Part shown: positions 1-32,000 of the stretch, one piece after another
Layout: each line of letters opens with the position of its first letter
How positions within the stretch are numbered: position 1 is the first letter of the stretch
Source: Pseudomonas aeruginosa
GTDB taxonomy: Bacteria > Pseudomonadota > Gammaproteobacteria > Pseudomonadales > Pseudomonadaceae
Assembly: GCF_001457615.1 (NCBI RefSeq)
Contig: NZ_LN831024.1
Span: 4,230,001-4,262,000 of the forward strand
Reading direction: 5' to 3'
Length of the DNA: 32,000 nucleotides
The notes under the pieces: generated by a model
Databases searched by the model: none
Told to the model about the DNA's origin: nothing
What the model saw: only the letters and a program-made list of their open reading frames with translations
Translations under genes and position numbers: made by a program

Positions 1-378
1 TGGGCCGAGCACGAGGCGCACCTGGAGATCAGCCCGCTGAGCCTGCGCCTGCATCCTTACGTGGATGGCACGCAGGCGCTGGAACAGGGCGATCCGCTGC
101 GCGACTACTACCTCGACCTGCGTCACCTGGGGGAGACCAGCGAGGCCGACGTCGAGCGGCTGCTGCAGAGTTTCTGGACGCGCATGCAGGGCAGCGAGGA
201 GAAGGCTGCCGCCCTCGCCCTGTTCGAGCTGGAGGGCGCGGTCGACTATCCCGCCATCAAGCTGCGCTACCGGCAACTGGTCAGCCAGCACCATCCCGAC
301 CGCGGCGGCAGCACTGCGCGCCTGCAATCGATCAACAAGGCAATGGAAATACTGCAACGCTATTACAGCCGGCCGTGA
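1..378 (+). CDS. J-domain (DnaJ-like) protein, 3' part; ORF is open to the left window edge
   Basis: Frame 1 is open from base 1 (WAEHEAHLEISPLSL...) to TGA 376-378. The C-terminal YRQLVSQHHPDRGGSTARLQSINKAMEILQ carries the HPD tripeptide typical of J domains. Confidence 0.75.
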   Translation, partial: WAEHEAHLEISPLSLRLHPYVDGTQALEQGDPLRDYYLDLRHLGETSEADVERLLQSFWTRMQGSEEKAAALALFELEGAVDYPAIKLRYRQLVSQHHPDRGGSTARLQSINKAMEILQRYYSRP

Positions 379-397
379 AGCTTCGATTTGCTCTAAA

Positions 398-414
398 CCC
401 GCGAGCGACGCGGG
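398..414 (+). terminator. Short GC hairpin downstream of the J-domain gene (CCCGCG-agcga-CGCGGG), no U tract
   Basis: 6-bp perfect stem read directly from the sequence, 20 nt after the stop codon. It lacks a T run, so its function is uncertain. Confidence 0.3.
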
Positions 415-550
415 CTCGGGCCGTTCCTATACTGCGACATAAGGTCGCATAGGTCGGCCGAGCACCGGGTGGCGCTGTCCATGCGCGCCCGGCGCTTCGC
501 TGGGGGGCGACCACATAAGAACGAGGAGGAAACGGCATGATCCATCATGT

Positions 551-1135
551 ATGGGGCTCTTCACCCATCCCGATCAGGAATGGCAGGAAATCCGTGGCGA
601 AGAAGAAAGCATCAGCCACATGTACCTGACCCACATCCTGATCCTGGCTGCCATTCCGGCGATTTCCGCCTATATCGGCACGACCCAGGTCGGCTGGGTG
701 GTCGGCGGCGGCGATCCGGTCAAGTTGACCCAGGCCAGCGCGTTGCAGATGACGGTCCTCACCTACCTGGCGATGCTCGCCGGGGTGGCGGTGATGGGCG
801 CGTTCATCCACTGGATGGCGCGGACCTACGACGCCAACCCGAGCCTGACCCAGTGCATCGTGTTCGCCGCCTACAACGCCACGCCGCTGTTCATCGCCGG
901 GCTGGCGGCGCTGTATCCGCACCTCTGGCTGGGAATGATCGTCGGGGTGGCGGCGATCAGCTACACGGTCTACCTGCTCTACGTGGGGATTCCCACCTTC
1001 ATGAACATCCACAAGGACGAAGGCTTCCTGTTCTCCAGCTCGGTGCTGGCGGTGGGCCTGGTGGTGCTGGTGGCGATGATCGCCCTGTCGGTGATCCTCT
1101 GGGGCAGCGGGGTCGGCCCGGAATACACCAGCTGA
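551..1135 (+). CDS. Yip1-domain inner-membrane protein (YohC-like); start codon uncertain, see finding
   Basis: 194-aa ORF with about 5 hydrophobic segments. MGLFTHPDQEWQEIRGEEESISHMYLTHILILAAIP...GTTQVGW...YLLYVGIPTFMNIHKDEGFLFSSS resembles the Yip1/YohC family as I remember it. No SD sequence precedes ATG 551. Confidence 0.8.
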   Translation: MGLFTHPDQEWQEIRGEEESISHMYLTHILILAAIPAISAYIGTTQVGWVVGGGDPVKLTQASALQMTVLTYLAMLAGVAVMGAFIHWMARTYDANPSLTQCIVFAAYNATPLFIAGLAALYPHLWLGMIVGVAAISYTVYLLYVGIPTFMNIHKDEGFLFSSSVLAVGLVVLVAMIALSVILWGSGVGPEYTS

Positions 1136-1158
1136 CGTCCAGCGAACGCATCGTACGA

Positions 1159-1191
1159 CCGGGCCGCGGGCAACCGCCGCCCGGTTTTTTC
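1159..1191 (+). terminator. Rho-independent terminator after the Yip1 gene
   Basis: CCGGGCCGCGG-gcaa-CCGCCGCCCGG forms an 11-bp stem with one C.C mismatch and a GCAA loop, followed by TTTTTT at 1185-1190. Confidence 0.8.
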
Positions 1192-1302
1192 TTGCCCGCC
1201 GCCGCGCTTGCCTGATCCTGCACCCCGGACGAGCGGTCGTCCCGACGCCTGCGCCCGCCCTCCTGTCTCCGGCATAATCGCCCGCTGCTGGAGTCTTCCC
1301 GA

Positions 1303-1800
1303 ATGCCCGAACACCTCAACGCCCGCGTCGAGGCCTGCTATCGGCAGGCCGAACACTTCTTCCAACGCAGCTTCCCCCGCCCGACCGTCAGCTTCCGCCT
1401 GCGCGGCCAGAAAGCCGGGGTCGCCCATCTCGACGAGAACCTGCTGCGCTTCAATCCCCAGCTGTACCGCGAGAACCGCGAGCACTTCCTGGAACAGACC
1501 GTGGCCCACGAAGTCGCGCACCTGATCGCGCACCAGTTGTTCGGCCCACGCATCCGCCCCCACGGCGAGGAGTGGCAGTTGATCATGCGCGGCATCTACG
1601 GCCTGCCGCCGGACCGCTGCCACACCTACGCGGTCAAGCGCCGCGTCACCACCCGCTACCTGTACCGCTGCCATTGCCCGGAGCACAACGACTTCCCGTT
1701 CTCCCCGCAACGCCACACCCTGGTGGCCAAGGGGCGCCGCTACTACTGCCGGCGCTGCAAGGCGACCCTGGTGTTCACCGGCGAAGTGCTCCGCGAGTGA
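1303..1800 (+). CDS. sprT: SprT-family zinc metalloprotease-like protein
   Basis: 165 aa. Contains the HEVAH (HExxH) motif plus a C-terminal Cys/His zinc-ribbon pattern (CHCPEH...YYCRRC). The N-terminal part resembles SprT. Confidence 0.85.
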   Translation: MPEHLNARVEACYRQAEHFFQRSFPRPTVSFRLRGQKAGVAHLDENLLRFNPQLYRENREHFLEQTVAHEVAHLIAHQLFGPRIRPHGEEWQLIMRGIYGLPPDRCHTYAVKRRVTTRYLYRCHCPEHNDFPFSPQRHTLVAKGRRYYCRRCKATLVFTGEVLRE

Positions 1801-1801
1801 T

Positions 1802-2983
1802 TCAGGCGATGGCCCCGGCCGCCTTCAGCTCGGCGATCCGTTCGGCGGAGTAGCCCAGGCCTTCGAGCACCGCCACGGTGTCGGCGCCGAGCGCCGCGCC
1901 GATGTGGCGAGGCGCCGGCAGGCCGGCGGAAAACTTGATCGGACAGGCCATCTGCGCCTGGCTGCCGCCGTCCGCCAGCGGCACCCGGGCGACCAGCCCG
2001 CGCGCCTGCAACTGCGGGTGTTCCAGCGCCTCGGAGAGCGGCAGCAGCGGCTCCACGCAGGCATCCAGGGCGGCGAACACCGCCTGCCATTCGGCGAAGT
2101 CGCGTTTCTCGAACTCCATCTCGATCTCGCGCTTCAGCGCCCGCTGCTCTTCCGGCTTCGGCGACAGGCCGCGGGCGGCCAGTTCCGGGCGGCCGATGGC
2201 GGCGCAGAACTGCTGCATGAACTGCGGTTCCAGGCTGCCCACCGAGAACCAGCGGCCATCGCGGGTGCGGTAGTAGTCGTAGAAGCTGCCGCCGTTCAGC
2301 GCCAGCGCCTCCATCTCCGGCTCGACCCCGGCCGCGAGATAGCCTGCACCGGCCATGCCGTTCAGGCTGAAGGCGCAGTCGGTCATGCTGATGTCGACGA
2401 ACTGCCCCTCGCCGGTCTGCTGTCGGTGGATGACCGCCGCCAGCAGGCCCATCACGCCATGCAGCGAACCACCGGCGAGGTCCGCCAGTTGCACCCCCAG
2501 CGGCAACGGGCCACGCTCGCGGCGCCCGGTGTAGCTGGCGACGCCGGCCAGCGCCAGGTAGTTGATGTCATGCCCGGCGCGCTCGCGGTACGGCCCGGTC
2601 TGGCCGTAGCCGGTGATGGCCACGTAGATCAGCCGCGGGTTCGCCGCCTTCAGCGCCTCGTAGCCGACGCCGAGCTTGTCCATCACCCCCGGACGGAACT
2701 GTTCGAGGACGATGTCGTATTCGCGTACCAGCTCCAGCACCACCTCGCGCGCGCCCTGCCGCTTCAGGTCGAGGCCGATGGAACGCTTGTTGCGGTTCAG
2801 GTAGGCATGGCTGGCCGAGGTGCCGTCGACGTGCGGCGGCAGCACCCGCACCAGGTCCATGCGCCCGGGCGACTCCACGCGCAGCACGTCCGCCCCCATG
2901 TCGGCCAGCAGCAGCGAGGCGAACGGCCCCGGCAACAGGGTCGAGAAATCCAGCACTTTCAACGATGACAACGGGCCTTTCAT
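1802..2983 (-). CDS. Family III CoA-transferase (CaiB/BaiF / alpha-methylacyl-CoA racemase-like)
   Basis: 393 aa. MKGPLSSLKVLDFSTLLPGPFASLLLADMGADVLRVE is the typical N-terminus of this family. SD GAGGAGGGA lies upstream of the ATG. Confidence 0.85.
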   Translation of the reverse strand: MKGPLSSLKVLDFSTLLPGPFASLLLADMGADVLRVESPGRMDLVRVLPPHVDGTSASHAYLNRNKRSIGLDLKRQGAREVVLELVREYDIVLEQFRPGVMDKLGVGYEALKAANPRLIYVAITGYGQTGPYRERAGHDINYLALAGVASYTGRRERGPLPLGVQLADLAGGSLHGVMGLLAAVIHRQQTGEGQFVDISMTDCAFSLNGMAGAGYLAAGVEPEMEALALNGGSFYDYYRTRDGRWFSVGSLEPQFMQQFCAAIGRPELAARGLSPKPEEQRALKREIEMEFEKRDFAEWQAVFAALDACVEPLLPLSEALEHPQLQARGLVARVPLADGGSQAQMACPIKFSAGLPAPRHIGAALGADTVAVLEGLGYSAERIAELKAAGAIA

Positions 2984-3071
2984 GCTCCCTCCTCTGGGTC
3001 GCCGGGCATTGGTCGGGATCGCCTGCCGAGCAGCCTATCCACCCGCCGCGCGGCGCGACATGGCCGTGGCG

Positions 3072-4211
3072 TCAGAGCTTCATGCCGCGGCTGATGATCT
3101 CTTTCATGATCTCCGAGGTACCGGCGAAGATCCGCTGGATGCGGGCGTTGGCGTACATCCTGCAGATCGGATACTCCCACATGTAGCCCCAGCCGCCATG
3201 CAGTTGCACGCCTTCGTCGACCACCTTGCCCAGCAGCTCGGTGGTGAACAGCTTGGCTTCGGCGGCGACCTCGGGGGACAGCTTCTTCTGGTTGTGGTCC
3301 ATCACGCAGCGGTCGGTGAAGACCTGCGCCACGTCGATCTGGGTACGCATTTCGGCGAGCTTGAAGCGGGTGTTCTGGAAGTGCGCGACCGGCCGGCCGA
3401 AGGCCTGGCGCTCCTTCACGTAGTCGATGGTCGCCTGCAACGCCGCCTCGGCCCCGGCCACCGCGCCGCAGGCGTTGGTCAGGCGCTCCTGGGCGAGCAT
3501 GTTCATCAGGTAGAAGAAGCCGCCCTTGGCGTCGCCCAGCAGGTTTTCCTTCGGCACCCGCACATTGTTGAAGAACAGCTCGGCGGTGTCCTGGCTCTTC
3601 ATGCCGAGCTTCTTCAGGTTGCGCCCGCGCTCGAAGCCTTGCATGCCGCGCTCCACCAGGAACAGGCCCATGGCGTGCTTGTTCGCCGGATCGGTCTTCG
3701 CCGCGACGATCACCAGGTCGGCCAGCAGGCCGTTGGAGATGAACACCTTGGAGCCGTTGAGCAGCCAGTGGTCGCCCTTGTCCACCGCGGTGCTGCGCAT
3801 GCCGGCCAGGTCGGAGCCGGCGGACGGCTCGGTCATGGCCACGGCGAGGATGGTCTCGCCACGGACGATCCCCGGCAACAGGCGGGCCTTCTGCTCGGCG
3901 CTACCGTATTCGGCGATGTACGGCCCGCACAACGCCGAGTGCAGCGGGATCATGAAGCCCGGCTCGTTGATCCGCGCCAGCTCCTCGCACATGATCTGCT
4001 CGTAGCGGAAGTCCTTGAGCCCGGCGCCACCGTACTCCTCGTCCGCCCAGGGCAGCAGGAAGCCCATCTCCCCCGCCTTCCTCCAGACAGCGCGGTCGAC
4101 CACCCCGGCCTCTTCCCAGGCGTCCTGGTGCGGCACCACCTCTTTGTCGAGAAAGGCGCGGAAGGCATCGCGGAACAGGTTGTGTTCGGTCTCGAAGATC
4201 TGCCGTTGCAT
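3072..4211 (-). CDS. Acyl-CoA dehydrogenase
   Basis: The start was chosen at ATG 4211 (MQRQIFETEHNLFRDAF...), preceded by GGGAG, giving 379 aa. ACAD hallmarks are present (MTEPSAGSD, GGWGY, IFAGTSEIM). The longer 861-aa ORF in the track is a shadow extension. Confidence 0.9.
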   Translation of the reverse strand: MQRQIFETEHNLFRDAFRAFLDKEVVPHQDAWEEAGVVDRAVWRKAGEMGFLLPWADEEYGGAGLKDFRYEQIMCEELARINEPGFMIPLHSALCGPYIAEYGSAEQKARLLPGIVRGETILAVAMTEPSAGSDLAGMRSTAVDKGDHWLLNGSKVFISNGLLADLVIVAAKTDPANKHAMGLFLVERGMQGFERGRNLKKLGMKSQDTAELFFNNVRVPKENLLGDAKGGFFYLMNMLAQERLTNACGAVAGAEAALQATIDYVKERQAFGRPVAHFQNTRFKLAEMRTQIDVAQVFTDRCVMDHNQKKLSPEVAAEAKLFTTELLGKVVDEGVQLHGGWGYMWEYPICRMYANARIQRIFAGTSEIMKEIISRGMKL

Positions 4212-4312
4212 GTACGGGGACTCCCTGCGGTCAGTGGTTCCGCAGGGTAGGCGGCGCCGGCCGGCGCCCTCAATGACGCGAGCGCTCAGGCTCGGTTGAC
4301 CGAATCGGTCAG

Positions 4313-5332
4313 CTACCAGTCCATGCTCGCCGGCTGCACGCCCGGGTGGGACGGGAACAACGGCAGCACCTCCTCGGCCAGTTCCTGGATGACTTCCGCT
4401 GCCGGCCTGGCGGCGAACTGGATGCCCAGGGCGGCATGGTTGACGCCCGCCGCGCGCCATTCGCCGAGCAGCTCGATCAGGCCGTTGCGCCCAGTGCGCA
4501 GGACGTAGCCGCCGTGCAACGGCGTACGCGGATACGCCGGGTCGTCCACCAGGTCCAGCCATTCGTTGGTCATGTGCGGGCGGAACCCGCCGTCCGCGAT
4601 GGACATCCTCCAGGCGCGGATCTTCCGGGCCAGGCGACGTGGTCCGGACGCATCGACAGTCGACTCCGGATAGGTCAGCCAGCCATCCGCCTGGCGTGCC
4701 AGCCAGTCCGCCGGCTGCCGCGCGGAGCCGGTGACGACCAGCGGGATGGCGCCGGCCGGCGGACGCGGCAACAGTTCGGCGTCGTCCAGCGTACCGAGCG
4801 GCGAGGCGACGTGCCGGCAGCCGTGCAGCAGTTGGCGCAGGTAGTCCAGGCCCTGGGCGAACCGCTCGCCGCGCTGCGCATGCTCCAACCCGTAGGCGGG
4901 GAACTCCACCGGCCGGTCGCCGGAGGCGAGGCCCAGCACCAGGCGTCCGCCGGACAACCGGTCGACGCTCGCCGCGGCCTTGGCCAGGTCGACCGGTTGG
5001 CGCAGGGCAAGCACCGCGCTGCCGGTGGCCAGGGCGATACGGCGGGTCCGCGCGGCCAGATAGCCAAGGTAGGTGAACGGGTCGAACACTTGTCCGGCAT
5101 CGCCGAAGCGTGGGTCGAACAGCGGTACGTCGCGTACCCAGACGGCGGCGAATCCCAGTCGATCGATTTCTTCGACCAGCCGCGCCTGGCCCAGCAGCAC
5201 CCGCATGTCGCCCTGGTAGAAACGCAACGGCAGGAACAGGCCCAGGGTCAGCGCGTCTGCGGCGAACATGCGCCGATAGCCAGGGTGCCCGACGAAGGCC
5301 GGCGCCGAGGCGCCTTGCAGCAGGGCGCTCAT
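4313..5332 (-). CDS. Luciferase-like (LLM class) flavin-dependent monooxygenase/oxidoreductase
   Basis: 339 aa. FAAVWVRDVPLFDPRFGDAGQVFDPFTYLGYLAARTRRIALATGSAVLALRQPVDLAKAAASVDRLSGGRLVLGLASGDRPVEF is typical of LLM-family TIM barrels. Its start overlaps the GST stop in an ATGA. Confidence 0.8.
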   Translation of the reverse strand: MSALLQGASAPAFVGHPGYRRMFAADALTLGLFLPLRFYQGDMRVLLGQARLVEEIDRLGFAAVWVRDVPLFDPRFGDAGQVFDPFTYLGYLAARTRRIALATGSAVLALRQPVDLAKAAASVDRLSGGRLVLGLASGDRPVEFPAYGLEHAQRGERFAQGLDYLRQLLHGCRHVASPLGTLDDAELLPRPPAGAIPLVVTGSARQPADWLARQADGWLTYPESTVDASGPRRLARKIRAWRMSIADGGFRPHMTNEWLDLVDDPAYPRTPLHGGYVLRTGRNGLIELLGEWRAAGVNHAALGIQFAARPAAEVIQELAEEVLPLFPSHPGVQPASMDW

Positions 5333-5958
5333 GGACCCACCGCCGGTTCCGGCAGGAGGATCCCGCGCTGCACCGCAGGCCGCAGGGCCATGCGCCGGTG
5401 CCAGTCGTCCAGGTGGCGATAATGGCTGAAGTCGAAGTCGACGATCCGCGCCGTATGGGTCCAGCCGAAGGTGGCGATATCGGCGATGGAGTATTGCTCA
5501 CCGGCCAGCCAGGACCGTCCGGCCAGGCGCTGGTCGAGGGTGGCGAAAACCTCCTCGGAGAGCCGCCGATAGCGTTCGATGGCCGGCGGGTACCGCTCTT
5601 CGGCGAAGATCTCGAAATGCACGCGCTGGCCGAGGATGGGCCCCATGCTGGAAGCATGGAAAGTCAGCCAGGTCAGGGCCTCCCAGCGTTCCCGGGGGGC
5701 GTCGGGAAGCAACCGCCCGCTGGTCTCCGCCAGGTACTGCAGGATCGCCGCCGACTCGAACAGGGTGATGCCGGCGGCCCGGTCTACCAGCACCGGTATC
5801 CGGCCATGTGGATTCAGGCGCAGGAATTCCGGGCGGCGTTGCTCGCCATGGTCGATGCGAACGTGGTGCAGTGCGTAGGGCAGCCCCAGTTCCTCGAGGG
5901 CGATGGTGATCTTGAATCCGTTGGGTGAACTGTCGCTGTAGAGCTGGAGGGAAGGCAT
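5329..5958 (-). CDS. Glutathione S-transferase (Nu/YfcG-like)
   Basis: 209 aa. N-terminal thioredoxin-like GST fold (LYSDSSPNGFKITIALEELGLPY...LNPHGRIPVLVD). An AAGGA SD sits 8 nt upstream. The ATGA overlap with the downstream LLM gene suggests translational coupling. Confidence 0.85.
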   Translation of the reverse strand: MPSLQLYSDSSPNGFKITIALEELGLPYALHHVRIDHGEQRRPEFLRLNPHGRIPVLVDRAAGITLFESAAILQYLAETSGRLLPDAPRERWEALTWLTFHASSMGPILGQRVHFEIFAEERYPPAIERYRRLSEEVFATLDQRLAGRSWLAGEQYSIADIATFGWTHTARIVDFDFSHYRHLDDWHRRMALRPAVQRGILLPEPAVGP

Positions 5959-6126
5959 GGCAAGTATCCTTGCAGCGCTGGACTATCCGGCGCCTGGGCG
6001 ATGGGGGCGGCGCCGACCGGGGAAACCGCCTCGGCCGCTTCCCGCACACCGAAGAAAGCAGCTAGGCTAAAGTCTCTCGTTTCGCCACACATGCTGAAGC
6101 CCGGGTCGGCGGATGAAAAACGATCC

Positions 6127-6149
6127 TTTCTACAACCTGTTTATAGAAA
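6127..6149. promoter_or_regulatory. Interrupted dyad TTTCTA-N11-TAGAAA (LysR T-N11-A type) in the GST/LysR divergent region
   Basis: Perfect 6-bp arms with an 11-nt spacer, in an AT-rich patch 11 nt upstream of the LysR start codon. Assignment as a LysR box is inference only. Confidence 0.3.
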
Positions 6150-6159
6150 AACTGAATTC

Positions 6160-7050
6160 ATGGGTGCCGTCCTCCCGCTCCTCGCGCTACGCGCTTTCGT
6201 CGAAACCGCCCGCCATGGCAATCTCACCCGCGCGGCCGCGGCCATGGGCGTCACTCCCGGCGCGGTAAGCCAGCAGCTCAGGGCTCTGCAGGCGCGCACC
6301 GGCGTCGTCCTGTTCCAGCGCTTCAGCCATGGCATGCGCCTGACGCCGGAGGGCGAGCAGGTCTATCCCGGCCTCCGCCAGGCCTTCGAGCAGATCACCG
6401 CGAGCCTTGCCCAGCTGGAGGCGATCAATGCCCGCCAGACCCTCACGGTCAGCACCGAGCCCTCCTTCGCCGCCACCTGGCTGGTGCCGCGCCTCGGTCA
6501 ATTCAGCGCGTCGCACCCGCAGGTGGAAGTCCGCGTGGAGGCTACGGCACTGCTCGCCGACCTGCGCCGGGAACGAATCGACGTCGCCATCCGCCACGGG
6601 CTCGGCGACTACCCCGGACTCGACGTGCAGGCGCTGATGGCCCCGCCGCTGATCCCGGTGGCCAGCCCGCGCCTGCTGGCGGAAGGCCCTGAGATCCGCG
6701 AAGCGATCGATTGCCTGGCCTACCCGCTGTTGCAGGAGTCGGAGCGCAATGACTGGCGCCTGTGGCTGCGGGCGATGGGGGTGGAGGACGACCCGCGCAG
6801 CGAGAGAGGTCCGGCTTTCGCCGACGACCTGCTGCTGGTTCGCGCCGCCGAGGCCGGCCAGGGTATCGCGCTGGTACGGGAGATCCATGCCCGCGCCGAG
6901 ATCGCCAGCGGCCGCCTGGCGGTCGCCCTCGAGCGGCCCTGGCCGAGCCGCTTCGCCTATTACGCGGTGAGCCTGCCAGGAGCGGCGCAACGAGCGCCCC
7001 TCTCGCTGTTCCTCGCCTGGCTGCGCGAGCAGGCCGCCGCCGAGGCATAA
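6160..7050 (+). CDS. LysR-family transcriptional regulator (GcvA-like), divergent from the GST-LLM-ACAD-CoA-transferase cluster
   Basis: The start was set at ATG 6160 so the HTH begins near the N-terminus (MGAVLPLLALRAFVETARHGNLTRAAAAMGVTPGAVSQQLRALQ), giving 296 aa. The upstream part of the 349-aa ORF looks non-coding. Confidence 0.85.
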   Translation: MGAVLPLLALRAFVETARHGNLTRAAAAMGVTPGAVSQQLRALQARTGVVLFQRFSHGMRLTPEGEQVYPGLRQAFEQITASLAQLEAINARQTLTVSTEPSFAATWLVPRLGQFSASHPQVEVRVEATALLADLRRERIDVAIRHGLGDYPGLDVQALMAPPLIPVASPRLLAEGPEIREAIDCLAYPLLQESERNDWRLWLRAMGVEDDPRSERGPAFADDLLLVRAAEAGQGIALVREIHARAEIASGRLAVALERPWPSRFAYYAVSLPGAAQRAPLSLFLAWLREQAAAEA

Positions 7051-7076
7051 AAAAACCCGCCACGAGGGCGGGTTCG
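7051..7076. terminator. Bidirectional intrinsic terminator between the LysR gene (+) and dctA (-)
   Basis: AAAAACCCGCC-acgag-GGCGGGTT has a 7-8 bp GC stem, with an A run on one side and TT on the other. It lies between convergent stop codons. Confidence 0.7.
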
Positions 7077-7124
7077 AAGGGCGGCAGGGAGCTCTTCACT
7101 TCCCCCTGCCGAACAGGTTTGAGC

Positions 7125-8435
7125 TTAGACCGCTTCGCGGCCGCCCACCGGAATATCGCTGGCAGGCGACGAAGCGTTGCCCTCGCCGGCCAGTTCGCGC
7201 TGCAAGGTGCCCTCGTCGAGCTGCTTGCACCACTTGGAAACCACTACCGTGGCCACGCCGTTGCCGACCAGGTTGGTCAGCGCGCGGGCTTCGGACATGA
7301 AGCGGTCGATGCCGAGGATCAGCGCCAGGCCGGCGACCGGCAGGTGGCCGACGGCGGAAAGGGTCGCGGCGAGCACGATGAAGCCGCTGCCGGTGACGCC
7401 GGCGGCGCCCTTGGAAGCGATCAGCAGCACCAGCAGCAGGGTGATCTGGTGGGTGATGTCCATCGGCGTATCGGTGGCCTGGGCGATGAACACCGCGGCC
7501 ATGGTCAGGTAGATCGAGGTGCCGTCGAGGTTGAAGGAGTAACCGGTGGGAATCACCAGGCCGACCACCGACTTGTTGCAGCCGAGCTTCTCCATCTTGT
7601 CGATCATCCGCGGCAGAGCCGACTCGGAAGACGAGGTGCCCAGCACGATCAGCAGTTCCTCGCGGATGTACCTGATGAAGCGCAGGATGCTGAAGCCGTG
7701 GGCGCGGGCGATGCCGCCGAGGACGATGAGCACGAACAGGATGCAGGTGATGTAGAAGCACAGCATCAGCTGGCCGAGCTGCACCAGCGAACCCACGCCG
7801 TAGGCGCCGATGGTGAAGGCCATGGCGCCGAACGCGCCGATCGGGGCGACCTTCATGATCACGTTGATGATGTTGAACATCACGTGGGAGACGCGCTCGA
7901 TGAACTCGAACACCGGCTTGCCGTAGCTGCCCAGGCGATGCAGGGCATAGCCGAAGAGCACGGAGAAGAACAGGACCTGGAGGATGTCGCCGTTGGCGAA
8001 CGCGCCGACCACGGTGCCGGGGATCACGTTCATCAGGAAGTCGACGGTGCTCTGCTTCTCGCCGGCAGCGGCGTAGGCAGCGATCTTGCTGGTGTCGAGG
8101 GTGTTCGGGTCGACGTGCATGCCGGCGCCCGGCTGGACCACGTTGACCACTACCAGGCCGATGATCAGGGCCACGGTGGAGACGACCTCGAAGTACAGCA
8201 GCGCCATGCCGCCGGTCTTGCCGACCGACTTCATGCTCTGCATGCCGGCGATGCCGGTGACCACGGTGCAGAAGATGATCGGCGCGATGGCCATCTTGAT
8301 CAGTTTGACGAAGCCGTCGCCGAACGGCTTCATCGCCACCGCCGTTTCCGGGTACCAGTGGCCGAGCGCGATACCGATGGCGATGGCGACCAGAACCTGC
8401 ACGTACAGGCTCTTGTAGAAGGGTTGTTTGGTCAT
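7125..8435 (-). CDS. dctA: C4-dicarboxylate transport protein DctA (DAACS family Na+/H+:dicarboxylate symporter)
   Basis: [30 protein letters not shown]...[10 protein letters not shown]...SSSESALP is a strong DctA signature. The start at 8435 gives 436 aa and sits 8 nt after the GAGGA SD. Confidence 0.93.
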
Positions 8436-8556
8436 GGGCAGAGTCCTCACGGGGGCGCTTCGCCAGTTCCCTGGAACGCGCTCACCGGTAGCGTTACCCC
8501 CCTTGCTGGGGAGATTTTTTGTCGTGAACCGCCGCGGCGGAACCTTGCCCAGGCAT

Positions 8557-8572
8557 TGCAGAGGCTGTGCCA
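8557..8572 (-). promoter_or_regulatory. Sigma-54 (RpoN) -24/-12 promoter of dctA
   Basis: The minus strand reads TGGCACagcctCTGCA, with GG and GC at the canonical 10-nt offset of TGGCAC-N5-TTGCW. It lies about 120 nt upstream of the dctA ATG. dctA is known to depend on RpoN and DctB/DctD in P. aeruginosa. Confidence 0.75.
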
Positions 8573-8603
8573 GGATGCTCTTTCTCTAAATAAAATCCTT
8601 ATA

Positions 8604-8616
8604 TATCAACAAGTTA
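8604..8616 (+). promoter_or_regulatory. IHF-like site TATCAAcaagTTA (WATCAA-N4-TTR)
   Basis: Exact match to the core IHF consensus, inside a very AT-rich tract (8581-8640 is 12/60 G+C by my count) just upstream of the sigma-54 promoter. Confidence 0.45.
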
Positions 8617-8651
8617 AATAATAAATGAAAATTGCATAGCGGGCTAAGCGT

Positions 8652-8707
8652 GGCGGATTACCGCCCGGCGGGCCGGCTGTGCCGCGCGAGCATGGCGGGA
8701 GTCCGCC
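8652..8707. promoter_or_regulatory. Two copies of the dyad TGGCGG-N4-CCGCC(A/C), 42 bp centre-to-centre; candidate enhancer (UAS) sites
   Basis: Copies at 8652-8665 (GGCGGattaCCGCC) and 8694-8707 (GGCGGgagtCCGCC). They lie roughly 110 and 155 bp upstream of the predicted sigma-54 start. The binding protein is not known from the sequence. Confidence 0.3.
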
Positions 8708-8770
8708 ACCACCCTTGTCGTCTTCCGGGTGGCGCCCTACCATCGCCGTTCCAACAACAAGGACGCCGCC

Positions 8771-9772
8771 ATGCGTGAGCGCACCATCGCCAGCCATTTC
8801 GTCCGCGCCGCGTTGCGCGGGGCCACGCGCCAAGGCCTGGACGGCCCCGCCCTGCTGCGTCGCGCCGGCATCCAGCCGGCCCTGCTGGACGAACCGCGGG
8901 CACGCATCGCGCCGGAGCAGTTCACCCGCCTGATGCAGTTGCTCTGGGAAGTGCTGGACGACGAATACATGGGCTTCGGCGAAGTCCGCAGCAAGCGCGG
9001 CACCTTCGCCATGATGTGCCACACCCTGATTCATTGCCGGACCCTGGAAAAGGCCCTGCAGCGCGGCGAACTGTTCTACGGCCTGTTCCCCCAGGCGCCG
9101 CTGATCCACCTGCGGCGCGACGGCGACCTGGTGCGCCTGAGCCTCGAGGAACGCCACCTGTCGGACCCGGATCACTTCCTCGCCGAAAGCCTGCTGGTGA
9201 TCTGGCACCGCCTCGCCAGTTGGCTGATCGGCCAGCGCATCCGCCTGGAGGAAGCCACCTTCAGCTACCCGGCGCCGGACCACCAGGCCGAGTACGACCT
9301 GCTGTTTCCCTGCCCCCGGCGGTTTTCCGCCGGCTGCACCAGCCTGCTGTTCGCCGCCCGCTACCTGGGCATGCCGCTGCTGCAGGACGAACGCACCCTC
9401 AAGCAGTTCCTCCAGCACTCTCCCGCCGACCTGCTGGCGCGCCCGGACGGCGGCGACAGCCTGACCAGCCAGATCCGCCGCCTGCTCGGCCGCGACTGCC
9501 GGCGCTGGCCAGACCTCGACCAGGTCGCCCGCCAACTGCACATGAGTTCGCAGACCCTGCGACGCCACCTGCGCGAGGAAGGCGGCAGCTTCCAGCAACT
9601 CAAGGACCACCTGCGCCGCGACCTGGCGATCTACCACCTGGGTCGGGACGAGCTATCGATCCAGGACATCGCCGAGCAGCTCGGCTTTTCCGAGCCCTCG
9701 GCCTTCCATCGCGCGTTCAAGAAGTGGACCGGCCTCACCCCCGGCGCGTACCGGCACCAGGCGGAAGCCTGA
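8771..9772 (+). CDS. AraC-family transcriptional regulator
   Basis: Start at ATG 8771 after AAGGA (MRERTIASHFVRAALRG...), giving 333 aa. The C-terminal AraC HTH reads IQDIAEQLGFSEPSAFHRAFKKWTGLTPGAYR. Confidence 0.82.
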   Translation: MRERTIASHFVRAALRGATRQGLDGPALLRRAGIQPALLDEPRARIAPEQFTRLMQLLWEVLDDEYMGFGEVRSKRGTFAMMCHTLIHCRTLEKALQRGELFYGLFPQAPLIHLRRDGDLVRLSLEERHLSDPDHFLAESLLVIWHRLASWLIGQRIRLEEATFSYPAPDHQAEYDLLFPCPRRFSAGCTSLLFAARYLGMPLLQDERTLKQFLQHSPADLLARPDGGDSLTSQIRRLLGRDCRRWPDLDQVARQLHMSSQTLRRHLREEGGSFQQLKDHLRRDLAIYHLGRDELSIQDIAEQLGFSEPSAFHRAFKKWTGLTPGAYRHQAEA

Positions 9773-9775
9773 AGC

Positions 9776-12700
9776 TCAGCCCAGCTCCTGGCGACGAAGC
9801 CCGCTGCGCAGTTGGTCGAGCACCGTGGCGAACGGCTGCGGCCGACCGACCGCGTAGCCCTGGGCGAAATCCACCCCGAGGCGCGCCAGGTGATCGAGGA
9901 TTTCCCGGCTCTCGACGAACTCGGCCACGGTCACCGCGCCCAGGCGGTGGGCGATCTGGTTGATGGAGTCGACGATGGCCTGGTCCACCGGGCTCTTGTC
10001 CAGGTTGCGGACGAAGCTGCCGTCGATCTTGATCACGTCGACGACAAAATTCTTCAGGTAATTGAAGGAACTCAGGCCGGAGCCGAAGTCGTCCAGCGCC
10101 ACCTTGCAGCCGAGGTCGCGCAGCTTGGCGACGATCCGCGAAGCCACCGACAACTGGTTCATCAACGCCGTCTCGGTCAGCTCGAAGTACAGGCGCTCCG
10201 GCCTCAGCGGCGAGTGTTCGATGCGATCCAGCAGGTAAGGCAGGAACAGCGGGTCGTTGAGCGAGTTGCCGGACAGGTTGATGCCGATGCTCAGGCCCTC
10301 CACCGCGGCGATCCGCGCGCCGAAGTTGATCAGCGCCTCGTTGATCACCCAGCGGTCGATGCTGGCCATCAGGTTGAAGCGCTCGGCGGCCGGGATGAAG
10401 GCGCCCGGCGGAGTCATCTGGCCATCCGGATCGTACAGTCGCAGCAGCAGCTCGTAGTGCCGGTCGCCGTCGCGGCGGGGGCCGACCGGGACGATCTCCT
10501 GCGCCTGCAACTGGAAGCGGTCGTTCTCCAGGGCCTCGCGCAGCCCGCTGGCGAGGAGTATGTCGCGGTGCTGGCGCTCCACTTCCTCATGGCCGAACTG
10601 GTACACCGAAACCCGGTTGCGCCCGGCATGCTTGGCCGCGTAGCAGGCCACGTCGGCCTGGCTCATCAGTTCGCTGGTGCTGCGCGAGGTGGCGGTAAGG
10701 GCGGTGATACCGATGCTCGCGCCCACGTCGTAGAGCCGCCCTTCCCAGGGGAAGCGCACCGAGCAGATCTGCTCGATGAGCTTGCTCGCCACCTGCTCCG
10801 CCTCCGCCAGGTCGCAATCGAACAGCAGCAGGCCGAACTCATCGCCGCCCAGCCGCGCCAGGGTGTCGGAGGCGCGGGTGCGGTCGGCGAGAATCCGGCT
10901 CAGCTCGCGCAGCAGCATGTCGCCCGCCGCGTGCCCGGCGGAATCGTTGACCACCTTGAAGCGGTCGAGGTCGATGAAGCACAGCGCATGCTGGGTCGCC
11001 CGCTCCTGGGCGTTGGCCAGGGCGCGTTGCAGCTCCTCCTCGAACTTGGTGCGGTTGAACAGCCCGGTGAGGGCATCGTGGGAGGCGTGATAGCTCAGCT
11101 CGCGCTGCATCGCCCGGGCCTTGGTGACGTTCTGGAACACCAGCACGGTGCCGATGATCTCGCCATCGCGGGTGCGCACCGGCGCCGCGCAATTCTGGAT
11201 ATCGTGCTGCTCGCCCTTGCGGCTGATCAGCGTGGCGCCGTCCTCCAGGTAGAACACCCGGGTGTTCTGCAGGCAGCGTCGCACCGGGCTTTCCAGGGCC
11301 TCGCCGGTGTCGCTGTCGAGCACGTTGAAGACCAGTTCGTGGGGCGCGCCGATGGCGTCCTGCAAGGTCCAGCCGGTCATCGCCTCGGCCACCGGGTTCA
11401 TGAAGGTCACGCGGCCGCCGGCGTCGGTGGTCAAGACGGCATCGCCGATGGAATACAGGGTCACCTGCAGGCGTTCCTTTTCCTCGTGCAGGGTTTCCGC
11501 CAGGGTGCGGATCTCGGTGATGTCGCTGTTGATGCCGATCATCCGCACCGGACGGTTGTCCTCGTCGCGCGTCAGCGTGGCGATCGCCCGCAGGTGGCGA
11601 ACCTCGCGGTTGGGGCGGACGATACGGAACTCGCAGTCGAATTTCTGCAACCCGCTGACGGCGCGCTCCAGCTCGCGCAGCACGCGGTCGTGATCCTCGG
11701 CATGCAGGCTCGCCTTCCACTGCTCCACCGTGGTCTCCCCGGGACCGCTGCGGATGCCGTACAGGTCGAACATGCGGAAATCCCAGTGCAGGCGGTTGCG
11801 CGCCAGGTCCCACTCCCAGATGCCGATCTGCCCGGCGTCGGTGGCCAGCTTGATCCGTTCGGCGAGGCGCTCGCGCTCCAGCTCGGCACGCTTGCGACTG
11901 TCGATATCCTCCACCTGGGTGACGAAGTACTGGGCGACTCCCTCCTCGTCGCGCACCAGCGACACGCTGATGCGCGCCCAGAAGGTTTCGCCGTCCTGGC
12001 GCAGGTAGCGCTTCTCCATCTGGTAGGAGTTGATACGCCCGGCGAGCAGGTCGCGCACCAGGTCGAGGTCCAGTTCCAGGTCGTCCACATAGGTGATCTC
12101 CTGGAACGACAGCTCGCCCAGGCGTTCGGCGGAATAGCCGAGCATCCGGCACAGCGCCTCGTTGACCTTGAACAGCCGCCCCTCCAGCGACACCAGGGCC
12201 ATGCCGATCGCCGAGAATTCCATGGCGCCGCGGAACTGCGCCTCGCCGATGGCCACCTGATGCTGCTCGCGGCGGCTGCGCTCCATGATCACCGAGACCA
12301 GGAAGGCGGGAATGAGGGTCAAGGCCATCGGCAGGTACAGCAGCGGCTCGCCGAAACGTTGCTGGGACGACTCGGGGACGAACACGCCGAGGGCGATCAG
12401 CACGGCGATGAAACAGGTGTTCAGGCAACCGATCAGCGCGGTACCGAACACGCTGGTGCTGGCGGCGGCCACCAGCAGCGGCAGGAGCACGTAGATGAAG
12501 GCGTAGGGCAGGCGCGTCAGGGCCACGAAGCTGATCACCAGGGTCACCAGCAGGAGCATCGCGTTGTCCACTCCCGCCCGCCCCGACAGAGCGTGACGCC
12601 AGGCCGCCAGGTTGCTGGCCATGCACAATGGCAGCAGCGCGAGCATGCCCATCGCATCGCCCACGTACCAGCGCGCCCACATTTCCGGGAAACGCCCCAT

Positions 12701-13138
12701 GCCGAAGACGCTGACCAGCACCGCGCCCACCGAGGCGCCGAGCAAGGGCGGGATCAGCGCGCCGGCCCAGAGCACGCGAACCGCCGAATGCAGGTTGAAT
12801 TCGAAGTCCTCGCGCACCCGGTTGATGCGTAACAGCATCGCGGCGAAGATCGCTTCGCTCAGGTTGGCCGGCAGGAACGCCGCGCTCATCCACAGGCTGT
12901 CGCCATACAGGCGGTTGGCCGCCAGGTTGGCCACGGCGGAGCAGAGCAGGATCGCCGGCCACTGGCGCAGCGGCGCGCGCAGCAGGGCGGCGGTGAGGAT
13001 CGCGTTGGGCAGCCAGATCGCCGCGATGGTGGCAGGCTGGCGCGACAGGTAGATGCAGGCCAGGGCGGCGAGAAAGAACAGCACACCGGCCTGGATGCCC
13101 GCCCACAAGCCCCTGTCGTCGGTTTTGCCACTGAACAT
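9776..13138 (-). CDS. Membrane sensor with MASE1-like N-terminus, three PAS-like regions, GGDEF and EAL domains (c-di-GMP turnover)
   Basis: 1120 aa. The multi-TM N-terminal third is followed by RxxD (RASD) five residues before an intact GGDEF (LARLGGDEFGLL). EAL-domain motifs present are ELLLR, ELTET, DDFGSG, KIDGSF, EFVE and QGY. Confidence 0.9.
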   Translation of the reverse strand: MFSGKTDDRGLWAGIQAGVLFFLAALACIYLSRQPATIAAIWLPNAILTAALLRAPLRQWPAILLCSAVANLAANRLYGDSLWMSAAFLPANLSEAIFAAMLLRINRVREDFEFNLHSAVRVLWAGALIPPLLGASVGAVLVSVFGMGRFPEMWARWYVGDAMGMLALLPLCMASNLAAWRHALSGRAGVDNAMLLLVTLVISFVALTRLPYAFIYVLLPLLVAAASTSVFGTALIGCLNTCFIAVLIALGVFVPESSQQRFGEPLLYLPMALTLIPAFLVSVIMERSRREQHQVAIGEAQFRGAMEFSAIGMALVSLEGRLFKVNEALCRMLGYSAERLGELSFQEITYVDDLELDLDLVRDLLAGRINSYQMEKRYLRQDGETFWARISVSLVRDEEGVAQYFVTQVEDIDSRKRAELERERLAERIKLATDAGQIGIWEWDLARNRLHWDFRMFDLYGIRSGPGETTVEQWKASLHAEDHDRVLRELERAVSGLQKFDCEFRIVRPNREVRHLRAIATLTRDEDNRPVRMIGINSDITEIRTLAETLHEEKERLQVTLYSIGDAVLTTDAGGRVTFMNPVAEAMTGWTLQDAIGAPHELVFNVLDSDTGEALESPVRRCLQNTRVFYLEDGATLISRKGEQHDIQNCAAPVRTRDGEIIGTVLVFQNVTKARAMQRELSYHASHDALTGLFNRTKFEEELQRALANAQERATQHALCFIDLDRFKVVNDSAGHAAGDMLLRELSRILADRTRASDTLARLGGDEFGLLLFDCDLAEAEQVASKLIEQICSVRFPWEGRLYDVGASIGITALTATSRSTSELMSQADVACYAAKHAGRNRVSVYQFGHEEVERQHRDILLASGLREALENDRFQLQAQEIVPVGPRRDGDRHYELLLRLYDPDGQMTPPGAFIPAAERFNLMASIDRWVINEALINFGARIAAVEGLSIGINLSGNSLNDPLFLPYLLDRIEHSPLRPERLYFELTETALMNQLSVASRIVAKLRDLGCKVALDDFGSGLSSFNYLKNFVVDVIKIDGSFVRNLDKSPVDQAIVDSINQIAHRLGAVTVAEFVESREILDHLARLGVDFAQGYAVGRPQPFATVLDQLRSGLRRQELG

Positions 13139-13239
13139 CCGCTCGAATCCCCGGTACCTGCGTCAAAGGAACTGCGCCAGCCGAACAGACTTCAGCGTAG
13201 CGCGGAAACACCTCAGACGTAGGTAACGGCCGCCAAGTC

Positions 13240-14586
13240 TCAGACTGTAGCGAAACGTATGCGGAAGCAGGCGCCGCCCAGCTCGGAATCGTCCAGGCTC
13301 AGTTCGCCGTCGTAGCTCTCGATGATGTCCAGCGCCACGGCCAGGCCGATGCCCTGCCCCGGGTGCTGGGTATCGGCGCGCTCGCCGCGGCGGATGATTC
13401 GTGCGCGCTGTTCGGCAGGCACTCCGGGACCGTCGTCCTCGACCCACAGCTCCGAGTAACCCGGCCCCAGCCGGGCGCCCACGCGGACCCGGCCCAGGCA
13501 CAGGCGATAGGCGTTCTCCAGCAGGTTGCCGAGCAGTTCCAGCAGCGCGCCGCGCTCCACCGGCACGCTGAAGGACGGCGAGAAGTCCCGCTGCAGGCTT
13601 ACCCGCTTGTCGCGATAGACCTTGTCCAGCGCGTCGCACAGGGTCTCCACCAGCGGCGCCAGTTGCTCGCGATGGCGTACCAGGCCGCTCTTGCGCAGGC
13701 TGGCGCGCTGCAACTGATAGCCTATCTGCTGGCTCATGCGCTCGATCTGGCCCTGTAGCACCCGCACCTGCTCGCGGTTGCCGGGCTCCTCGGCGAGCTG
13801 GTCGCCGACCCCCTGCAAGACCGCCAGCGGCGTCTTCAGACTGTGCGCCAGGTCGCCGAGGGAGTGGCGGTAGCGCTCGCGCTGCTTGTGCTCGCTGCGC
13901 AACAGGCGGTTCAGCGAGTGGGTCAGGCGCAGCAGCTCGCGCGGATGCTCCTCGCTCAGGCTCTCGCGCTCGCCGGATTCGATCTGGTCCAGCTCGGAAC
14001 TCAACCCGCGCATCGCCCGGAAGCCCCAGGTCAGACCCAGCCAGAGCAGCCCGAGCAAGACCAGCAGGGCGCCGCCGAGCCACAGGTAGAGCTGCTCGCG
14101 GAACCCCTTGAGCAGGCTCTCGAACTCGCTGACCGATTGCATGGTGACGATGCTGTAGGCCGCCTGCTTGCCGCGCAGCAGGTCGATCTCGACGTCGAAC
14201 ACGAAGAACTCCTCGCCCTTCGCATCGCGGGTGGTGTGGAATTCGTTGCCGCGGCCGTCGTAGCGCGGCGTGTAGTTGATCGACTCGTCGGCCGCCGAGG
14301 TGGAGCGCCAGAGCAGATCGCCATTCTGGTCGTAGATATAGCCGAGGACCTTGGCCTCCGGCAGGTTGAACTCCTCCACCGGCAGGTGCTCGGGCATCAC
14401 CAGGCGGCCCTTCTCCACCCGCGCCGCCGAGACCAGGGTCGCCACGTCGGCGGCCAGGCGCTGCTCGATGGTGTTCTCCAGGGCGATGCCGAAGGCCCGC
14501 TGCAGGGCCGGCAGCAGCGCCAGCATGAACAGCACCGCCAGGGCGGCGGCGCCGAGCATCAGACGGATGCGCAGGGAACGGATCAC
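13240..14586 (-). CDS. phoQ: Sensor histidine kinase PhoQ
   Basis: 448 aa with two TM segments flanking a periplasmic domain, an H-box (SLGDLAHSLKTPLA) and an ATPase domain. Position downstream of phoP with an ATGA overlap. Confidence 0.93.
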   Translation of the reverse strand: MIRSLRIRLMLGAAALAVLFMLALLPALQRAFGIALENTIEQRLAADVATLVSAARVEKGRLVMPEHLPVEEFNLPEAKVLGYIYDQNGDLLWRSTSAADESINYTPRYDGRGNEFHTTRDAKGEEFFVFDVEIDLLRGKQAAYSIVTMQSVSEFESLLKGFREQLYLWLGGALLVLLGLLWLGLTWGFRAMRGLSSELDQIESGERESLSEEHPRELLRLTHSLNRLLRSEHKQRERYRHSLGDLAHSLKTPLAVLQGVGDQLAEEPGNREQVRVLQGQIERMSQQIGYQLQRASLRKSGLVRHREQLAPLVETLCDALDKVYRDKRVSLQRDFSPSFSVPVERGALLELLGNLLENAYRLCLGRVRVGARLGPGYSELWVEDDGPGVPAEQRARIIRRGERADTQHPGQGIGLAVALDIIESYDGELSLDDSELGGACFRIRFATV

Positions 14587-15260
14587 CGGCAGCGCTCGGT
14601 GAACAGGTAGCCCTGGCCGCGCACCGTATCGATCGGCTTGAAGCCGCCGCAGGCCTCCAGCTTGCGCCGCAGGCGGCCGACCAGCACCTCGATGACGTTG
14701 GCGTCGCGCTCCTCGTCGTCGGGATAGAGCTGTTCCATCAGGCGTTCCTTGGCCACCACCTGCTGGTGATGCCGCATGAGGTATTCGAGGATGCGGTATT
14801 CGTAGGCGGTCAGCGCCACCGGTTGCTCCTCGACCAGCGCCTGCTTGCGGTTCAGGTCGAGGACCAGGGGGCCGGCCTCGATGGTCGACTGGACGAACCC
14901 CGAGGAGCGTCGCAGCAACGCGTTCAGGCGCGCTTCCAGTTCCTCGAACTGGAACGGCTTGACCACGTAGTCGTCGGCCCCGGCGGCCAGGCCTTCGACC
15001 TTGTCCTGCCAGTTGCCGCGGGCGGTGAGGATCAGGATCGGGAAGGACTTGCCCTGCGAACGCAGCTCGCGGATCAGGTCCAGGCCGCTCATGCCCGGCA
15101 GGCCGAGGTCGATCACCGCCAGGTCGTGGTGGTATTCGCTGACCCGGTAGAGGGCTTCCTCGGCATCCGGTACCGCGTCCACCACGTGCCCCTGTTCACC
15201 CAGGCGGGTATAGAGGTGGTGGCGCAACAGCGCCTCGTCTTCCACTACCAGCAGTTTCAT
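14583..15260 (-). CDS. phoP: Response regulator PhoP (OmpR family)
   Basis: Start at ATG 15260 (MKLLVVEDEALLRHHL...), 225 aa, after the GGAGGAA SD. Receiver domain plus winged-helix output domain. Confidence 0.93.
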   Translation of the reverse strand: MKLLVVEDEALLRHHLYTRLGEQGHVVDAVPDAEEALYRVSEYHHDLAVIDLGLPGMSGLDLIRELRSQGKSFPILILTARGNWQDKVEGLAAGADDYVVKPFQFEELEARLNALLRRSSGFVQSTIEAGPLVLDLNRKQALVEEQPVALTAYEYRILEYLMRHHQQVVAKERLMEQLYPDDEERDANVIEVLVGRLRRKLEACGGFKPIDTVRGQGYLFTERCR

Positions 15261-15339
15261 GAGGTTCCTCCGGATGAGATGCGGCCGGACCTTCCGGCCC
15301 GGCCATCGAAGCATGCCCTCGCGGGCGCTGCGCGGTCAT

Positions 15340-15942
15340 TTAGAACTTGTAGTTGGCGCCCAGGTAGAATTGCGAGCTGCTGTGCAGGTCCAGGGAGCCC
15401 AGCTTGTTGCCGCCATGCGGGGTCATCTCGGTGCTGGCGTTGGTGCGCAGGTAACGATAGCCGCCTTCGATCGAGGCATTCTTGCTCAGCTCCTGCAGGA
15501 TACCGGCCTGCAGCCCGGCAGCGTAGCCGACATCGCTGTCGCGCTTGAAGCCCTTGCCGTCCTGTTCCAGCTTGACCAGGCCGAGGGTGGCACCGCCGAA
15601 CAGCTTGGTGTTGTTGTCGCCGATCGGCAGGAAGGCGTCGTAGCTGCCGAGCAGGTTCTGCTGGCGCAGCTTGTTGCCGCTGCTGGTGTCGGAGATGTTC
15701 TCGTAGGTCGCGTAGTAGCGGCCCTGTTCGAACTGCTGGCCGGCGCGGATGCCCCAGGTGCCGGTGTTGTCGATCACCTTGTCGAGGTTCGGGCTGTTCA
15801 GGTTGCGGTTCAGCGACTTGGATTTCTGGATGTTGTTGCTGGTCTCGCCCCAGGTCAGGCCGACGAAGTTGTCGGCGGCCTGGACGCCGGCGGCGGAACC
15901 CAGCAGGGCGGTGGCGATGAAGAGAGTCTTGAGTGCTTTCAT
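15340..15942 (-). CDS. oprH: Outer-membrane protein H1 (OprH)
   Basis: Start at ATG 15942 (MKALKTLFIATALLGSAAGVQA signal peptide), 200 aa. It has beta-barrel character and ends in ...GANYKF. First gene of oprH-phoP-phoQ. Confidence 0.93.
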   Translation of the reverse strand: MKALKTLFIATALLGSAAGVQAADNFVGLTWGETSNNIQKSKSLNRNLNSPNLDKVIDNTGTWGIRAGQQFEQGRYYATYENISDTSSGNKLRQQNLLGSYDAFLPIGDNNTKLFGGATLGLVKLEQDGKGFKRDSDVGYAAGLQAGILQELSKNASIEGGYRYLRTNASTEMTPHGGNKLGSLDLHSSSQFYLGANYKF

Positions 15943-16002
15943 GGTGTTTCTCCGTTCTGCGAGAGTCGTGTCGTTCACGGCTTGCAGAGTACGGACAGGG
16001 TA

Positions 16003-16041
16003 CTGAACCGCCCCTGAACGCTTGCTGAACCCGGGCTGAAC
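16003..16041 (-). promoter_or_regulatory. Four phased PhoP half-sites (GTTCAG-N5)x4 upstream of oprH
   Basis: The plus strand shows CTGAAC at 16003, 16014, 25 and 36 (16003-08, 16014-19, 16025-30, 16036-41), an exact 11-bp period. The minus strand reads GTTCAG, the hexamer I recall as the P. aeruginosa PhoP box. The array lies 60-100 nt upstream of the oprH ATG. Confidence 0.78.
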
Positions 16042-16163
16042 GACTCGCGTTTGCCGGCGAACGCTCTGTTTCCAGGCTGCCGCGCGCCGGCTCGGCGAGG
16101 TTTTTGCCCGTACTGCAAGTAGGGTCTAGGCTTTCTACAGTCGCCTGCATAGAGGCTGGGCCA

Positions 16164-16331
16164 ATGAACGAACAACCCGACCAGGGACGCGTCAAGGGCA
16201 TGGAAGCCAGGCTCTTCCTGTTTCTCGTGATCTGCCTGTTCCCGCTGCTGTCCGTCGCACTGGTCGGCGGCTTCGGTTTCTGCGTCTGGATGTACCAGCT
16301 ACTGGCCGGCCCGCCCGGGCCGCCGGCCTGA
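16164..16331 (+). CDS. napE: NapE small membrane subunit of periplasmic nitrate reductase
   Basis: 55 aa from ATG 16164 (a GAGG lies 7 nt upstream). It has a single TM helix (LFLFLVICLFPLLSVALVGGFGFCVW) and sits at the head of napFDABC. The start choice is uncertain. Confidence 0.7.
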   Translation: MNEQPDQGRVKGMEARLFLFLVICLFPLLSVALVGGFGFCVWMYQLLAGPPGPPA

Positions 16332-16339
16332 GGTCGGGT

Positions 16340-16831
16340 ATGAGCAGTCGCCGAGAGCTGTTCCGCCGCCTCGGCGGGCACCCGCCGACGCGTCGCCCGC
16401 CGTGGACCGCCGCCGACTTCGCCGCAGGCTGCACAGGCTGCGCCGCCTGCGTCGAGGCCTGCCCGGAAGGCGTGCTGAAGCTCGGCGCCGGTCGGCTCGT
16501 CGAACTCGACCTCTCCAGCGCCGGCTGCACGCTGTGCGGGGAATGCGCCAGCCGCTGCGAGGCCGGCCTGTTCGATGGCGCGGGCCCGGCCTTCCCCTGG
16601 ATCGCCACGATCGGCGAAGCCTGCCTGGCCCTGGCCGGGATCCACTGCCGCAGTTGCCAGGACGCCTGCGAACCCGCCGCGATCCGCTTCCGCCCGGCCC
16701 CCGGCGGCGTCGCCCTGGCCGAGCTGGACAGCCAGCGCTGCAACGGCTGCGGCGCCTGCCTGGCGCCCTGTCCGAGCCAGGCCATCCAACTGCGCGCGCT
16801 ATCCACCAAGGAGTCTCCACGACATGCCTGA
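16340..16831 (+). CDS. napF: NapF ferredoxin-type iron-sulfur protein
   Basis: 163 aa with CxxCxxCxxxCP-type clusters (CTGCAACVEACP, CTLCGECASRC, CRSCQDAC, CNGCGACLAPCP). Confidence 0.87.
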   Translation: MSSRRELFRRLGGHPPTRRPPWTAADFAAGCTGCAACVEACPEGVLKLGAGRLVELDLSSAGCTLCGECASRCEAGLFDGAGPAFPWIATIGEACLALAGIHCRSCQDACEPAAIRFRPAPGGVALAELDSQRCNGCGACLAPCPSQAIQLRALSTKESPRHA

Positions 16832-17153
16832 AGCCCTGCAGATCGCCAGCCTCATCCTGCATTGCCGACCCGAGCGACTGCCGGCGGTGAAGGCCAACCT
16901 GGCGCTGCTCGACGGCCTGGAGATCTACCAGGAAAGCCCGCAGGGCAAGCTGATCCTGGTGCTGGAAGCCGAACGCGAAGAACAGATTCTCGACACCCTG
17001 GGCCAGTTGCAGAACCTGCCAGGAGTGCTCAACGCCGTGCTGGTCTACCACGAGATCCTGCACGACGACGATAGCAACGACGCGGCGGCCATGACCGACC
17101 GCGCGATACCGTGCTCGCCCGAGGAGACAATCGATGAACCTCACCCGTCGTGA
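16824..17153 (+). CDS. napD: NapD, NapA-specific Tat chaperone
   Basis: 109 aa from ATG 16824 after AAGGAG ([26 protein letters not shown]...[11 protein letters not shown]). It overlaps the napF end by 8 nt and the napA start by 20 nt. Confidence 0.82.
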
Positions 17154-19638
17154 ATTCGCCAAGGCCAACGCCGCCGCCATCGCCGCGGCGGCGGCCGGCC
17201 TGCCGATCCTGGTCCGCGCCAGCAACCTGGTGACCGAGGCGGACGTCACCAGCCTGGTCTGGAACAAGGCCCCCTGCCGCTTCTGCGGCACCGGTTGCAG
17301 CGTGATGGTCGCCACCCGCGACGGCCAGGTGGTGGCCACCCATGGCGACATCAAGGCCGAGGTCAACCGCGGGATCAACTGCGTGAAGGGCTACTTCCTG
17401 TCGAAGATCATGTACGGCAGCGACCGCCTGACCCGCCCGCTGCTGCGCATGAAGGACGGCAAGTTCGACAAGCAGGGCGAGTTCCAGCCGATCAGTTGGG
17501 AACAGGCCTTCGACATCATGGCCGAGAAGTTCAAGGCCGCGCTCAAGGCCAAGGGACCGGAGTCGGTCGGCATGTTCGGCTCCGGCCAGTGGACGGTCTG
17601 GGAAGGCTATGCGGCGAACAAGCTGTTCAAGGCCGGCCTGCGCAGCAACAACATCGACCCCAACGCCCGCCACTGCATGGCCTCGGCGGTGATGGGCTTC
17701 ATGCGCAGCTTCGGCATGGACGAGCCGATGGGCTGCTACGACGACATCGAGGCCACCGACAGCTTCGTCCTCTGGGGCTCGAACATGGCCGAGATGCACC
17801 CGGTGCTCTGGTCGCGGGTCACCGACCGCCGGCTCAGCGCGCCGCAGGTCAAGGTCGCGGTGCTGTCCACCTTCGAGCACCGCAGCTTCGAGCTGGCCGA
17901 CTTGCCCATGGTGTTCAAGCCGCAGACCGACCTGATCATCCTCAACTATATCGCCAACCACATCATCGAGAGCGGCGCGGTGAACCGCGACTTCGTCGAG
18001 CGCCACGTGCGCTTCGCCCATGGCGCCGAGGACATCGGCTACGGCCTGCGCCCGGACGACCCGCTGGAGAAGAAGGCGAAGAACGCCGACAAGGCCAACA
18101 CCTGGAGCGATATCGACTTCAAGGCCTTCGCCGAGTTCGTCAAGCCCTATACCCTGGAGCGCACCGCGCGCGAAAGCGGCGTGCCGGCCGAGCGGCTGAA
18201 GGCCCTCGCCGAACTCTACGCCGACCCCAAGCGCAAGGTGGTGTCGTTCTGGACCATGGGCTTCAACCAGCACACCCGCGGGGTCTGGGCGAACAACCTG
18301 ATCTACAACATCCACCTGCTCACCGGGAAGATCAGCGAACCGGGCAACAGCCCCTTCTCGCTCACCGGCCAGCCCTCGGCCTGCGGCACCGCGCGCGAGG
18401 TCGGCACCTTCTCCCACCGGCTCCCCGCCGACCTGGTGGTGACCAACCCGAAGCACCGGGAAACCGCGGAGAAGATCTGGAAGGTGCCGGCCGGCACCAT
18501 CCAGGAGAAGGTCGGCTTCCACGCCGTGCAGCAGAGCCGGATGCTCAAGGACGGCGTGCTCAACGTCTACTGGACCCAGGTCAGCAACAACATGCAGGCC
18601 GGTCCCAACGTGATGCAGGAAGTGCTGCCCGGCTGGCGCAACCCGGACAACTTCGTGATCGTCTCCGACGTCTACCCCACCGTCTCGGCCCAGGCCGCCG
18701 ACCTGATCCTGCCCAGCGCCATGTGGGTGGAGAAGGAAGGCGCCTTCGGCAATGCCGAGCGCCGCACGCAGTTCTGGCACCAGTTGGTGAAGGCACCGGG
18801 CGAGGCGAAGTCCGACCTCTGGCAGTTGGTGGAATTCTCCAAGCGCTTCACCACCGACGAGGTCTGGCCCGCGGAACTGCTGGCGAAGGCCCCCGAGCTG
18901 AAGGGCAAGACCCTCTATGACGTGCTGTTCCGCAACGGCCAGGTCGACCGCTTCCCGGCCAGCGACCTGGCCAAGGGCTACGCCAACGACGAGGTCGACG
19001 CATTCGGCTTCTATATCCAGAAGGGTCTGTTCGAGGAATACGCCGCCTTTGGTCGCGGCCACGGCCACGACCTCGCCCCCTTCGACGCCTACCACGAGGC
19101 GCGCGGCCTGCGCTGGCCGGTGGTGGACGGCAAGGAGACCCGCTGGCGCTACCGCGAGGGCTACGACCCCTACGTGAGCAAGGGCAGTGGCGTGCAGTTC
19201 TATGGCTATCCGGACAAGAAGGCGATTGCCTTCGCCCTGCCCTACGAGCCGCCGGCCGAGGCGCCGGACCAGGACTACCCGTTCTGGCTCGCCACCGGCC
19301 GGGTGCTCGAACACTGGCACACCGGGAGCATGACCGCGCGGGTCCCGGAGCTGTACAAGGCGGTGCCCGACGCGCTGGTCTACATGCACCCGGAGGATGC
19401 GCGCCAGCTCAAGCTGCGCCGCGGCAGCGAGGTCAAGGTGGTGAGCCGGCGCGGCGAGATCCGCGCGCGGGTCGAGACCCGCGGGCGCAACAAGCCGCCC
19501 CAGGGGCTGGTGTTCGTGCCGTTCTTCGACGCCAACAAGCTGATCAACAAGGTCACCCTGGACGCCACCGACCCGATTTCCAAGCAGACCGACTACAAGA
19601 AGTGCGCCGTTCGCATCGAACTGCTCAACCTGGCCTGA
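17134..19638 (+). CDS. napA: Periplasmic nitrate reductase catalytic subunit NapA (Mo-bisMGD, 4Fe-4S)
   Basis: 834 aa. Twin-arginine signal [23 protein letters not shown], the [10 protein letters not shown] 4Fe-4S motif, and molybdopterin oxidoreductase similarity throughout. Confidence 0.95.
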
Positions 19639-19648
19639 GGAGCGCGCC

Positions 19649-20139
19649 ATGAAACCTCTGCTGACTGCCCTGCTCCTCGTCCTGCTCGGCGCCCCCGCGG
19701 CCTTCGCCGCCGACCTCGGCTACCCGCTGGACGCGCCCGCCCCGACGGCCGCCGCCCCGGCGGCACGCTGGCCGAAAGCCGCCCCGCGCCGCCGCTGGCG
19801 GCCGAGGAAAACAAGGACCTGAAACGCGAGCGCAACTACCCCGAGCAGCCGCCGACCATTCCCCACAGCATCGTCGGCTATCGCATCGACAAGGACAGCA
19901 ACAAGTGCCTGTCCTGCCACAGCCGCGCCAACAGCGCGCGAACCCAGGCGGTGATGATCAGCATCACCCACTACATGGACCGCGACGGCCAGCCGCTGGC
20001 CGCCGTCTCGCCGCGCCGCTACTTCTGCGTGCAGTGCCATGTGCCGCAACAGGACGTAAAGCCGCTGGTCGACAACCGCTTCGAGAACATCGACCAGATC
20101 CTCGAGAAAGAAGCCGCCAATGCGGCGCGCAAACCCTGA
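19649..20139 (+). pseudogene. napB: napB (diheme cytochrome c subunit) with an interrupted reading frame in this sequence
   Basis: GAGGAG plus ATG 19649 opens a signal peptide (MKPLLTALLLVLLGAPAAFA) that terminates at TGA 19820-19822. The conserved body (EENKDLKRERNYPEQPPTIPHS...CLSCH...CVQCH...) is in another frame, which runs to TGA 20137-20139. Confidence 0.75.
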
Positions 20140-20149
20140 GGGAGGCCGC

Positions 20150-20746
20150 ATGAAAGCACTCATCGCCTGGCTGGCCGGTTACTGGCGGGTCCTGCGTCGT
20201 CCCAGCGTGCATTTCAGCCTGGGCTTCCTCACCCTCGGCGGCTTCATCGCCGGGATCGTCTTCTGGGGCGGCTTCAACACCGCCCTGGAGGCGACCAACA
20301 CCGAGACCTTCTGCATTTCCTGCCACGAGATGCGCGACAACGTGTTCGTCGAACTCAAGGACACCATCCACTACAGCAACCGTTCCGGAGTCCGCGCCAC
20401 CTGTCCCGACTGCCACGTGCCACACAAGTGGACCGACAAGATCGCGCGCAAGATGCAGGCCTCCAAGGAGGTCTGGGGCAAGATCTTCGGCACCATCAAC
20501 ACCCGCGAGAAATTCCTCGATCACCGCCGCGAGCTGGCCGAGCACGAATGGGCACGACTCAAGGCCAACGATTCGCTGGAATGCCGCAACTGCCACAACT
20601 TCGAGTTCATGGACTTCACCCGGCAGAGCGTGCGCGCGCGGCAGATGCACTCCACCGCCCTGGCCAGCGGCGAAGCCACCTGCATCGACTGCCACAAGGG
20701 GATCGCCCACCACCTGCCGGACATGACCGGGGTGAAGGGCTGGTAG
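20150..20746 (+). CDS. napC: NapC membrane-anchored tetraheme cytochrome c (NapC/NirT family)
   Basis: Start at ATG 20150 after GGGAGG, 198 aa. N-terminal TM helix and four CxxCH motifs (CISCH, CPDCH, CRNCH, CIDCH). Confidence 0.9.
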
Positions 20747-20770
20747 CGCCGCCCGCGGACCGGGCGGCGC
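20746..20770. terminator. GC-rich hairpin between convergent napC and the transglycosylase gene
   Basis: GCGCCGCCCG-cggac-CGGGCGGCGC forms a perfect 10-bp stem. There is no T tract on either side. Confidence 0.5.
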
Positions 20771-20777
20771 GGCGCAA

Positions 20778-21974
20778 TCAGGGCTGGGCGCCCTTCAGCG
20801 CCTCGAGGATCTTGCGCCCGGCGCGACCGTCGGCCGGGGTCAGGCCGAGGCGCTTCTGCTCGGCCTGGATCGCCTTGCGCGTGCTGGTGCCGATCAGCCC
20901 GTCGGCCTCGCCGATGTCGTAGCCGCGCGCCAGCAACGCCTTCTGCAATTGCTTGCGCTCGAGCCGGCTGATGCCCGGGTCGTCGGTCGGCCAGGACGCC
21001 ACCAGGCCGCTGCCGCCGCGCAGGCGGTCGGAAAGCAGGGCGATGGCCAGCGCGTAGCTTTCCGCGGCGTTGTAGGAATAGATCGCATCGTAGTTGCGAT
21101 AGACCAGGAAGGCCGGGCCCTGGGCCCCGGCCGGCAGGAGGATCGCGGCCTTCTCGTCGCCGCCCGGCAGCGGCTGGCCGTCGACCCGCCTCACCCCACG
21201 GGCGACCCAGGCCGACAGCGGCTGGCGCTTGCCGCGCCCGGCCAGGCTGGCGGGGAAGTCGGCCGGCACCTTCACTTCATAGCCCCACGGCTGTCCCGTG
21301 CGCCAGCCAGCCTTCTTCAGGTAGTTGGCGGTGGAACCGAGGGCATCCGGCACGCTGCCTACCAGGTCGCGGCGACCGTCGCCGTCGAAGTCCACGGCGA
21401 TCCGCGCGTAGGTCGATGGCATGAACTGGGTATGGCCGAAGGCCCCGGCCCAGGAGCCGGTGATGCCGGCGTCGCGGATGTCGCCGGCCTGCAACAGCTT
21501 CAGGGTGGCGAGGAACTCGCCCTGGAAGAACGACTGGCGGCGCCCGTAGCAGGACAGGGTCGACAGCGAGGTCAGCAGCGGACGCTTGCCGAAGATCCGC
21601 CCGTAGTCGCTTTCCACGCCCCACACCGCCACCACCGTGTACTTGTCCACGCCGTAGCGCGCGGCCACCTGGTCGAGCAGCTTGTCGTGCTGGGCGAGCA
21701 TCGCCTTGCCATCGCTGACCCGCTGCTCGTCCACCAGACCGGCCAGGTAGTCCCACAGCGGGGTGGTGAACTCCGGCTGCGCGTCGAGCAGGTCGAGCAC
21801 GCTGAGGTCGGCCTGCAGGCCGCTGGTGAAGCGCTCATAACTGTCGGCGGAAATGCCCTGCGCCTGGGCCTTCTTCTGCAGGCCGGCGAGGCAGGAAGGG
21901 AAGGTCGAGGCGTCGGGTTGCGCCAGGGCCAGGGCGGGTAGCAGGGCCAGCGAGGAGAGAAGAAGACTGCGCAT
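20778..21974 (-). CDS. sltB2: Lytic murein transglycosylase (MltB/SltB family) with C-terminal peptidoglycan-binding domain
   Basis: 398 aa with a signal peptide (MRSLLLSSLALLPALALA). Family 3 LT motifs are present (WGVESDYG...GAFGHTQFMPSTY), and the C-terminal PG-binding repeat reads LQKALLARGYDIGEADGLIGTSTRKAIQAEQ. The gene symbol is from memory of PAO1 nomenclature. Confidence 0.82.
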   Translation of the reverse strand: MRSLLLSSLALLPALALAQPDASTFPSCLAGLQKKAQAQGISADSYERFTSGLQADLSVLDLLDAQPEFTTPLWDYLAGLVDEQRVSDGKAMLAQHDKLLDQVAARYGVDKYTVVAVWGVESDYGRIFGKRPLLTSLSTLSCYGRRQSFFQGEFLATLKLLQAGDIRDAGITGSWAGAFGHTQFMPSTYARIAVDFDGDGRRDLVGSVPDALGSTANYLKKAGWRTGQPWGYEVKVPADFPASLAGRGKRQPLSAWVARGVRRVDGQPLPGGDEKAAILLPAGAQGPAFLVYRNYDAIYSYNAAESYALAIALLSDRLRGGSGLVASWPTDDPGISRLERKQLQKALLARGYDIGEADGLIGTSTRKAIQAEQKRLGLTPADGRAGRKILEALKGAQP

Positions 21975-22430
21975 GGGGTTTCCTTGTACGGTGAACGGTC
22001 ATCCATGGCACCGGCGGGCTTCCCCCGGCGCCGAAGGCCTGGTGGCCTGTACGGTTGACTCGGTGATCGGCGTTCGACTGGTCGAGTCAGCCACACGGGC
22101 CACTAGCCTACCGTCCCGCCGGGTGCGGCGCCATCTCCGCCCTGAAAGGCGGGTGAAACCTTGCTCGGGCAGACTGGCGGCGGAATACGCATGCCGGGTG
22201 TCTCGCGGCCGATCCGCCGCGTCACATCCGTGCCCGAACGCGCTGCGCCACCCGCGCGTCCGTTTTCCGGGCACTGGCCGGGCGTTCGCCGGTCCAAGCA
22301 GTGTTCCCCGCCTCCGTCCACAAGCCGGAGCCGGCCCCGACGGTCCCAGACCACCGCAGGAAAGCCGGGCGGCCGCCACCCGCCACCGCCCCGGGCTTTC
22401 CACCCTCACTACACGTTTCGGAGTACAACC

Positions 22431-23165
22431 TTGATCCACTGGTTGAGCGACCCGACGTTCTGGACAGCCCTGCTGCAGATCGTCGCCATCGATATCCTCC
22501 TGGGCGGCGACAACGCCGTAGTCATCGCCCTCGCCTGCCGGCACCTGCCGGCGCACCGGCGCAAGCAGGCGATCTTCGGCGGCGTCGCCGGTGCCATCCT
22601 GATCCGCATCCTGCTGCTGTTCTTCGCCCTGCACCTGCTCGACCTGCCCTACCTCAAGGTAATCGGCGCGCTCCTGCTGCTGTGGATCGGCATCAAGCTG
22701 CTGCTGCCGGAGGAGGAGAACGGCGACGACATCAAGGGCAGCACCCACCTGCTCGGCGCGATCAAGACCATCATCATCGCCGACGCGGTGATGAGCCTGG
22801 ACAACGTCATCGCCCTGTCCGCCGCCTCGGCCGGAGATTTCTTCCTGGTCTCCCTGGGCGTGCTGATCAGCATCCCGATCATCGTCTGGGGCAGCCAGCT
22901 GATCCTGCGCCTGATCGACCGCTTCCCGCTGATCATCCTCTTCGGCGGCGGCCTGCTCGGCTGGATCGCCGGCGGCATGCTGCTCACCGACAGCGCCCTG
23001 AAGCCCTGGCTGGCGCCCTACGCGCAATGGGATTCCTACCTGCACTACGGTGCGGCGGCCTTCGGCGCGCTGTTCGTGATCCTCCTCGGCAGCCTCCTGG
23101 CGCGCCGCCAGTTGAAGCAGCGGCATGCCGCGCCGGCGGACGCCGCCGAAAGCGAAGGCCGCTAA
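22431..23165 (+). CDS. TerC-family integral membrane protein
   Basis: The start was placed at TTG 22431 (GGAG 7 nt upstream), so the protein begins (M)IHWLSDPTFWTALLQIVAIDILLGGDNAVVIAL as in TerC/YjbE-type proteins, giving 244 aa. A second DN motif is present (AVMSLDNVIALS). The upstream 90 codons of the track ORF look non-coding. Confidence 0.78.
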   Translation: MIHWLSDPTFWTALLQIVAIDILLGGDNAVVIALACRHLPAHRRKQAIFGGVAGAILIRILLLFFALHLLDLPYLKVIGALLLLWIGIKLLLPEEENGDDIKGSTHLLGAIKTIIIADAVMSLDNVIALSAASAGDFFLVSLGVLISIPIIVWGSQLILRLIDRFPLIILFGGGLLGWIAGGMLLTDSALKPWLAPYAQWDSYLHYGAAAFGALFVILLGSLLARRQLKQRHAAPADAAESEGR

Positions 23166-23170
23166 GAGCA

Positions 23171-23204
23171 ACGGGGCGCCCAGGGGCGCCCCGTCCTCTT
23201 TCTC
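23171..23204. terminator. Bidirectional terminator between convergent TerC-family gene and loxA
   Basis: ACGGGGCGCC-cagg-GGCGCCCCGT forms a perfect 10-bp stem, followed by CCTCTTTCTCC. Confidence 0.72.
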
Positions 23205-23208
23205 CGGC

Positions 23209-25266
23209 TCAGATATTGGTGCTCGCCGGGATCCGGCTCGGCAACAGGTACTCGTAGGGCCTGCGGCGCGCCTGGTTGCGCGTGCGAATGGTCGCCTCGA
23301 CCTCCTTCAGGCGTGCCTGGAAGCGCTCCAGCGGGCCGCCGCTGGCGGTCACCCGCCTGTCCGAAAACACCGGCGCGTAGGGGAACCCGGTCTGCCGGTA
23401 GTCGCCCAGGCGACCGTGGTAGACCGAACCGAGCAGGTGATAGATGTTCACCTTCTCCAGCGCCACCAGGGTCGGCGGCATCATCTTCAACCAATCGGCC
23501 TCGCTCTTGCCGCCTGGCGAGTCCGGTGCCGGCGCCGCGCTCATGGCACAGATGGCTGGTGCGTAGGTCATCATCGAAGGCTGGGGAAAATTGACCGCCG
23601 CATGCTGCGCGGAGGCAGTGAAGATCACCATGGTCAGCACCTCGACCAGTTGGCTGCGACCGGTGATCGGGCGGAACCCGGCCACCTTGCCGCTGCCGAT
23701 CACCTCGCCGACCCAGGCCGCCAGTTCGACGTCAGCGGTGACGTCGCCGTCGCTGGCGTAGTACACCGCCACGTAGTCGGCCGCCCACTGGCGGATGGCA
23801 TTCCATACCAGCAGGCCGTCGTCGCGGTAGGGGTAGTCCGGTAACGCGGCCGGGTCGTCGACGTTCCGCGCCTTCAGGCTCTCCGGCAACATGCCGCGGT
23901 AGAAGTCGAAACCCAGCCGGTTGCCGCCGGCGGTGGCCTGGGTGTCCTGGATCGGCGCGGCGAACATCACGTCGATGAAGCCCGCGCTGGGCAACAGGAT
24001 CCGCGCCGCCCCCTCGTTGATGAACAGGGTGCCCTCGAAGTGCGGGGCGAGCAGGACGTGCAGCGGATGGCTGGGCGCCAGGGTGCGCTGGGTGGCCAGG
24101 CAGAACGCCTCGCTCACCAGGTGGGTCTGGGCCAGGTGGACGAACATCTCGTGGTAGTTCTCCTCGGCGACCTGGACCACCGTCTTGGCCATCTGCCAAC
24201 CCCAGTACAGATCACTCTCCGACTCCGCGGGACGCACGAACATCGGATGGGTAGCGGGGTCCTGGCCGCACTGGATGGCCACCGGCAACAGCCTCGCCCG
24301 ATCCTTGCCAAGGGCGAACAGGGCGATCGGCGCATAGGCGAAGCCCTTCCCGGTGAGCAGTTTGTCCACCGCTCCCGACGGCGCCAGCTTGCCCAGCTCG
24401 GCGTAGTCCAGCAGGTACAGGCGGCGGCTGGCGGCGGCCTCCAGCAAGCTGTCGTCGGCGCCCATCACCCGGCGGAACTGCTCTTCGCCCAGCGGAAAGT
24501 TGGCCGGCAGCGCATCGACGCGGCGGATCAGCAGCGGATTAGGCCCGGCCACCCGCCAGTAGGCGAACGCTTCGTCGTCACGGAAGCTGTCGGCGACCTC
24601 CGGCAGGCGCAGGGTGCCGAACACCGCGCGGAAGCGATTCAGGCCGTCGCCCTGTCCACCCTGGGTAACCAGGTTGCTGGCGCTCTTGAGGATGTCGTCG
24701 ACCAGCAGGCCGACCCGCGTCAGCAAGGCGATCACCCGCGTCTGCAATTCCGTGAAGCGCAGCAGCAGGCTGCCGGCCGCGGCCGGATCGTTCTTCGCCT
24801 CCTCCAGCAACGCCTCGTGGACCTGGCGCGCCGCTTCCAGATCGCCGCTGAGCCCGGCGGCGATCCGCTCGAACTGCGCGGCGGCCGACGCCGGCAACGA
24901 GGCGACGAAATTGACGATCAGCTCGACGATCACCCCGGCGGTCTTCAACAGCCAGTCGACATTCGGCAACTCGCCCAGCGGCACCGAGCGGGCCATCGGC
25001 ACGCCTTTGACATTGGCGAAGTTCTCGGTCCAGACATATACCAGTTTCTTGCTGGTCAATACCGCACGCCGCGCCAACTTTCCGGCCAGGTTGTCATATT
25101 GCGGCAAACTCGGCGGAATCAGGTTGTCCAGCAAACTTCGCGAGGCATCGATAGATCGCTGTTGTTCCGCCCCGAGGTATTTCAAGGGCGAAAAGAATAT
25201 CGAGTCATTGGCCAGTGCGGTTCCACTCAGGGCGACACCCGACAAGAGCACACTCCTGCGTTTCAT
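23209..25266 (-). CDS. loxA: Secreted arachidonate 15-lipoxygenase LoxA
   Basis: 685 aa with a signal peptide ([19 protein letters not shown]). The lipoxygenase iron-ligand region reads [17 protein letters not shown]...HAAVNF, and the C-terminal ...IPASTNI ends in the Ile iron ligand. GGAG SD is present. Confidence 0.93.
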
Positions 25267-25298
25267 ATCATCGACTCCATCAATGCATTAACCAGGAA

Positions 25299-25324
25299 CG
25301 ACTCGATGCCTGAGCATCGAATCG
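25299..25324 (-). other. Hairpin in the 77-nt spacer between the leader-peptide ORF and loxA
   Basis: CGAcTCGATGC-ctga-GCATCGAaTCG forms an 11-bp stem with one mismatch. It is not followed by a clean U tract, so it may be an attenuator or processing element. Confidence 0.35.
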
Positions 25325-25343
25325 CTCTTTCAACAGGTTGCGA

Positions 25344-25664
25344 TCAGCTGTAAAGCCCTTCGCCGCTTTCCTTGTTGTAATGCAACGGAACATTGTGGTT
25401 GTCGGTCCCGCCGAGAATCTTGCCGACGGTGATCGCCGCCACCGAAGGCACCTGGAAGGCCAGCAGGTCGACCAGCTCGTGGGTACGGTTGAGGCCGATG
25501 GCGCTGGCCGCGTTGCCGATGCTGGAGAACAGCGGCGAGTTCAGGAAGGAGTTGGCCGCGTAGACGCCATTGATGATGGCATCGCCCAGGAAAGTCCCGG
25601 CGCCAGAAACTTGTTCGATTTCACCCACACTTAGAACCGCCAGGGCATTCACCTGATTTTTCAT
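25344..25664 (-). CDS. 106-aa peptide with a double-glycine-type (bacteriocin/microcin) leader; function unknown
   Basis: GGAG lies 8 nt upstream of ATG 25664. The N-terminus MKNQVNALAVLSVGEIEQVSGA/G matches LSxxELxxIxG(G/A). The core is rich in Gly/Ala/Ser/Asn, hydrophobic and lacks Cys. Codon use in the leader is atypical for this genome. Confidence 0.65.
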   Translation of the reverse strand: MKNQVNALAVLSVGEIEQVSGAGTFLGDAIINGVYAANSFLNSPLFSSIGNAASAIGLNRTHELVDLLAFQVPSVAAITVGKILGGTDNHNVPLHYNKESGEGLYS

Positions 25665-26163
25665 GTCTGAATCTCCACGTATTCAAATGATCGAAACGAA
25701 TGGTTCTCGCTGAAAACAGCAAAGAAACCTGTACGTCCGAACTTCTTCGGAACGTGGAGAAAGCAATAGCGAGAGGAAAAACCGGCAATAAGCTGACGCT
25801 TCGCACAGTTGACAGGAAAAGCCTGGAACAATAGTTATCCACAATAATTATTGACGGCGAACTTTTGACTTGCAAAGAACTACGCTGGCCAGCGGCAAGA
25901 GTGAATTTCATCCAGCCAGGGCTATACCAATCGTGCAAAACCGAAAGGGCGCTGCGCAAAACGTCACATTTATTCGGGACGATACGCCAAGGCGGTTCCC
26001 TGTACTGAAGTACCAGAATCGCCAGATCGCGCGGCCTATTTCCCCTTGGAAAAATACGGATATTTTTTTCCGGGCCAGGTTTTCCTTCTTCCGCGCCTGC
26101 CAGATCTGGCAGTTGCGAAGCGCCACGACAACGCGAAGTCCGCGGCGCAGACGCCTCGACCGC

Positions 26164-26835
26164 TCATTGATGGCTAACGCGCAGCTCGCTGAACGTCGCC
26201 CGCCCGCCCTCGCTGGACGGTCCGCGGTTGTCCTGCAGGTAGAGTCCGGCCTTGAAATAAAGGCCCTGGTAGGCCCACTGCGGGTCCAGTTGCTGCTCCA
26301 GGGCGCTGCCATTCACCGACACGCTGAGCAATCCGCTGCGAGACACGCCGATGCGGTAGCTGAACGACTGGCCGAGAGGAATCCCGTCCATCAGCGTGTA
26401 GGCCCTGGTCCCGCCGTCGTCCGGCCGCTCGCGGACCAGCGCCTGGACCCGCCCCTGGTCGAGCCGCAACTGGTAGAGCAGCTTCACCAGAGGCGCGGCC
26501 TGGCCGCTATTGCTGCCATCGCTGTGGATCTGGCCGATGATCATGCGCCGGGTCGAGGGCACCGCCTCGATGCGCAGGGTCGCCTCCAGCCAGTTGTCGG
26601 CCCTGGCGTAACGCCAGTTGTAGGGCCTGCCGCTGGACAGGGTCTCGCGCAACTCGCTGCGCGGAAACTCGCTGTTGCGCGTGTGGCTGCCGTTGACCGG
26701 CACCCAGAAGCGAATGCCGTCGGCGGTGCGTTGGAAATAGTCGCTGCGGTAGTCGCGCTGCAATTGGCTGGTGGAGATGGTGATGGCCGGGCGGCCCTGG
26801 GGAATGGTCAGGTTCCAGGTACTCAGGTCAGGCAT
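26164..26835 (-). CDS. Polysaccharide lyase family 7 alginate (poly-guluronate) lyase
   Basis: 223 aa. RSELRE...QIHD-like (IGQIHSDGS) and YFKAGLYLQ motifs are typical of the PL7 jelly-roll fold. No signal peptide is visible. Confidence 0.85.
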   Translation of the reverse strand: MPDLSTWNLTIPQGRPAITISTSQLQRDYRSDYFQRTADGIRFWVPVNGSHTRNSEFPRSELRETLSSGRPYNWRYARADNWLEATLRIEAVPSTRRMIIGQIHSDGSNSGQAAPLVKLLYQLRLDQGRVQALVRERPDDGGTRAYTLMDGIPLGQSFSYRIGVSRSGLLSVSVNGSALEQQLDPQWAYQGLYFKAGLYLQDNRGPSSEGGRATFSELRVSHQ

Positions 26836-27010
26836 CCAGACGGTGTCCTAGCGAGGGGAAGGGACTCGCCCATAGGGTAGATGAGCGGCGCACCCTTTGC
26901 CTGGCCGAATGGCCCGCGTTTGAGCGGCGCAAGGCCGGCACCGAGGGTTTTCCCCGCGTCCCGCGCACAAGCGTCTATCTTGATCGGGGACCCTTTCACG
27001 GAGAGATGCC

Positions 27011-27799
27011 ATGCGCCTGCTCTGCGCCCTGCTGCTCATCGCCTGCGCCGCCAGCGCCCAGGCCGCTATCCAGACCCGCGAGATGCCTTACCGGAGCGCA
27101 GACGGCACGCGCATGGTCGGCTATTTCGCCTACGACGACAGCAAGCCGGGGATCCGCCCCGGGGTCATCGTGGTCCACGAATGGTGGGGGCTCAACGACT
27201 ATGCCAAGCGCCGCGCCCGCGACCTCGCCGAACTCGGCTACAGCGCCCTGGCCATCGACATGTACGGCGAAGGCAAGCACACCGAGCACCCGCAGGACGC
27301 GATGGCCTTCATGCAGGCCGCGACCCGGGATGCCGACGCCGCCAAGGCGCGCTTCCTCGCCGGCCTGGAACTGCTGAAGCGGCAACCGCAGACCGATCCC
27401 AGCCAGATCGCCGCGATCGGCTACTGCTTCGGCGGCAAGATCGTCCTCGACATGGCCCGCCAGGGCCTGCCGCTGGCCGGCGTGGCGAGCTTCCACGGCG
27501 CCCTCGGCACCGCCACCCCGGCCAGCAAGGGCAGCGTCAAGGCGAAGATCCTGGTGGAGCACGGCAGTGCCGACAGCCTGGTCCCGGCCAAGGACCTCGA
27601 CGCCCTGAAACAGGAACTGAGCGCCGCCGGCGCCGACTACCGGGTGGTGATCCAGGACGGCGCCAAACACGGCTTCACCAACCCCGACGCCGACGCGCAC
27701 AAGGGCCACGGCCTGGACATCGGCTACGACCGCCAGGCCGACCGACGCTCCTGGGCAGACCTGCAGGCGTTCCTCAAGGACATCTTCGGGCAGGGTTGA
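27011..27799 (+). CDS. Dienelactone hydrolase-family protein, secreted/periplasmic
   Basis: 262 aa with a signal peptide (MRLLCALLLIACAASAQA). Contains DLH-fold motifs (VVHEWWGLNDY, GYCFGG nucleophile elbow). Confidence 0.85.
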   Translation: MRLLCALLLIACAASAQAAIQTREMPYRSADGTRMVGYFAYDDSKPGIRPGVIVVHEWWGLNDYAKRRARDLAELGYSALAIDMYGEGKHTEHPQDAMAFMQAATRDADAAKARFLAGLELLKRQPQTDPSQIAAIGYCFGGKIVLDMARQGLPLAGVASFHGALGTATPASKGSVKAKILVEHGSADSLVPAKDLDALKQELSAAGADYRVVIQDGAKHGFTNPDADAHKGHGLDIGYDRQADRRSWADLQAFLKDIFGQG

Positions 27800-27822
27800 A
27801 CCCTGCGCCGACGCATAAAAAA

Positions 27823-27852
27823 ACGGGAGTCCCCGGAGGGACTCCCGTCTTG
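27823..27852 (+). terminator. Rho-independent terminator of the dienelactone hydrolase gene
   Basis: ACGGGAGTCCC-cgga-GGGACTCCCGT forms a perfect 11-bp stem, preceded by an A7 run and followed by CTTG. Confidence 0.8.
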
Positions 27853-27937
27853 AAAGGTCGAGACAGGACAGTATCCCGTCATCAACAAACAACCTCACCT
27901 GCATTCCACTGGAATGCGCGGCGCAGTCTGTCAAAAC

Positions 27938-27966
27938 CGGGCCTTGCGGTCCGTTTTCCTTTGTTG
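27938..27966 (+). terminator. Second terminator-like hairpin about 90 nt after the first
   Basis: CGGGCC-ttgc-GGTCCG (6 bp including one G.U pair), flanked by AAAAC on the 5' side and TTTTCCTTTGTT on the 3' side. Confidence 0.4.
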
Positions 27967-28026
27967 CGCTTTTGCAATCTTGTGTAAGCGTCGCGTGACT
28001 GGTGGGCCACGTCGGGAACCGGCACA

Positions 28027-28755
28027 ATGCGCGCCATGAACGACCGTCTCCCCTCCTTCTGCACCCCGCTGGACGACCGCTGGCCGCTGCCCGTCGCGCT
28101 GCCCGGCGTGCAACTGCGCAGCACCCGCTTCGACCCGGCGCTGCTGCAACCCGGCGACTTCGCCCTGGCCGGGATCCAGCCGCCGGCGAACATCCTCCGC
28201 GCGGTGGCCAAGCGCCAGGCCGAGTTCCTCGCCGGGCGCCTCTGCGCACGCGCCGCCCTGTTCGCCCTCGATGGCCGCGCCCAGACGCCGGCCGTCGGCG
28301 AGGACCGCGCACCGGTCTGGCCGGCCGCGATCAGCGGCTCGATCACCCATGGCGACCGCTGGGCCGCCGCCCTGGTGGCGGCGCGCGGCGACTGGCGCGG
28401 GCTCGGCCTGGACGTGGAAACCCTGCTCGAAGCCGAGCGGGCGCGCTACCTGCATGGCGAGATCCTCACCGAAGGCGAGCGCCTGCGCTTCGCCGACGAC
28501 CTGGAGCGACGCACCGGCCTGCTGGTGACCCTGGCGTTCTCGCTGAAGGAAAGCCTGTTCAAGGCGCTCTATCCGCTGGTGGGCAAGCGCTTCTACTTCG
28601 AACATGCGGAACTGCTGGAATGGCGCGCCGACGGCCAGGCCCGGTTGCGCCTGCTCACCGACCTGTCGCCGGAGTGGCGCCACGGCAGCGAGCTGGATGC
28701 CCAGTTCGCCGTGCTCGACGAACGCCTGCTCAGCCTGGTGGCGGTCGGCGCCTGA
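28027..28755 (+). CDS. pcpS: Sfp/EntD-type 4'-phosphopantetheinyl transferase PcpS
   Basis: 242 aa. PPTase motifs are present (GSITHGDRWAAALV, GLDVE, FSLKESLFKAL). The length matches what I recall for PcpS. Confidence 0.9.
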   Translation: MRAMNDRLPSFCTPLDDRWPLPVALPGVQLRSTRFDPALLQPGDFALAGIQPPANILRAVAKRQAEFLAGRLCARAALFALDGRAQTPAVGEDRAPVWPAAISGSITHGDRWAAALVAARGDWRGLGLDVETLLEAERARYLHGEILTEGERLRFADDLERRTGLLVTLAFSLKESLFKALYPLVGKRFYFEHAELLEWRADGQARLRLLTDLSPEWRHGSELDAQFAVLDERLLSLVAVGA

Positions 28756-29568
28756 TCAGGCGTTCCCCGGCGTGCGCCGCGACGGCCGCAGCGCGCGGCC
28801 TTCCGCCAGGCGCTCGACGGCGCGGGCGGCGGCGACCATGCCGAAGGTGGCGGTGACCATCATCACCGCGCCGAAGCCGCCGGCGCAGTCCAGCTTCACC
28901 CCTTCGCCGACGAAACTCTTCGATTGGCACACCGTGCCGTCCGGCTTCGGGTAGCGCAGCTGCTCGCTGGAGAACACGCAGGGCACGCTGTAGGTGCGCC
29001 CCGGCGTGCGCGAGAAGTTGTAGTCGCGGCGCAGGGTGGAACGCACCTTGGCCGCCAGCGGGTCGTTGAAGGTCTTGTTCAGGTCGGCGACCTGGATCTG
29101 CGTCGGGTCGACCTGGCCACCGGCGCCGCCGGTGGTGATCACCGGGATCTTGCGCCGCTTGCACCAGGCGATCAGCGCGGCCTTGGCGGCCACGCTGTCG
29201 ATGCAGTCGATCAGGTAGTCGAAGTCGACGATGTACTCGGCCATGGTCTCGCGGGTGACGAAATCGGCCACCGCGTGGACCCGGCAGGCCGGGTTGATGG
29301 CCCGGATGCGCGCCGCCATCACCTCGACCTTGGCCTTGCCCACCGAGCCTTCGATGGCATGCACCTGGCGGTTGGTGTTGGTCACGCAGACATCATCGAG
29401 GTCGAACAGGGAAATCTCGCCGACGCCGCTGCGGGCCAGCGCTTCCGCCGCCCAGGAACCGACCCCGCCGATGCCGACCACCGCGACGTGGCTATCGGCC
29501 AGGCGTTGCAGCCCCTCGCGACCGTACAACCGGCCGATACCGCCGAAGCGCTGTTCATCCACCTGCAT
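28756..29568 (-). CDS. tcdA: tRNA threonylcarbamoyladenosine dehydratase (ThiF/E1-like, TcdA/CsdL)
   Basis: Start taken at ATG 29568 (GAGGTG SD 7 nt upstream); TTG and GVG alternatives lie 3-6 nt further up. 270 aa with the ThiF Rossmann motif VAVVGIGGVGSWAAEALARSGVGEISLFDLDDV. Confidence 0.85.
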   Translation of the reverse strand: MQVDEQRFGGIGRLYGREGLQRLADSHVAVVGIGGVGSWAAEALARSGVGEISLFDLDDVCVTNTNRQVHAIEGSVGKAKVEVMAARIRAINPACRVHAVADFVTRETMAEYIVDFDYLIDCIDSVAAKAALIAWCKRRKIPVITTGGAGGQVDPTQIQVADLNKTFNDPLAAKVRSTLRRDYNFSRTPGRTYSVPCVFSSEQLRYPKPDGTVCQSKSFVGEGVKLDCAGGFGAVMMVTATFGMVAAARAVERLAEGRALRPSRRTPGNA

Positions 29569-29778
29569 CACCAACCACCTCTGAAACCGAATCGCGGATT
29601 GCCGCGCGCATTATAAAAAGCCGCGGCCGCCGCGTCGCCTGCGTTCTTACGGCTCGTCGCGCAGGCCGGACTAGACTTGCAACAGACCCGCCGGCCCGGC
29701 GCCTGTACACCCCGGGGGTGCGGGGTAGCATGCGCCGCCCCGTGTTCAGCGAAACATCCGGAACCTGGTTTCATCTCT

Positions 29779-32000
29779 ATGTCTTCACGCAAGATCGGGC
29801 TCAACCTGGTGGTCATCGTCGCCCTGGCCGCCCTCTTCACCGGCATCTGGGCCCTGTACAACCGTCCGGTCAGCGTACCGGACTGGCCGGAACGCATCTC
29901 CGGCTTCTCCTTCTCGCCGTTCCGCCTCAACCAGAACCCGCAGAGCGGCCGCTACCCCAGCGCCGAACAGATGCGCGCCGACCTGGAACTGGTCGCCCGG
30001 CACACCCACAGCATCCGCACCTATTCGGTCCAGGGCGCGCTCGGCGACATCCCGGCGCTGGCCGAGGCGTTCGGCCTGCGCGTCAGCCTGGGCATCTGGC
30101 TCGGCCCGGACCTGGCCGGCAACGAGGCCGAGATCGCCCGCGCCATCCGCATCGCCAACGAGTCGCCGAGCGTGGTGCGAGTGATAGTCGGCAACGAGGC
30201 GCTGTTCCGCCGCGAGGTGACGGCGGAACAGTTGATCGCCTACCTCGACCGGGTCCGCGCGGCGGTCAAGGTTCCGGTGACCACCGCCGAACAGTGGCAC
30301 GTCTACCGCGAACACCCGGAACTGGCGCAACACGTCGACCTGATCGCCGCCCACGTCCTGCCCTACTGGGAGGCTACGCCGGTGGCCGACGCGGTGGACT
30401 TCGTGCTCGAACGCGCGCGCGAACTCAAGGCCGCCTTCCCGAGGAAGCCGCTGCTGCTCGCCGAGGTCGGCTGGCCGAGCAACGGGCGCATGCGCGGCAG
30501 CGCCGAGGCGACACCCGCGGACCAGGCCATCTACCTGCGGCGCCTGACCAACGCGCTCAACGGCGAAGGCTACAGCTACTTCGTCATCGAAGCCTTCGAC
30601 CAGCCCTGGAAGGTCAGCGCCGAAGGCTCGGTGGGCGCCTACTGGGGCGTCTACAACGCCGACCGCAAGGCCAAGTTCAACTTCACCGGGCCGGTGGTGC
30701 CGATTCCCAAGTGGCGCGCCCTGGCCATCGCCTCGGCGGTACTCGCGGTACTCGCCTTCACCCTGCTGCTGATCGACAGTTCCTCGCTGCGCCAGCGCGG
30801 GAGGACCTTCCTCGCCGTGGTCTCGTTCGCCTGCGCCTCGGTGCTGGTGTGGATCGCCTACGACTACAGCCAGCAGTACAGCACCTGGTTCAGCCTGACC
30901 GTCGGCGCGTTGCTGGGCGTCGGCGCGCTGGGGGTGGTCATCGTGCTGTTCACCGAGGCCCACGAGCTGGCCGAGGCGGTCTGGACGCGCAAGCGGCGCC
31001 GCCCATTCCTGCCGATCACCGCCGCGCAGGCCTATCGGCCCAAGGTGTCGATCCACGTGCCCTGCTACAACGAGCCGCCGGAACTGCTGAAGCAGACCCT
31101 CGACGCCCTTGCCCGCCTCGACTACCCGGACTACGAAGTCCTGGTGATCGACAACAACACCCGCGACCCGGCCGTCTGGCAGCCGGTCGAGGCGCACTGC
31201 GCGCGCCTGGGCGAGCGCTTCCGCTTCTTCCACGTCGCCCCGCTGGAAGGCTTCAAGGCCGGCGCGCTGAACTTCGCCCTGGGCCACGTGGCGGCGGACG
31301 TCGAGGTGGTCGCGGTGATCGACGCCGACTACTGCGTCGACCCCGACTGGCTCAGGCACATGGTGCCGCACTTCGGCGACCCGCGGATCGCCGTGGTGCA
31401 GTCGCCGCAGGACTACCGCGACCAGCACGAGAGCGCCTTCAAGCGGCTCTGCTACGCCGAGTACAAGGGCTTCTTCCACATCGGCATGGTCACCCGCAAC
31501 GACCGCGACGCGATCATCGAGCACGGCACCATGACCATGATCCGGCGCAGCGTGCTGGACGAGCTGAGATGGCCGGAATGGTGCATCACCGAGGACGCCG
31601 AGCTGGGCCTGCGGGTGTTCGAGAAGGGCCTGTCGGCCGCCTACTTCGAGCGCAGCTACGGCAAGGGGGTGATGCCCGATACCTTCATCGACTTCAAGAA
31701 GCAGCGCTTCCGCTGGGCCTACGGCGCGATCCAGATCATGAAGCGGCATACCGACGCCCTGCTGCGCGGCCGCGGTCCCGACGGCAGCCGCCTGACCCGC
31801 GGCCAGCGCTACCACTTCGTGGCCGGCTGGCTGCCGTGGATCGCCGACGGCCTGAACATCTTCTTCACCCTCGGCGCGCTGCTCTGGTCGGCGGCGATGA
31901 TCATCGTGCCCAAGCGCGTCGACCCGCCGCTGCTGATCTTCGCGATCCTGCCGCTGGCCCTGTTCGTCTTCAAGGTCGGCAAGATCCTCTTCCTCTACCG
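29779..32000 (+). CDS. ndvB: NdvB-like cyclic beta-(1,3)-glucan synthase (N-terminal GH17-like domain plus GT2 glycosyltransferase); 5' 740 codons, runs off the window
   Basis: This ORF is not in the supplied track because it has no stop within the window. ATG 29779 opens MSSRKIGLNLVVIVALAALF... followed by a GH17-like region (VIVGNEALFR, AEVGWPS), TM segments, then GT2 motifs (VSIHVPCYNEP, VIDNN, VIDADY, QSPQ, TEDAEL, QRFRWAYG). Confidence 0.9.
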   Translation, partial: MSSRKIGLNLVVIVALAALFTGIWALYNRPVSVPDWPERISGFSFSPFRLNQNPQSGRYPSAEQMRADLELVARHTHSIRTYSVQGALGDIPALAEAFGLRVSLGIWLGPDLAGNEAEIARAIRIANESPSVVRVIVGNEALFRREVTAEQLIAYLDRVRAAVKVPVTTAEQWHVYREHPELAQHVDLIAAHVLPYWEATPVADAVDFVLERARELKAAFPRKPLLLAEVGWPSNGRMRGSAEATPADQAIYLRRLTNALNGEGYSYFVIEAFDQPWKVSAEGSVGAYWGVYNADRKAKFNFTGPVVPIPKWRALAIASAVLAVLAFTLLLIDSSSLRQRGRTFLAVVSFACASVLVWIAYDYSQQYSTWFSLTVGALLGVGALGVVIVLFTEAHELAEAVWTRKRRRPFLPITAAQAYRPKVSIHVPCYNEPPELLKQTLDALARLDYPDYEVLVIDNNTRDPAVWQPVEAHCARLGERFRFFHVAPLEGFKAGALNFALGHVAADVEVVAVIDADYCVDPDWLRHMVPHFGDPRIAVVQSPQDYRDQHESAFKRLCYAEYKGFFHIGMVTRNDRDAIIEHGTMTMIRRSVLDELRWPEWCITEDAELGLRVFEKGLSAAYFERSYGKGVMPDTFIDFKKQRFRWAYGAIQIMKRHTDALLRGRGPDGSRLTRGQRYHFVAGWLPWIADGLNIFFTLGALLWSAAMIIVPKRVDPPLLIFAILPLALFVFKVGKILFLY

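What the first reader, a model, noticed from the sequence alone, without database searches (positions are those of the whole stretch)
25344..25664. Orphan double-glycine-leader (microcin/class II bacteriocin-like) peptide gene directly upstream of the secreted lipoxygenase gene
The 106-aa product starts MKNQVNALAVLSVGEIEQVSGA|GTFLGD....

- Counting back from the predicted GA|G cleavage site, the hydrophobic residues fall at -4 (V), -7 (I), -12 (L) and -15 (L), with E at -8 and S at -11. That is the LSxxELxxIxGG/GA leader recognised by C39-peptidase ABC exporters.
- It is not a Sec signal, because the segment is acidic.
- The predicted 84-aa core is Gly/Ala/Ser/Asn-rich, hydrophobic and Cys-free, with small-xxx-small patterns (IGNAASAIG). 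This is reminiscent of unmodified microcins such as colicin V.
- The leader uses codons that are rare in this genome (CTA, AGT, GTT, TCT, CAA, GGT).
- The gene sits in the only low-GC stretch of the window.
- No C39 ABC exporter, membrane-fusion protein or obvious immunity gene lies within 30 kb.
- The gene is on the same strand as loxA and 77 nt upstream of it.

As far as I know this locus is annotated only as hypothetical. A leader-dependent toxin, signal or cargo paired with an exporter encoded elsewhere would be new. I recall a CvaA/CvaB-like set around PA4142-PA4144 in PAO1, but that is unverified.
Basis: partly seen in the sequence, partly recalled or inferred. Interest (0 to 1): 0.72.

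Follow-up and report, generated by a model that had tools for sequence, protein, structure and literature searches.

The report
Export-tagged small protein partnering lipoxygenase
The small gene in front of the Pseudomonas aeruginosa lipoxygenase gene is real and carries a conserved export tag. It belongs to an undescribed family of about 84-residue proteins that usually sit beside a secreted lipid-oxidising enzyme and a dedicated export pump, so it looks more like a secreted partner of that enzyme than a bacterial toxin.

Summary
Window 25344-25664 (-) is a 106-aa gene (PA1168), 77 nt upstream of loxA, under purifying selection, and its protein has been detected by MS in outer-membrane-vesicle preparations.

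Its N-terminus is a true double-glycine leader. All 54 aligned relatives carry M..EL...EI.QVSG[AG], with the conserved positions at -12, -8, -7, -4, -2 and -1.

- PA1168 is not an isolated orphan microcin. It is a 44%-identical paralog of PA4139.
- PA4139 opens the P. aeruginosa cluster PA4139 / cholesterol-oxidase-like PA4140 / TesG (PA4141) / MFP / C39-peptidase ABC exporter / OMF.
- The cassette peptide - cholesterol oxidase - MFP - PCAT recurs in Acinetobacter-like, Serratia and Rhodoferax loci.
- In P. aeruginosa, P. paraeruginosa and one unknown organism the peptide is instead paired with a lipoxygenase.
- No locus has an immunity gene, and the core folds as a confident acidic helical bundle with no structural relative found.

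Most likely PA1168 is exported in trans by the TesG type I system and acts outside the cell together with LoxA. Export and function remain untested.

The parts
25344..25664 (-). PA1168 precursor gene (106 codons plus stop)
   Evidence: ORF. Family HMM E=8.7e-34. pN/pS 0.175/0.78 against the L016 ortholog. Protein detected by MS: Q9I4G9, 35.85% coverage, which equals tryptic peptides 61-82 plus 83-98.
25599..25664 (-). Double-glycine leader, codons 1-22 (MKNQVNALAVLSVGEIEQVSGA); predicted cleavage after A22
   Evidence: Conserved leader in 54 of 54 relatives. The last nine residues, EIEQVSGAG, match PA4139's EIDQVSGAG at 8 of 9 positions. hhalign aligns only this segment to the MccV leader. Cleavage itself is inferred.
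25347..25598 (-). Predicted 84-aa mature core: acidic, Cys-free helical bundle
   Evidence: AlphaFold2 with the family alignment gives pLDDT 90.6 and pTM 0.73, with helices 13-41, 44-55, 59-83 and 95-101. Nearly invariant residues are N38, L41, N42, S47, G50, H62, D66, G85, G86, H95, Y96 and E99. No Foldseek match in PDB below E=4.
25673..25676 (-). Shine-Dalgarno GGAG, 8 nt upstream of the ATG
   Evidence: Read directly from the sequence.
25296..25327 (-). Intercistronic 14-bp stem / 4-nt loop hairpin between PA1168 and loxA, with no U-tract
   Evidence: RNA fold of the spacer: -29.4 kcal/mol, z=-3.48. P. paraeruginosa keeps it with two structure-improving changes (G.U to A-U, U.G to C-G). 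L016 has a 14-bp hairpin of unrelated sequence plus a U-tract. Similar hairpins follow the peptide gene in the cholesterol-oxidase cassettes.
25267..25343 (-). 77-nt PA1168-loxA spacer
   Evidence: No intrinsic terminator called. PMC8271024 calls PA1168-PA1169 an operon.
23209..25266 (-). loxA (PA1169), secreted 15-lipoxygenase; downstream partner gene
   Evidence: ORF with signal-like N-terminus [19 protein letters not shown]. Annotated as lipoxygenase family protein. The peptide-lox pair is kept in P. paraeruginosa (L017) and in L016 within different flanking genes.
25764..25872 (-). Conserved upstream block containing a sigma-70-like promoter (TTGCAA, 17 nt, AATAAT at 25847-25875)
   Evidence: About 93% identity between P. 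aeruginosa and P. paraeruginosa, against about 55% in the flanks. Promoter-like site. Function is inferred.
26097..26112 (.). Perfect palindrome CTGCCAGATCTGGCAG, las/rhl-box-like (CT-N12-AG), 433 nt upstream of the ATG
   Evidence: Single exact match in the window. Present in a second strain. Degenerate but still CT-N12-AG in P. paraeruginosa. The resemblance to the las/rhl box rests on my own knowledge of the consensus and was not tested.

Best explanation
PA1168 encodes a precursor with a 22-residue double-glycine leader. It is a paralog of PA4139, the founding cargo gene of the cluster PA4139-PA4140(cholesterol oxidase)-PA4141(TesG)-PA4142(MFP)-PA4143(C39-peptidase ABC exporter)-PA4144(OMF).

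Proposed mechanism:
- PA1168 is transcribed with loxA from a promoter in the AT-rich region upstream. A strong intercistronic hairpin probably keeps peptide mRNA in excess over loxA mRNA.
- The leader helix is recognised by the C39 domain of PA4143 and cut after Gly21-Ala22.
- The 84-residue acidic core is pumped in one step to the outside, where it folds into a small helical bundle.
- Across the family this protein is genetically tied to a separately exported enzyme that oxidises eukaryote-type lipids: cholesterol oxidase in the canonical cassette, 15-lipoxygenase here. The core therefore most likely acts extracellularly with LoxA at lipid or membrane substrates, rather than as an antibacterial microcin.

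Status of each step:
- Shown: the gene is real, conserved and translated; the leader is conserved; the paralogy holds; the exporter exists with an intact catalytic motif; the gene linkage is conserved.
- Inferred: cleavage, export through PA4143 in trans, and the functional partnership with LoxA.
For: **Family and leader**
- An exhaustive search and a profile search recover about 70 relatives. All 54 that were aligned carry the leader.

**Paralogy**
- BLASTP of PA1168 against PA4139 gives 44% identity, E=4e-22.

**Exporter**
- The P. aeruginosa locus L009 reads: peptide, FAD_binding_4/Chol_subst-bind enzyme, DUF5862 peptide, MFP, Peptidase_C39-ABC, OEP.
- PA4143 has CvaB-like Gln/Cys, His and Asp motifs (triad definition in PMC10233263).
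- TesG (PA4141), itself GG-leadered (MKELNDIEVTCVSGG), is reported to be secreted by the genetically linked downstream T1SS (Zhao 2019, as cited in PMC12646011 and PMC11959726).

**Conserved cassette**
- The four-gene cassette peptide - cholesterol oxidase - MFP - PCAT occurs in an Acinetobacter-like contig, a Rhodoferax MAG and a wastewater contig.
- A rearranged version occurs in Serratia.
- 14 further peptide/oxidase pairs share a contig, judged by equal longest-contig lengths.
- In the cassettes with a single GG peptide, this family is the only candidate cargo.

**Peptide-lipoxygenase pairing**
- The pair is kept in P. paraeruginosa and in a 52%-GC organism with different flanking genes.
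- Purifying selection on the peptide equals that on lox.

**Expression and location**
- PA1168 and PA1169 move together in transcriptomes, and so do PA4139-41.
- PA1168 protein is found in OMV preparations. PA4141, PA1168, PelB and PA4139 are the four most increased proteins after tobramycin.

**Fold**
- The family-based model is confident.
Against: - There is no direct evidence that PA1168 is cleaved or exported. The MS coverage (residues 61-98) cannot distinguish precursor from mature form, and OMV pellets can contain cytoplasmic proteins.
- Curated models (Pfam, NCBIfam) give no hit for PA1168. Relatives give only sub-threshold hits limited to the leader.
- The exporter locus was read from other P. 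aeruginosa assemblies, not from the genome that contains this window.
- Lipoxygenase genes at 41-54% identity in Burkholderia, Aquirhabdus and a Mycobacteriaceae MAG have no such peptide.
- No relatives of the peptide turned up in Burkholderia or Chromobacterium, although both have close cholesterol-oxidase homologs.
- A loxA-only expression cassette yields secreted active LoxA (PMC6702342). The peptide is therefore not needed for enzyme activity or secretion.
- Two family members are orphans with no enzyme nearby.
Confidence: 0.62

Rival explanations
1. PA1168 is a class II (MccV-like) microcin. The exported 84-aa core would kill competing bacteria, with immunity encoded elsewhere or not needed.
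For: - GG/GA leader, and an 84-aa core within the 60-90 aa range given for class II microcins (PMC10233263).
- Cys-free, Gly/Ala/Ser-rich and moderately hydrophobic.
- 16 of 54 relatives give weak MccV hits.
- PCAT, MFP and OMF are present in the species.
- Bacteroides GG-peptides without immunity genes are mentioned in the review.
Against: - The MccV similarity is confined to the leader.
- No conserved adjacent small immunity ORF appears in any of about 10 distinct loci. The conserved neighbour is an oxidase.
- It is a core gene with an identical sequence on at least 1000 contigs, rather than a strain-variable weapon.
- The partner enzymes act on sterols and PUFAs, which bacteria largely lack (my knowledge).
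- The sister cargo TesG is reported to be host-directed.
- It is co-regulated with Pel/CdrA-type biofilm functions, not with iron starvation.
Confidence: 0.15
2. PA1168 is not exported. The 'leader' would be the first part of a structural helix of a cytoplasmic or inner-membrane small protein that acts inside the cell, for example on LoxA maturation or regulation.
For: - The AF2 model draws one continuous helix, 13-41, across the predicted cleavage site.
- A hydrophobic stretch at 67-85 has a KD19 of 1.57, borderline for a membrane helix.
- There are no cleavage data.
Against: - The conservation pattern fits C39 recognition positions exactly.
- Family genes are embedded in PCAT/MFP operons in at least five lineages.
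- GG leaders are expected to be helical (my knowledge).
- PA1168, PA4139 and TesG are found together in vesicle preparations.
Confidence: 0.1
3. PA1168 is an exported host-directed effector that acts on its own, like TesG. Its position next to loxA would reflect only shared regulation, not a joint mechanism.
For: - The same presumed exporter as TesG, and the same regulon behaviour.
- LoxA works without it.
- Orphan family members exist.
Against: - In most loci examined the peptide gene sits directly upstream of the oxidase gene, separated only by a hairpin.
- The partner enzyme was swapped from cholesterol oxidase to lipoxygenase while the gene order was kept, which points to a functional coupling.
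Confidence: 0.12

Closest known systems
PA4139 of P. aeruginosa (Q9HWP2, uncharacterised), first gene of the PA4139-PA4144 cluster
   Same: Same family: 44% identity, E=4e-22. Nearly identical leader end (EIDQVSGAG against EIEQVSGAG) and the same core motifs. Both sit directly upstream of a secreted lipid oxidase, with a hairpin in the spacer. Both are co-regulated and co-detected in vesicles.
   Different: PA4139 lies beside its exporter and a cholesterol-oxidase-like enzyme. PA1168 lies far from any exporter and beside a lipoxygenase. Neither has a described function.
TesG (PA4141) and its type I secretion system PA4142-PA4144
   Same: A small (99 aa) GG-leader protein of the same organism, reported to be secreted by the linked PCAT-type T1SS. 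It is quorum-sensing regulated and co-varies with PA1168.
   Different: The cores are unrelated. TesG is Gly-rich DUF5862 (E=1.8e-21), and BLASTP against PA1168 finds nothing.
Class II microcins, e.g. MccV (CvaC with CvaA/CvaB/TolC and Cvi)
   Same: A GG/GA leader of similar length and pattern. A PCAT with a Cys/His/Asp triad, plus an MFP and an OMF. Core size in the same range.
   Different: No immunity gene and no core homology. The cargo gene is unlinked from the exporter. The conserved partner is a lipid oxidase. The core is a conserved, confidently folded acidic bundle, and the gene is species-core.
Mcc17978 system of Acinetobacter baumannii (mcaABCD)
   Same: A microcin-type secreted peptide system outside the Enterobacterales, in a genus that also carries the PA4139 family.
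   Different: The Mcc17978 locus has a cupin-like immunity gene, is iron-regulated and has no oxidase. The sequences could not be compared.
PEBP1-15-lipoxygenase partnership in mammals (functional analogy only, from my own knowledge)
   Same: A small protein that partners a 15-LOX and redirects it to membrane phospholipid substrates. This is the kind of role the gene linkage suggests.
   Different: No sequence or structural relationship. The analogy is entirely untested here.

Membership tests
Double-glycine-leader cargo of peptidase-containing ABC transporters (PCAT substrates) | N-terminal leader of about 15-25 aa ending in GG/GA/GS | tested here: met
   The leader is 22 aa and ends in G21-A22. 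All 54 of 54 relatives end in GG or GA, with a median leader length of 17 aa.
Double-glycine-leader cargo of peptidase-containing ABC transporters (PCAT substrates) | Conserved hydrophobic residues at -4, -7 and -12 and an acidic residue at -8 | tested here: met
   V19, I16, L11 and E15. In the family, E15 is invariant and L11 and V19 are at least 90% conserved.
Double-glycine-leader cargo of peptidase-containing ABC transporters (PCAT substrates) | A PCAT with a catalytic Cys/His/Asp C39 domain in the same genome | tested here: met
   The P. aeruginosa loci L008 and L009 carry a Peptidase_C39-ABC with the ECGLAC, HFVVL and HDP motifs. None lies in the window itself. The exact source genome of the window could not be scanned.
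Double-glycine-leader cargo of peptidase-containing ABC transporters (PCAT substrates) | A match to curated GG-leader or bacteriocin HMMs | tested here: not met
   PA1168 has no Pfam or NCBIfam hit at E<=10. Relatives give only sub-threshold MccV or Bacteriocin_IIc hits.
Double-glycine-leader cargo of peptidase-containing ABC transporters (PCAT substrates) | Leader removed and core exported in a PCAT-dependent way | not testable with these tools
   The only data are indirect. The protein is present in OMV preparations, with peptides covering residues 61-98.
Class II microcins | A dedicated immunity gene adjacent to the structural gene | tested here: not met
   No conserved small ORF lies next to the peptide gene in the window or in about 10 related loci.
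Class II microcins | Homology of the core to a known microcin, or a class IIb Ser/Gly siderophore-attachment tail | tested here: not met
   hhalign against CvaC aligns only the 15 leader columns. The C-terminus is ...HYNKESGEGLYS, with no Ser/Gly-rich tail.
Class II microcins | Antibacterial activity of the secreted core | not testable with these tools
PA4139/PA1168 family (unnamed, defined here) | Core signature N-x3-N ... SS.G ... H-x3-D ... LGG ... HY-x2-E after a GG leader | tested here: met
   N38, N42, S47, G50, H62, D66, G85, G86, H95, Y96 and E99 are all present. The family HMM scores E=8.7e-34.
PA4139/PA1168 family (unnamed, defined here) | Gene directly upstream of an exported lipid-oxidising enzyme, separated by a hairpin | tested here: met
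   loxA lies 77 nt downstream with a 14-bp hairpin between. The enzyme here is a lipoxygenase, where the family usually has a cholesterol oxidase.
TesG / DUF5862 | Sequence match to the DUF5862 core | tested here: not met
   BLASTP of PA1168 against TesG is not significant. No DUF5862 hit was found.

The most novel reading that the evidence does not exclude
The PA4139/PA1168 proteins would be a new class of type-I-secreted accessory factors for secreted enzymes that oxidise host lipids.

- After leader removal by PA4143, the 84-residue bundle would bind or perturb eukaryotic membranes. It might be stabilised by a metal bound at the two conserved H-x3-[DE] motifs.
- It would then present esterified PUFA or sterol to LoxA or to the cholesterol oxidase.
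- PA1168 would thereby control LoxA's ability to peroxidise host phospholipids, acting as a bacterial counterpart of the PEBP1/15-LOX pair.
- This would link the TesG secretion system to LoxA-dependent virulence.
Probability: 0.2. Interest if true: 0.85.

Novelty: new variant of a known kind. Interest (0 to 1): 0.65.

Why it matters
- LoxA is studied as a virulence factor that rewires host lipid signalling, yet the gene co-transcribed with it has been ignored. The promoter fusions in the main LoxA paper span it without mentioning it.
- If PA1168 is a cargo of the TesG type I system, that system exports at least three small proteins (PA4139, TesG, PA1168). Two of them are wired to enzymes that attack eukaryotic lipids.
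- This gives a concrete, testable link between a quorum-sensing / c-di-GMP-controlled secretion system, cholesterol oxidation and lipoxygenase action in chronic infection.
- It also defines a conserved cassette of peptide, cholesterol oxidase, MFP and PCAT in Gamma- and Betaproteobacteria. That cassette shows GG-leader/PCAT systems in Gram-negative bacteria are not only bacteriocin exporters.

Tried and rejected
- **Curated models.** Pfam and NCBIfam scans of PA1168 gave nothing.
- **Single-sequence AlphaFold.** The model was useless, pLDDT 45. Only the family alignment gave a confident model.
- **Genome scan with the peptide.** Scanning genome contigs with the peptide alignment failed twice because no stretch was conserved enough.
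- **TesG homology.** Rejected.
- **Microcin core homology.** Rejected.
- **Shared promoter motifs.** PA1168, PA4139 and PA4141 share only chance-level words. No Anr box was found, and only a weak FleQ-like site, GTCAGCTTATTGCC.
- **Rfam.** Nothing in the window.
- **Literature.** No paper links PA4139 or PA1168 to GG leaders, and none prints these sequences. The TesG primary paper is not held.
- **Metagenome scan.** Not used, because the contexts already in hand were sufficient.
Full report
**1. What is at the coordinates**

The window is P. aeruginosa chromosome. A near-identical record annotates the neighbourhood as napA..., TerC family protein, 'lipoxygenase family protein', 'hypothetical protein', and polysaccharide lyase family 7. 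The flagged ORF (25344-25664, minus strand, 106 aa) lies 77 nt upstream of loxA (23209-25266) and has a GGAG ribosome-binding site 8 nt before its ATG. It corresponds to PA1168: a 106-aa protein, Q9I4G9, directly upstream of PA1169/loxA.

- The leader positions are as stated.
- The leader uses AT-rich, rare codons: GC3 is 0.455 against 0.847 for the core.
- The spacer is 77 nt.
- The window holds no exporter (tblastn).
- The annotation is 'hypothetical protein', with the identical sequence on at least 1000 contigs.
- The low-GC trough (0.475 at 25601-26000) is mainly the upstream intergenic region rather than the gene.

**2. Is it a real gene, and is the leader more than chance?**

The leader motif alone is not compelling. 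A regular expression for it matches only this ORF in the window, but 15% of random 32-kb sequences of the same composition also give a match. Evolution settles the question.

- A word-indexed search found only P. aeruginosa and P. paraeruginosa copies.
- An exhaustive phmmer search and then a profile search recovered about 70 relatives at 32-51% identity. They come from Acinetobacter, Serratia, Rhodoferax, a Hyphomicrobiales MAG and metagenomes.
- All 54 full-length members aligned begin with M..EL...E[IV]..VSG[AG]. E(-8) and G(-2) are invariant, and L(-12), V(-4), S(-3) and A(-1) are at least 90% conserved. The median leader is 17 aa and the median core 84 aa.
- Between the window and a 75%-identical ortholog from a 52%-GC organism (L016), synonymous sites are saturated (pS 0.78) while pN is 0.175. 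This is the same as for the adjacent lipoxygenase, 0.895 and 0.18.
- The protein has been seen by mass spectrometry in PAO1 outer-membrane-vesicle preparations. The coverage of 35.85% equals 38 of 106 residues, which I calculate to be the two tryptic peptides 61-82 and 83-98 (PMC6347270 supplement).

**3. The exporter and the paralog**

The first distant relative with usable context (L002, Acinetobacter-like) sits in this gene order: peptide, FAD_binding_4/Chol_subst-bind enzyme, MFP, Peptidase_C39-ABC transporter, outer-membrane factor. Searching with that enzyme retrieved its P. aeruginosa ortholog and its locus. The P. aeruginosa order is:
- a 99-aa protein,
- a 597-aa cholesterol-oxidase-like enzyme,
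- a 99-aa DUF5862 protein,
- an MFP,
- a C39-ABC transporter,
- an OMF.

These are PA4139 to PA4144. Q9HWP2 is PA4139, and PA4141 is tesG (PMC12646011).

PA4139 reads MQLATLQELSFDEIDQVSGA|GLFSFVGDAIVD... It is a clear paralog of PA1168, at 44% identity and E=4e-22. TesG also has a GG leader (MKELNDIEVTCVSGG|T), but its core is unrelated.

The N-terminus of PA4143 carries the CvaB-type motifs QTEATECGLACLAMI, HWNFNHFVVL and LHDPA. These correspond to the Cys/His/Asp triad that distinguishes active PCATs from C39-like domains (PMC10233263).

TesG is reported to be secreted by this linked T1SS and to be under Rhl quorum-sensing control (Zhao 2019, as cited in PMC12646011 and PMC11959726).

**4. 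The conserved partner is a lipid oxidase, not an immunity protein**

Contexts of distinct family members:
- Peptide then cholesterol oxidase then MFP then PCAT, with or without an OMF: P. aeruginosa, L002, a Rhodoferax MAG (L025) and a wastewater contig (L026).
- Peptide then cholesterol oxidase: L003 and L004.
- The same genes rearranged around the peptide: Serratia and L012/13.
- A further 14 peptide/oxidase pairs share a contig, judged by identical longest-contig lengths. One of these is A. colistiniresistens, with adjacent locus tags F889_00899 and F889_00900.
- Two members are orphans.

The PA1168 subgroup instead sits directly upstream of a lipoxygenase. This holds in P. aeruginosa, in P. 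paraeruginosa (L017) and in L016, where the flanking genes are different. Lipoxygenase genes at 41-54% identity in Aquirhabdus, five Burkholderia species and a Mycobacteriaceae MAG have no such peptide. The pairing with Lox is therefore a lineage-specific re-use of the module.

The oxidases mostly have their own Tat-type signals: SRRSFLG in PA4140, PRRQFF, DRRAFL. LoxA has a signal-like N-terminus. Enzyme and peptide would thus leave the cell by different routes and could meet only outside.

No locus contains a conserved small immunity-like ORF.

**5. Anatomy of the protein**

With the 54-sequence alignment, AlphaFold2 gives a confident model (pLDDT 90.6, pTM 0.73). It has helices at 13-41, 44-55, 59-83 and 95-101. 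The single sequence alone gave pLDDT 45. Foldseek finds no PDB relative, with the best E-value at 4.

Family cores are Cys-free, acidic (median pI 5.1) and moderately hydrophobic. Nearly invariant residues include N38, N42, H62, D66, G85, G86, H95, Y96 and E99. There are two H-x3-[D/E] pairs, each on one helix face, which suggests a metal site.

This is a conserved, folded small protein, not a loosely constrained hydrophobic peptide.

**6. Expression**

- PA1168 and PA1169 are described as an operon whose transcription falls when c-di-GMP is lowered (PMC8271024).
- They fall together in a rubB mutant, at -26 and -40 fold, alongside PA4139, PA4140 and PA4141 at -71, -34 and -64 fold (PMC12431658).
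- They rise together in a tpbA mutant (PMC2691606).
- PA1168 and PA4139 are both among the top five induced genes in a pipA dataset (PMC10874727).
- Both are among the most repressed genes on lens-conditioned corneas (PMC11643048).
- In vesicle proteomes, PA4141, PA1168, PelB and PA4139 are the four most increased proteins after tobramycin.

The PA1168-loxA spacer holds a 14-bp/4-nt-loop hairpin at 25296-25327 (z=-3.5) without a U-tract.
- P. paraeruginosa keeps it with two pair-improving substitutions.
- L016 has a hairpin of the same geometry but unrelated sequence, plus a U-tract.
- The peptide-to-cholesterol-oxidase spacers have comparable hairpins.

This is the usual layout for producing much more of a small structural peptide than of the downstream gene products. 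That reading is an inference.

**7. Explanation and rivals**

The best reading is as follows. PA1168 is a leader-dependent cargo of the PA4142-4144 PCAT system, exported in trans. It is a paralog of that system's primary cargo PA4139. It is functionally coupled to LoxA in the way PA4139 is coupled to the cholesterol oxidase.

- Export via PA4143 is inferred from four things: the near-identity of the leader ends, the paralogy, the embedding of the family in PCAT operons, and the joint behaviour of the three GG proteins.
- The partnership with the oxidase is inferred only from conserved gene order.
- It cannot be an obligatory activity or secretion factor, because loxA alone gives secreted active enzyme (PMC6702342).

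The microcin reading is weakened by the missing immunity gene, the leader-only similarity to MccV, the species-core distribution, and the nature of the partners. It is not excluded without a killing assay. A non-exported role is unlikely given the operon contexts.

**8. Novelty**

GG leaders, PCATs and TesG are known. I found no description of the following: the PA4139/PA1168 family, its cassette with cholesterol oxidase, its transfer to lipoxygenase, or the idea that loxA's upstream gene is a T1SS cargo. The literature library is limited, and older in-silico screens for GG peptides in Gram-negative bacteria, cited in PMC10233263, could not be read.

I rate it a new variant of a known kind.

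Noticed in passing
window 26097-26112: Perfect 16-bp palindrome CTGCCAGATCTGGCAG (context AACTGCCAGATCTGGCAGGC), 51 nt after the PA1167 stop and 433 nt before the PA1168 ATG. To my knowledge it closely resembles las/rhl boxes (CT-N12-AG). It is present in a second strain and degenerate in P. paraeruginosa. It could place PA1168-loxA under LasR/RhlR control, as reported for tesG, or it could be the PA1167 terminator stem.
   Followed up: partly
window 25764-25872: Upstream block that is about 93% identical between P. aeruginosa and P. paraeruginosa while its flanks are about 55%. It contains a sigma-70-like promoter (25847-25875) and a weak FleQ-box-like GTCAGCTTATTGCC at -133. It is a candidate site for the c-di-GMP and strain-dependent control of loxA that the LoxA literature could not explain.
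   Followed up: partly
window 25296-25327; L017 5940-5971; L016 412-443; L009 2610-2638; L002 1349-1379: A strong hairpin follows the peptide gene in every examined member of the family. Its sequence is unrelated between lineages. Two pair-improving substitutions separate P. aeruginosa from P. paraeruginosa.
   Followed up: yes
L016 485-2437: The lipoxygenase paired with the PA1168 ortholog in this unknown 52%-GC organism starts at the position matching LoxA residue 39. It has an in-frame stop upstream, so it lacks the N-terminal signal peptide, although the GG-leader peptide gene is retained.
   Followed up: partly
L010 5901-6113 (-); L012 5961-6155 (-): The Serratia-type clusters carry a second, unrelated GG-leader peptide (MRELNSTEVQHVNGA|...) with C-terminal PPVC(E/K)PKPPVC repeats, between the AraC regulator and the PCAT. 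Its position is analogous to that of TesG in P. aeruginosa.
   Followed up: no
window 25344-25664 (-), residues H62/D66 and H95/Y96/E99: Two nearly invariant H-x3-[D/E] pairs on helices 3 and 4 of the predicted bundle suggest a metal-binding site, perhaps for folding after export. Spatial proximity could not be checked.
   Followed up: no
L001 (NZ_CP131792.1, 311247-327947): An 846,886-bp record labelled as a conjugative 'plasmid' of P. aeruginosa carries this housekeeping region (napA, loxA, ndvB, dapE, tcdA). It looks like a large chromosomal segment, or a chimeric or mis-assigned replicon.
   Followed up: no
PMC6347270 supplementary tables (PA1168, PA4139, PA4141): The three GG-leader proteins, together with PelB, PelC and CdrA, are the proteins most enriched in vesicles after tobramycin. 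The T1SS cargo therefore appears to belong to the c-di-GMP/biofilm response to aminoglycoside.
   Followed up: partly
P0006, P0010, P0012, P0013: Several database 'variants' of PA1168 are frameshifted or chimeric translations with the same N-terminus and an unrelated tail. They are most likely assembly or sequencing errors, not natural isoforms.
   Followed up: no
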